A DNA stretch of 64,000 nt from Octopus vulgaris (lineage: Eukaryota), in assembly GCA_951406725.2 (NCBI GenBank), contig OX597835.1, forward strand, positions 40,610,001 to 40,674,000, read 5' to 3'. Positions 1 to 64,000 of this stretch are shown in pieces (positions within the stretch are counted from its first letter, which is position 1; the number at the start of each line of letters is the position of its first letter). The translations under genes and the position numbers were made by a program. The notes below the pieces were generated by a model. The model had not been told where the DNA came from. It did not search any database and saw nothing but the letters and a program-made list of their open reading frames with translations.

Positions 1-727
1 ATGTTCTTTGCATTGGATTTATCAACTCTTATTCAGTGGTTTTCAAACATAAAATTCCAGGACCCTCCCCAAATTGGCACCTCTCCCTTCCAAAATTGGC
101 ACACTTCCATATCATTGTTTTTTCACCCTTGTGTTTTAAGAAGTTTGAAAATTTGGAAACTGTTTTAATTTTTATTAAACATGGCACTTTGTGTTTCCAA
201 CCTTCAATCTTCATGGCCCAACACTCAGCCCTGACAAGCATTGCACTAACTTAATATATTCTAAATCATTTATTAAGCAAGTAAAAGAAACCTGTTTGTA
301 TATTATAAAGTATAGTTTAAAACTTAGACTTTTAACTACTACTACAAACACCAGACAGGTGAGCCTCTATGTGGACACTATATCTGTTAGAACTAGCAGC
401 CAACTTTCAGATACTATACTGTCTAAAGAATGGAAGGACACATTGAATATACAGAAAAGCAGGATGACCATGACTAGAAAGTCTTTGGTTATAGGATTTT
501 TAAGCAGCAACACCACTCCCTGCTGGCACACACACACTATATTTTGATTCTTGTCATTGTGTGATTGTTATCATCATCAACTGCTTTGTAGTGTTGAAGA
601 TGTCCTGTAGATGTTCTTGGTTTCAGGATGTTTTCAGAGAGGGTAAAATTCAAAAGGATTAGGGCATTATACCCAAGGCCTTGCAATGCTAAAGGAACCT
701 ACTGATGGTATGTAAACTTACCCCAGT

Positions 728-925
728 GTCATGCAAATGGCATCCATGCCAGTGGCATGTAAAAAGCACCCACTACACTCTCGGAATGGTTGACATTAGG
801 AAGGGCATCCAGCTGCAGAAAACCATGCCAAGTCAGACTGGAGTCTGGTGCAGCCTTCCAGTGTGCCAACCCAGTCAAACCATCCAACCCATGCCAGCAT
901 GGACAGCAGACGTTAAATGATGATG
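728..925 (+). mobile_element. RTE LINE 3' UTR fragment (family A)
   Basis: ggaagggcatccagctg...aacccatgccagcatgga...ttaaatgatgatg; homologous to the 7901-8439 copy. Confidence 0.75.
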
Positions 926-1746
926 CCGTTCCCACTGTTTAATTAGTGATCTATTAACGATCTAAGACAGTGCAGAACGGCTAGGTTTATTTGGAAACCA
1001 GATATTTAACCAAGAGTTTGGTGGATCTTATCCTTTTTAACAGTAGCATCTAGTGTTCCATGGGCAATATGTATAAAGCTGGCTCTGCTGTTGTAAAGAA
1101 CAGATGAGGGATCTGCAGCCCCTTGCTGAACAATCTACACAGATGATTTGTTTATAGGGATTAAATGTTTGTGATACTGAAAAGACTCAGAGATCATTGA
1201 AAGCGTATTCCCACCAGACATAATTCACTCAATCATTCAGATCTAGAATTGTAATTAGCTCTACCTTTTATCTCACTACATTTAGAAACTGAAGGGGTAG
1301 TTGAAATCTCACCTTCAGTACTCTGCGGAAGAAAGAGATGTATTTTATGTCTGGCTGAGAAATATAACATTCCAATGCATCTTATTAAGCAAAAACTTGA
1401 AATTCTGACTGTGTGTAGACATATGAACAAATTTCTCTAGGCAAATTCTAGTAGCAGAATAGATGACCACACACACTATTCCAAACAAACTATTGACTAT
1501 AGATACCTAACAACATGATACTGTAGTAATTTCTTCTCTTTGTAGAGAATATATGATGTATTATTACTTTGTCATATACTTAACTACCACTGTTTCTCAG
1601 ATAGTAGTCTCTCTCTCTCATCTGTTATGAATGAGAAACAGACTGGTCATTTCTACACAGATATCCCCCATCTACCCATCAACAGCTCACGAATCCTCCA
1701 CTGCCCATACTCCAGCTGTTATTACTTGATCAAAGCTGACCTTTAA

Positions 1747-1965
1747 CCCGTTAGTATTTAAACCGGCCATATCCAGCCAAAGTAGTTAATCTGTTTTGTG
1801 TTCAAACTGACCAGATGCAGGCTCTCACACCTACCCTACAATGTTATTCTACATTAAGTAATTACACCATCAAACTCTTGAAGATATGAGATAATGCATG
1901 GTTAATTCAAATCAATGTGAATCAATAGGCATTACATTTGATAGAATAATCTGAACACTAAAGGG
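1747..1965. mobile_element. piggyBac-like MITE, family 1
   Basis: TTAA-CCCGTTAGT...ACTAAAGGG-TTAA termini; several homologous copies in the window. Confidence 0.8.
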
Positions 1966-2591
1966 TTAAAAATTGCTAATTCATCATATTCTGTGCTTAA
2001 CATTCCCAAAAACCCCTGCCAGGTCCTGCAAGTTCTGTTATATTTTTTATTACTTGAAATATTGTATGTAGCAGTAAAGTCTTAGTAGTAACTGAATGAA
2101 TCTTTATCTTTGAACATTATATGTATGTATGTGTGTGTGTATAAACAAAAAATGGGTGTAAATGCTCAATAATACTAAGGGAATTATTGTAATGTTTTTA
2201 CACAAAGAGACAAAAACAAATTTTCATTTAAATAATTGTGAATATAAATGTATACATACGTACATATACACACAGGTACAATGCTGATTATTTTGGAAAC
2301 TTTGGTTCCAAAGCTTCTCTAAGTTATTGATTTTTTCCAAACTAGTGTTGGCCACCTTGGTCAACACACTCTAAATTAAATATTAAATTTACCTAAATAA
2401 TTAAATGAAATACAGACACCTGTACATTAGTGCACATAATATGAAGTTCTGGACCATTAGTGTCCAAACAGAAAATTAGTGGTTGGCATTGTACCAGTGT
2501 GTTTTGTGTGTGTGTGTGTATATTAGACAGATAGTGTATTAGTGTATGTATATAATGTATGTATAATGTAAATGTGTTTCCCTTCTTTCAG

Positions 2592-2696
2592 ACTTATGCT
2601 GCTGAAGGCAGGTTTACATTCACATCTCATTTAGCAGGTGAACATTTAGTATGTCTTCACTCCAATTCCTCTGCTTGGTTTTCCAGTGGTCAGTTG
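2592..2696 (+). CDS. TMED9: p24-alpha family (TMED4/TMED9-like) internal exon, GOLD domain
   Basis: ttcag acceptor, gtaagt donor, 105 nt in phase 0: [35 protein letters not shown], matching the p24-alpha [19 protein letters not shown] motif. TMED4 and TMED9 cannot be distinguished (probably co-ortholog). Confidence 0.93.
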
Positions 2697-3564
2697 GTAA
2701 GTCCTACCAATTTCTTTTATTTTTTTTTTATTCTTTGTTGTTTTTGTTTCTCCTTTTATTTCTTTTTCCCCATTTTCCTTTTTCTCGTCTCCACTTCCTT
2801 TTATGGTAATCTGACAGAATTGCTAGCACGTTGGGCAAAATGCTTAGCATTTCTTCTGGCCCTTTATGTACTTAGGTCAAGCCCTTTCAGGGTCCTCTTT
2901 GCCTTTCATTCTTTTGGAGTCAACAAAATAAAGTTCCTAGTCAAATATGGGGGTTGATGTAATTGATTTACCCCTTCCCTTAAAAATTGCTGGCTTTGTG
3001 TTAAAATTTGAAGCCACTATTTTATTATTATTATTATTATTCTATGTTTGACTTTTGCTTTACATTTGCACAAGCTGGCTCCAAGTCTCACCCAGAGACC
3101 TCAAGAGACAACAAATTGTTGGTGTTATGCTTAGGGTGCCATATAATTGGCTTTGTACTTAGTGTTGTACTAGTGAATGTCTAAAAAAACCATACGAAAA
3201 TTATGTTTGTTTTAAAACTTGAGATTACATAGAAAGTATTTTGCGTAGGATATGAGCAGTTCCCATGAGCACTATCTTTTGAATTTCTGCCATTTTGGGG
3301 TTTCCTGGTATCTGAGTTAGGTAGCAATCATTCCCAGGGCACCTATGACAACAGGTATTGTTTTAGTCTTCAGGTTCCACATTTTGCTGATTTCTATTTC
3401 CAGATTTTATATTTGCTCAGTTTCTATTATTATTATGATTATTATTATTATTATTAGTGTTGTGTGTGATTAGTGTTGGCCACATCTTTCCTTTTCATTC
3501 TTTTGAGGTCAACAAAGGAACAGTCAATCTCTGTTACCTTCTTAGTTACATTCTAAAGTTATAC

Positions 3565-3742
3565 TGACCCATAAAGGCCGGTTTCATGGTATATAGATTC
3601 CCCTCCTGGGTGTGACGTCGGTCTGTTGCAGGATTACTCACTTTTGCCAGCTGAGTGGAACGGGAGCAATGTGAAATAAAGTTTTTTTGCTCAAGAACAC
3701 TTGTTGCCCAGTCCAGGAATCAAAACCACACTCTTACGATCC
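3565..3742 (-). mobile_element. tRNA-derived SINE fragment (family D)
   Basis: Similar to 59185-59410 and 36615-36928 (ttcttgagcaa...ccactcagctggcaaaa). Confidence 0.6.
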
Positions 3743-4032
3743 TGTGATAAATGCGTACACACACAATGGGCTTCTATACAGTTTCCTTCTATCAAATTGC
3801 ACTTACAAGGCATTGATGAAACCAAGAATAGTAAAAGAAACTTTTTTTTTTAAGTGCCTGCAGTGAGATTGAACCCCAAAAGTATGTGGTTGCAGTGTTA
3901 GTTTCTTAACCACACAGCCATGACTCATCCTTGCAAAATTGTTGACTTTGCAAATAGTAAAAAAAAAGCCAAACCCCCCCAAAAACCAATTCTGTTCTTA
4001 AAATACTGACAAGGTTTGTTGTGTCTTTTCAG

Positions 4033-4179
4033 AGGGTCCATCTTGACATCCAGGTTGGTGAACATGCCATTGATTATACACAGATTCAAACAAAAGATAA
4101 GTTGAGTGAGCTGGAACTTCGAATTCGGCAATTGTTGGATCAAGTGGAACAGGTTACTAAAGAACAAAATTACCAACGG
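4033..4179 (+). CDS. TMED9: p24-alpha exon, coiled-coil region
   Basis: tttcag acceptor, gtgagt donor, 147 nt: [49 protein letters not shown]. Confidence 0.95.
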
Positions 4180-4390
4180 GTGAGTATCTCGTATGATTGG
4201 TTCTGGTGTGAGTCTCTCTCTAATGTGTAACTCAGGTCTGAGTACCAAACCAAAGAGTGTCTTGGTATCTCTCTTGCACTTGTTTGATTCATTCAAGAAA
4301 CAACCAAGTTTCTTTCTTTTACACAGTTCAGCCATTACAAGTTGATGTATGAAAGCGAAAATAGGAATTTTGGAAAGAAATATCTATAAA

Positions 4391-4733
4391 TCATCATCAT
4401 CATCATCATCATTGTTTAGCGTCCGCTTTCCATGCTATCATGGGTTGGATGGTTCAACTGGGGTATGGGAAGCCAGGAGGCTGCGCCAGGCCCAGTCTGA
4501 TCTGGCAATGTTTCTACGGCTGGATGCCCTTCCTAACGCCAACCACTCCGTGAGTGTAGTGGGTGCTTTTACGTGCCACCGGCACAGGTGCCAGGCGAGG
4601 CTGGCAAACGGCCACGATCGGATGGTGCTTTTTACGTGCCATCGGCATGAGGCCAGCCAGGGCGGCAACGGCCACGTTCGGATGGTTCTCTTACGTGTCA
4701 CCGGCACTGGTATCACAGCTGCAATTTCCATGT
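4391..4733 (-). mobile_element. RTE LINE 3' UTR (family A)
   Basis: (CAT)n tail then gtttagcgtccgctttccatgct...ggatgcccttcctaacgccaaccactcc. Confidence 0.8.
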
Positions 4734-5365
4734 ATTTTTAAACCTCAAAAGGCTATGGAAAAATATAAAATGGTTGAGGACCGCTGCTTTAAATACTGAA
4801 TCCAAATCTTACCAAGGCCAGCTGTGTCTTTCATCCTTTCCCCACTCCACAATAGTAAAAGAAAAAGATTCAAGCCTTGTGCAGATGGTAGGAAATTATT
4901 CTTGTATATTCTCCAGTGGGTTGCTAGAACTGTCAGAACAAGGAATGAAATACTTTGCAGTTTTCAATTGGGTTTCTGTATACTCAGAGCCAAAATCCAA
5001 CTGTGGCACCACCTCAAAGTATTCCGTCAAATGAATCCATCCCAGTACTTACTTTTAAAGTCCGGTTCGTATTCTGTCAGTCATTTCAGCCAAACCACCA
5101 AGTTGCAAGGCTGTAAACAAACTACTTCTAGTTATCAAGCAGTGCAGGAGGACAAACACACACACAAACATATGTTAGGTTTCCATACAGTTTCTGTCTT
5201 TCAAATTCACTCACAAGGCTTTGGTTGGTCTGTGGCTTTAGTAGTGACACTTGCCCAAGGTGCTGTACAGTGGGACTGAACCCAAAATCAAATGTTTGCA
5301 AAGTAAGCTTCTTTAATACTCATTTTTCTTTTTATGTTTGTGTAAGATTCTTTCTAATTCATTAA

Positions 5366-5583
5366 CCCTTTCGTTATCAACCTGGCTGAAACCGGCTCTG
5401 GTTCTGAGTACAAATATTTTGTTTTCATAAGTTTTGAATTAAAATCTTCCACCAAGCCTTAGTCACACTTTGTTCCTAACACCAGCTGAATGATAACTAA
5501 GTTATTTTACTAAATTCTTTGTTATATATAAAGTAATTGAAACAAACACAGAGCATCTCAAAATAAATACAGTAACGAAAGGG
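5366..5583. mobile_element. piggyBac-like MITE, family 2
   Basis: TTAA-CCCTTTCGTTA...TAACGAAAGGG-TTAA; very similar copy at 44746-44966. Confidence 0.85.
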
Positions 5584-5819
5584 TTAAGGGCCACGTGAAC
5601 TGCGTTGTTGGGTCAGAGTGAAACTTATTTTATTGTCAGACAAGAGTTATGTACCTTCCTCTGCGATGCACACCACAAACTTATGGCTGTGGTAAGATTT
5701 GATCTTGTAACCATGTAGTTAGTATAGAGGGACCCCTTAATCTTAAGCCATGATGCCAGCCTCATTTATTTTTGTCTACTAGTAAAACGGCAGCGAAACA
5801 TGGGCTCTCAATACTACCA

Positions 5820-6035
5820 TCGTGGTTGCCCTCATTGTAGCCTCACTGAAAATAGAACAAATTATGCTCAGCATCACATTGCAGGATAAGAAACCCAAAA
5901 CCTGGATGCAACAGTATTTGAGGGTTAATGACATCATAAGACCCATCAAGGAGATCAAATACAGGTGGGCTGAGCACATCGGGCGACCGAAGGACAAGAG
6001 ATGGACAATCAGGGCGATGGAATGGATACCAAGAT
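5820..6035 (+). mobile_element. RTE-clade LINE ORF C-terminal relic
   Basis: IEQIMLSITLQDK...KYRWAEHIGRPKDKRWTIRAMEWIPR resembles RTE KW.WAGH..R..D.RWT...W.PR. Confidence 0.7.
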
Positions 6036-6564
6036 TGTTCTATTATAGCTTAAATATAGCCATTTTCCATTGATATTTTGTATTAGTATTTTTCATTGAT
6101 AAAATATATTCGTAGTCTTCATTGTTAAAAGAATTTTCCATTTGTTTATTATTAGTTTAGTTAATGACATGATTTTTGAAAGCTAAGTAAACCTTTTTAT
6201 TAAAGTTATTTTAATAATTTGTTATTTTGTATTATATTGGATACTATATATAACTAAGGATTGATAATTTGATTGTATAAGTATTTAGTTGTTGAAGATA
6301 TGTATTTCATTATTAGATTATAACTATACGGTTTTTGTAAGTTACTAATTGGCCAACGAGATATATTGATCGTTAAATAGTTATACAGTTTTTTAAAGAT
6401 AGGTTATACGTTTATAATTTGCTTTTTCATCTTTAATTTCTTAATATAATTTGTAAATAATAATGGAATAATTAATTTATTTAGTTTTCATTATACATAT
6501 ATATATTTATTGATAGAGAAAATTTTAGATCTTAATTATTATATTTATTGATAATAATTTGATT

Positions 6565-6722
6565 TACACTCACGGAGTGGTTGGCGTTAGGAAGGGCATC
6601 CAGCTGTAGAAACATTGCTAGATAAGATTGGAGCCTGCTGCAGCCTTCTGGCCTCCCAGATCCCTGGTTGAACCGTCCAACCCATGCTAGCATGGAGAAC
6701 GGATGTTAAACAATGATGATGA
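6565..6722 (+). mobile_element. RTE LINE 3' UTR fragment (family A)
   Basis: cacggagtggttggcgttaggaagggcatcc...aaacaatgatgatg. Confidence 0.75.
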
Positions 6723-7757
6723 ATTTAGTTATTATTCTTAAATATTTTATCATTATTAGATTTGAACTTAAATTTAAAAATATGAATAGTGATTATTTCT
6801 TTGTTAAATAATTTGGTAATTAGATATTGACTATAACTTAGATTAGGTTATTCGTGAGTTTATTAGGTTTTTATAGCCATTTTATATCTTGCTAGATAAA
6901 TACATTTTCTATCTATTTTTACCTTAAAAATTGATATTTAACATTATAATTGGATTGTATGACATAATCCTAATCGTTAAAGTTTCTAATTTGATAATAG
7001 TTTTTTATAAGAAAAATTATTATTTTATTTATTTCTTAAAAAAAATATTGTTTAAATATATTTGCTTATTTATTTAACTATTATCTTTAACCTGAAGATT
7101 GACTATGATTATAATTTGAATTTTTAATTGAATTTAAATTATTGTAATTCGAATTGGGTTATGGCCATGAAACGTATGTAGTGGTTTTGCTTATTATATT
7201 ATATTAAACTTTTTAATACCTTTTTGATAGTTATATATAAAAAAAAGGGGAAAAAATATATAAATATTAAAAAATTAAAAGTTTAAAAAATTTATAAATT
7301 TAAAATTTTTAAAATATTAAAAAATATAAAAATTTATAAATATAAATTAAAAATTTTAAATTTAAATAATTTAATTTTAAATTTTATATATTTTGTATAT
7401 TATATTAATTATATTTATTTTTATGTTTTGGTTTATGTTTTTCACTGTTTGATTTGCCTAATAGTGGTTTTATCTCTAATTTAATTTTATATATATATAT
7501 ATATTTATTTATTTATTTGTGTGTGTGTATGTTTGTCCTCCACCACTGCTTGACAGGTTTGTTTATGTACCTGTAACTTAGCAGTTCAGCAAAAGAGACT
7601 GGTAGAATGAGTAGTAGGCTTTAAAAGGATTAGTACTGGCATTGATTCATTGGACTAAAATTCTTCAAAGCAGTGCCCCAGCATGGCCACAGTCTACTGG
7701 CTGAAATAGATACAAGATGAAAGATAAATTTCTGCCTCCTGGTTTGTCATGAATTAA

Positions 7758-8507
7758 CCCTTTAGCATTTAAATCTGCCATTATCTGGCCACAATATTCT
7801 ACCTACTGGCCATATCTGGACTCTCATAGCAACCTTACAGTATCATTCTAAAATCAGCAGTAATTCTTCAAAATCTCAAAGCTACTACATAATGCATAAT
7901 CATCATCGGTTAGCGTCCGCTTTCCATGCTAGCATGGGTTGTACGGTTCAACTGGGGTCTGGGAAGCCAGAAGGCTGCACCAGGCTCCAGCCTGATCTGG
8001 CAGTTTTTCTGTGGCTGGATGCCCTTCCTAATGCCAACCACTCCGCGAGTGTAGCGGGTGCTTTTTATGTGCCACCGAAACAGGTGCCAGACGAGGCTGG
8101 CAAACGGCCACGTTCGGATGGTTCTCTTACGTGCCCCCGGCACTGGTATCACAGCTACAATTTCCATTGATGTTGATCGCTTTCGATTTTGATTCTGATT
8201 TCTGATTTCTCACTTGCCTCAACAGATCTTCACAAGTAGAGTTTTGTGTCCCAAGAAGGGAAGGTATGCATAAATGGACCGGCTACATCCCAGGCAGGGG
8301 CCACGGGTTTTGGTCTCACTAGTCCTGCCGGGTCTTCTCACGCACAGCATACTTCCATAGGTCTCGGTCTCTAGTCATTTCCTCGGTGAGACCTAAAGTT
8401 CGAAGGTCGTGCTTCACCACCTCGTCCCAGGTTTTCCTGACTAATACAAAACAATGTGAATAAATAAGCATTACTTTTGACAGAGATTACTTTGAATGCT
8501 TAAAGAA
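7758..8507. mobile_element. piggyBac-like MITE family 1, split by an RTE insertion
   Basis: TTAA-CCCTTTAGCATTTAAA at 7758; MITE sequence resumes near 8441 and ends aatgcttaaagaa-TTAA. Confidence 0.7.
7901..8439 (-). mobile_element. 5'-truncated RTE LINE (ORF end plus 3' UTR)
   Basis: Minus strand reads RKTWDEVVKHDLRTLGLTEEMTRDRDLWKYAVREKTRQD*, then the family A UTR and (ATG)n tail. Confidence 0.85.
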
Positions 8508-8539
8508 TTAAATTTCTTTTTTGCTCCTTCTAATTGCAG

Positions 8540-8689
8540 TTTCGTGAAGAAAGGTTCCGAATGACCAGTGAAAGCACCAATCAGAGAGTTTTATGGTGGT
8601 CTATTGCTCAAACCATTATCCTTATAATAACAGGGTTCTGGCAGATGAGACACTTAAAGAGTTTCTTTGAGGCTAAGAAACTTGTTTAA
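8540..8689 (+). CDS. TMED9: p24-alpha last coding exon, TM helix and dilysine tail
   Basis: ttgcag acceptor; [49 protein letters not shown] then TAA. FF and KKxx COP-binding motifs. Absent from the ORF track. Confidence 0.95.
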
Positions 8690-9034
8690 TTCTGTTTTCA
8701 TCATGGAAAAAAAAAAACCTTTATGAACATTTTTTTTTAATGATTTTTTTTTTTTATTATTATTTTTTAATGAACTTAATTTTACTAAATTATTTAAATA
8801 TTTTAACCCTTAGTATTGGAAGAGTTAATTTGTTTTTTGTTTGTTTATTTATATATTTTTGTTTTTGTTTCCTGATCTGATCCTCTTCCTCCTCCTCCTC
8901 CTCATACCATCATTGTACATTTTCTCAAACATCTCTGTTGTAACACACGATGCCAACAAGGAGTCAAAAAAAAAAAAAGTTTCCCCCATTTTTTCATAGT
9001 TGGTCTGAGAAAAGAAAAAAAAATGAATTTCAAA

Positions 9035-9046
9035 AATAAAAATAAA
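9035..9046 (+). terminator. Probable polyadenylation signals of the TMED gene
   Basis: Tandem AATAAA AATAAA about 350 nt after the stop, followed by a T-rich downstream tract. Confidence 0.5.
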
Positions 9047-9269
9047 AATGTTTTTCAGGGTTTTTCTTTTCCTTTCTTTTCTTTTGGAATTATCTCAACA
9101 GACAACAAAAGGTTTCACATTTATTGTTTAGCCCCAGGCCAACCTGTTCCAGCTGATCAGTGATCAAAAGTGCTCCAGCTATGACCATCCTGAGTTTTTA
9201 TTTTCTGGCAGAGTGTATCTTGGACTATTTTACACCAGAGGTACCAATGTAAGTGTGATTTGACTGCAG

Positions 9270-10400
9270 TCATTAAAAAAAAGAGGATGGACACGGATTG
9301 TATAGACAATAAAAAGACAGGATGGTCATAGTTGGAACATCTTTGATTAGTCGACCTTCAACTAAACTACTAACAAAGTTTCTTGATGGTTCATACATTA
9401 TTTTATGGTTTACGCAATTGTTCATTTTTAGACACAGCTTGGTTGGTCCAAAATGGAGTGGCTCTCCTTTTTTCTTTAACTGTAATCTGTCCAGTAGTTT
9501 TTTTGATAAAGAATGTACCATAAAGGCTGGATTTAAATTTGGCATGTTTGGTGTCACATGATAGTGAAAATTGACCTTAATTCTTGGATTCTGTAGGCAT
9601 TGCTGGAAGGTGCTGAGTCTTTTTAAAAACATATATGGCCCCTGCCATTGCATACTTCATCCAGCCAGGCTCATCAACCGTCTTCAGCATCTCAACACAA
9701 CCAGCAGCATTAATTCTAAGACCCTGTGAAAAGATGCGAGATGACATGGCAGTCCTTTGTTACTCATCACTCATAAAAACCATCATTTGTTGGAAACTTG
9801 GTGAGCATCACTCAGGGGATGTCAGACTAATCTGCACAGAAGAATCTGTCATTTCTCCTGGTAGACTTTAAGTCTTAGTTAAAATTTTTCCCATGAGAGA
9901 AGAAGCAAAGCTTGCCATGTTTGTGAGGATATTTTAACCTTGTTAAGTAACCACTCGGCACAGAACAAACAATCTCCTACGTCTCTGCAGACACAAATTG
10001 ACCTCTCTTCAGTACATACACTTTGTTATCAAATATCCTTGTATGCCACAGTTCTAATAGTCCACTCCAACATCTGAAGTTCTTTTGGCAATGGTCCTCT
10101 TCGACTTTCCAGCATCATCACTGATAATATTTGGAACCTGTCAGATGAGTTACTGTGTCCTTATAGCGTTTGAAAGTTTAGAATGTTTTGTATTTCTTTG
10201 AATGTTTAGAATGTTTTTTTTTTTCCTATTTCTTTGATACAGTTGAAAGATTCCTGTAATAAGCTTCTGATTCCATCTGAACTTTCCATTCCAAAGCTCC
10301 TGCAACATGGAGAAAGTTGCCAATGTCTGAATCAGTGTTCTACAAACATGGCAACAATGACTGCCTGTCTTCTTCATTTCTTGTATCAGTATTTTATTTG
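9270..10400 (-). mobile_element. Highly decayed LINE (RTE-like) relic
   Basis: Non-repetitive-looking tract with broken minus-strand frames loosely resembling RT and RTE C-terminal regions; many stops. Confidence 0.35.
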
Positions 10401-10460
10401 CCGTGGGAGATCTAAAAGAAAGAAAAAGAAACTTTTAATTGCACCCTATATCTATCTATC

Positions 10461-10499
<39 letters not shown>

Positions 10500-10500
<1 letters not shown>

Positions 10501-10795
10501 GAGGCGCAATGGCCCAGTGGTTAGGGCAGCAGACTCGTAGGATCGCGGTTTTGATTCCCAGACCGGGTGTTGTGAGTGTTTATTGAGTGAAAACACGTAA
10601 AAGCTCCACGAAGATCTGGCAGGGAGTGTTGGCGATCCCTGCTGTACTCTTTCGCCACAACTTTCTCTCACTCTTTCGTCTGTTGGCCTGCTCGCTTAGC
10701 CAGCGGGGTGACGTCATTTAAAGGCTAAAACAATGCGAAGTGCATTGTGACCAGCGATGTATAGCAACATCTGAGAACCTGGTCGATCACGGTGA
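10500..10795 (+). mobile_element. tRNA-derived SINE (family D)
   Basis: Box A-like tggcccagtgg and box B-like ggttttgattccc; body shared with 36615-36928. Confidence 0.8.
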
Positions 10796-12219
10796 TATAT
10801 ATATATATACACACATTTAACGCCAGTTTTCCAAGTTGGCATCATACACACACAGACATAAACACACAATAACTTTCCTTCAGCTTCTGTTCAGAAAATT
10901 CCATAACAAGGTTCACATGGCCCAGGGCTATAGTACAAGACACTCAAGGTGCCACACCAATGGACCAATCCAATACCATGTGGTTATGAAGTGAACTTCT
11001 CAATTACACAGCCTTGCCTGCATCTAAACACACACACACCTATATTTTAGTATTTAAATGTTTGAATATAGATTTTTTAATGCATAACAAAAGAGATATG
11101 GCAAACTAGAAGTGTTGTCCAGTCAATTCTATTTTCCGTCACAGTTCCAAGAGAGATCCATCCCAATCTTGACCGCTTTCTCTCACAGATCTACATGATC
11201 AAGGTTTAACGCAAATAACAACACTCAAAAGAGCTATACTTAGTAGAGTGTGAGTGGAGTTTGGAAAAATGGTACCACTTTCTGTGTCAACATAATTAAA
11301 AATAAGTCCCTTATTCCTATGGTTCAACTGAAGTATGAGGAAATAGAAAAATGTAAAGTAATTGTTTGGGCCCAGTTCAGCCTTGATCGACGGTTCTCAC
11401 CATCCCATCTTTTTCTAAGCATTATGTACATTAAATTACAATATTTAATGTAGGATATGATCTGAAGGAGATCTGGCTATTACTTACAGCGTGTCAAACA
11501 TGAGTGGGTAACTTTTTAATGACCAAAAGCAAATTAAAACAAGTTTACAAATCCCAAGACACCAGAGATACCACAGAGTAGAAGGGTTTAAATCGAATGG
11601 AGCTTCTTACCTTGAATCTTGATAATGTTGATCGTTTTACTTCACAAAACTGAGATATATTAGATGGGACTATCAATTCAATTCTTTGTCAGTTTGCAAG
11701 ATTGACATTGTTATCTACAGGTCTTGCATGCAACTGGTTCTTGAGCAAATTCCATGTCAATAAAAATGTCCATTAGTATCAGTCAGCAGGAGAAATTTTC
11801 AATGTAGAATTCCTCCAGAAGTGGAAAATATTTTAATATCAGCAGAAGAATTTATAAAATTTCAAATTTGGATACCAAAATTTTATTCATACTAATAATA
11901 TTTTATTAATACTCCGGTTGCAAAGAACCTGGAACTAAATCTAATGTCGCATCAAAAGGAATTTTAATGGTGTTTGAAAATGAACTGAAAAGATTAAAAT
12001 ACTCTGCAGCAGACTCCACCATTGGTTCTATCTTTCAGTGTTGGTAAACTGTGCCAGATATTCTAAGGCTCAATGCCTTTCCTGTCATCAAACCATACCT
12101 ATTTCCAAGCAAGGTATTATTTTCCTATGGTCAACCATATTTTTCACAGAAGACTGGAAAAGTACTCTGCTGTATGTATTCCAACCAAGGATGCCTCTGT
12201 CGGTATCACTGCCACCAAC

Positions 12220-12512
12220 AAATGCAAATATATGGGAAACTACCACCTGTGTCATCTCTTGTGAAAGGTAGGGGAGTCCAGTTTGCTGGACATTGTTGTA
12301 GAGCTGAAAAAGAAGTAATTTCTACTCTTCTCCTCTGGAAGCCATCTACTCGCAATACCAGAGGGTGCACACTCTCCTACCCTGATGTAATCTCCAGGGA
12401 TACAGGCATCCAGCAACAGGACCTCCGTAATGCTATGATGGACCGTGAAGTCTGGCGTAACATAGTAAATTCCATTGTCTCGACCACGGTCAAACAATGA
12501 TGAATGATGATG
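12220..12512 (+). mobile_element. RTE-clade LINE 3' end
   Basis: IYGKLPPVS...VQFAGHCCRAEKEVISTLLLWKP...YPDVISRDTGIQQQDLRNAMMDREVWRNIV followed by an (ATG)n tail. Confidence 0.8.
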
Positions 12513-12964
12513 ATACCACCAACAGTGACTAAATGAACGACCTGTTGCAAAGGAAGACCTTCAAACAACCACAACTATTATACACAAAAACAAAAACCAA
12601 CAAAGACAGTACTATTTTAAAAAAAACAAACAAACAAATTTAAAGACAAAATTCCAAAAATAAACAAACACACGAAAGTTGTAAAAATTTGATATTTTAT
12701 AATCCAGAAATACAATTAATTAATGAATTAATTAATAAATTAATTAACCCTTCAGATATGAGGAAGTGTATAAGGCAACATCTATGATAAAGGATAGGAA
12801 AATATAGCTGCATAAATAATAGAAATAAAACTAAGGAGAGAAGAATAAAGGGCAACGAAACGGAAGGAAAACTGTTGAATAAATAAAGGAAGTCAGAAGA
12901 TGTGAAGAGTTGAGGAGCTTATTGAGTATTATAACAGATGCATCTTGACTATAGAGAATAAATT

Positions 12965-13352
12965 TGTATGTGTGTGTGTGTGTGTGTATATACATACATA
13001 GATAGCTACATATATATATGTATATATATATATACATACATATATACATATACATACATATATATATACATATACATACATACATATATATATACATATA
13101 CACATATATATACATATACACATACATATATATACATACATATACACATATATATATATACATACATATACACATATATATATACATACATATATATATA
13201 TACATACATATACATACATATATATATATACATATACATATATATATACATATACATATATATATACATATACATATATATATACATATACATATATACA
13301 TATACATATATATATACATATATATATATACATACATATATATATATACATA

Positions 13353-13388
<36 letters not shown>

Positions 13389-13468
13389 CATATACATACA
13401 TATGTGTATATATATATATGTGTATGTATGTATATATATATATATATACATATACATATGTGTATATA

Positions 13469-13528
<60 letters not shown>

Positions 13529-14042
13529 GGTCTAAGAATCCACAAGACTGGGATATAATAATAAATGCAGTCATCAAAGTTATATGGCAGGGAGTAGTTG
13601 CCGTTATTGTTTTTCTTTTTCCAGACCAACTCTGATGAGTGCAGTTATGAGATAATTATCTAATACCCTATGTGAAATCCAGTCAGTAAGATCGGCTGTA
13701 ATGGATCTATAATACTGTGTACTTTGATTAATATTTATACATATATATATATATATATATATGCACACACACTAAAAGAAAAAAATTCACATATTGTTCT
13801 ATGTGAACATATAAATACAAATGCCAAATATATATATAAATGTATATATTTATATATGTATATATATATATGTATGTATTTATATATGTATATATAGATA
13901 TATATATGTATATATATATGTATGTATATATATTTATATATATGTACATGTATATATGTATATATATGTATGTATATATATTTATATATATGTACATGTA
14001 TATATATATATGTATGTATATATGTGTGTATATATATATATA

Positions 14043-14076
<34 letters not shown>
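12965..14076. repeat. Compound (TA)n/(TACA)n/(TATG)n microsatellite, interrupted at 13529-13735
   Basis: Direct inspection. Confidence 0.95.
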
Positions 14077-14077
<1 letters not shown>

Positions 14078-14420
14078 GAAAATCACAAACAAATTGTGAT
14101 GTTGTTTTACTGTTTTCATTGATAAGAGAATAAGAATCAAAATGAACCTATATATATATACACACACACACATTCTCTGCTGATTCTTTATTTTGGCACA
14201 TCTCATGACAAATTACTTTTCTTTTCCATATAAATAAATCTACCTTTTCCAGAACAGAGGTGAAAAGTCAAAACATTCTACAAATTGCACAGATAGACAG
14301 AAAAGAGGTTCAATGAATATGTGTGTGTGTGTGTGTGTGCATGTGTATAGTATATGTGTCTGTGTGTATGTATATGTGTATATACATATATTTGTAAAAA
14401 GTAATCCTTATTATTAACAG

Positions 14421-14466
<46 letters not shown>

Positions 14467-15087
14467 TATATACACATTTACACAAAGAGAGATAGATAGA
14501 GATCAGAGACCAAGTAGTTAAATTCATTCCAGAATCACGGGGTTGTAGGTTCAATCTCACTGCATCTAGGTGAAATATTGTTTTCTAGACCCTCAAGTTG
14601 ACCCATGGTTTCTAAGTAAAATCTGGAAGATGAAAGCTGAAATTCTAAAGACACAGCCTTGCCTCATATTGCACGACAAAGCTGATTCAGTTTGATAATT
14701 TCAATAAGGATATAATGGTGTCTGTCTAATGTTCAGGCACTTAATATGTTAATTCAGGGGTAGGTGTACATATATATGTGTGTGTGAGAATATGTGTATA
14801 TATACATGCACATGTACATATATAGGCATTATACTTGAGTGTCTGTACAGGTATATATATGTGTGAATGTGCATATGGACATTATAAATATATATATAGA
14901 CATGTATGCACACATATGTGCATATACATACGCACACATATATACACACAGGCATACATACATATGTATATGTCCACCTACACAAACACACTCATGTAAT
15001 GTAAATAGGGATAAATGTAACAGGATGAGGTTATTAATTGTTGCTATTGATAATTCTGTTATGAATTAATTGCTCTTCAATTACATT

Positions 15088-15121
<34 letters not shown>

Positions 15122-15291
15122 CATAGATGTATACATGTGCATATGTGTATGTGAAAGGCTTTCCTACTGATACTGTCTGTTTCACAAGTTTCACTAATAA
15201 TGGAAGACACTTGCCTTGCAGTGGGATTGAACCGAAAAGCAAGTGGTGAAATGAACTTCTGAACCACTGGACCATGAATATATATATATAC

Positions 15292-15693
15292 TCTTTTACT
15301 TGTTTCAGTCATTTGACTGCAGCCATGCTGGAGCACCGCCTTTAGTCGAGAAAATCGACCCCGGGACTTATTCTTTGTAAGCCCAGTACTTATTCTATCG
15401 GTCTCTTTTGCCGAACCGCTAAGTTATGGGGACGTAAACACACCAGCATCGGTTGTCAAGCAATGCTAGGGGGACAAACACAGACACACAAACATATACA
15501 CATACACACATATATATATATATACATATATATGACAGGCTTCTTTCAGTTTCCGTCTACCAAATCCATTCACAAGGCATTGGTCGGCCCGGGGCTATAG
15601 CAGAAGACACTTGCCCAAGATGCCACGCAGTGGGACTGAACCCGGAACCATGTTGTTGGTAAGCAAGCTACTTACCACACAGCCACTCCTGCG

Positions 15694-15696
<3 letters not shown>
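15292..15696 (-). mobile_element. tRNA-derived SINE family B (internal microsatellite, CORE-like ccttgggcaagt)
   Basis: Full-length copy homologous to 32484-32878 and 48697-49110. Confidence 0.85.
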
Positions 15697-15736
<40 letters not shown>

Positions 15737-16169
15737 AGAGAGAGAGAGTTATGTACAGTGTTATTCAACCCCTTAGAATTCCGATCACTCTATCAAGTGT
15801 AATGTTTATCCACTTTGTTTAAAATGAATTATATGTTATCATGAAGCTGTAAGATTGCAATGAAGTGATTACATATTTTTTAGACTAAAGGTATGGATCT
15901 GGTCAGTTCCACTGTAAAACAGGTAGAATATTTTAGAATATTTGGACCACATATGGCTGTTTTAGATGCTAAAGGGTTAACATGTTGGTGTACATTCAGA
16001 GGTTGGAAGATGATATGCTGCATATAGATGCGCTGTCTGTAAGGAGAATTTGTTCTCGAGACAACTTGACCGGCATATTGTCTTTCTATGTTCAAATGCA
16101 CATGAACATGTTGAATAAGACTGTACATTGCTATAATTCATTCAAAGGTGGTTAGTGCATATTTGAATT

Positions 16170-16170
16170 A

Positions 16171-16204
<34 letters not shown>

Positions 16205-16620
16205 GTATATATATATATGTATATATATATGTATATATATATAAATTTATATATATTTATATATATATATATATATAATTTATATTTATATATATATATA
16301 AATTTATATTTATATATATATATTTATAAATTTATATATATGTATATATTTATAAATTTATATTTATATATATATTTATAAATTTATATATATATATACA
16401 CATAAATTTATATTTATATATATATTTATAAATTTATATATATACACATAAATTTATATATATATATATATATATATACACATAAATTTATATATATATA
16501 TATACACATAAATTTATATATATATATATATATATACACATAAATTTATATATATATATATATATACAAACATAAATTTATACATGTATATAAAAATTAA
16601 TCTATATATAAATTTATATA
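16170..16620. repeat. AT microsatellite/minisatellite (ataaattt(at)n units)
   Basis: Direct inspection. Confidence 0.9.
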
Positions 16621-17154
16621 AAATTATAATTAAGGGTATCTAAGAGATACCACTATGCTAGATATAGCAGCCAAAACACGACTCTAAAACCATATTAAAA
16701 TGTTCATACAGCACCAGGAGAGAAGACAAAGACATAAAATAAACTAGTAAAAAAAAAAAAAAATCACTGGATAATTCCAGATCCCGGTTTTCTGGCTCTG
16801 CATAAGAAATGCTTTGCCTTCATGTTGGCAACCTGATGGGATCAATATTTTAAATAATAAGCTTATCCTTATTTATATAAATTAATATATTCATAAATTT
16901 TTATATATATATATATATATATCAATATAAATTTATATATATATTAAAAATGGGGAAGGCCGATTAATGGGATTACTTTAGGTCTCCCGTCCATAAAGGG
17001 TTTACCTTTATTTTTGGGATCTGATGATAAACCATAAAGCTATAACTCTTTATGCAAATGTAACCTAAGGTAATCCCATAAACTGGGTCTTCCCCATTTT
17101 TAATATATACTGATCTACATTTTAGAGGGTGCGTCTTCTTTCCGATTTAAGTCT

Positions 17155-17682
<528 letters not shown>

Positions 17683-18715
17683 GCGTATAAAGAGAGATAG
17701 AAGAAAATGTGTGCAAATTGTGACAATGTTGAACAATTCCAAAATACAAGAGAAAAATGGTTAACTTTAGAAATTATTTCATTACTTGAGTTGAAATAAT
17801 TTTTCAAATGATTTTTATTAATATCATTTTTAATTAAACCCATCGTTAAATCAAAATCACTTAATTCAAAATCATTTCACCATTTATAATATATTGACAA
17901 GATATACTCAGACACACAAGAAAATATCTTCTGTTTTTTGTTTTTTTGTTTACAAATTTACAAGACATTGATAAAACAAATATTTAATAAATACAAAAAA
18001 AAAAAAGAAAACATAGCCAAGAACAACAAAAAAATTGATACACAACTAATTATTTCATATGAAGCTAATCAAAGCAATTAAAAAAAAAACAACAAAACTT
18101 CATGGAACAAAATTTAACTATAATAGATAAAACTATTAACAACAACATTTCAAAAATTCTCAATTACATTTTTGTTATATTAAAATATATATATATGTGT
18201 GTGTGTGTACATACAAATATTTTTTTGTTACAAAAATATTACCAATCTACATAATTTTGATAATTTTCTTGTTTTTCATTGTATACAAATATCATTATTA
18301 TTATTACCATTAATATTATTAATTCTTTCTTTTTCATGAACTGTCAATCAATGCCACAGCATTATTTAAGAAAGATTCAATTTCTTTATTTATAAATTTT
18401 GAATTCTTAACCATTTGCCTGACCAAAGCATTTTCATATGTTCGTCCTAAGCGTCCGTGCTTGCTTTTAAGCTTTTTGTCAGCCCTTGTTTTATATGTTC
18501 TGAGTAAATATAAAGCTGTCCTTTCATAAGTCCCAAGTTTTCCTCATGGTCGAAAAAAAAAAATCAAGAACATGTATCATATATATAATACATGAACGCC
18601 AAAGAAATACATCATGTGTGTCACATGGAATACACAGCGGGACAGGCAAACGGCCAAGACAGTTGTGTGAATAGTTTTGCAAAGATCATTGAAAACAGGT
18701 TCTGGAACTCTAAAC

Positions 18716-18716
<1 letters not shown>

Positions 18717-18754
<38 letters not shown>

Positions 18755-18787
18755 CATAATAATAATAATAATAATGATAATAATAAT
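18717..18787. repeat. (AAT)n microsatellite
   Basis: Direct inspection. Confidence 0.95.
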
Positions 18788-19295
18788 GTCAGTTAAATTA
18801 CATGATATTGTAGGCAACCATTTAAAACAATTACAGGGGCACAAGAATAGTTTATCAGCGTTTAGCTGATAAGTAATGTCTGTGTTTATAGGAATAGGTT
18901 TGGTTTTATTAAGAAAGAAATTACTATTAGTATTATTATCATTATTTTTATTGTTATTATTATTATTATGCTTAATTGATCTCAATAGGTTGTTGTTTTT
19001 TTTTTGTTTTTTCTTTGGTGTCTTTTAGGCTTCAACAATTCTTTCAGATACCTCATGAGATTCATTAAAATACATCTTTTGAGTATATTAATGTTTGATA
19101 AAAAATATATTTATATATAAATGGAAACAGTGTGTACACGGTTATCCCATAATGTTTATTTTTGTAGTGGGGATAGATAGATAGACAAATAGATAAATAA
19201 ACAGATGGATAGATAGACAGACAGATAGTAGGGGAGAGGAAGAGAGATGCTTTGAAATAAATGCACATGGATACTTCAAAATGTATAATTTTATA

Positions 19296-19387
<92 letters not shown>

Positions 19388-19799
19388 TTTTAAATAAATG
19401 TCTCTGGCCTTTTCAGAGGAGATGGGTCTGAAACATGTTACTCACACACACACACACAAAGCAAATCTTTCTCAAGACCACAAGGATCATAGATTTATAC
19501 AGCCAGGTTCCTATAACTTTTAGTGGATGTAAATCAAAGCTCCACCGGGATAGGAGATGGTGGTCTATGACATGTTTTTCTAGTGGAGAGCATTGAACTT
19601 GGCACTTGAAGCCGACCACCAACACGTTCATCAGTTCTCTAGTGTTGCCACTGTTTACAGCAGTGACAACAACATATTGTGATACCTAGAACACTAACGG
19701 AACCGAAATCGTTTTTGTGGAATCTTTTTAATTCTTAGAACTTTTTGGCTCTTGAGATGATTAAGTATCCTTAGCTACATACAACTACAGATCTAGCAA

Positions 19800-20048
19800 T
19801 TCGTCAGTTATGATGACAAGTGTCCCAGCTGATCTGATCAATGGAACAGTCTGATCATGAAGCCCTCCACATAGTTCTCAGGGAAATTCAGCGTGACACA
19901 GTGTGACAAGGTTGGCCCTTTGAAATACAGGTACAACTCATTTTTGCCAGATGAGTGGATTGGAGCAATGATGCAATATGTCGCTGGATATCGAACTCAT
20001 GACCTTATGGTCATAAGTCAAATACCACAACCACTAAGCCATGTGCGT
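19800..20048 (-). mobile_element. tRNA-derived SINE (family D-related)
   Basis: Minus strand begins cgcacatggcttagtggtt...gagttcgatatcc. Confidence 0.6.
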
Positions 20049-20096
20049 TAAGCAATACGTACATCTACAGAACTGGTGATAGTATATAAACTTCTT

Positions 20097-20340
20097 ATTT
20101 CTTTACTGCCCACAAGGGGTTACACACAGAGGGGACAAGCAAGGACAGACAAACGAATTAAGTGCATTATATAGACCCCAGTGCATAACTGATACCCCAA
20201 AAGGATGAAAGGCAAAGTTGACTCGGCAGAATTTGAACTCAGAACGTAGCAGCAGACGAAATACTGCTAAGCATTTCGCCTGGCATTCTAACGTTTCTGC
20301 CAGCTTGCCCCCTATCTAACGTTTCTGCCAGCTCGCCACC
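20097..20340 (-). mobile_element. SINE family C (Nin-domain-like gcctttcatcctttcggggtcgataaa)
   Basis: Homologous to 22431-22661, 59688-59917 and 62517-62724. Confidence 0.8.
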
Positions 20341-21427
20341 TTATATATATAAACTTCTGATAGCTTCTTCACCTGCTCTCCCATTTCTCACAAGTATTTT
20401 TTCAATACATCATCCTGCGACGTACCCGGACAAATCATAAGTGATGTTTCCTAGGGTCATTAGGTGTTTCAGTTCTTTCAACTAATGACACCCTCACCTG
20501 GGTCATCCAACCAGGGTTGATCAACCCCCACCCACTAGCACTACCCCTCATAGCAGTGCTGCTTCCAGGGAGAGCTCGCATCTCCTGATCTACGGCCAAC
20601 TTGGGGCAACCTCTGCTACTTCCACAACCAACCCGGAAACCTTCTTACTGTGCTCCTGTGATGCCAAGCATGTTGCAAACTCTGCAGAGGGATTGGCCTG
20701 CAAACCCTCTGCATCCTGCCTTCACATCTGATGTTAAATAAGTTGGCATTGAATGTGGAATCAGTGACAGCAAATAAGCAGCAATAATACAGCTGTGCCA
20801 AAACATCTCATATATATATATACACACACACACACATACATACATACATACATACATATATAAATATATACATACATATATATATATATATATAAATATA
20901 AATATATACATACATACATACACACAAAAACACACAGACATATATTGTAGTTCCTCAAGAAATGTCATATGAATTTTCTTTCTAAAAATATGAAAGGTCT
21001 GCATGTGCACAGACATTGCATTTATACAAATTAATGCACACGTATTATTATTATTATTATTACTATTATATCATTTACCATCCATGTTCTGTGTTGGCGT
21101 GGGTTGGCCTGTTTTACAGGATCTGATGGGCCCAAGGACTGAACAAGTCCTTAAATAGCTGGGCAAGATAATGAAATGTGTTAACAAGGGAGTTTTTACC
21201 GGGTTACTTGACCTGTGAAAAACAGCAGTCAAAAATCAAATCACACCCTACCATCTTAAGGAGATGGGGGGTCCAGACGCATTGTACAATGTAACTGTAG
21301 GTATATAAAGAAAGATGGTCATGAGCTGTACTCCACCACATCACACTCCACCTTCAATTTCAGCTTGATTGCTAAAATTTGTTCAGTACTGTTTTGGCAA
21401 TTTCTTTCATTATTTATTCCATCCCAT

Positions 21428-21780
21428 CATTATCATCATTTAACATCCATTTTCCATGCTGGCATGGGTTGGACAGATTGACAGAAGCCAGTGAGCCAGA
21501 GGGCTGCTCCAAGCTCCAACATTTGCCTTTTGCATCATTCCTATGGCTGGATGTCCCTTCCTAATGCCAACTCCTTTACAAAGTGTACTCAGTGCTTTTT
21601 CATGTGGCACCATCGTCAGTGAGGTTAACATGTACCTCTCAAGCCAAGACCCCCTCAACTTGAGGGGAATGGGGAATAATATTGAGGGAGGTGGCTTTGT
21701 GCCAGAGGATGTAAGGTTAAAGTATAACAGAGGGACAGAAACAAATGTTTTGATGCAGAGGAGAGACATGGCTACTCCAA
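21428..21780 (-). mobile_element. RTE 3' UTR, older subfamily
   Basis: catcatttaacatccattttccatgctggcatgggttggac... Confidence 0.65.
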
Positions 21781-22430
21781 AAAATAATTATAAAATAACA
21801 ACAACAATAACAAAAATCCTCCTGACTTGGAATTCATTCTGTAAAATCCCTTACGTTCTATTTACTTCCAGCACCCAACACCCTTGCCTGACCCCTGAAT
21901 CTTTATTTATGCAGTATCAATTCTTGAAACCCAATGTAAAGGGTTTCATATCTAATCTAAAGATGCTACTACACAATTCCTGAGATTTTATGTAGTATTG
22001 TCTTCATGTTGAGATCCCAAGCAGCTTTTGCTCCACGCGTACCTTGGAATCAATTCTTCAGTGACCCGTTTTTACCATTGTTTCTCTGCGGAATGTTTAC
22101 ATTTTCTGGAATGTTGATTTAAAATCCCTTTTTGAACCCTGAGCTGGTACATGTGTCTGTGGTGATGGCCATGAGGGCATGGCTGTTCTTGTAATAGGCA
22201 TGGCTGTTCTTGTAACCCTCAGGTCACCAAGCCTATAACCAAATGCATTCCCTCCATGACTATCCAACCACCAGTGTCTCTAGAACTACTGTAACTAATG
22301 TACCCCCCCCTTTTTTTTAACATAGTGGGAAGTAATTTGAGAGATTTCATTGCTATTTCTAGCATGTCAAGTCAGCACACAAGTGTTCTTTCATCAACTG
22401 TTACCACCACCCCCACACATTAATATATAT

Positions 22431-22661
22431 ATTTCTTTACTACCCACAAGGGGCTAAACATAGAGGAGACAAACAAGGACAGCCAAAGGGATTAAGTTGA
22501 TTACATCGACCCCAGTGCGTAACTGGTACTTTATTTATTGACTCCGAAAGGATGAAAGGCAAAGTCGACCTCGGCGGAATTTGAACTCAGAAGGTAACGG
22601 CAGACGAAATATGGCTACGCATTTTGCCCGGCGTGTTAACGTTTCTGCCAGCTTGCCGCCT
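22431..22661 (-). mobile_element. SINE family C
   Basis: atttctttactacccacaagggg...gccagcttgccgcc. Confidence 0.85.
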
Positions 22662-23009
22662 TTTTCTTAATGCCAATCACTTTACAGTGGTATAAACACA
22701 CACACACACACACACACACAGGTGTGTCTGTCTGTGTGTATTGTTATTTGGCCCCCAAGTCAGCTCAAGAAGTAAACCTATGAAAGAAGGCACAAAGAGA
22801 CATTTGTTGTCGTAGTGTGTGTGCATGTATGCCAAGCATGTGTGGTTATATGAGTGTGTGTGTGTGTGTTTATACATATATATCTGGGTGTGATGTACAC
22901 AAAATATGCAAATGACAATAGTAAATCACTAGAAAAATATAAAACATTCTCCAGGAGGTATAAAGAGACAAAATATACATGTATACTATACTGTTCAGTA
23001 TATTATTTC

Positions 23010-23073
23010 TATGTATAAATATACATACATTCTTATACAAATATACATATATACATACATACATATACATACC

Positions 23074-23105
<32 letters not shown>

Positions 23106-23248
23106 TACATACATATATATATATACATACATATATATACATATATATACGTACATATATATACGTACATATATATACACACATATATATACGTACATAT
23201 ATATATACACACATATATATACGTACATATATATATATACATACATAC

Positions 23249-23284
<36 letters not shown>

Positions 23285-23820
23285 ATATACATACATACAT
23301 ATATATATATATATAGATACATACATATACATACATATATATATATATATATAGATACATACATATACATACATATATATATATAGATACATACATATAC
23401 ATACATATATATATATATACATACATATACATACATATATATATATATATATACATATACATACATATATATATATATATATATACATACATATATATAT
23501 ACATATATACATACATATATATATACATATATACATACATACATATATATATATACATACATATATATATACATACATATATATATATATATACATACAT
23601 ATATATATATATACATATATATACATACACATATATATACATACACATATACATACATATATATACATACATACATATACATACATACATATATATACAT
23701 ACATACATATATACATATATATATATACATACATATATACATATATATATATACATACATACATATATATATATACATACATACATATATATATATACAT
23801 ACATACATACATACATACAT

Positions 23821-23887
<67 letters not shown>

Positions 23888-23900
23888 TATATGTATATAA
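23010..23900. repeat. Compound (TA)n/(TACA)n microsatellite
   Basis: Direct inspection. Confidence 0.95.
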
Positions 23901-24359
23901 AAGTACAATATTATACACGTATGCACAAAAATACATGTAGATGCATGTGCATCCTTGTATGTTCTATAATTTAACAGTGATATCAAAATATATATATACA
24001 TCATTACATCAAGCATAGAAAACCTCCCTAAAAAAACAACACAATTTTAAGAAATATTTTCCCATATACATATATACACACATTTATATATATATATATA
24101 TATGCTGGTAGGTGTCTTTGAAGTAAGAGCTTCTTAAAATGAAAATTATCAATCATATTAAAAGACAATCTTAAAAAGAAAAAAAACCCCTCAAAATGAC
24201 ACAAACCTTATGGAAGAATGTTTTCATATTGTGTGTAAGCGCTTTCATGCAAAATGAAAGTGTCTTCTCGAAAGGTTAGTGTCATTCTACTTTTTTTTTA
24301 AAATTAATAATTTTTATTTTAAGAAAATCTTTCTTCAAATAATGTCTCTATCAAGCAAT

Positions 24360-24453
24360 TACATGCATACATACATAAGTATATATACAAATACACACAC
24401 ACACACACACACACATACATATATATATACATACACATGTTTATACGTATGTG

Positions 24454-24546
<93 letters not shown>

Positions 24547-24549
24547 ACG

Positions 24550-24625
<76 letters not shown>

Positions 24626-24665
24626 TAAACGTGTGTGTATATATATATATACACATACATACATA
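24360..24665. repeat. (TA)n/(CA)n microsatellite with acgtgt interruptions
   Basis: Direct inspection. Confidence 0.9.
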
Positions 24666-24827
24666 GATGGGATGTATACATCTAAAATATTTCAAGAATA
24701 AACATAAAATGTGATAGAGCCCAAACAGTTGATACAAAGGGAAATATAATACAACCACATTTTGTAAATCAACGTTTTTTAGTTTGTGGTGTGTGTGTGT
24801 GTGTGAGTGTGTGCACGCGCGCGCATA

Positions 24828-25046
24828 CGAGGTGGGGCTGAAAGGTTCCTGGCTTTTAAGGGTATCACAAACAGCCTCGTCGGAGGCCCAACCTTTTGAG
24901 TTCTTTTACAGGGCTTAGAAAAACTGAAGGACCGCTGGAATAAGTGTGTGAATCTGAGAGAAGGATACGCTGAATAAAATCATCTTTAACTGATCCTCCA
25001 GTATTTTCATTTACCCTAAGCTGGGAACTTTTTCTGCACCCCGTTG
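24828..25046 (+). mobile_element. Internally deleted mariner (MITE-like)
   Basis: TA-flanked with degenerate TIRs; retains transposase C-terminus QGLEKLKDRWNKCVNLREGYAE*. Confidence 0.75.
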
Positions 25047-25305
25047 TACATGGCCAGGTGGTAGCTACCTACCAGCAATATGAATGATTGATTGGAATTG
25101 TCAAAAATGACAAATACAAAAATAAAGCAATAAAATACCCAAAATTTTGCATCCAATTTCATGCCATTGGCCTGTTTGAGTAACTTCCCCTTATTTTGTT
25201 TACGGCTTTTGTAAACAGATTCAGTTTTGTGTGGAAGTGAATAATATATTCTATATAGTAAAAATATTGACTAACAATATATTTAGCATAGTAGTGTTTG
25301 TTGTA

Positions 25306-25368
<63 letters not shown>

Positions 25369-25662
25369 ACGCACATATTTACATACTTTCTTTGCAACAT
25401 GCTTGCATGGATTGAACAAGTTTTATCGCACTTTGCCCCAATCTTCTGTCATCTGACACACAGCAACAAAGAAAAATGTTCACTCTTGACCTGGTTGTTC
25501 TCTTTTTATCACTAACCATCACATATTTTTATATATATATGGTAGTGCATATGTGCATCAATGCATGATTGCACGCTTCTTCACTGTTATGCAATTATTT
25601 TGGCATTTTGGATAAAACACCTGTATGACATAAAGCTTAGAATGCCACACCTGTTTTCTGCT

Positions 25663-25704
<42 letters not shown>

Positions 25705-25907
25705 CCTCTCTCTCTCTCTCAGAGAGGCACAAGCACCTACACACACATATACACACATGGCAGTAACTTCCGCCTACCAAATTCAATCACAAAGCTTCGG
25801 TCGGCCCGGCGCTATAGCAGAAGACATTTGCCCAAAGTGCCACGCGGTGGGACTGAACCTGAAACCATGTAGCTAGGAAGCAAGCTCCCTAACCACACAC
25901 ACACACA

Positions 25908-25951
<44 letters not shown>

Positions 25952-28900
25952 CACACATACATATATGTATACATATATATATATACATACACACATACAT
26001 ATATATATATATACATATATTTGTATTTAGGACAGTGTTCTTGAACTGATGTCAGTGCGTGCCTGATAACATGTATAACCTTTCTTCCCACAAACATTTG
26101 ATCTAACAGGTTATGTCAACTGAAGTTTGCTTGTTAGTTTAATATACATGTTTGTAATGCTGTGATAACTAATTTCTCGACTAACATCAAGGCCAACAGA
26201 GACACAGGCCATTAACCTCATCTCTTATTCTGTCTTCATCAACACCATATTTACTAAAGTATGTTCTGATTGTCTTCAGGCATTACATTTCCAGCTCCAG
26301 CACTCACTCACTCTCACACATACACAACCATGCAAGCTTCACAAGAAGATTGAAGCCACAAACTTTTATTTCTAATACAGGCTATCATCAATGTCCTTAT
26401 TTACTGTCACTGCAGTCCTGAAAGAAACACATACACACACACATAAATCCTAATGTTAACTTTTCTAACATGTGGTCTGTCCTGGTAGCTAATTATTGTA
26501 AGGGAGATAATTACTTTTAAATTAACCATAGTAGGATCTGAAGTTTGAATTTCAAATTGAAGAGCAACGAAGAAGCAGCTCAGAATGGATATATTTCATA
26601 TGTTCTCTAACTCATTACAAAGATCTTAGCATTTTTATCCTGTATAATACCATTTCATCCTTATTTGAAATCATCAGCATGGCATTACCCAAGGTGAATA
26701 AATTGCATCATATGAAGCAGGGTAGTGATTTTGGACTCAAGTTAGGGAGGAGTTCATTGATCAGTTCATCAATTAGTGCTAGGTATATTATTTCTCTGAG
26801 CATCACCCTTATGTATACTAGTGACTATATAAACTAAGAAAGGGGCAACTGAATATTTTGTTAAATTGAATCCATGATCATCACATTCTCTCAGCTATTG
26901 AGTTAACATCATCACCTGTTTAATATATTTGATGAAGGTGGTGAACTGTCAGAATCATTAGCATGCCAGACAAAACACTTTGCAGTATTTCATCTGTCTT
27001 TTTGTTCTGAGTTCAAATTCTGCTGAGGTAAACTTTGCCTTTCATCCTTTCAGGGTTGATAAAATAAGTACCAGTTGAACGCTGGGTTGATGTAATGGAC
27101 TTTGTGCTAAATTTTGAAGACAATATATGTAATGATAAAATGTTTTAATGTCTATGATAGCAAACTGTAAATCACTCTACAATGTTTGGGGAACTCATCA
27201 TTAGAGGTGAAAAATATTTCAATATTTACATTTGCTTTATGTTTGGAATAGTTTGATCTCTGACCACCATCAAGGGCCTTATTCTTGGGTACATGTACAT
27301 GTGTCAGTGACCCGGTGTAATGTTTTTCAAAGAGGGTTCCAAAAATTCCCAGCATTCTGTGAAAGAATATTCTAAAACAACTATTTAATATCTTGTTAAA
27401 ATCAAGTTGTGAGGGAGGTCCATAAAATATAGGGGTTGGTTATATAATTTTTGGAAAATTGTGTAATGGGTTTGGAAACTGTTGACCTTAGTGGAAAAGA
27501 GTATTACTAATCTTTGTTTGGAAATAAAGGGTTTCCAGTTCAAATTCAGTCCAGTACTGTATGTACACATCCAAGAATAAGTCATTTGATGATGAGCAAA
27601 GATAAATCAGTTGCGCAGATGTAAAAATTAATGCATTTTTTTACCACTAAAAATAAGGTTAGTAGTTTGTAAAATTACAGTCATATCAAAATATATATTA
27701 TTGTGGTTGTATATCCTCAAAATTAGTTCTGCTTTTCAGATGGTAGCTGGCTGAGAAAATCTCTGATTATGACCAACATATCTAGCTCTAAAAATATTAC
27801 AGTCCTCTCTTCATCTAATTGAAGATCCTATGTCACACTGTGGTGCACCATAGAATTGACACTCAAAATATGCTGGGTTTCTTCCACTGCCCAATCTGTT
27901 TTTGTATGTCTACAGGGCCTGGTGCTGGTTATAGCAGAACTGGGTAAGGTACAGCAGTTATTCCCTACCCTTGCTATGCTACCAGTAATTGGGTGGGACT
28001 ATGTTCACCCTAGATGTTCATTATTTTTATGTTCACAGGTCATGTTTGTATGTTCAGGAATTTTCTCTTTCATATTTAGGGGAAGCAGTACCCATAACTT
28101 TCATATTACCCTATTCAATTGAGGTTTATGTTCAGCATGAACTTCTGTAGGTTGTTACTTGGAAAAACATGGGCAGGAGGAGAAGGTGTGGGATTTTTAA
28201 ATGCTTGCACCCTTGGAAAATAAGGTTTTGGAAAAATATATGACACAACATTTAAGGGTGGTGGTGATGGTTGGGATAGGGTAAGACAAGGAGGAGGAAC
28301 AAATGCATCATGGGATACACAAAACCATTGTTGAAGTGGTTGTAGAAGAGAGAGAAATCTTGTCACCTCGAAGCTAAAAGATTTCCTGCAGCTCATCTTA
28401 TCTGGGTATCCATCTTCATCAAATACTTAAACAAGAGCTACTACTTATACGAATGGGTTTGAAATATTGGTTATTGATGGATTTCAAGTTGATTTTGACA
28501 AACATTCAACCAATGGTATAACTATACACTCTATATTTTTTTTTATAGTTTAGTGTGTGTGGGTGTGGGTGTATTGAAATAATCCGAGTATTCCACATGG
28601 TTTCTGTCTCCCCTAATTTCATTAACAAAGCTTGGGTTAACCCAGGGCTGTCGTAAGAAAATACTGGTCCAGGTGTCACATATGAGGATTGAACTCTGAG
28701 CCAACATGATTGTAAAGCAAACTATTTAACCACACAGCCAGGTGTGCCCTGAACACACACACACAGATTCAATAACTGTATCTGCTGACTGGTTTCTACA
28801 ATATTCTTGTTGTTCGTTCAACAAAACTACAAACTCATTATAATAAAAGTGGTTGAGTATCCCACTGCTGAACCCCTTTTTACTTAGTGAATCCCAAACA

Positions 28901-30932
28901 CCTGATTCAGACAATTAAAATCCAGACATTTCATGTTACTTTATTATGAACCCTAAAATAAAATAATATTCCTAAGAGAGAAGTTAGTGAAAGTACCCTG
29001 TTCTTCTTCATCTGTACCCTGCCCCAGCAATAATGAATGACTGAGAGAGTAAAGAATCAATAGTTGATGCTGATTAGATCAATAATTAACAATATTGATT
29101 AACTAAATACTTTGTCATATCTCATAATGACAACTGATTGTTATCTTGTTCTTTGTCAGTCACCTGGAACTGCAGACTCAGTTCAACCAAGCAGTGAGTA
29201 AGTGGCTGTTCTGTTACAATGACTCAAGATTCTGGATAAATCTCATTGTTCAACATCTGATGATGTCGACTGATCGATTTACTTTGAACCAGTGAAACAT
29301 GTTACTTCACAACATACCGCTAAAGACAAAAAGCAATAAATAAATAAATAAATAAAAAAAAAGGGGTTTCTAAATGCTGTTGCAGGAGTTGATCTTGTTT
29401 TGACTCACAGATGTTGAAACTGAAAAACAGAACAAAGTCCAAGGCTAGCATTCTCAGGTTGCAAAAGCCTCAACTATTATTCCGCACTTCAAAGAATTTA
29501 CCTCAAAATGCTTTCATTATGTAAGATAATCTCTTACCTGAAGGTACTTCCACCTTAAATTCTTCAATCATTAATGAATATTTGAAGGGATAAGGTATAA
29601 ACCTTAATTTTCCCAGCATTACTAAATATTTCATAGTTTACTAATCCTCAATTTTTCACATTACTTATGAAAAGTTTCAAGAGGGAAAATATCTTCCCTC
29701 TAAATTCTGCTTTCTTTAATGAAAAATTCCAGGTGTATGCATCAGAAATTTTCCCATCATTTATAGAAGTTTCAAGAGAGAAGATATTTTCACTCTAAAT
29801 TCTGCTTTATTCACTGAAAAAATTTAAAGAAGGTAGATACACCCAAAATTTTCCTTTACTTTAAGAAAGTTCCAAAGGAAAAGGTATACCCCTGATCTTC
29901 TTCATGAAAAGTCTACCCACTTCATAGAAAATTTCAAGGGACAAAACATACCCTCTCTCTAAACAAATTTTACCTTCTTTATAAAAAAAATTTATGGGAG
30001 AAGGCATACCCTCTTTCTCCAAACCCAAAATTATACCATCTTCATAGAATATTTCAAGGCAGAAAGTCCAATACTCACCTGAAAATTTCTTTTAATTCTC
30101 TATTTGTCAGATCTTCTCTTTGAATTCAACTCCCTTTTGATAAAAACCTCCAGTCAGACTATGAGTTGTTACTCAAATTATAAAAATAGCAATAGAGAAT
30201 TAGGTTTAACCCTGAGCTACCTTGTAACCCTCAGTAAGGTCAAGTGAATGTGTTGAAGAGATACGCTGAAGATTAAGCAAGTCGAAAATAGCTTGGACTA
30301 TATTTTAACCATTAGAAAAATAAAAGGCTTCACTGCAAAACTTGTTTACAGAGAAGTTCAAATGTTTATTTGGTTGTCTGCTTTGTTTGCTTTTCTTTTT
30401 TCCAATTGATTGATTGATTGATTCCAGTTCCAGCCTGTGAGCTGTGGCCATGCTGGGGCACATGAGCTTCGTAACATTAATGAATACTTAAGCGGGTAAT
30501 ATTTTGTCTAATAACATTGATGAGCAATATGGCAGTGAGCTTCTATAATATATGCATGACCCTATCTGCCTATCTATGACACCCTGTATCTCAAGGTAAA
30601 CAACCCCTTTCTTCCTCCACAATGTGACCCCCACACTTCACCAAGTAGCTGTGTATGACACAGGTGAATGTCGTTAATAGGATTTAGGGAATTTCTGAGA
30701 TATTTGCCATTGACGTGGGCGATACCATGATGTACTAATGCTAGAGTGCAAGAGTGTAATAGAGTGTGTTTGTGTATGTATGTGTTTGTGTGTGAGTTTA
30801 TGCATATGGAAATGTATTGTGTATGCACGTGCGGGTGTGTGTGTATGTAAGAGAGAGAATGTATGCGTTTGTTTATGTATAGAATGTTACTCCCAACTAT
30901 GTCAAATATTATTGAAGACACTGTACAAAATG

Positions 30933-30967
<35 letters not shown>

Positions 30968-31087
30968 CATTATATGTATACAAATGCAGGCACACTCACA
31001 TATACCTCTTATCATGTATGAAAATATGTGTGTGTGTGTGTGTGTGTATGTGCATGAAAGTAAGCCATTTATAATAACAATCAACTG

Positions 31088-31479
31088 CTACCACCAGTTG
31101 CGTAATATCGAAGAAATGACAGTGTACTGGATATACGCAGAGACAATATAAAACGTGTGATATAAAAGGTCACCGAGCAAGTCAGGAGAAATCTGCCGAG
31201 CCCCAATTCTTGGAAAGTCCCGCTTCTGCTGGTCCGTCATGCTTAAGAGGACCCCATGCTTGTAGTAGTTGCCCAACATCTTCTCCTTTTCAATGTACAG
31301 TTCATTCATCCAGTCTGTGAGTCCTTTGTTGTCGACAGGGATCTTGTTGGCAGGGTATATCCGATAATGCATAAGGATATGACAGGGGGGCCAATAGCCA
31401 ATACCAATACCATGGATATCAAGAGGCCGACCTTTAGGATATGCGATAGTGACATCCACAACATACTTGAATTTGGGAT
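31088..31479 (-). CDS. LPGAT1: LPGAT1-like last coding exon, acyltransferase C-terminal domain
   Basis: ttccag acceptor; (D)PKFKYVVDVTIAYPKGRPLDI...HYRIYP...LTDWMNELYIEKEKMLGNYYKHG...LRNWW then TAG. Confidence 0.93.
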
Positions 31480-31640
31480 CTGGAAATAAAAATAAAAATA
31501 AAAATCACAGGAAATCATTGTTAAGTACTGGGGGTTCATGTAATTGACTAATTCCCACCTTTCAAATTTAGGGGCTTCTGCCTAAATTAGCCTAAATTAG
31601 AAAATTTCATTTTTATTAATACTTTGAAAACATTGCCTTC

Positions 31641-32040
31641 ATCATTATCATTTAACGTCCATCTTCCATGCATGCATAGGTGAGACAGCTGACGGGAGCT
31701 GGCCAGGTAGAAGGCTACCCCAGGCTACTGTGTCTGTTTTGGCAGGGTTTTTACAGCTGGATGCCCTTCCTAACACCAACCACTCCACAGAGTGGACCGA
31801 GTGTTTTTTTTATGTGGTACCAGCACAAGCAAGGTCACTTTTGGCATGGTTTCTACAGCTGGATGCCCTTCCAAATGCCAACCACTTTACAGTGTGGACT
31901 GGATGGTTTTTATGAGGCACCAGTACTGGCAGGGTCACCAAGTAACTTGCAAGACAAGGGATTTCGAAAGGGAAGGGGACATTGGAGGAGGGGACCTTGT
32001 CTCAGATGATGAAGGGTTAGAGTGTGATAGAGACACAGAG
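31641..32040 (-). mobile_element. RTE 3' UTR with internal duplication
   Basis: Two copies of ttttacagctggatgcccttcc. Confidence 0.7.
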
Positions 32041-32442
32041 AGGCATACATACATACACACACACGCACCCATACATACAAACACACATATACATACACAC
32101 ATACATACACACATACACACATACATACACACATACATACATGCACACATACATACATACATACATATACACACATACATACATGCATACATACACACAC
32201 ACACACATACATGCATACATACATAGAAACACACTAAAACTGTTTGTTTTTATGCTGAGTTATAATAAAAACAATCTTACATAAACTGAAGATCGACTCA
32301 ATACTTTTTTGTTGAGTACATATTCATTGCACTTTTACAAGAGGACGAGTGACAATAACTTTGAAGTTTTGGACAGCTAATCTTCATAGCAAGCAGGCAG
32401 AAACTTTGAAGTCACTATCATCATTCTTCTTTTAAAAGTATG

Positions 32443-32483
<41 letters not shown>

Positions 32484-32486
<3 letters not shown>

Positions 32487-32878
32487 CGCAGGAGTGGCTG
32501 TGTTGTAAGTAGCTTGCTTACCAGCCACATGGTTCCGGGTTCAGTCCCACTGAGTGGCACCTTGGGCAAGTATCTTCTACTATAGCCTTGGGCCGACCAA
32601 AGCCTTGTGAGTGGATTTGGTAGACGGAAACTGAAAGAAGCCCATCGTATATATGTATGTATGTGTGTGTGTGTGTGTGTCTGTCCCTCCAACATTGCTT
32701 GACAACCGATGCTGGTGTATTTACGTCCCTGTAACTTAGCGGTTCGGCAAAAGAGACCGATAGAATAAGTACTAGGCTTATAAGTCTTGGGGTCAATTTG
32801 CTCAACTAAAGGCGGTGCTCCAGCATGGCTGCAGTCAAATGACTGAAACAAGTAAAAGAGTAAAAGAGAGTAAAATGA
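32484..32878 (+). mobile_element. SINE family B
   Basis: ggcgcaggagtggctgtg...gactgaaacaagtaaaagag. Confidence 0.85.
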
Positions 32879-32879
32879 G

Positions 32880-32923
<44 letters not shown>

Positions 32924-33214
32924 TACACACACATGATCAGCTGTGGATTTTAGTTAAAAAATGAAGCACTAAACTATACTAAAATAGTGAAGCATGTGGT
33001 GTTGGTGTTGGTGGTGGGGGGCATATATTATAGTTGTACTAATAAATGATGCTCATAAATCTGAGTTTCATGCTCTACACTTGTCAGACATGAATGTTTT
33101 GGATTTAAGTTGTGGCACATCAAAAGATGACTGTTGTGGAAGTCCTACACGAGAAGCTTTTGGGGAAAATACATTAGAAATTATTGTTTATAAAGGGAAA
33201 AAAAAAGTCATTAT

Positions 33215-33418
33215 TCTTTTACTTGTTTCAGCCATTTGACTGTGGTTATGCTGGAGCACTGTCTTTAGTCGAGCAAATCGACCCCAGGACTTATTCTTTT
33301 TAAGTCTAGTACATATTCTAACAGTATCTTTTGCTGAACTGCTAAGTTATGGGGACGTAAACACACCAGCATCGGTGGTCAAACGATGTTGGGGGCACAA
33401 ACACAGACACACAAACGT

Positions 33419-33449
<31 letters not shown>

Positions 33450-33968
33450 CGACGGGCTTCTTTCAGTTTCCATCTACCAAATCAACTCACAAGGCTTTGG
33501 TCAGCCCGAGGCTATAGTAGAAGACACTTGCCCAAGGTGCCATGCAGTGGGACTGAACCCAGAACCATGTGGTTGGTAAGCAAGCTACTTACCACACAGC
33601 CTACATATATATATACATATATATATACGACGGGCTTCTTTCAGTTTCCATCTACCAAATCAACTCACAAGGCTTTGGTCAGCCCGAGGCTATAGTAGAA
33701 GACACTTGCCCAAGGTGCCATGCAGTGGGACTGAACCCAGAACCATGTGGTTGGTAAGCAAGCTACTTACCACACAGCCTACATATATATATACATACAT
33801 ATATATATACGACGGGCTTCTTTCAGTTTCCATCTACCAAATCAGCTCACAAGGCTTTGGTCAGCCCGAGGCTATAGTAGAAGACACTTGCCCAAGGTGC
33901 CATGCAGTGGGACTGAACCCAGAACCATGTGGTTGGTAAGCAAGCTACTTACCACACAGCCACTCCTA
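33215..33968 (-). mobile_element. SINE family B with triplicated head
   Basis: Three near-identical ~180 bp head units starting at 33451, 33629 and 33811. Confidence 0.85.
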
Positions 33969-34646
33969 AGAATTAACAGCATTGAGGTAGCAATCCATTG
34001 TTGAGGGTAACTGAATTACTTCCCTTGGTTGAGACATCAAGTTAAGAGAATTAAAAACTTGATGAGAATAGAAAATTATAACTGTACATATAGAGAGAAG
34101 GGGAGAGCCGGAGGTAGTTGGAGAGAAAGAAGAGGAAGAGAGAGAAGGGAGAAAGAGAGAGGAAGAAGAGAGAGAGAGAGAGAGAGAGAGATGAAGAAAA
34201 TAATAAATAAATGGAAGACAAAGATTTAATAGATGAATGGATGGACAGAGTCAACTACAAGAAGTGGTTGGAGATGGCAGTATTTATGTTGACTGCCAAA
34301 TGGCCCCTTGAACTGAGAATGTACTTCCAGTTCAGTAGCTAACCCTGATTTGGCATTCAGATACATCCCATGTGTGAGGTAGCTCTGAAATATACATCCC
34401 TTGCTTACATGAGCAGAAATACATTCTTAGATACTGGTCTAAACCACCAAAAGGGAGCTAACCCTGATATTCCCAAACTGACTTTCATAGTGAACCTTTC
34501 ATACACCCATTCCACCATTAAATCTTTTAGTCCTCTATTCATTTATTACTTCCTTCCTACACCATTCTCTCTCTCTCTCTTTACCTCCCTCTACCTCTTC
34601 CCCACCCTATCCCTCTACACCAACAGCTATAATTTTCTGTCCTTTA

Positions 34647-34822
34647 AGGTGGTGAGCTGGCAGAAACGTTAACACGCCGGGCGAAATGCTTAGTAGTATT
34701 TCATCTGCCGAGGTCGACTTTGCCTTTCATCCTTTCGGGGTCGATTAAATAAGTACCAGTTACGCACTGGGGTCGATATAATCGACTTAATCTGTTTGTC
34801 TCTCCTTGTTTGTCCTCTCTGT
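34647..34822 (+). mobile_element. SINE family C
   Basis: ggtggtgagctggcagaaacgttaacacgccgggcgaaatg... Confidence 0.8.
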
Positions 34823-34984
34823 TTTCTGAACTTTATTTTCAGTAAGAGAAATGACTCTTCAATCCTTGATCATGAGTTGCCACCCTTTTAGTATTAACCC
34901 TGGATAAAGAAAACGTTATTATAAGTGGAAGAATTGATGGGACAGATTTTAGGGCAGTGACCCCAGTGCGTAACTGGTACAAAA

Positions 34985-35662
34985 TAGCCAATGTGAAATT
35001 TTGCATTAAAATTGGCAAGTCCGCTACAGAGACCCTGAGCATGTTTCAGAAGCATTGGGCTGTACGCAATGAATGATTTGAGTGGCATGGGTCCTTCAAA
35101 AGTGACGGAATGTCCTTGGAAGATGATGAATGTTCTGGAAGACCTGCCACAAGCATCACCCCCAGAAATGTGGTATTGTGCATCAAGAATTCGTTCCCCA
35201 GGGCCAGATCACCAATCGAGAGTTCTTCTGTGACGTTTTGAAACGTTTGAGAGAAGACATTTGGCGAAAGCAAGTGGATCTGTGGAGTGCAAAGAATTGG
35301 ATTCTTCACCAAGCTCTCCTCACTCATGAGTTTCTTGCCAAAAGCAACACAGGTACCACTTCCACACCTGCCCCATTCATCAGATTTAGCACCTGCAGAC
35401 TTCCATCTCTTCCCGAAAATGAAAATGCAGTTCAAAGATTGGTTTTACCATTGCTGTTGAGATCCAGAGTGAATTGCAGAAGGTCGTTCACTCACTTATG
35501 GGAAACGACTTCTAAACTGGATTCCGAAAGAGGCAGGAACACTGGAACAGGTGTATTGCTGTGCAAGGTGACTATTTTGAAGGAGATGATGTTAAAACTT
35601 AAGTAAAGGAAATATTTTTTATTAAACATAATTAGTCCAGAAACCTTTTGATACCACCTCAT
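34985..35662 (+). mobile_element. Decayed mariner transposon
   Basis: NVKFCIKIGKSATETL, GIVHQEFVPQGQITNREFFCDVLKRLRE and HSSDLAPADFHLFPKMK (YSPDLAP motif) in broken frames; TIR-like end ccagaaaccttttgataccacctcata. Confidence 0.85.
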
Positions 35663-35696
35663 AACAGATAAGAAACTATTAAAAAATAGTTAAAAA

Positions 35697-36059
35697 GAGG
35701 CACAGGATTGGCTGTGTGGTAAGTAGCTTCTTACCAACCACATGGTTCTGTGTTCAGTCCCACTGCATGGCACCTTAGGCAAGTGTCTTCTACTATAGCC
35801 TTGGGCTGACCAAAGCCTTGTGAGTGGATTTGGTAGATGGAAACTGAAAGAAGCCCGTCATATATCATCATCATCATCGTTTAACGTCTGTTCTCCATGC
35901 TAGCATGGGTTGGGCGGTTCAACCATGGTCTGGGAAGCCAGGAGGCTGCACCAGGCTCCAGTCTGATCTGGCAGTGTTTCTACAGCTGGATGCCCTTCCT
36001 AATGCCAACCACTCCGTGAGTGTAGTGGGTGCTTTTTACATGCCACCGGCATGTGTGTG

Positions 36060-36095
<36 letters not shown>

Positions 36096-36342
36096 TATAT
36101 ATATGTGTGTGTGTGTGTGTGTTTATATGTTTGTGTGTCTGTGTTTGTCCCCCACAACACATTGCTTGACAACTGATGGTGGTGTGTTTACATTCCCGTA
36201 ACTTAGCGGTTTGGCAAAAAAGACCAATAGAGTAAGTACTAGGCTTACAAAGAATATGTCCTGGGGTCGATTTGCTCGATTAAAGGCGGTGCTCCAGAAT
36301 GGCCACAGTCAAATGACAAACAAGTAAAAGAGTAAAAGAGAA
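35697..36342 (+). mobile_element. SINE family B with nested RTE 3' UTR (35865-36052, minus)
   Basis: SINE head and tail separated by a family A insert at the internal microsatellite. Confidence 0.8.
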
Positions 36343-36364
36343 TATCATGTAATGAAGAACTTAC

Positions 36365-36492
36365 CATTATTAATGGAATTGTTGTTGGCAACTGTTTTCC
36401 TTTCAGCCATTTCTTCCAAAATCACTTGCATTGCACCAACTCTTGGCAATGTAATATTCTCCAGAACTGGTAGATTTTGTTTCTTTGCATAT
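36365..36492 (-). CDS. LPGAT1: LPGAT1-like exon with LPR.GA motif
   Basis: ttttag acceptor, gtaagt donor, 128 nt; phases fit both neighbours: (R)YAKKQNLPVLENITLPRVGAMQVILEEMAERKTVANNNSINN(D). Absent from the ORF track. Confidence 0.92.
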
Positions 36493-36614
36493 CTAAAAAC
36501 CAAAACAGCTTAAAACTCATTCCCTTTATCAATTAATCAAACATGGATTTTGCTAAAAAGTAAGTAACAGGAATAATAAAACTCATGTTACAATCAGGTG
36601 TGCTGTGTCACAGT

Positions 36615-36928
36615 TGTAACTGTAATACTTCCTTCTTCTCGAGCCATGACTGGCTCATAAGGGCCGGTTTCCCGGTTTCCTTGGCGTATAGGTTCCCCAC
36701 CTGGATGGTACGCTGGTCCGTCACAGGTGAGCTGCAAGATGCAGGACGAAAGAGGGAGAGAAAGTTGTGGCAAAAAAGTCAGCAGAAGTTTGCCATTACC
36801 TTTTGCCTGAGCTGTGTGGAGCTTAAGTGTTTCGCTCATAAACATGCACATCGCCCAGTCTGAGATTCGAACCCGCGATCCCTCGACCACGAGTCCACTG
36901 CTCTAACCACTAAGCCATGTGCCTCCAC
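36615..36928 (-). mobile_element. tRNA-derived SINE family D
   Basis: Minus strand ggaggcacatggcttagtggttagagc...gggttcgaatctc. Confidence 0.8.
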
Positions 36929-38300
36929 AACTGTAATACTACTGTAACTTAATACAAAAATCAATTTTCTGGAACATTTGGTTCTGAAACCTTTCCAGAT
37001 TACTGATTTTTTCTAACCAGGGTTGGTCACCTTGGTCAACAAACTCTAAACTAAACAAATATTAAATTTACTTAAACAGTTAAATGAAGTACAGATCAGC
37101 AGCCCAATAAAAGGGTCAAGGACATGCTGTTCCTCCTCTGAGAAAACCATGAAAACATCTATAATTGGGTGAGGGCCTTCTAGGGCCTTCTCCTAAAAGC
37201 TTCTGTTGTAGTTTAGTTTAACTGAAGCAGAATTTGCTAAAACACTCAAGTCAAAGAAGGTGCCTCTAAGTAGCTACTTGAGTTGCTGAGAATAGCAGCC
37301 AAATCTCTTTCATTGTGCTCTACCATGCTTAGAAAGGAAGGCGACATGCAGCTCCAAGTCTACATTATACTTGAAGGCATCTAGTTTGACCCTGCCTGAG
37401 ATTTGAAACCAAATCTATCTGCTTGTTACTTGTCAGAACAAGTGGCAAATCCTCTCCACACGAGATGATTGATAAGGAAACACAGATCCTCCAGAGAAAC
37501 TCCAGAGATACAGCATTTCGAACAGCTATTCAACCAAGAACTGACTGGATAACTCTATGGAAGCCCACACGTGCAACCTTTTTCGACAGCCATAGACTCG
37601 AACTTTCTTTGCATGCACCCATTTTTGCACTTCAAATGCTACTTTTTAGCTTTTCAGGACCAAGACACTTTCTAGTCAAGTTTGTCATTTTCACTTATTT
37701 CATTCTGCTTTGCTTGTTGCTTGTCAAAACAAGTGGAAAATTCTCTCCACACCAGATGATTGATGAGGAAACACTGGACCCCCTAGGACCTGTGCTGGTC
37801 AAGGAAAGGTCAGTCCTTTGTTTAAGGTTTGACCTACATTACTGACCACAGTCTATATAACAGAGAGAATTTCCTATCTCTTCCTCTTATGCATCAGCTA
37901 TGACTAAGGAGCTCTTTTGCTTAAACCATGACCAAGAGCAGCACTTTCCTTGGCTGCAAGAAAGACAATGCCACCTTTATCCTTTCTAGTCAGCACCATG
38001 CATTTCTTACTCTTTCACTCTCTACTGACAACCTTTTTCTACTCTATCAACTACTAACCAGTGAGCCATCCTTCTTGTCACTATCACCAGAATTTCTACT
38101 GTCTCTTTAACCACCTGTCAGGCAAAAGGATAAATATATGTAAACAATATTTCTTCCTTCTTGGTCTTGATTCTTCGATGTTCACTGGTTTCTCTGATGC
38201 GAGAACCTTCAAACGTTACATCTACGCGCTACATTCAGTAGTGGGTTACCTCATACCAACCTGATACGGCACATCTCACGCAGCCTGCTACCTACTTTAG

Positions 38301-38847
38301 CCTTTTAGCATTTAAAATGGCCACATCCAGCCCAAATATGCTACTTGTTTTATGTTCTAACCAACTAGATCCAGCCTGTCACACATACCCTTCAAGGCCG
38401 TTCTAAAAATATACAATGATATCAAGAAAATTTCAAAGCTATGAGATAATGCCTGATTAATTAAGAACAATGATAAAGAAAAAGTATTACATTCAACAGA
38501 GTAATCATCATCATCATCATCATCGTTTAACATCTGCTTTCCATGCTAGCATGGGTTGGACGGTTTGACTGAGGGCTGGCTAACCAGATGACTGCACCAG
38601 GCTCCAGTCTTGATCTGGCAGAGTTTCTACAGCTGGATGCTCTTCCTAATGCCAACCACTCCGAGAGTGTAGTGGGTGCTTATTACATGCCACTGGCATG
38701 GGGGCCAGTCAGGCGGTACTGGCAACGACCTCGCTCGAATCTTTTTACACATGCCAACGGCACAGGTGCCAGTAAGGTGATGCTGGTAACGATCACACTC
38801 GAATGGTGCTTCTTACATGCCACCGGCACAGAAGCCATGCTAAAGGG
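38301..38847. mobile_element. piggyBac-like MITE family 1 split by an RTE 3' UTR (38506-38836)
   Basis: ccttttagcatttaaa start; gctaaaggg-TTAA end. Confidence 0.7.
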
Positions 38848-38995
38848 TTAAAGACAATATGATCACAGCCTGAACATTGTAAATCATAGGTCTGGTCGAT
38901 CAGGCTTGACCTGTGGTTAAACACCTTCTCTTTTTTTTTTTATCCTACTATTAGAGCTGGAGCTACACAAGAACAAAAAATTTCATACGACTTAC

Positions 38996-39132
38996 CTTTG
39001 ACTTGCAAGTTTTCTCTTGCGTAGAAAACCTCCTTCAGGAAACAAAACAAGCCATTTCCGAGGTATCGTATGGAAGGTGCTCCTTAAGTGGGAACGCAAC
39101 TGTTGTAGGGTGCTGTCACGAGCATCTTTTCC
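38996..39132 (-). CDS. LPGAT1: LPGAT1-like exon with FPEGG motif
   Basis: ctgcag acceptor, gtaagt donor, 137 nt: [45 protein letters not shown](R). Confidence 0.93.
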
Positions 39133-39736
39133 CTGCAGAAAGTTGGACGACAACAGAAAGTAGAAAATCGAAAAGTCATTTAGAAATTCAAGTGCAAGGA
39201 AATCAAACATAATTCACATTATCAGTCAAAAACTCCAGATCAGAAGATAGGGTTTGTTTGTGTTCCAGGAACCAAGTTTCTTTTATCTTTCTTTTACTTG
39301 TTTCAGTCATTGGACTGCATCCATGCAGGGGTGTCACTTTGAATTCAACCCCAGTACTTATTCTATTGGTATCTTTTGCTAAACTGCTAAGTTACAAGGA
39401 CATAAACAAACCAACATCAGTTGTTAAATGGGGACAAACACAGATACAAAGGCATGCACACAAATGATAGGCTTCCACACAGTTTCCATCTGCCAAATTC
39501 ACTCACAATACATTGGTTGGCCCAGCGCTATAGAAGAGGCCACTTGCCCAAAGTATATAGCACAATAGCAGTGGACCCTAAAACCTGAGGTCTCAAAGCA
39601 AGCTTCTAAACCTCACAGCTATGTCTGTACCTATTTGAAAATAAAAAATAAAGAATTTTCCACATTCTCACCTACTTAAAATATCATTTTATAATTCTGG
39701 AGTAACATATGCAAGAAATCTTGTCTAATTAAACAT

Positions 39737-40089
39737 AGGCGTAGGAGTGGCTGTGTGGTAAGTAGCTTGCTTACCAACTACATGGTTCCAAGTTCAGTCC
39801 TACTGTGTGGCACCGTGGGCAAGTGTCTTCTACTATAGTCTCAGGCCGACCAAAGCCTTGTGAGTGGATTTGGTAGATGGAAACTGAAAGAAGCCCGTCA
39901 TATATATGTATATATATTTTTTTCTCTCTTTGTTTCTCTCCTTGTATTTTTCTTTGTACCTTTCTGTAGAAGAGCGTAGGCTCGAAACGTAAAAGACTTT
40001 TTCTATTCCTGAGCGTTATACTAATACATCTGTTTGTTTTGTACACCACCTGTCTTCATCTTTTGTTTTTTTCATAAACTTTCCCTATG

Positions 40090-40120
<31 letters not shown>

Positions 40121-40314
40121 CTGTATTTTTCCCCCCAACATCGCTTGACAACTGATGCTGGTGAGTTTATGTCCCCGTAACTTAGCGGTTCGGCAAAAGA
40201 GACCGATAGAATAAGTACTAGGCTTACAAAGAATAAGTCCTGGGGTCGATTTGCTTGACTAAAGGTGGTGCTCCAGCATGGCCACAGTCAGATGACTGAA
40301 ACAAGTAAAAGAGT
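39737..40314 (+). mobile_element. SINE family B with nested HHR-like element (39915-40088)
   Basis: Head 39737-39900 and tail 40110-40314. Confidence 0.8.
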
Positions 40315-41129
40315 AATCTGATAAGCTACACAAATCAAAAGATAAAGCAGTACCTCATGAAGATTTCATTTTCCAGCAGGGAAAATGGACACATGATGAT
40401 GATGAGCAATATAATTAAAAGTTTTGTTTTGCCTTTTTTTTGACAAAATTCCACTATAAGATTGATTATTATTTTTTAAATAAATATTCTAAAAATTTAC
40501 AATAAGCATTCAACTAAAACTCATTAAAATTCTACAAAAATTCCACTAGAAACTGTCCTTTTTCTCTTTCTGCAAAAACACTAAATTTCCTGCTTAAAAG
40601 TGTAAAAACATTCCATGAAAAGTTTTGTACAGAAATGATTCTAAAAGGTTTCAATGAAATTTCTTCTAAAATATTCCACAAGAATTCTCCTAAAAATTTC
40701 CCACTAAAATTCTAAAATTTCTTTAAGAAAATTTTCACAAAACATCTTATCTAAATATTAATAAGATTTTACAAAAAAATCCCACAAAAAGTTTGCTCCA
40801 AAAGCTTTACTGAAAATTTTCCACAAAAATTTATAAAATGCTTTGCATGAAAATTGTAGAAGAATTCTATTAGTCATCACTGTTTAAAATCAGTTTTCCA
40901 TATGCCAAGGGCTGAATGATTTGACAGGGAGCTAAAAATCTCGAGGACTGTGCCAAACTCTATCTCTGCTTTGGCATGATTTCTATGGCTTGATGCCCTT
41001 CCTAATGTCAACCACTTCATAGAATGTACTGAGTACATATGAAGTCCCCAAGTAACTCATAAGATCCCTCGGCTGAAGGTGGGTACAGTAGTGAGAGAAG
41101 TGACTTTGTGCCAGATGATAAGAAGTTAA

Positions 41130-41346
41130 CCCTTTAGTGTTCAGATTACTGTTAATTGCAATACTTTTTCACTCAAATTGTTTTGAATTAATCATGCATT
41201 GTCTAATAGCTTTGAGGTTTCAATGATGTGATTGTTTATTTTAGAATGTCAATGTAGGTTAGGTGTGAGAGGCTAGATATCGCCCGTTTGAATGTAAAAC
41301 ATGTAGAATATCTGGGCCAGATATGGCCGGTTTAAACACTAAAGAG
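41130..41346. mobile_element. piggyBac-like MITE family 1 (reverse orientation) inserted in an RTE UTR
   Basis: TTAA on both sides; the uninterrupted paralog near 21710-21730 has a single TTAA. Confidence 0.85.
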
Positions 41347-41573
41347 TTAAAGTATGATATAGGGACAAAAACAGGTACCTTGCTGTAGAGGAGATACATG
41401 GCTACCTCAGTTGGAAAAAGGTCATGAATGGTGAAGAGGTGTGAGGGTGTACCCTCAAGTTAGAGGGGGAAAAAAATCTAAAAAATTTCAACAAAAATTC
41501 AAAAAGGTTTCTAGTGAAATTTTTTACAGAAACTCTATAAAACATTTTCAACTAAAAAAAAAATTGAACAAAC

Positions 41574-41788
41574 CTGAGTGATAAAAAAATCTCCTCTGAG
41601 ATTCGAAACAAGTCCAAAGTGAGTATATTTAAAGGTACTGTCTATAATCCACATAACCCGCTTGGACAAGTTGGCCTTGCTGTGCATCAGGTCCATCAAC
41701 GCTGGTACGTCGGCAGTGGACTGGTGATTGGCAATGAGGAGCACGTTCTCATCCAGGATGTAATTGATGTCATCACCGGTCTCGATAA
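41574..41788 (-). CDS. LPGAT1: LPGAT1-like acyltransferase exon with catalytic motif I
   Basis: cctcag acceptor, gtttgt donor, 215 nt entered in phase 1: (x)IETGDDINYILDENVLLIANHQSTADVPALMDL...KYTHFGLVSNLRGDFFITQ; HxxxxD motif. Confidence 0.92.
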
Positions 41789-42656
41789 CTGAGGTGGATA
41801 ATAGAAAAGGCAGAACATGGATTTAAGATACATGTATATCAAGGGCAATAAAATGAATTCAAAAACAAGTAGTAGTAGTAATACTGCTTTCTAAATTTTA
41901 GCATAAAACCAGCAATTTTCAGGAGAGGAGGAAGTCGACTACATTGACCCCAGTATTTAACTGGTATTATCAATCCTGAAAGGATGAAAGGCAGAGTAGA
42001 CCTTGGTGAGACTTGAATTCAGCACATAAAGAGGTGGAACTGTAAAGGTCCACAGACATAAACCCTCTCCTTCGCTAAATAAATCAGAGTAAAACCACAA
42101 AGTCATCAAGGGAGTTTCTGTGGGGTTCGCTTCTGACCTTGCAATGGCACAAGAGGCTACAAAATGAGACTTGTTCGACATTCATAGACTAAAAGCATCC
42201 CATCCACGACCACCTTGGCTTTCATTCAGACAAACTATTCCTGACATACCATCATTCAATGTATCTCTTAGAAAACAAATTGTAGGGTGTGATTTAAAAG
42301 AGATTTAGCTGCTATTTCAAGCAGGTTGATCAACCACATAGAGGTTCCATCATATCATTTGTCATTAGGTGGCAACTATATCTGTCACCATGTGGTGCAT
42401 AGGATAGAAAGAGTACATTTTAAGCGATCCCATTGTCTGTTAGAGGATGGTACAGGTTTGTTCCCCGTGCTAGCAATATATATTGTATATAAAGGGTGCA
42501 ATGTCATACCGATAACCAGCTGGCAGATGGTCTGCCTGGGGTTCAACTAGTAATAACATGGAACAGTCATTCTGACATGGCGATTGACTTTACTTGCTAG
42601 TATAGTAACTTCCCTGATCCCTTCTTGAGATTTTACAAGTAACTATTTTGCTTATA

Positions 42657-43853
42657 TTGGGTCATCCCATAAATAATGCATTTTTTTTTTATACTTCTTT
42701 TATTTTTCAAAATTAAGATAGTGTTCTTTTTCAATCTTAAATATACTTTTCTTCATTTTCTACAATGCTCTTCCATGTATCTGATAGATTTGCAAGGCTC
42801 CTCTTCCAAAATTCACTTGTCCGTGACAAAAAATACTCCTCCAGTACTGTTCTGACCTTCTCTACAGAATTCATATTTTTCTGTTCAAATGATTTTGAAG
42901 AATGCGCAATAAATGATGGGGCAATGTCCTGCAAATATGGTGGGTGGAGCATCAATTCCCATTCAAACTGCTCCAGTCTTTGGAATGTCATCCTTGCTGT
43001 ATGTGGCTGAGCATTATCCTGATGGAAGAACACCTTTCGTCTTGAAACCAAAGATGGTCATTTTTCTTCTAGCGCTGACTTAAGCTGCTCACAGTAGATC
43101 ACCTTTGTTATCATTTGGTTTGGGCTTAAAAGTTCAGAAGACCTTCTTTAGCCTGGTGTGCCAGTGTCTCTCCTTTCCCTACTCACTGTCTTTGGTGCTT
43201 GACATTTTTACAGAGAACTCATTTCTCATCACCAGTCACTATTTGGTCAAAAAACAGTTCATTCGTGAAAAAAGGCAGCAAAGAAGTGCACACATTCACT
43301 CTTTGTGTAGAATTAGACTCAGAAAGTTTGTGAGGAACCCACTGACTCATTTACTGACTTTTCCAATGGCATGCAGGTGTCGATGAATGGTTGAATGACC
43401 AAATCCAAACTTCTCTGCTAGTTCCTCAACAGTTATAACTGGATTTTGTTCCACCAGGGTTTGCAGGACATCCTCATTGAGCTCTACAGACCTTCCGGGA
43501 TGAGGCTCGTATTCTAGGTTGTAGTTTCTGGAACCACTGTTGACACTGGCTTATGCTTATTGTCCGATCCCCAAATACTGCATTTAATATTCCTTGCATT
43601 TTCCATTTCGTTGTTGCCTTTACTGAACTCATAAAGCAAATTATCTCAAATATGCTCCTTTGTCACTTCCGTTATAGCTTTGAAAAAGTAACTTCAAATT
43701 GAACTGCATTCTTCAAAACCTCCATTAAGAATAAGGACAAGGTAAAATCACTACCTGCTTTTATAGCAAGTTGATGCAGGTCGTTTATCCTGTCCCCCTC
43801 CAACTTTTAGTTCATGCAATTAAAAAAAACACATTATTTATGGGATAACCCAA
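42657..43853 (-). mobile_element. Full-length decayed mariner
   Basis: TA-flanked TIRs ttgggtcatcccataaataatg / cattatttatgggataacccaa; transposase remnant FHQDNAQPHTAR...HPPYLQDIAPS. Confidence 0.9.
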
Positions 43854-43861
43854 TATAATAT

Positions 43862-44078
43862 TCCTTTTTACTAAAGGCATAAGGCCTGAAATTTTTGGGG
43901 GAGGGGAATAGTTGATGACATTGACCCCAGTATTTCGTTGGTACTTAATCTATTGACCCTGATATGATGAAAGGCAAAGTCGACCTCGGCAGATTTTGAA
44001 CTCAGAATGTTCAGATGGATGAAATACCACTAAGCATTTTGCCAGATATGCTAATGATTCTGCCAGCTCACTGCCTCT
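43862..44078 (-). mobile_element. SINE family C, older copy
   Basis: gatgaaaggcaaagtcgacctcggc...gccagctcactgcc. Confidence 0.7.
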
Positions 44079-44281
44079 TAAAAAGGAAGAAAGTATTGTA
44101 CTTTAATTCTTTTATATGTTTCAGCCCTGAGACTGTAGCCATGCTGGAGCACCACTAGTGATAATACAGATGATGCAATGATAAGACAATGAAGAAAGTA
44201 CTGTACTTTGATGTATACACTAATACAATGTAAGAAGTACTCGCTAAGTATATAACACAAAATAAGGAGTATGACATTTAA

Positions 44282-44382
44282 CCCTTTAGCATTTAAACCG
44301 GCCATAATTGGCCCAAATATTCTAGCTGTCCTATGCTCAATATAGCCAGATCTAGCCTATCACTGAAATATTCTAGCTGTCC

Positions 44383-44422
<40 letters not shown>

Positions 44423-44611
44423 GATTTAATAATTATAAAGAGAGAACAGCATGCTCAATATGGCCAGATCTAGCCTATCAGTGACAATGTCATTCTGAAT
44501 ATAAACAATCGTATCATCAAAATATTGAAGTTATGAGATAATGCAAGATTAATTTAAAACAATGTAAATAAATAAATATTACATTTGACAGAGAAATCTG
44601 AAAGCTAAAGG
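44282..44611. mobile_element. piggyBac-like MITE family 1 with internal rearrangement
   Basis: TTAA-CCCTTTAGCATTTAAACCGGCC start; degenerate right end. Confidence 0.75.
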
Positions 44612-44745
44612 TCAAGATGTATCGAAGTACCATGTAAAAAGTACAGATGTTTAAGGCATATATTCAATGCAAAGAGTACTACACTCTAAGGTGTATAACA
44701 ATACGAGTATGACTCTTTAATGTACATATGAATACCATATTTTAA

Positions 44746-44966
44746 CCCTTTTGTTACCAACCCGGCTGAAACCGGCTCTGGCTCTTTAGTGCAAATGTCT
44801 TGTTTTCATGAGTTTTGAATTAAAATCTTCCACCAAGCTTTAGTCGCAATTTATGTTCCTAACACTAGCTGAATGACAACTAAATTATCTTACTAAATTC
44901 TTTGTTATATTTAAAGTAATTGAAACAAACACAGAGCATCTCAAAATAAATACAGTAATGAAAGGG
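44746..44966. mobile_element. piggyBac-like MITE family 2
   Basis: TTAA-CCCTTTTGTTAC...GTAATGAAAGGG-TTAA. Confidence 0.85.
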
Positions 44967-45686
44967 TTAAGGTATATAATACAATATCAGGAGTGTTACA
45001 TTTTATGTAAATGAATATTACAGTTGAAGGTTTATATTAATACAATATAAGGAGTATTATTTCACTTTAAGTATATATTACAATGAGTTTTAAAGTTTTA
45101 AGTATATCAGTAATACATTTTAAAGTTTATATTAATACAATATGAGCAATACTACTAAACTTTAAGGTGTCTAACTTATGACATCACCATGTGTAAATCC
45201 AGTGCTGACCTCAGCACTTCATTGGGGTGTATTTCATCTGCCCCTGGAAGAATGACAGGCAAAAGTCAACATCTGAATTTGAACTCAGAAAGTGAAAGGG
45301 CCTAACTATATGCAATATCACAAAGCATGTTGTCTGATGCTCCACCGATTTTGCTATCCACTGAGTTTCTTAGTAGTAATAACATTCACTGCTTACCTTA
45401 CACCGCAGGCACCACAATGGGACCACAGACACGTAGCAAATAGGAAATAAGATTGGCAGACATTCATAACATTTTCTCAAGAATAACAGCAATTAATAAT
45501 AATAATAATAATAATCATAAAGATTTAATAATTATAAAGAAAGAACAGCATGCTTTGGTGTTTCAAATGGATAAAGTCAGAAAAATTTATTTGGTGACAA
45601 TATAAAATTTTAAAATTCAGAAGTATTTCAATTTGATAGAGAACAGAAAATTCTAGAAAAGGTGTTTAAAATTATATAAGTATGTA

Positions 45687-45725
<39 letters not shown>

Positions 45726-46143
45726 TAGCATGCATGTAAATGCAAAAGTATAAGAATACGAATGTGAGTTTGCCTATCTGTATTTGTATACACGCGTGCA
45801 CGCACACACACACACACACGCTCGCGTGCGCACAAAAGCGCATACACATATACAAATGATTTACAAACTGGCCATTGTGGTTACAAATAGTTTCTGACAA
45901 TGGAATCGTTTTAAGAAACAACATCTTCCTTTCATCTTCCTTTACAGAAGCAGACTTTCAACATTATTATTTTAAAAATGTTTTCAGAAGGAAGACAGCC
46001 TGATGAAAGGCTTTTAAATCAAGATACTATTTGTAACAACAAGAGTCAGACTGTAATTACATTATCTATCTATATATAAATATTTTTCTACGTATCTTTA
46101 AGTGCTTTATATTCAATGACATTATTTACCAAAAATGGTCACA

Positions 46144-46175
<32 letters not shown>

Positions 46176-46679
46176 TTAGTTGTTTAAAGAATATGACATG
46201 CACAAAAACGAGCAAACTCAGACTAGCAACAGAATTCATTCTCAGCTTATTCTCATCTGTATCTGCTTTAAGTATGATAGACAGATAGCTATTTTAATCT
46301 AATAACTCTTTTGTTGCATATCATGGATTTTTATTTGGCCAAGCAACATTAGTGATTATTCAGTCACTGTTTTCCTATATCAGTAAGTGAAGGATTTTAT
46401 TTTAACTTGTGGTTGACAGTGAGTATATGGTATTGACAAAGCCCAATGATGCAGAAATGTGCATCTAGCATGCCCACCACTGCTGCGGGATGACTTTTGT
46501 CTGCTACTGAAACAGTTTTGTATTTTTGAATACAGTATGTCCCAAAATTCCCAGACAAATACTACAGTTACTTTGCCTTTTTTTGCAATGTATCTGTTTT
46601 AAGTATGATACACAGATAGCTATTTTAACCTAATTCTGCTTCACTTGCATACAACAAACATATATATAGTTTCCTCTGT

Positions 46680-46965
46680 GTTGTGTTGCAAGCATCTAAT
46701 TGACCAGACTCTTGTTTCTAGTCCATTCTTTGACGTTGTCACTTCACAAAGGTCTTTGACAGCCTCTACCTCTCTTCCTTCAATACATCCTGTCAGAATA
46801 TTTCTCGGACAATGAGTCATAGTGCATTGTATATCCAAAACATGACAGCCTTGTGGACCTAATTCTTGATGATAGATGTCTTTGGATTTTCAGCTTTCCT
46901 AATACTACAGCATTTGTTACCCTATCTTCCCAGCTTATTCTGTCCAATCTATGGAAGCGTGACAC
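46680..46965 (-). mobile_element. RTE LINE C-terminal relic
   Basis: RISWEDRVTNAVVL...RLSCFGY; ILTGCIEGR. Confidence 0.7.
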
Positions 46966-47479
46966 TTAAAAGGCATGAATGGCTAAAGCATCATTGTCAC
47001 CAAAAAGGTAAACAAGATATTAAAACATGCCAGAGACTTGATCAACATCATCAAACGACCAGCTAGTAATAACAACCAAATCTTCCTCAAACTCCATTCT
47101 ACTGTTTTTAAAAGGAAAGCGAGGAAACAACACAGATACCCTCAAAATGATGGTATGGTTAAGACTGGAAAACCCCAGATCAATCCTGATCATAAAACTG
47201 CTTCAACAAAGTTGGCCCAGGGTTAAACAGTATATTTTTGAAACCTCTATATGGTCATTCAACCTGCGAGTAATAATAGCCATGTCTCAGATCAGATCTT
47301 CACCACCATTATTGTTGTTGTTATCATCATTATTCAGGGGGCAAGCAGGCAGAATTGTTGGCGCGTTGAGTAAAATGCTTAGTAGCATTTGAATTGTCTT
47401 TACATTCTGAGTTCAAGTTCTGCTGAGGTAAGCCTTGTCATTCATCCTTGTGGAGTCAATGAAATAGGTTGAGTTAAGC

Positions 47480-47816
47480 CCCCCCCCCTCGGTCATGACT
47501 GACCATGGGATTGCACATAGAAAGTTACCCTCCCAGGCACAAGTCTGGGCAACGTTGTTTATGGAAGACCAGCAGTCGCCCATGCATACCGGCCTCTCCT
47601 CTCCATGCCACCAGTGTTATCCAAGGGAAGGGCAAAGGGGCCGATACAGCTTGGCACCTGTGATGTTGCAACTCATTTATACAGCTGAGTGAACTGGAGG
47701 AACATGAAATAAAGTGTCTTGCTCAAGAACACAACATGCAGCCCGGTCCGGGATTCGAACTCACAACCTCACGATCGCAAGATCAACGCTCTAACCACTG
47801 AGCCATGCGCCTTCAC
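47480..47816 (-). mobile_element. tRNA-derived SINE nested in a family C SINE (47338-47900)
   Basis: Minus strand gaaggcgcatggctcagtggttagagcg...gagttcgaatccc; family C sequence resumes at gtaccagt near 47820. Confidence 0.75.
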
Positions 47817-48696
47817 CAGGTACCAGTCAAATAATGGAGTCAATGATATCGACTTTCCTCTCCACTCAAAAACTGTTGGCTTTGTACCAAAATTTGAAAC
47901 CATTATTGTTATTATTATTATTATTATTATTATTTACTATTATTACTATTATTTCACCCATCGCTATGTTCTGAGTTCAAATTCCACTGAGGTTGACTTT
48001 GCCTTTCATCTTTTCAGGGTCAATAAATTAAGTACCAGTTTTGCACTGGGGTCGATATAATGTAATCGACCAGTCACCTCCCATCAAATTTCAGGCCTTT
48101 TGTCTTTAGTAGAAAGGATTATTATTATCATTATTATAACTATTATTATCATAATCATTATTATTACCAGCAGTAAGAGCACTACTACTACTACTGCTAC
48201 TATTGTTGACTTTTTTTCAAACTAATCATTTATATTGAATTACATTATTTCAAATGTAAAAATCCACAAAAGAGAAAAAAAAAAAACATGCAAAAATATA
48301 AACAAATAAATGTTTTAAAATACAGAAAAACCATTTTTGAAAATGAAGACGAAATAAAAACAAAAAGAAAGAGAAAAACACACACGCAGAGTTATAAATT
48401 AGTTGTGTCAAGAAAATGGGAATTGGGAAAAAGAAAAGAACAGAAATTAGTATTGAGAAAATGGAAACAGAGAAACGGTAAAAAAAATGGTTTTTGGAAT
48501 ATAATTAAAATGAAAATAATGTGGAAATATTGTATCTTTGTTCGTTCATACAGAAACAAAGAAAGGAACAAACTCAAAAAGTTAATGTCTATGTGTGTGT
48601 TTATTCTTTTACTTGCTTCAGTCATTTGACTGTGGCCCACACGTACATACATACATACATACATACATACATACAAACATACATATATATATATAT

Positions 48697-48868
48697 AGGC
48701 GCAGGAGTGGCTGTGTGGTAAGTAGCTTGCTAACCAACCACATGGTTCCGGGTTCAGTCCCACTGCGTGGCACCTTGGGAAAGTGTCTTCTACTATAGCC
48801 TCGGGCCGACCAAAGCCTTGTGAGTGGATTTGGTAGACAGAAACTGAAAGAAGCCCATCGTATATATG

Positions 48869-48899
<31 letters not shown>

Positions 48900-49110
48900 T
48901 TGTGTGTCTGTGTTTGTCCCCCTAGCATTGCTTGACAACCGATGCTGGTGTGTTTATGTCCCCATTACTTAGCGGTTCGGCAAAAGAGACCGATAGAATA
49001 AGTACTGGGCTTACAAAAGAATAAGTCCCAGGGTCGAGTTGCTCGATTAAAGGTGGTGCTCCAGCATGGCCGCAGTCAAAATGACTGAAACAAGTAAAAG
49101 AGTAAAGAGT
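48697..49110 (+). mobile_element. SINE family B
   Basis: Full-length copy. Confidence 0.85.
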
Positions 49111-49145
49111 ATATATACACACACACAGAAACAGATTACCTCTCC

Positions 49146-49179
<34 letters not shown>

Positions 49180-49512
49180 TATGTATACATGCACACACAG
49201 AAACTCTCTTTTCTCACACACACTCAAGTAATTGTACAATGTACAGATAAACAACACTGATTACTAAAGTACTCAATGCAAAAGGCTGAGTGAGAGTGAA
49301 GCAAATAAAGAAGAAAGCTGAATAAATTCAGGAATACTGTGTGTGTGTGTATGTGTGTGTATGTGTGTGTGTGTGTGTGTGTGTTTGTGTGTGTGTTTGA
49401 GTGTGTGTGTGTGTGTATGTGTGAGTGTGAGTGTGAGTGTGTGTGTGTGAGTGTGTATGTGTGGGTGTGAAACAATTGATAAATTACTTAATAGATGTAA
49501 AAGAGTTATATT

Positions 49513-49818
49513 ATTGCAGCGTGGAAGGTGTTTGTAAGCCATTTAAGAAACACACAAAAACCGTTCGATTCACTTCAACATTTAAGTTTAATTTGTCAAA
49601 ATATTTTCGGCGCTTTAAGACCGCGACCTGTTCACTGACAAAAATCCGGTCTTAAAGCAACGAAAATATTTTGACAAATTAAACTTAAATGTTGAAGTGA
49701 ATCGAACGACTTTTGTGTGTTTCTTAAATGGCTTACAAACACCTTCCACGCTGCAATTGTTTTCATTTCAGCACACGATATCAGATCAAATCACTTGCTA
49801 TGCAAGTACATCTCCGTA
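49513..49818. mobile_element. Palindromic HHR-like element, family P1 (copy 1)
   Basis: Inverted arms spanning 49513-49757 plus a one-sided extension; homologous to 50891-51235. Confidence 0.7.
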
Positions 49819-49980
49819 GTTATATTATTGATGCCTTCAAAATCAAAGATTCACTCTGTTGCTACTCTGAGTTGTCGCACACCAATGCATCTCAATGAAA
49901 TACAGTTAAAAAAATAAATAAAGCTCAGAGCAGGGATGAAGTAAATCACCATGGATGAATATATATATATACACACACTT

Positions 49981-50345
49981 TTATATTTCGAGATGGTCAT
50001 TTTTTTCTTGCCAAATAAACACACCCATTATATATTTGTTCTTCACTTGTTTATTATTGTTGTTATTTTGTGTCCATTGTCTGGAAACCTTTCATCACAC
50101 ACCTGTGACCTCTTCAGCAACCTGGAAACATGTAGGATGGAAAGTCACTGAAGAGGTCACAGGTGTGTGGTGAAAAGTTTCCAGACAATGGACATAAAAA
50201 TAAGAACAATAATAAACAAGTGAAGAACAAATATATAGTGGGTGTGTTTATTTGGCAAGAAAAAAAATGACCATCACGAAATATAACAATATTTATTTCA
50301 ACACATGATTTCACATCAGGAATCCTGCAAAATAAATTCATAAAT
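49981..50345. mobile_element. Palindromic HHR-like element P2
   Basis: Arms 49981-50117 and 50148-50286; CTGAAGA-hairpin-GAAA on each arm. Confidence 0.65.
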
Positions 50346-50553
50346 GAATGTATGAGTGTGTGTGTGTGTGTGTGTGTGTTCTTTTCATGTTAAATTTCAA
50401 TAAAGACAATTTTACATTCATCTGTTGGGTTACTCCACACTTTTGTAGAATATAAATTTATTATTGTTAAACACGAATGTTGTTGAGAGTGACTTCAAAG
50501 TCCACTGTCAACAACATACTTGTTTAAGAATACTATATATACATACATTTATA

Positions 50554-50873
50554 TATCTGTAAATGTAATATGTGACAATTATTCGGTAGCCATGATAAAA
50601 CTCCGAGTTTCGGATGCCAGGGTAGAAATCCGTGCCGCCATCTCTTCAGTTATCCGGCAATTGGAAAAAATGCTATGATTTTTCATAGCATTTTTTTCCA
50701 ATGGCTGGATAACCAAAGAGATGGCGGTGTGGATTTCGACCCCGGCATCCAAAACTCGGAGTTTTATCATGGCTACCGAATAATTGTCACATATTACATT
50801 TACAGATAAATTCCTCTATTTACATAATATCGAGGTCTCTTTCTTTCTTTTGTCGTCTTACCATTTTTATCAA
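50554..50873. mobile_element. Palindromic HHR-like element P3
   Basis: Inverted repeat 50554-50808 centred near 50680. Confidence 0.7.
50594..50654 (-). ncRNA. Type I hammerhead ribozyme-like motif
   Basis: GAUAA CUGAAGA GAUG...CAUC C GAAAC UCGGA GUU UUAUC; helices I, II and III can all form. Confidence 0.6.
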
Positions 50874-50890
50874 TATATATATATATATAT

Positions 50891-51235
50891 AACAATTGCA
50901 GCGTGGAAGGTGTTTATAAGCCATTTAAGAAACACACAAAAGCTGTTAGATTCACTTCAACATTTAAATTTAATTTGTCAAAATATTTTCATCGCTTTCA
51001 GACCACAACCTGTTCACTGACAAAACTTCGTGCTGCATCTCAGTTTTGTCAGTGAACAGGTCGCGGTCTCAAAGCGCCGAAAATATTTTGACAAATTAAA
51101 TTTGAATATTGAGGTGGATCTAACGGTTCTTGTGTGTTACTTAAATGGCTTATAAACACCTTCCACGCTGCAATTGTTTTCGTTTCAGCACACGATCTCA
51201 GATCAAATCACTTGCTATGCAAGTACATCTCCGTA
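50891..51235. mobile_element. Palindromic HHR-like element, family P1 (copy 2)
   Basis: Inverted arms spanning 50891-51178 plus extension, flanked by (TA)n. Confidence 0.7.
51045..51095 (+). ncRNA. Minimal type I hammerhead-like motif with G3-C8 core
   Basis: UUUGUCA GUGAACA GGUCGC-loop-GCGCC GAAA AUAUUU UGACAAA. Confidence 0.55.
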
Positions 51236-51775
51236 ATATATATATATATATATATATGTGTGTGATTAGAATTTTTAGAAATTTTGAGAGGTATGAAAGA
51301 ATTGATTTTTTATGATGGATCTCGAATTAAATAAAGCTGTTCCGTCAGTCCAAAGAGGTTTTTGACCCAATATCTACTTGCTTTTATTTTGTAGCTCTAT
51401 CTACTTTGAATTCCACCAGTTAAAACGAATTCTTTCATATACATGTAGATATAAAACTGAACAAGCATTCGGTGTTTAGCTGAGAGCATTCCAAGTAAGA
51501 AAAGGTTTAAAAAAAAAACAAAAAAAAAAACCCAACAAAAATCATACATGTATTGTGATCCATTTAAATAAAGTTTAAATTTTTTTAAATAAGAGTGTGT
51601 GATAAAATACACACACACAAACATATATATATATAAAAAAAAAAATAAATAAACTGAAAGGAAAAATACCATTGTTGATATATATATAGAATAATTGAGA
51701 TATTATGTGGAAATCATAAGTGAATTAAATCTCTAGCATTTCCTTGTCCAGCATGGCAAATAAATAAATAAAGCC

Positions 51776-51826
<51 letters not shown>

Positions 51827-52303
51827 AAGTGAAGAAATAAATAAGTTTATTTTTTCATGAAAGGCAAAAAAAAAAAAAAGAAATAGAACTACATTTACAT
51901 CCTGATATGTGGAAAAAAAAAGATCTCCCTTACCACCGAAAAGTCTGAGCAGGATATAAAGTTTAAATGTGCTTTAAGGTCTGGAGAAAAAGAAAAAGTA
52001 TATAAAAAAAAACAAGAGAGAGAGAGAGAGGAAAGGAGCATAAAGAAGTTGAAAATGTTTATATCTACTGTGAAGTATTTGGGAAAAGAGGGTTACACAC
52101 ATATATACACACACACACAAACATTAATATTTTGCCTAGGCATAGTGACAGTAATAACCTGGTGTTAGAACTCAATATACATATGTTTCAGAATGGAGCA
52201 TCAGTTGAGTACAGAGCAATAATAGAGAATTAGAATTACAACGGAACAGCTGTAAGCTAATGTTCATGATACAACTGCTTGATTCTTTGTCATTCTAATC
52301 TCT

Positions 52304-52341
<38 letters not shown>

Positions 52342-52345
<4 letters not shown>

Positions 52346-52536
52346 GTTATCCGGAAAGTTTGTGCCAATTTATAGCAGCTTACTTTTCAACTTATTTTAG
52401 AACATAGTTGAGTCCTGACTATGCGTTCTACATGGTAAATGGTAGTACTGTGGTGCTCTCTGTGATCTACTGTGTCACCCTTAATGATAAACACACATTT
52501 TGTGGAGTGTCCGGATATTTTTGATCACACGGTGTA
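52342..52536. mobile_element. Tc1/mariner terminal fragments
   Basis: ttgggttatccggaaagtt (mariner-like TIR) and tgtccggatatttttgatcacacggtgta (Tc1-like end). Confidence 0.45.
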
Positions 52537-53329
52537 TATATAAAGTAAACACAAATAGTGTTGGATTTGGTACTTGCACATCTTTGGTATTGTACCAACA
52601 TTTGATGTACTCAATGTTGCTTATGTCACTGTGAGCTCTATGTCATCGTACCTAGCCATTTCTAGCATCCTACAAGTTGATGTGCCTTGATTCTTATGAA
52701 TCCATATAACAAAATTATAGACATAAATAAAGGATCATACTCCAATGAAAGTGGTGTTGGTCTGCATTGGCAAGACTTGTATTGTTTAGTAAGATCAGCA
52801 GAAAGAGGGCAACAGCAAGTCCTGTATTCCTCATCGGTTGAATCTGTTTTTCCAACTTGGAGAATGCCAAACTCTACTGTCTCCCATTAATTTCTCTGCT
52901 GTCAGCTTTTCCCTGTCCGAAACAATTTCCCACTCCCCATAGCAGGATCACTGTGCTCATTTTAGCAATTTTACCATATGTCCACCCCCCTCCACACACA
53001 CAAGCACTCACACACACATACACATACGCGCGCGTGCGCGCACACACACACACAGGTGAGCACATAAGTGCAAAACAAGGTGGAAAAAATAGTACTCAGA
53101 TACCAAAGGTAGAGTAATATGCTTTTATTAAAGCTGAAAAATTATCACAAAACTGTTCCTCAGAGTTTCACGTTCCTCTTCGTCAGACAGTTGTATAAAT
53201 ATATATAAATATATATACATAGTTCAAATGTCCAAAAAACAAAAAAAAAAAAAAACGGAAGACAGAGACAGGTTGAGGGGTCAACAAACAAGGTGTGTTA
53301 GTTTGACACACACAAAATTGCTATGCTAC

Positions 53330-53805
53330 ATGATAGATAGAATGCTACATGGTAGAGAGACATGAGCCTGAATGTGAACAAAGACTAGACTAAGAGGACT
53401 AGAAAGACATGAAGCAAGCATACTCTGATGGATGTGCGATGTCAGTTGTGTGTGAGTGATGGAGTACAAATAAGCTGGCAGAAAAAATGGGCAGAAGAAG
53501 ATCCAGATGTGCAAGGACTGTGTCGGTTTTCTTTTACATGTTCCAACCCTAAGGTTGTGGCCATGCTGGGGCGCCACGAATAAATATGAGTGATGACGCT
53601 GATGGTTTGGGCATGTGATGTGTATGGATGAGGATAGTTGTATAAAGAAGTGCTGATCACTCAGAGTAGATAGAAGAGAAAAACCGAGGAAGATGTGGGA
53701 TGAAAGAAGTGGTGAAAGATGATTACAGGATTTCAAATCTCACAAATGAGATGACAAAGGACCAAGATAATTGGTGATGTGCAGTTCCTGACAAGACCCA
53801 CCTTA
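53330..53805 (+). mobile_element. RTE LINE C-terminal relic
   Basis: MLHGRET..., WFGHVMCMDEDSCIKKC, PRKMWDE and EMTKDQDNW in broken frames. Confidence 0.7.
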
Positions 53806-53877
53806 GCTATGCTAACAGATTGTGAGTAAATCTGTCAAAGCATGTGTTTGCACAAGACACAATTCCCTACCAAATTT

Positions 53878-53995
<118 letters not shown>

Positions 53996-54556
53996 TTAAC
54001 CATATTGCCACACCTGCACCAACACTGTCATATGTTAAATATAAACTCAGGAATTTCATTCCATCCCGATTTCCAATTTCATATTGATAAAAATCAATCA
54101 AGATAATGTCACAAACATTTATGGAAAACATAGAAATTACTGAATGTTTTTTTAAATATTTTTCTAAAATTTCAGATTTGTAATATGTTCCTTTAAAAAT
54201 ATAAAATTCCATAAAAAATTTTCATTAAAAACATAATATAAAATAATTTAAAATATATGATATCTAATGCCGGTGCTCCAGCATGGCCACAGTCATTGGA
54301 CTGAAACATATAAGAGAATAAGAGAATAGGCAGAGGTGTGGCTGTGTGGTAAAAAGTTTTCTTCCCAACTACATAGTCCCAGGTTCATTTTCACTGCATG
54401 ACACCTTGGGCAATTATCGTCTACTATAGCTTTGGGTCAACCAAAGCCTTGAGAGTAGATTTGGTAGATGGAAACTGATGCGTGTGTGTGTGTGTGTGTG
54501 TGTGCATGTGCATCTGTGGTTGGTCTTTATCTTCCACCACCACTTGACAACCAGTA

Positions 54557-54843
54557 CAGCAGTTCCCAAACTTTTTCAGGCTGCCGTCCCCTTGGCACCC
54601 AGGCCACACTTCTAGTACCCCTCACTCTCTTCACAAATACAGACCACTTTCTGCAGCAAATTTAGAACAACTGTAATTAACAAATAAAACTTAAACCTAG
54701 TTAACCTATTAATATTTTTTTTTACATCTTTCACCTCATTTTCGCCACCCCATTATCATCCCACTTTTCTCTAACGCCCCCACCCCACAGATCTTTCCAC
54801 CGCCCCAAGGGGTAGGTAGTACTGCCCACTTTGGGAACCACTG
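54557..54843. mobile_element. hAT (Charlie-like) MITE
   Basis: TIRs cagcagttcccaaa / tttgggaaccactg; no clear 8-bp TSD. Confidence 0.65.
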
Positions 54844-55112
54844 TGTTATAATAGAAGACACTTGTCCAAGGTGTCACGCAGGACTGAACCCAGAACCATG
54901 TGGTTGGGAAGCAAGCTTCTTACCACACATCCACACCTGCACCTTCTCTCCTTTTTTTCTCTCCTTGTTTTTTTCTGTGTCCCTTTCTGTAGAAGAGCGT
55001 AGGCTCAAAATGTAAAAGACTTTTTCTATTCCTGAGCGTTATACTAATACATCTGTTTGTTTTGTACACCACCTGTCTTCGTCTTTTGTTTTTTTTCGTA
55101 AACTCTCCCTAT

Positions 55113-55143
<31 letters not shown>

Positions 55144-55596
55144 TTAATGAGAAAGTTGAGAAGAAACAAACTCTGAATGGGGGTGGGTGGATTACTGAAG
55201 TGTAGTTATGTTGAAAATAGACCACAGAAAAGCAGAAATCTGGCAACCATTAGTATCCCGCATACAATACAAAACAAACGATAAAACACTATAGCAAGTA
55301 ATTAGCAGTAAGACTGTAAACAAGGTAATTAGTAGAATGGAATAATTTTAACAAGAGCCACCACAGATCTTACAATAACAAGACATTGTTACAACATACC
55401 TACACAACAGCAACAAGACAACTCATTATCAAACACTTCCCAAAATCCGTCACTGCTTACCACATGAAGTAGGAAGAAAAACAAACTGCAAGAATAGGGT
55501 TAGGGTGTTGAGATCTTTTATCAAACAGAGCAGAAAAACCAACAGAGGGTTTCCAAGACTCAAAAGATTACATACACCTAAAAAATATATTATTCA

Positions 55597-56010
55597 TTTA
55601 CTTGTTTCAGTCATCTGACTGTGGCCATGCTGGAGCACTGCCTTTAGTCAAGCAAATCGACCCCAGGACTTATACTTCGTAAGCCTAGTTCTTATTCTAT
55701 CGGTCTCTTTTGCCAAACTGCTAAGTTACGGGGACGTAAACACACCAGCATCTGTTGTCAGGCGATGTTGGGGGGGGGGGACACAAACACACAAACATAT
55801 ACACACACACACACACAAATATATATATATATGTATGCATATATACGATGGGCTTCCTTCAGTTTCCGCTTACCAAATCCACTCACAAGGCTTTGGTCAG
55901 TTCAAGGCTATAGTAGAAGACACTTGCCCAAGGCACCATGTAGTGGGACTGAACCCGGAACCATGTGGTTCGTAAGCAAGCTACTTACCACACAGCCACT
56001 CCTATGCCTG
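55597..56010 (-). mobile_element. SINE family B
   Basis: Full-length reverse copy. Confidence 0.85.
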
Positions 56011-57329
56011 TATTTTCTATGGTTGGACACCCTTCTGGTTACCAGCCCTCACTTGTTTGCAAGCAAGGCAATATTTTTCCATGGTCAGACATGAAGATTG
56101 AAAACAAAGACCACTGTTTATTTTTTTTATCCCCTACAATTCAAGCACTTGACCCGAGTCTATAGTATGAGTATAGTGGCAGGCAGTGGAATTGAACCTG
56201 AATCCACATAGTTACAAAGGTATACCTTTTTACCAGACAGTCATACCCTCACATATATACTGAGAGCATCAATGTCACAACATCAAAATCTAAATGTTTC
56301 CCATAGAATCAGACTGATGAATTTGTTGAAAATCAACATAACTTTTATACCAATCAATTTTGAAACAGTTTTTCTCTTAATCTTTGAAAATAACAGCAGA
56401 ACAAAAAATTCTCTCTCCCCTCCACCCTCCACCTCAGCCTCGCTAAAATAGATTTCATAAAAACCAAAATATTCAGTGATTCAGTGAAAGAACCTTTTAA
56501 AAGATAATTTTTTTTTCTTTAAAAGAGTTTTTGAAATGCTTTAACAGATATTTGGATAAGTTTAAATAAGAAAATAACATTTTTCAGTATTTATTTATTC
56601 TTCAATGTTTGGAAGATTTCTTCAACAAATACTTAAATATTTACAAAGGAGAAAAAACGAAAAAAAAAAAAAAAAACACTTTCTATTCCTTAAAATTGTC
56701 TTTAAAACCATTCAGTCGATAAATATTTAGATATATTATGGAGAACGAGAACAAAAAAAAAAAGTTTTTTAATTCCCGATTTTCAATTTTGGAAGAGTCT
56801 TTGAATGATTTCTTTAACCAACACTTGGAAAACATCCCAAATGCTAAAAGTTAAATATATAATTGCTGCCAACAGACACAGCAGTTCTAAAAGCAGAGGG
56901 AAATGAAATGGAAAAATGCAAAAAGCCAAAACCATCCATCATCACCACTACCATCATCACCATCATCACCATCATTTTAACATCCACTTTTTATTACTTT
57001 CATGGGACAGATGAAATTTACTGAGGCAGATTTTCAACAACCAGATGCTGTTCCTGTTGCCAACCCTCACCCGTTTCCAAATAAGGTAGTATTTCCCCCA
57101 TGGTCAGACATGTTTTCACAGAAGATTGGAAATGAAGGACACCAGTTGTATGATGATGATGATGATTACTTACAAGTATTGTGCGACATCACACACACAC
57201 ACACACACACACAGACACACACACGGGCAATGCCCTTCTTCATCTGACGAAGCCATAAAAAACCAACAACTGTGGCAACAACAAACCAGCAAGGTCATTC
57301 AAACAGTTAGAAATAGCAGCCATGTCACC

Positions 57330-57720
57330 ATCATCATCATCATCATCATTTAACAGCCATGGGTTGGACAGTTTTGATAGGCGCTGGCTAGGCTGGGAGG
57401 TGCACCAGTTTGATCATCCGTTTGGACATGGTTTCTACAGTTGGATGCCCCTTCTAATGTCAACCACTTTACAGAGTGTACTGGGTGCTTTTGATATAGT
57501 TCCAGTGCCAGTACTTCTTACATGACACCATCACCGGTGCCTTTTATGTGGCACCATCATCAATGCTTTTTATGTGGCACCAGCATGGACAAGTTCACCA
57601 AGTACTTTGCACAACAAAAAACCCATCATCTAAGAGTGGGGAGTAGTACTTTGTGCCAGTTGAGAGATTTAAGGCAGAGAGGGTGACAGATATAGGTGCC
57701 ATACTGTGGAGTAGGGTACC
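57330..57720 (-). mobile_element. RTE 3' UTR, older subfamily
   Basis: (CAT)n tail and gtttctacagttggatgcccc. Confidence 0.6.
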
Positions 57721-58398
57721 CTGTTGAAAAACAAAGGAGAGTAAGCTGCAGAGTAAGATATGGAGAGTGATATGTCTTAAGAGATATGTCTTAAGTGATA
57801 TCACTTAAGACATACAATTATATAATATCATTATAATAATTGATATCATTCATTTGTGTGTTGTGTAGTTATAGTTTAATTGAATTGAATTGAATTGATT
57901 TTAGGTGTATATTATTTTAGAATGTTAGGTATTAATAGTTGAACATTATTATCTTAAAAGCAGGAAGGACATATTGGATATTGAAGTTCTTGATATACCT
58001 TGTCTAAATAAAAGATAGAACGGTCGCAGTTGGATCAAAGCTGTTTAGTAGCACTGATGAAGGAACTTATACATGGCCACTCAATCTGCTAAAAATAGCA
58101 GCCAAATCTCTTTTAAATGACACACTGCCATTTTAAAAAACCAAGGACACATAAGATGATGTAGTCTTAGATAAACTGTGATCTGAGAAAAAGCGAAAAA
58201 AAAGGATAAGAAAAACAAAGCTATGAACACAGCAGGAACAATTTTGATCATAGGTCTACTGGACAAGGCCTGCTGACCAAGAGTTAAATAACATCATTAT
58301 TGTTATCAGTTTCACATCCACATTTCCATGCCTGCATGGGTTGGACAGAGTTTATTGAAGCAGATTCTCTACAGCTCGGAGCTCTTTCTCTCATTAAC

Positions 58399-58435
<37 letters not shown>

Positions 58436-58677
58436 GCAGAGAGAGAAGGACTGATACACACACAGACAAGCTATCTTATTACACACACACAAGAATATGT
58501 GCATACACACACAAACACATACATGTGTAAGTGTATGTATGTATGTATGTGTGTGCTTTCAAGCAAGGTGATATTTCCCCATGGCTAGACATGTCTTTGT
58601 GGGACAGTGGTTGCTTGCATGACAGTGGCACTCATTTACAACTATTCATACAATGTTAAGACAAGGAAACACAAACA

Positions 58678-58843
58678 TAGGGGCAGGTGCAGCTGTAAGG
58701 TAAGTAGCTTGCTTACCAACTGCATGGTTCTGGGTTCAGTCCCACTGCATGGCATCTTGACCAAGTGTCTTCTACTATAGCCTCGAGCTGACCGAAGCCA
58801 TGCAAGTGGATTTGGTAGACAGAAACTGAAAGAAGCCTGTCGC

Positions 58844-58888
<45 letters not shown>

Positions 58889-59155
58889 CATATATATGTA
58901 TGTATGTATGTATGTAGATATATATATATATATGTATGTATGTATGTATATGTTTGTGTGTCTGCGTGTTTTCCCTCACCATTGCTTAACAACCAATGTT
59001 GCTGTGTTTACATCTCCGTAACTTAGTGGTTAGGCAAAAGAGACCGATAGAATAAGTACTAGGCTTACAAAGAATAAGTCCTGGGGTCGATTTCTTCGAC
59101 TAAAGGCGCTGCTCCAGCATGGCTGCAGTCAAATGACTGGAACAAATAAAAGAAT
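58678..59155 (+). mobile_element. SINE family B
   Basis: Full-length copy with expanded internal microsatellite. Confidence 0.8.
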
Positions 59156-59184
59156 ACACACACTCATCCACACATATATATATT

Positions 59185-60070
59185 GTGGAGGCAGTGTTGG
59201 AATAGTCATCATAAGATTGTGGTTTCAATTCCTGCACCAGGCAACATATTGTGTTCTTGAGTAAGACACTTCATTCCACGTTGCTCCAGTCCACTCAGCT
59301 GGCAAAAATGAGTAATCCTGTGATGGACAGGTGTCCCATCCAGGTGGGGAGTATATATGCCATGAAACCAGGCAAGCAGCCCTTGTAAGTTAGCATGACT
59401 TCAGAAGGTAACTATCATCATCATCATCGTTTAACATCCGTTCTCCATGCTAGCATGGGTTGGACGGTTTGACTGGGATCTGGGAAGCCAGAAGGCTGCA
59501 CCAGGCTCCAGTCTGATCTGGCAGTGTTTCTACAGCTGGATGCACTTCCTAACGCCAACCACTCCGTGAGTGTAGTGGGTGCTTTTTATGTGCCAGGCAG
59601 GCCTGGTAATGGCCACGATCAGATTGGTACTTTTTACATGCCACCGGCACGCAAACACACACATATGATGGGCTTCTTTCAGTTTCATATTTCTTTACTG
59701 CCCACAAGGGGCTACACACAGAGGGGACAAACAAGGACAGACAAATGGAGTAAGTCAATTATATCGACACCAGTGCGTAACTGGTACTTATTTAATTGAC
59801 CCTGAAAGGATGAAAGGAAAAGTTGACCTCGGCGGAATTTGAACTCAGAACGTAGCGGCAGACGAAATACTGCCAAGCATTTTGCCCTGGGTGCTAATGT
59901 TTCTGCCAGCTTGCCGGCTTCTTTCAGTTTCTGTCTTCCAAATCTACTCCCAGAGCTTTAGTCAGCATGGGGCTACAGTACAAGACTCTTGACCAAAGGA
60001 CCATGCAGCAGGATTGAACCTGGAACCATGAGGTTGGGAAGCAATCTTCTTACCACACAGCCATGCCTGC
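59185..60070. mobile_element. Nested repeat cluster: SINE D (59185-59410 +), RTE UTR (59416-59650 -), SINE C (59688-59917 -), SINE B head (-)
   Basis: Each segment is homologous to other copies in the window. Confidence 0.75.
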
Positions 60071-60476
60071 AACTACAGTATCAACAAAACCAGCAACAAT
60101 ACTAAAAGACATCATAAAGCTGAAACAATTCCACCCCTGCCCACCACCTGCCATCCGTTTTTTCTTGGTAGAAGCTTCTAGAACGCAGACTGCTGTGAAC
60201 TCAGCTTAAAATGTTACGAATCACTCGGTATTAAGATTTTAGATTTGAAGAGGTTTGTTGAGTGACCTTCAAAAGAAAAAATGGTTCACTTTTAAACAAG
60301 CAGCAGAGGTCAGAATGATGTGATTGGGTCTGACATTTCTTTCAAAACAAACAAACATATAAGGCTGCCTGTAGATCGAACACTTGTGAGAGGAGTTGGG
60401 GGGACGGGGACGGGGGGGGGGAGATGGAAAAGGCGAGAGACGGGGGTGGGGGGAAAACGGAAAGAGAGACAGAGAG

Positions 60477-60508
<32 letters not shown>

Positions 60509-60894
60509 AACCGAGAGAGCGAGCGAGAGAGGGAAAGCGTGAGAGAGCGAGGTGAAGAGGAAGAGGAAAGGGGAAAGAAGGAGGGAGTGAAATATCAAGT
60601 GAAGGGTACCACCACCGAACCCTCCCCTCTCTTGCTCCTCCTCCTCCTCCTCTTCCCACATCACCTTCTTGATGACAGAACTTCACAGTGCATGAAGGGC
60701 AACAGACAGACGCTGTTTGCAATCAGCCTTGCACTTACAGGCTTGACACTTTGCATTCTACTGCAGCAGCAGCAGGAACAACAACAACAACAAAAACAAA
60801 AACACTGATGGTAAAGGAGGTGTTGACTCACACGCACACACATACTTACGTTCATAAATAGAACCATGCACATATAAGTACACACCATACACTA

Positions 60895-61139
60895 TGTATA
60901 CATGTGTGTGTGTGAATATATATATATATATATGCCTGTGTATATGTATATACATATATACATATATATACATATATATATATATGTACATATATATATA
61001 TATATGTACATATATATATATATGTACATATATATATATATACATATATATATATATGTACATATATATATATATACATATATATATATATGTACATATA
61101 TATATATATATACATATATATATACATATATATATATAC

Positions 61140-61196
<57 letters not shown>

Positions 61197-61876
61197 CATA
61201 TATATATACATATATATATATACATATATATACATATATATATATGTACATATATATATACATATATATATATACATATATATATATACATATATATATA
61301 TACATATATATAAATACATATATATATATATAATACATATATATAAATACATATAAATACATATATATATATAAATACATATATATATATATAAATACAT
61401 ATATAAATACATATATATATATAAATACATATATATATATATAAATACATATATAAATACATATATATATATAAATACATATATATATATAAATACATAT
61501 ATAAATACATATATATATATATATACATATATAAATATATATATATATATACATATATATATACATATATATATAAATATATATATATAAATACATATAT
61601 ATATACATATATATATAAATATATATATATAAATACATATATATATACATATATATATAAATATATATATATAAATACATATATATATACATATATATAT
61701 ATAAATACATATATATATACATATATATATAAATACATATATATATACATATATATATAAATACATATATATACATATATATATAAATACATATATATAT
61801 ACATATATATATATAAATACATATATATATACATATATATATATAAATACATATATATATACATATATATATATAA

Positions 61877-61969
<93 letters not shown>

Positions 61970-61970
61970 A
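60895..61970. repeat. ~1.1 kb compound (TA)n/tac(at)n/aaatac(at)n array
   Basis: Direct inspection. Confidence 0.95.
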
Positions 61971-61989
61971 ATACATAAACCTGTCGAGG

Positions 61990-62505
61990 CAAGTGAAATC
62001 AAATCAAAATCAGAATCGCTGACGTGGCCGATGACAGTACTGCCTGATTGGCACTTGTGCCAGTGGAATGTTAAAAGCACATCCGAGCATGATCATTGCC
62101 AGGGCCATGGATTGGCTCCAGTGCCGGTGGCATATAGAAAGCACCATTTGAACATGATCGTTGCTAGCGTCGCATTACTGGCACATGTGCCAGTGGCACG
62201 TGAATAACAACTTTCGAGCGTGGTTGTTGCCAGTGCCACTGGACTGGCTCCCATGCAGTTAGCATGTAAAAAACGCTCTTTGAGTGTGGTCAATGCCAGA
62301 ACCACCTGACTGGCCCTCGTGCCGGTGGCATGTAAGAGCACCCACTATACTCTCGGAGTGGTTGGTGTTAGAAATGGCGTCCAGCCGCAAAAGCTTTGCC
62401 AGATCAGATTGAGCCTGGTGCAGCATTCTGGCTCACCAGTCTCCAGTCAAACCGTCCAACCCATGCCAGTATGGAAAATGGATGTTAAATGACGATGTCG
62501 ATGAT
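61990..62505 (+). mobile_element. RTE 3' UTR with internal ~60 bp repeats
   Basis: Repeated gtgccagtggcatgtaaaagcac units, then the family A end. Confidence 0.75.
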
Positions 62506-62516
62506 ATATATATATA

Positions 62517-62893
62517 AGGCGAGCTGACAGAACCATTAGCACGCCGAGCGAAATGCGTATCCATATTTCATCTACCGTTACGTTCTGAGTTCAAATTCTG
62601 CCAAGGTCGATTTTACCTTTCGTCCTTTCGGGGTTGATAAATTAAGTACCAGTTACGCACTTAATCCATTTGTCTGTCTTTGTTTGTCCCTTCTATGTTT
62701 AGCCCCTTGTAGGTAATAAAGAAATATATATATATATATATATATTTGGCGTTAGGAAGGGCATCCAGCCGTAGAAACACTGCCAGATCTGACTGGGCCT
62801 GACGAAGCCTTCCAGCTTCACAGACCCCAGTTGAACCGTCCAACCCATGCTAGCATGGAGAACGGACGCTAAATGATGATGATGATGATGATG
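62517..62893 (+). mobile_element. SINE C (62517-62724) and RTE UTR end (62747-62893)
   Basis: Homology to other copies. Confidence 0.8.
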
Positions 62894-62914
62894 ATATATA
62901 TATATATATATATG

Positions 62915-63111
62915 TAGGTCCCGGGTTGAGTCGGGGTTAACCACAGTAAATAAGGTACTCAATACATAGCAGAGTAAATTAATTTATTTTATAGAAGGAG
63001 CTTTACAGGACTAGAACTGTTTCATTCAAATGAAATCATTAGGAAGCTTCCTGATGATTTCATTTGAATGAAACAGTTCTAGTCCTGTAGAACTCTTTCT
63101 ATAAAATAAAT
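62915..63111. mobile_element. Palindromic HHR-like element P5
   Basis: Near-perfect palindrome 62982-63111 centred on GGAAGCTTCC, flanked by (TA)n. Confidence 0.65.
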
Positions 63112-63161
<50 letters not shown>

Positions 63162-64000
63162 TACATACATACATACACATATATTCCTGAGCGTTATACT
63201 AATACATCTGTTTGTTTTCTACACCACCTGTCTTCGCCTTTTGTCTTTTTCGTGAATTCTCCCTATATATATGTATGTATATATATTTGGTCACACTGCC
63301 TTCATGAATTGCTGTGAGTCTGTTGCCATAAAATTCTATTAATTTGAATTGGGAGCTTGAGTCATAATGAAAGTTTCATATAAACACACACATATATATA
63401 CACATATATATATTGGATAATAAATCGTATGGTGTATCCTTGATAGCCTTCCGGTAAAGCAAGTTCAGCTTTGCAGTGTTCATTGGGTATTTTTGATTAA
63501 TGAGAGAGACGGAAGATGGAATAGAGAAGAACATTTATTGTAGAAACAATTGTAACGATCAATAAACATCCTTGTATCTTCCATCTCTCCCATTAATCAA
63601 ATACACACACACAGAAAGGAAGAGAGAGAGAAGGAGTGACACACACACAGACAAGCTATCTTATTACACATACATGTGTGTTTGTGTGTGTGTGTGTGTA
63701 CAAAAGCACTTCAGCATCCCATTATTGCACAATCTGCAGTTTGTGGCGGTCATATATCTTAGACATGACCAGTCGACATAATAACTTCACAATGGAACTC
63801 TCTGGATTTATCTTTGATCTGATACAAAGAGAAGAAACATAATTACGGTTGTTATACCACAACCACCACCACCACCACAATGAGCCAATGAAGAAATCTC
63901 TACATGACTGCTCTACCAGGTAGAAATAGCAACCAAATCCTCCTCAAATTACACCCCTGCCATCATTAAAAAAAAAAAAAAAAACCAAGAATTTTGATAA

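What the first reader, a model, noticed from the sequence alone, without database searches (positions are those of the whole stretch)
49513..51235. Cluster of four back-to-back asymmetric palindromes, each built from two outward-facing HHR-like units
Seen: four inverted repeats (49513-49757, 49981-50286, 50554-50808, 50891-51178) from three unrelated sequence families share one architecture. The centre lies just 5' of an HHR core, the arms are about 110-140 bp, one arm has a ~60 nt extension, and most abut (TA)n. In the first, the right-arm HHR is truncated. Established: Penelope-like elements carry HHRs in their pLTRs and often insert with an inverted partial pLTR. Inference: these are non-autonomous 'double-hammerhead hairpin' retroelements targeting TA microsatellites, with a local hotspot. 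They may be misannotated as MITEs or unknown repeats.
Basis: partly seen in the sequence, partly recalled or inferred. Interest (0 to 1): 0.72.

Follow-up and report, generated by a model that had tools for sequence, protein, structure and literature searches.

The report
Octopus Penelope retroelement hairpin stubs
The four hairpins are real: they are short mirror-image stumps, likely left when Penelope-like jumping genes inserted into AT-rich octopus DNA, a known by-product, and their only unusual trait is a swapped pair of core letters in one family's predicted hammerhead ribozyme, whose cutting is untested.

Summary
Observation confirmed: four palindromes from three unrelated families, plus a fifth at 62979-63114. 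The window is octopus DNA, probably an LPGAT1 intron.

Each palindrome is a head-to-head pair of truncated terminal repeats of a Penelope-like element (PLE), with a one-sided tail. Evidence:
- Minimal hammerhead motif: 4 hits versus 0.024 in shuffles.
- A 13-nt target duplication encloses the first palindrome and its tail.
- In family A (first and fourth palindromes), the arm end and tail encode 30 codons. These open an octopus protein whose relatives run into PLE reverse-transcriptase-like motifs (judged by eye, no Pfam hit).
- Contigs of three runs show very high repeat depth (order 10^4-10^5 over a single-copy flank) and many different centres.

So the hairpin is likely rebuilt at each insertion and is not a fixed 'double-hammerhead' element. 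The two motifs lie on opposite strands, and the hairpin is predicted to lock them off. This architecture is published (PMC3846280, PMC4209133, PMC8557442), and this scan noted it before in shark-like genomes. Possibly new: family A's G3-C8 core, which I found in print only as an engineered rescue mutant.

The parts
49504..49516 (+). left copy of the 13-nt target-site duplication of P1 (its last 4 nt overlap the arm end)
   Evidence: this 13-mer occurs only twice in the window
49513..49648 (-). P1 inverted, tail-less arm, family A; hammerhead motif 49642-49592 with G3-C8 core
49647..49757 (+). P1 tail-bearing arm, 5'-truncated inside helix II; joined to the left arm at a short (about 2-nt) overlap
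49758..49818 (+). P1 tail, 61 nt; the 30-codon ORF start runs 49728-49817
   Evidence: loose ends at 49818 in 105, 132 and 96 contigs
49818..49830 (+). right copy of the P1 target-site duplication
49981..50120 (-). P2 inverted arm, family B; hammerhead motif 50120-50081 (CUGAAGA core)
50148..50329 (+). P2 tail-bearing arm (core at 50148, 5' strand of helix I missing) and tail 50287 to about 50329; end uncertain
50554..50678 (-). P3 inverted arm, family C; hammerhead-like motif 50654-50594 with long helix II and a helix III like those listed for Hydra-clade PLEs
   Evidence: read by eye (missed by the descriptor); comparison
50683..50868 (+). P3 tail-bearing arm (core mutated) and tail of about 60 nt (50809-50868)
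50872..50890 (.). (TA)n run shared as the right flank of P3 and the left flank of P4
50891..51040 (-). P4 inverted arm, family A; hammerhead motif 51024-50974 (G3-C8 core); extends to the apparent 5' end of the family unit
51045..51095 (+). best-preserved family A minimal hammerhead motif: 7-bp helix I, GUGAACA core, extra G, helix II, GAAA, self-complementary 6-nt helix III; predicted cut after 51088
51145..51234 (+). first 30 codons of the inferred PLE ORF; short-arm end at ORF nt 34, tail end at nt 91
51179..51235 (+). P4 tail (57 nt), followed by (TA)n
62917..63114 (-). fifth palindrome P5 (family D, 62979-63114) with a 62-nt tail 62917-62978 and (TA)n on both sides; outside the finding

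Best explanation
These palindromes are likely dead insertion stumps of three Penelope-like retrotransposon families, each made of two truncated copies of the element's hammerhead-bearing end joined head to head, and likely built afresh at every insertion by the element's own enzyme. Proposed working, step by step. (1) The RT/endonuclease cuts AT-rich or (TA)n DNA with a stagger (inferred from the 13-nt duplication around P1 and the TA flanks, which are shown). (2) It starts cDNA at one of two fixed sites in the RNA just inside the ORF start. The two family A ends at ORF nt 34 and 91 are shown; that they are RT start sites is inferred from the in-vitro result for the anole element (PMC11167929). 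(3) Both cut strands are extended toward the RNA 5' end, or the first cDNA snaps back on itself (inferred; about 55% twin priming, 35% snap-back). The products join at variable points (variability shown). The result is two arms and one tail. The hammerhead is a passenger of the terminal repeat: it would need a same-strand partner to form helix III, and in the hairpin it is predicted to be locked off.
For: Motif beyond chance. A target duplication encloses arm plus tail of P1; 45 of 5000 random site pairs gave an abutting repeat of 12 nt or more, and none of these was of comparable complexity. ORF link: the 30-aa frame hit 1 protein among 1.84 billion representatives (P0008, E 2e-5). P0009 starts with the same 30 residues (29 of 30 identical) and continues in frame. 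P0010 and P0011 carry the continuation to the motifs TDKSG, LYGLRKDHK, RPVCG and SMDVVSLYPSID, in the order seen for PENELOPE, Poseidon and Neptune RTs in the Craig 2021 supplement. Family-level data: loose ends pile up at the tail end 49818 (3 of 3 contig runs) and the short-arm end 51179 (listed for 1 of 3). Left arms ending at 49645-49648 join right arms starting at 8 different places (51041, 51047, 51049, 51055, 49716, 49731, 49756, 49796), and 4 further joints truncate the left arm. Majority letters restore helix II (51077 C>A in about 98% of depth; 50170; 50619-50633). Arm:tail depth is 1.96, 1.37 and 1.97. The architecture is published: PMC3846280 (head-to-head inverted pLTR, tail, 8-10 bp TSD, pLTR plus tail coding the first 22 aa), PMC4209133 (dual min-HHRs 100-700 bp apart on opposite strands), PMC8557442 ((TA)n targets).
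Against: P0011 has no RT hit in Pfam, PHROGs or PDB sequences, and its model was useless (pLDDT 33). The RT call is therefore by eye, and no GIY-YIG domain was seen. The chain from window to RT runs through gene models from three Octopus species, not through one DNA contig. No ORF link was obtained for families B, C or D. Tails of about 60 nt are longer than the 30-40 nt described in print. No target duplication was found for P2. One family A joint (49645 to 51055) recurs in all three contig runs (depth 1220, 92 and 921 against single-copy 50, 42 and 2.9), so a small fixed-centre subfamily is possible. Only 15 of 475 joints and 20 of 3025 loose ends were shown. No contig spans this locus, and the P1-P2 spacer bin (49878-49945) had zero depth in all three runs.
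Confidence: 0.85

Rival explanations
1. Family A is amplified mainly from a short, defined non-autonomous RNA of about 200 nt (5' end about 15 nt before helix I, 3' end at codon 30), mobilised in trans by the PLE enzyme. The hairpin is still rebuilt at insertion. This differs from the best explanation only in the template.
For: In 105, 92 and 41 contigs the family sequence stops about 15 nt upstream of helix I and gives way to heterogeneous AT-rich letters (loose end 51044). Hammerhead bins hold 40-65% of the depth of distal-arm bins in family A, against about 10% in family C. Repeat depth is very high.
Against: The same 5' end would arise if RT primes on the 5' copy of its start site in a full-length mRNA and runs off at the transcription start. 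Family C continues at least 30 nt upstream of P3's centre (loose end 50678). No RNA data were obtained.
Confidence: 0.35
2. One reading: fixed 'double-hammerhead hairpin' elements that move as a unit, processed by their two ribozymes (retrozyme-like).
For: Four families share one architecture. One recurrent joint appears in three runs.
Against: Many different centres; P1 and P4 differ in their centres. The motifs are on opposite strands. Helix I probability is 0.0 in the whole hairpin on both strands. Element ends do not coincide with the predicted cut site (51088). Retrozymes are head-to-tail tandems (PMC7229834).
Confidence: 0.06
3. Fold-back DNA transposons or MITEs with long terminal inverted repeats.
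For: Long inverted arms and TA flanks resemble Tc1/mariner-type MITEs (resemblance from general knowledge).
Against: The duplication of P1 is 13 nt and includes the one-sided tail. Centres vary. The arm end and tail encode a PLE-like ORF start. Hammerhead motifs are present.
Confidence: 0.03
4. Sequencing or assembly fold-back artefacts.
For: No contig of the three runs spans this locus, and the P1-P2 spacer had zero depth.
Against: Arms differ by 4-10%, mostly transitions. P1 has a target duplication. The same families and head-to-head joints occur in contigs of three runs from different studies.
Confidence: 0.02

Closest known systems
Insertion unit of endonuclease-bearing PLEs with inverted pLTR and tail (Arkhipova et al. 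2013, PMC3846280; Craig et al. 2021, PMC8557442)
   Same: Head-to-head inverted truncated repeat, one-sided tail, target duplication around the whole insert, terminal repeat plus tail coding the first residues of the ORF, AT/(TA)n targets.
   Different: No internal ORF body: the insert is only the two ends (about 200-350 bp). The tail is about 60 nt, not 30-40. Repeat depth is of order 10^4-10^5, against a few copies in the rotifer.
Minimal hammerheads (min-HHR) of metazoan PLEs (Cervera & de la Pena 2014, PMC4209133)
   Same: [quoted passage not shown]
   Different: The family A core is G3-C8. That paper and Perreault 2011 (PMC3088659) report only U3-A8 as a natural covariation in the parts I saw. 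The extra nucleotide is G (their consensus H; Hydra-1_oBim also has G).
Poseidon element of Anolis carolinensis, PAc (Frangieh et al. 2024, PMC11167929)
   Same: Hammerhead next to the ORF start; two 3' ends inside the ORF start bounding the tail; AT-rich targets.
   Different: In PAc the ORF starts inside the hammerhead, and RT starts are reported at 111-118 nt. Here the ATG is 56 nt after the predicted cut and the ends are at nt 34 and 91. C3G/G8C is an engineered partial-rescue mutant there and the natural state here.
Hydra-clade PLEs (PMC8557442)
   Same: The hammerheads of families C and D resemble the tabulated Hydra ones (actc-g-gagt helix III; ctgatgat...tgaa acag-tt-ctgt). (TA)n targets; an Octopus member is listed.
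   Different: None of five short probes from families A-C matched the supplement's sequences. The family A protein looks more like Penelope/Poseidon/Neptune rows than Hydra rows. Clade not established.
Metazoan non-LTR retrozymes (PMC7229834; bioRxiv 10.64898/2026.07.22.740005)
   Same: Short, non-coding, type I hammerhead, PLE-related.
   Different: Retrozymes are head-to-tail tandems with same-strand hammerheads that release circular RNAs. These units are head-to-head.

Membership tests
EN+ Penelope-like element (truncated insertion) | type I minimal hammerhead in the terminal repeat | tested here: met
   4 hits vs 0.024 in shuffles; 4 of 8 arms pass, one more by eye; majority letters restore helix II
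EN+ Penelope-like element (truncated insertion) | inverted, variably 5'-truncated terminal repeat joined head to head | tested here: met
   variable joints
EN+ Penelope-like element (truncated insertion) | one-sided 3' tail with fixed ends | tested here: met
   5 of 5 palindromes have a tail; loose ends at 49818 and 51179; length about 60 nt rather than 30-40
EN+ Penelope-like element (truncated insertion) | target-site duplication around the whole insert | tested here: met
   P1 13 nt; P3, P4 and P5 unreadable inside (TA)n; none found for P2, so 1 of 2 readable cases
EN+ Penelope-like element (truncated insertion) | terminal repeat plus tail encode the ORF N-terminus | tested here: met
   family A only; not obtained for B, C or D
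EN+ Penelope-like element (truncated insertion) | partner ORF encodes a PLE-type reverse transcriptase | tested here: inconclusive
   motifs in the expected order by eye; no profile hit; P0011 ends after the first catalytic motif
EN+ Penelope-like element (truncated insertion) | C-terminal GIY-YIG endonuclease | not testable with these tools
   no genome held; the recovered proteins are fragments
Non-LTR retrozyme | head-to-tail tandem units with same-strand hammerheads | tested here: not met
   all five units are head-to-head; one search lists no tandem array over the palindrome arms
Non-LTR retrozyme | expression as linear or circular RNA released by self-cleavage | not testable with these tools
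   no RNA run on record held the stretch
MITE / fold-back DNA transposon | inverted repeats form both termini, directly flanked by a short TSD | tested here: not met
   the P1 duplication flanks the tail end, 61 nt beyond the arm
MITE / fold-back DNA transposon | uniform length and centre among copies | tested here: not met
Hydra-clade PLE (families C, D) | RWK/DKT RT motifs and Hydra-type endonuclease | not tested
   no protein recovered for C or D; only hammerhead resemblance
Active hammerhead ribozyme | self-cleavage at the predicted site | not testable with these tools
   needs an in-vitro assay; locked off in whole-hairpin folding

The most novel reading that the evidence does not exclude
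Family A is a PLE-derived unit of about 200 nt, at 10^4-10^5 copies. Its hammerhead naturally carries the swapped G3-C8 catalytic pair and still cuts as a dimer. Its sharp 5' end and two fixed 3' ends mark a dedicated short template copied by twin priming on both target strands. The octopus genome would then hold tens of thousands of natural read-outs of the unsolved PLE insertion reaction, and a new natural hammerhead core variant.
Probability: 0.3. Interest if true: 0.5.

Novelty: new member of a known kind. Interest (0 to 1): 0.23.

Why it matters
It is an ordinary product of a known retrotransposon class, so its importance is modest. Three points remain useful. (1) PLE insertion chemistry is unresolved. 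A very abundant family with two fixed 3' ends inside the ORF start and variable centres allows twin priming and snap-back to be compared by counting junctions. (2) A natural G3-C8 hammerhead core, if active, extends known natural core variation. (3) Such stubs place 110-140-bp near-perfect hairpins in introns. These would be double-stranded RNA in pre-mRNA, potentially relevant to RNA editing in cephalopods (background knowledge, untested here) and to repeat annotation.

Tried and rejected
- Rfam at gathering threshold: 0 hits in the window; minimal hammerheads fall below it.
- Own genome not held, so no genome-wide BLAST was possible.
- No RNA holder listed; this says nothing about expression.
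- Raw-read run X22 laid only 5 reads and was uninformative. I laid 4 of the 24 listed runs.
- DNA patterns in metagenome and viral contigs: 0 matches. P0010 and P0011 relatives in viral, metagenome and phage collections: none.
- No PLE ORF among 38 frames scanned with Pfam (37 of the 69 listed long frames, low-complexity ones left out, plus one tail frame); the only hit above a curated cut-off was an acyltransferase exon.
- A second open frame across the P1 arm and tail (56 aa): no homologue.
- AlphaFold of P0011 without an alignment: pLDDT 33, so no fold search was run.
- The Atlas gave DUF8422 clusters in rotifers for P0010 (score 0.97, family on 16-41% of members), a lead only.
- My first TSD control was loose and gave 28 of 1000 hits of 13 nt or more; the strict abutting control is.
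- My first hammerhead scan was too strict (2 hits).
- A first guess that family A's partner is Hydra-clade was dropped after seeing the Hydra alignment rows.
- Two papers that may bear on natural G3-C8 cores (Arkhipova 2017 on Terminons; Lunse 2017 on PLE hammerhead dimers) are not held.

Full report
SETTING. The window is microsatellite-rich animal DNA. An exon at 31480-31091 encodes a protein 100% identical over 94% of the query to an Octopus vulgaris LPGAT1-like acyltransferase. Three more exons lie on the minus strand between 36354 and 41792. Residues 1-83 are not in the window, so the cluster probably lies in an intron of more than 22 kb (inference). No genome was held.

OBSERVATION. Arms are 90.5-96.4% identical, and 28 of 38 substitutions over five palindromes are transitions, as expected for mutation after insertion and not for a read fold-back. 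P1 and P4 are one family (A); P2 (B) and P3 (C) are unrelated to it and to each other. A fifth palindrome (P5, family D, 62979-63114) has the same build. All five have a one-sided tail. Four of five falling within 408 nt of target DNA has probability 4.5e-6 under uniform placement, but the window was chosen after the fact. P3 and P4 share one (TA)n run, and a review states that PLEs tend to insert into or next to earlier PLE copies (PMC6765202, passages).

HAMMERHEAD MOTIFS. A type I minimal-hammerhead descriptor built after Cervera & de la Pena 2014 (PMC4209133, parts 1-2 of 4 and a supplement search) gave 4 hits in the cluster, against 0.024 per shuffle. Four of eight arms pass. P3 left passes by eye with a bulge in helix II; the other three are truncated or mutated. 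Family A has a 7-bp helix I, the core GUGAACA, an extra G, helix II, GAAA and a self-complementary 6-nt helix III. The core is the usual CUGANGA with C3 and G8 swapped together, present in all 3 complete arms from 2 separate insertions. Majority letters from contigs restore helix II in families A, B and C (40 of 199 differences shown). The hammerheads of C and D resemble those tabulated for Hydra-clade PLEs (PMC8557442, supplement part 2); that table has no G3-C8 core. In print I found natural U3-A8 covariation (PMC3088659, passages; PMC4209133) and G3-C8 only as an engineered partial rescue (PMC11167929, parts 1-2 of 4; PMC8495972, one passage). Two relevant papers were not held, and supplements I could not see may list such a core.

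CAN THE TWO MOTIFS WORK AS A PAIR? No. They lie on opposite strands, so one RNA carries one motif and its complement. For P4, helix I pairs have probability 0.85-0.99 in the single right arm (0.11-0.16 in the single left arm) and 0.0 in the whole hairpin on either strand. The element ends do not match the predicted cut site.

INSERTION SIGNATURE. P1 is enclosed, tail included, by a 13-nt direct repeat that occurs nowhere else in the window. Of 5000 random site pairs, 45 gave an abutting repeat of 12 nt or more and none was of comparable complexity; a looser first control gave 28 of 1000. P3, P4 and P5 sit in (TA)n, where a duplication cannot be read; P2 shows none.

LINK TO A CODING ELEMENT. 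The end of the family A arm and its tail hold a 30-codon frame starting at ATG 51145. It hit one of 1.84 billion representatives, an O. bimaculoides protein (P0008). That led to P0009 (O. sinensis), whose first 30 residues are 29/30 identical and continue in frame (its C-terminal part is a methyltransferase, probably a fused gene model), and to P0010 and P0011 (O. vulgaris), which carry the continuation. P0011 shows TDKSG, LYGLRKDHK, RPVCG and SMDVVSLYPSID in the order of the PENELOPE, Poseidon and Neptune RT rows in the Craig 2021 supplement. This is a by-eye match: Pfam, PHROGs and PDB searches gave no RT hit, and no endonuclease was seen. It matches Arkhipova 2013, where terminal repeat plus tail encode the first 22 residues (PMC3846280, part 1 of 5 and passages). 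An O. vulgaris annotation lists 190 Penelope-like families on 6.83% of the genome, 31 of them recently active (PMC13282606, parts 1-2 of 3 and a supplement search).

FAMILY-LEVEL EVIDENCE (4 of 24 listed runs laid; raw run X22 gave 5 reads and is set aside). In contigs of X2, X4 and X6, family A tail depth is 4.6e4, 7.4e4 and 1.3e5 times that of the single-copy right flank. The tool warns that this is no copy number, so only the order of magnitude is used. Loose ends collect at the tail end (49818; 105, 132 and 96 contigs), at the short-arm end (51179; listed for X6, 27 contigs) and about 15 nt upstream of helix I (51044; 105, 92 and 41 contigs). Centres vary: left arms ending at 49645-49648 join right arms starting at eight different places, and four other joints truncate the left arm (15 of 475 joints and 12 of 335 insert rows shown). 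Arm:tail depth is 1.4-2.0. Against my reading: one joint (49645 to 51055) recurs in all three runs, though at under 1% of family depth; no contig spans the locus; and the P1-P2 spacer bin had zero depth.

MECHANISM. Shown: two fixed 3' ends at ORF nt 34 and 91, variable centres, one TSD, TA flanks. Established for the anole element in vitro: cleavage of AT-rich DNA, extension of both strands, two internal RT start sites bounding the tail, and hammerhead cleavage not required (PMC11167929). Inferred: the enzyme primes on both target strands, one from each start site, and the two cDNAs join at short overlaps (twin priming, about 55%). Alternatively the first cDNA snaps back (about 35%), as Arkhipova 2013 proposed and as the symmetric centres of P3 and P5 suggest. 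The sharp 5' end of family A could be the transcription start of a full-length mRNA primed at its 5' start site, or a dedicated short RNA; I could not separate these.

VERDICT. Works like, and by most testable features is, the truncated head-to-head insertion of an endonuclease-bearing PLE; it is neither a retrozyme (PMC7229834, passages; bioRxiv 10.64898/2026.07.22.740005, part 1 of 5) nor a MITE. Earlier notes of this scan reached the same reading on shark-like DNA, and two noted G3-C8 cores behind other PLE-like RT genes. These are unchecked AI notes, and my reading was recorded before I saw them. A search for octopus, Penelope and hammerhead found no paper describing these families. New member of a known kind; interest 0.23.

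Noticed in passing
window:62917-63114: Fifth hammerhead-centred palindrome (family D) with a 62-nt tail, (TA)n on both sides, a perfectly symmetric centre and a Hydra-like motif.
   Followed up: partly
window:49610 and 51077: P1 left and P4 right share an allele held by about 2% of family depth, while three other variants are shared by the two arms within each copy. Conversion between neighbours or two templates per insertion; unexplained.
   Followed up: partly
window:50118-50147: The two arms of P2 differ completely upstream of the core. Several contigs match the right arm from 50141 onward only, so family B may have two upstream versions.
   Followed up: no
joint 49644 to 50969: One X2 contig (depth 431) joins two family A hammerhead segments head to tail on the same strand, an arrangement that could form a dimer.
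   Followed up: no
window:50389-50545: Another repeat between P2 and P3 (depth over 5000 in X2 and X4) with a small hairpin at about 50478-50516; identity unknown.
   Followed up: no
window:31091-41792 (minus strand): Four exons of an LPGAT1-like acyltransferase gene; the first coding exon is not in the window.
   Followed up: yes
window:48699-49100 and 33433-33961: SINE-like repeat split by a microsatellite (label recalled, not tested), and a 178-nt unit of related-looking sequence in about three tandem copies.
   Followed up: no
window:16938-17109 and 63484-63609: Two degraded palindromes (78% and 70% identity) next to TA-rich DNA, possibly older stubs of the same kind; no descriptor hit.
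   Followed up: no
window:63156-63250: Short pyrimidine-rich segment between (TA)n runs that resembles the P3 tail in composition; possibly a tail-only stub.
   Followed up: no
P0009 (XP_029654200.2): Public gene model that seems to fuse the element's ORF start to a methyltransferase domain, probably a prediction artefact.
   Followed up: no

Follow-up and report, generated by a model that had tools for sequence, protein, structure and literature searches.

A putative hammerhead with a G3-C8 core pair in a Penelope-like element family from Octopus vulgaris

A hammerhead-like motif with the core GUGAACA, in which G3 and C8 replace the usual C3 and G8, was identified in a 64,000-nucleotide stretch of Octopus vulgaris DNA (contig OX597835.1 of assembly GCA_951406725.2, positions 40,610,001 to 40,674,000; hereafter the window), and the swap is fixed among close members of the repeat family that carries it. 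The pair between positions 3 and 8 is a tertiary contact of the active hammerhead. As judged from its sequence context, the motif is the putative hammerhead at the pseudo-LTR (pLTR)/ORF junction of an abundant Penelope-like element (PLE) family, likely of octopuses, and its homology to the known PLE hammerheads is close to certain. The reading favored here, with a probability of roughly 0.6, is that a PLE master element carries a cleavage-competent hammerhead in which G3-C8 has become fixed, and that the copies in the window are inactive foldbacks.

Motif copies and their surroundings

Three full copies (A, B and C) were recognized by reading the window sequence and with a descriptor, and their positions are those given in the preliminary description, which had been made from the letters alone (Table 1). 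The 7-bp helix I, the GAAA stretch and the palindrome AAUAUU, all named in that description, were found in every full copy together with the triplet UUU. G3 and C8 occur in all three and are complementary in the Watson-Crick sense. The remaining nine core nucleotides (U4, G5, A6, A9, G12, A13, A14, A15.1 and U16.1) are canonical, and these, including the A15.1-U16.1 pair, are present along with H17 in 3/3 full copies. The palindromic helix III is laid out as in the Drosophila rows of Fig. S3 in the available portion of PMC4209133. The published consensus of PLE hammerheads is CUGANGAH...GAAA (PMC4209133, available text); the octopus motif departs from it at positions 3 and 8, and because G3/C8 replace C3/G8 it was filed as a variant and not as a consensus member. 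The expectation that searches based on CUGANGA would miss it is thus borne out by that consensus.

Table 1. Motif copies and associated features in the window (position 1 is the first nucleotide of the window).
Feature	Position	Strand	Remark
Copy A, whole motif	51045..51095	+	Evidence: sequence, descriptor, contig tally, folding
Copy A, helix I	51045-51051/51089-51095	+	
Copy A, core G3-U4-G5-A6-A7-C8-A9	51052-51058	+	
Copy A, unpaired G	51059	+	
Copy A, helix II, family register	51060-51064/51074-51078	+	Minority C at 51077 here
Copy A, loop II	51065-51073	+	
Copy A, G12-A13-A14	51079-51081	+	
Copy A, palindromic helix III (AAUAUU)	51082-51087	+	
Copy A, U17	51088	+	Predicted cut between 51088 and 51089
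Copy B, CpG-decayed helix II	50974..51024	-	In inverted arm 50891-51043
Copy C	49592..49642	-	In inverted arm 49513-49646
Copy D, without core	49647..49818	+	5'-truncated inside loop II; has ORF start and 3' tail
First 31 codons of PLE ORF	51145..51237	+	Insertion ends at about +92 from ATG
Foldback insertion 2, arms B and A	50891..51236	.	(TA)n flanks on both sides
Foldback insertion 1, arms C and D	49513..49818	.	
One-sided tail, ~58 nt	51179..51236	+	Direct arm only
Different repeat: canonical CUGAAGA hammerhead-like core, long helix II, own helix III	50594..50655	-	In foldback 50536-50826
Third foldback repeat: CUGAAGA-G-helix II-GAAA on both arms	49981..50286	.	Read by eye; descriptors missed it

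The strict minimal-hammerhead descriptor left positions 3 and 8 free and required G10.1 as well as a helix II that closes at GAAA. It matched one of the three copies in the window (copy B), and a looser descriptor matched all of them; copies A and C escape the strict form because both carry a minority C that shifts helix II. In simulated sequence (order-2 Markov, trained on this region) the strict descriptor gave 7 matches in 12 Mb, two of them with a Watson-Crick 3-8 pair and one with a helix I of at least 7 and a helix II of at least 5 pairs. An Rfam search of the window gave no match at the gathering score and, at E <= 10, chance hairpin-type matches without any hammerhead family; the neighboring canonical CUGAAGA motif was likewise invisible to the Rfam models. 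A 19-nt exact pattern occurred at eight loci of JGI metagenome contigs, and these were rejected as chance, the homology extending over no more than 19-20 nt.

Helix II is the one element for which the preliminary description did not hold for the family: its GGUCGC/GCGCC pairing uses the C at 51077, a base of about 1-2% of the family, and 98.2-99.4% read A. By run, A at 51077 accounts for 98.2, 98.3, 99.4 and 98.8% of the depth in the four runs described below. With this majority base, helix II consists of 5 bp (GUCGC/GCGAC), closed by G10.1-C11.1 and preceded by one unpaired G after A9. The minority base, which moves helix II by one pair with a G-C closing pair retained, is common to copies A and C from separate insertions. 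In copy D, the other arm of the insertion with C, the counterpart of 51077 is the majority base. Local gene conversion and a small subfamily are candidate readings of the shared base.

Both insertions are head-to-head foldbacks. The arms of insertion 2 are 91% complementary over 137 nt (50891-51027 with 51042-51178) and those of insertion 1 are 96% complementary over 111 nt (49513-49623 with 49647-49757). The direct arms of both stop near +92 of the ORF and the inverted arms at +30 to +34, so that an inverted copy with a tail of ~58-62 nt is present in 2/2 insertions; the 3' loose ends of the family contigs fall at 51236/51237. The inverted arm of copy B contributes 18 nt more of upstream element sequence. 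If transcribed through, the window copies are predicted to form hairpins of -182 to -208 kcal/mol in which the motif is buried. Since they would be buried in such long hairpins and are 5'-truncated, the window copies are very likely inactive fossils.

The insertions lie in a cluster of hammerhead-bearing remnants, as canonical CUGAAGA cores are found in two other foldbacks of this 1.7-kb region. In the foldback at 50536-50826 the minus-arm core starts from 50649, helix III could form in a monomer and the plus-arm core is decayed; in that at 49981-50286 weak pairing is seen in both helix I and helix III. Another palindrome, a shorter one, was seen at 50450-50544. Four foldbacks of three families thus fall within 1.7 kb, a density that suggests an insertion hot spot. 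Elsewhere on the minus strand, two acyltransferase exons with an NHQSTAD motif were noted (41535-41822 and 31088-31504), which presumably resemble those of LPGAT1. The foldback cluster, being upstream of these exons on that strand, may be intronic, and its long hairpins in pre-mRNA would be candidate substrates of A-to-I editing. The short open frames 5786-6073 and 12048-12500 resemble C-terminal remnants of LINE-type reverse transcriptases.

The element family and its conservation

The ATG lies 56 nt after the predicted cut, and the 31 codons that begin with it extend to where the insertion ends. When the encoded peptide was searched against 1.84 billion representatives, it had one match (E 3.9e-5), to the N-terminus of a protein of 167 aa that UniRef names an uncharacterised Octopus bimaculoides protein. 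Longer relatives of this protein are P0002, an O. sinensis model, and P0003, an O. vulgaris model. The window peptide corresponds to residues 1-31 of P0002 with 30/31 identical residues, and the ORF start of copy D (49728-49820) matches P0002 at 27/31. A search with P0003 gave 29 proteins of 680-1222 aa, in which the Y/F-VDD reverse transcriptase (RT) motif (29/29), the CX2-5CxxC linker behind it (25/29) and the YxGET/QT endonuclease motif (21/29) were found; Pfam RVT_1 or GIY-YIG matched weakly, below the cut-off, in nine of them. Residues 1-225 of P0002 match seven of the 29 in a local phmmer search, the best being the 1045-aa P0004 (E 4e-27). The ORF start downstream of the motif is therefore a PLE N-terminus, in agreement with the earlier proposal that the motif is a variant of the minimal type I hammerheads that occur in Penelope-like elements.

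A single ORF with RT plus a GIY-YIG domain at the C-terminus may, indirectly, be assigned to the hammerhead-bearing element via this protein homology; within the window no RT or endonuclease remnant of the hammerhead-bearing family was found, and a full-length element with this motif was not encountered. The CX2-5CxxC linker would fit Neptune or Nematis and argue against Penelope/Poseidon and Hydra. The frame through the hammerhead had no protein relative among the longer proteins, a weak negative, and the nine short arm peptides had no Pfam match above the cut-off. ESM Atlas matches of P0001 (0.75) and of P0003 (0.97, to eukaryotic DUF8422 clusters) serve as leads only. The P0002 model fuses the PLE N-terminus with a methyltransferase segment (Pfam PrmA); this is probably a mis-joined annotation, with exaptation as the alternative.

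Parts of the motif-bearing stretch were present in 20 of the 24 listed runs (12 studies, five organism labels). Four runs with four organism labels were aligned on 51026-51240 at 80% likeness, which gave 16,305, 13,363, 6,566 and 9,265 contigs, respectively. Thousands of aligned contigs per run point to an abundant repeat; the summed contig depth was not taken as copy number. Reversion to C3 or G8 was not seen at 2% or above in any of the four runs, and at this level there were no G>C changes across the four runs and a single C>G change, at 51070 in loop II. A change at G3 is less easily detected, since homology to the reference copy begins 8 nt away. The G3-C8 swap is fixed among close family members. 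That it is a family trait had been argued from its recurrence on the minus strand; three copies in foldback arms would be no proof by themselves, and the statement holds by virtue of the thousands of contigs.

Among the 40 of 51 variants that were listed, the remaining changes in the core and helices are all at CpG sites and none is compensatory in helix I or II; the family is very uniform, and the four near-identical window copies offer no covariation. None of the 35 sites in the core and helices showed non-CpG polymorphism, against 18 of the 139 sites in the loop and downstream (p = 0.014), the latter divided into 3/8 sites of loop II and 15/131 downstream sites. This test is fragile, with p = 0.07 if one of the 11 other variants is structural and p = 0.06 once the sites before 51058, at the 5' edge of the alignment, are dropped. 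The differences at the level of subfamilies fall in loop II and downstream.

A drop in depth before 51042 was considered as the 5' end of the family and rejected, since the truncation at that point belongs to the reference copy, and loose ends of contigs carry on into upstream sequence of the element. Multi-copy joints from 51100 to 51044 with CTT between them reached a depth of 431 in run X1 and 3227 in run X3, and joints from 51165 to 51044 with ATATAT a depth of 1588 in X3 and 95 in X12; the single-copy contig depth is ~40-50. As CTT is a subfamily's own continuation, the joints are probably head-to-tail arrays, and hammerhead-bearing units of ~60-80 and 130 nt are probably arranged in this retrozyme-like manner.

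Predicted folding, proposed function and alternative readings

With the family-majority base, the fold of lowest predicted energy is the hammerhead secondary structure (z = -2.98 relative to 500 shuffled sequences), and the predicted pair probabilities are 0.71-1.0 for helix I and 0.99-1.0 for helix II. The natural window copies fold less well (z from -0.93 to -1.78), and the probability of helix II is ~0.3 in the decayed copy B. An inactive trap, in which positions 3 and 17 pair, is predicted at 1.3 kcal/mol for G3/U17, 3.5 for G3/C17 and 3.6 for C3/G17, and is absent with A17; even with U17, G3 is paired to position 17 in 67% of the predicted ensemble. Such a 3-17 trap has been described, and a G3-C8 variant was stated to be more active with G17 than with C17 as 'data not shown' in the available text of PMC3884650. 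Helix III between strands is predicted to contribute only -0.2 kcal/mol, and a competing inactive 10-bp duplex over the same palindrome -3.8 kcal/mol.

Based on these predictions, the full-length transcript would fold helices I and II, and G3 would pair with C8 in the active state. Cutting of the master element's RNA after U17 would then be slow and would likely take place in a dimer or be assisted by the protein of the element. The AAUAUU helix III appears too weak for a monomer and the naked dimer would be poor; a monomer is expected to be inactive and a naked dimer poor because helix III is weak and the 10-bp duplex competes with it. PLE hammerheads were reported to cut weakly as dimers (PMC4209133, available text). 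The swap may have been retained since a Watson-Crick 3-8 pair would position the 2'-OH of nucleotide 8 irrespective of the bases. U17 in place of C17 would let G3 be tolerated, as a G3-C17 pair would extend helix I into the inactive 3-17 trap. A17 would be better still, so U17 is to be seen as tolerance and not as an optimum. The UUU triplet had been called suboptimal; U17 is in any case ordinary in PLEs, occurring in 24 of 56 published examples. By our own arithmetic, two random changes among the 11 core positions would hit exactly positions 3 and 8 and be complementary with a chance of about 1/55 x 1/3 = 0.006. A wider version of the proposal, namely a natural G3-C8 hammerhead working in a high-copy animal retroelement of several octopus species, with position 17 co-adapted (G3 excluding C17) and head-to-tail arrays supplying the dimer partner in a retrozyme-like way, is put forward tentatively, at well below even odds.

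The alternative that survives best, though unlikely, is a vestigial hammerhead, which is dispensable, no longer cuts and owes both changes to fixation in a single successful master element, through drift or hitch-hiking. It would be consistent with the available text of PMC11167929, in which PLE insertion of Anolis in vitro was not impaired by hammerhead mutants, and with the Naiad PLEs, which thrive without hammerheads according to the portion of the literature available. The predicted G3-U17 trap with the very weak helix III, the lack of within-family covariation among the 40 of 51 variants listed and the borderline constraint test point the same way. The state of the motif speaks against a decayed ribozyme: both helices, G10.1-C11.1 and the other nine nucleotides of the core are preserved, exactly the paired positions 3 and 8 have changed, in a complementary manner, and subfamily differences fall in loop II and downstream.

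Somewhat less likely again is a fold that is kept for a non-catalytic job, such as protein binding, RNA shape near an internal RT start or translation control at the ATG. The motif lies at the pLTR/ORF junction, and it is at this junction that the Anolis protein binds and initiates reverse transcription (PMC11167929, available text), helices I and II are stable with the catalytic arrangement predicted to be disfavored, and functions besides cleavage were left open in the accessible part of PMC4209133. A binding or translation role, however, has no obvious need for the 3-8 tertiary pair of the cleavage-active state, and the minimal Anolis insertion RNA could begin at position +20 of the ORF, which is within the hammerhead (PMC11167929, available text). 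A chance look-alike inside an ordinary repeat is very improbable and largely refuted, for the silence of Rfam hammerhead families even at E <= 10 extends to the canonical CUGAAGA neighbor, the descriptor rate is at most 7 per 12 Mb, and the position of the motif, directly ahead of the start of a PLE ORF, is the one expected of a PLE hammerhead.

If the cleavage-competent reading is right, a G3-C8 pair fixed in a multiplying retroelement would be natural evidence that the pair, and not the bases, is under selection, which bears on the question whether PLE hammerheads matter in vivo. It predicts that G3 and C17 should not be found together. If a natural G3-C8 hammerhead does work, this would further mean that surveys of PLE hammerheads have missed whole families, and it would provide a natural test of a double transversion crossing an inactive intermediate. 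CUGANGA descriptors, which were used to declare some PLEs hammerhead-free, can overlook entire families. The mechanism of hammerhead catalysis and that of PLE transposition are unaltered by the finding.

Comparison with known hammerheads and Penelope-like elements

Neither a natural G3-C8 core nor a hammerhead from octopus was found to be reported in the searchable literature, which misses most subscription papers, e.g., Lunse et al.; the study of PLE hammerhead variants by Lunse, Weinberg and Breaker (2016/17) may hold G3-C8 examples, and the alignments of Perreault et al. may bear on the point. Already published are the natural covariation to U3-A8 among PLE hammerheads and the partial rescue of activity by an engineered C3G/G8C change, both in other hammerheads and in one from a PLE. 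What the octopus family adds is a core of textbook length without insertion, fixed in an abundant animal family (four organism labels), and its link to a PLE ORF.

Among the 56 PLE hammerheads in Fig. S3 of PMC4209133, within the portion of that paper available, a hand count gave 53 with C3-G8, 3 with U3-A8 and none with G3-C8; position 17 was C in 25, U in 24, A in 6 and G in 1 of these rows. The octopus motif shares with the minimal PLE hammerheads of that source the type I topology, the extra nucleotide that follows position 9 and precedes 10.1, and G10.1-C11.1, and with its PLE hammerheads in general the pLTR position, the short palindromic helix III and the close inverted pairs of motifs. 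The palindromic helix III with a 2-nt loop resembles that of Drosophila Penelope, the 5' flank is U-rich as in PLEs, and the oyster Crassostrea PLE hammerhead has the same UUU triplet (PMC4209133, available text). Copies A and C differ from the PLE register in that their helix II is shifted. The extra nucleotide is G in the octopus family and in one of the 56 published examples by hand count (PMC4209133, Fig. S3 as available). The descriptors given in the available text of PMC4209133 fixed CUGANGA or U3-A8 and could not find the GUGAACA family.

U3-A8 occurs in the Cercyon PLE hammerheads of Schistosoma, with ~1,300 matches (PMC4209133, available text), and further natural U3-A8 hammerheads were described by Perreault et al. 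(2011) in the accessible part of PMC3088659. The octopus family is like these variants in being natural and in having a family-wide compensatory 3-8 change. U3-A8, however, requires two transitions with a possible U3-G8 wobble as the intermediate, whereas G3-C8 takes two transversions, passes through a mismatch and exchanges the places of purine and pyrimidine.

As far as the available text of PMC11167929 goes, an engineered C3G/G8C change partly restores cleavage in the hammerhead of Anolis Poseidon (PAc), cleavage of the Anolis PLE hammerhead needs the element's protein, and the hammerhead is unnecessary for insertion in vitro, with no RNA ends at the cut. According to the same text, Anolis insertions have their ends within the ORF; two such end points exist, both of them sites where reverse transcription starts, and they delimit the tail. 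The octopus family is like PAc in having the hammerhead at the pLTR/ORF junction and two in-ORF end points that define the tail. In PAc, however, the swap was engineered, stem II contains the start of the ORF and a tail of 30-40 bp is given (PMC11167929, available text), whereas in octopus the swap is natural, the ATG lies 56 nt past the predicted cut and the tail is ~58-62 nt. The protein relatives of the octopus family also have the zinc-finger linker of Neptune/Nematis rather than the Poseidon type.

Compared with the Neptune/Nematis PLEs in the available text of Craig et al. (10.1101/2021.04.23.441226), the DKG motif of the octopus relatives reads DKSG, and only the first 31 codons of the ORF are in the window. 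The likeness is found in the RT, the CX2-5CxxC linker and the GIY-YIG domain of these relatives. It extends to the insertions themselves, which share with the PLEs of that source an inverted 5'-truncated copy, a one-sided tail and, in insertion 2, a microsatellite target.
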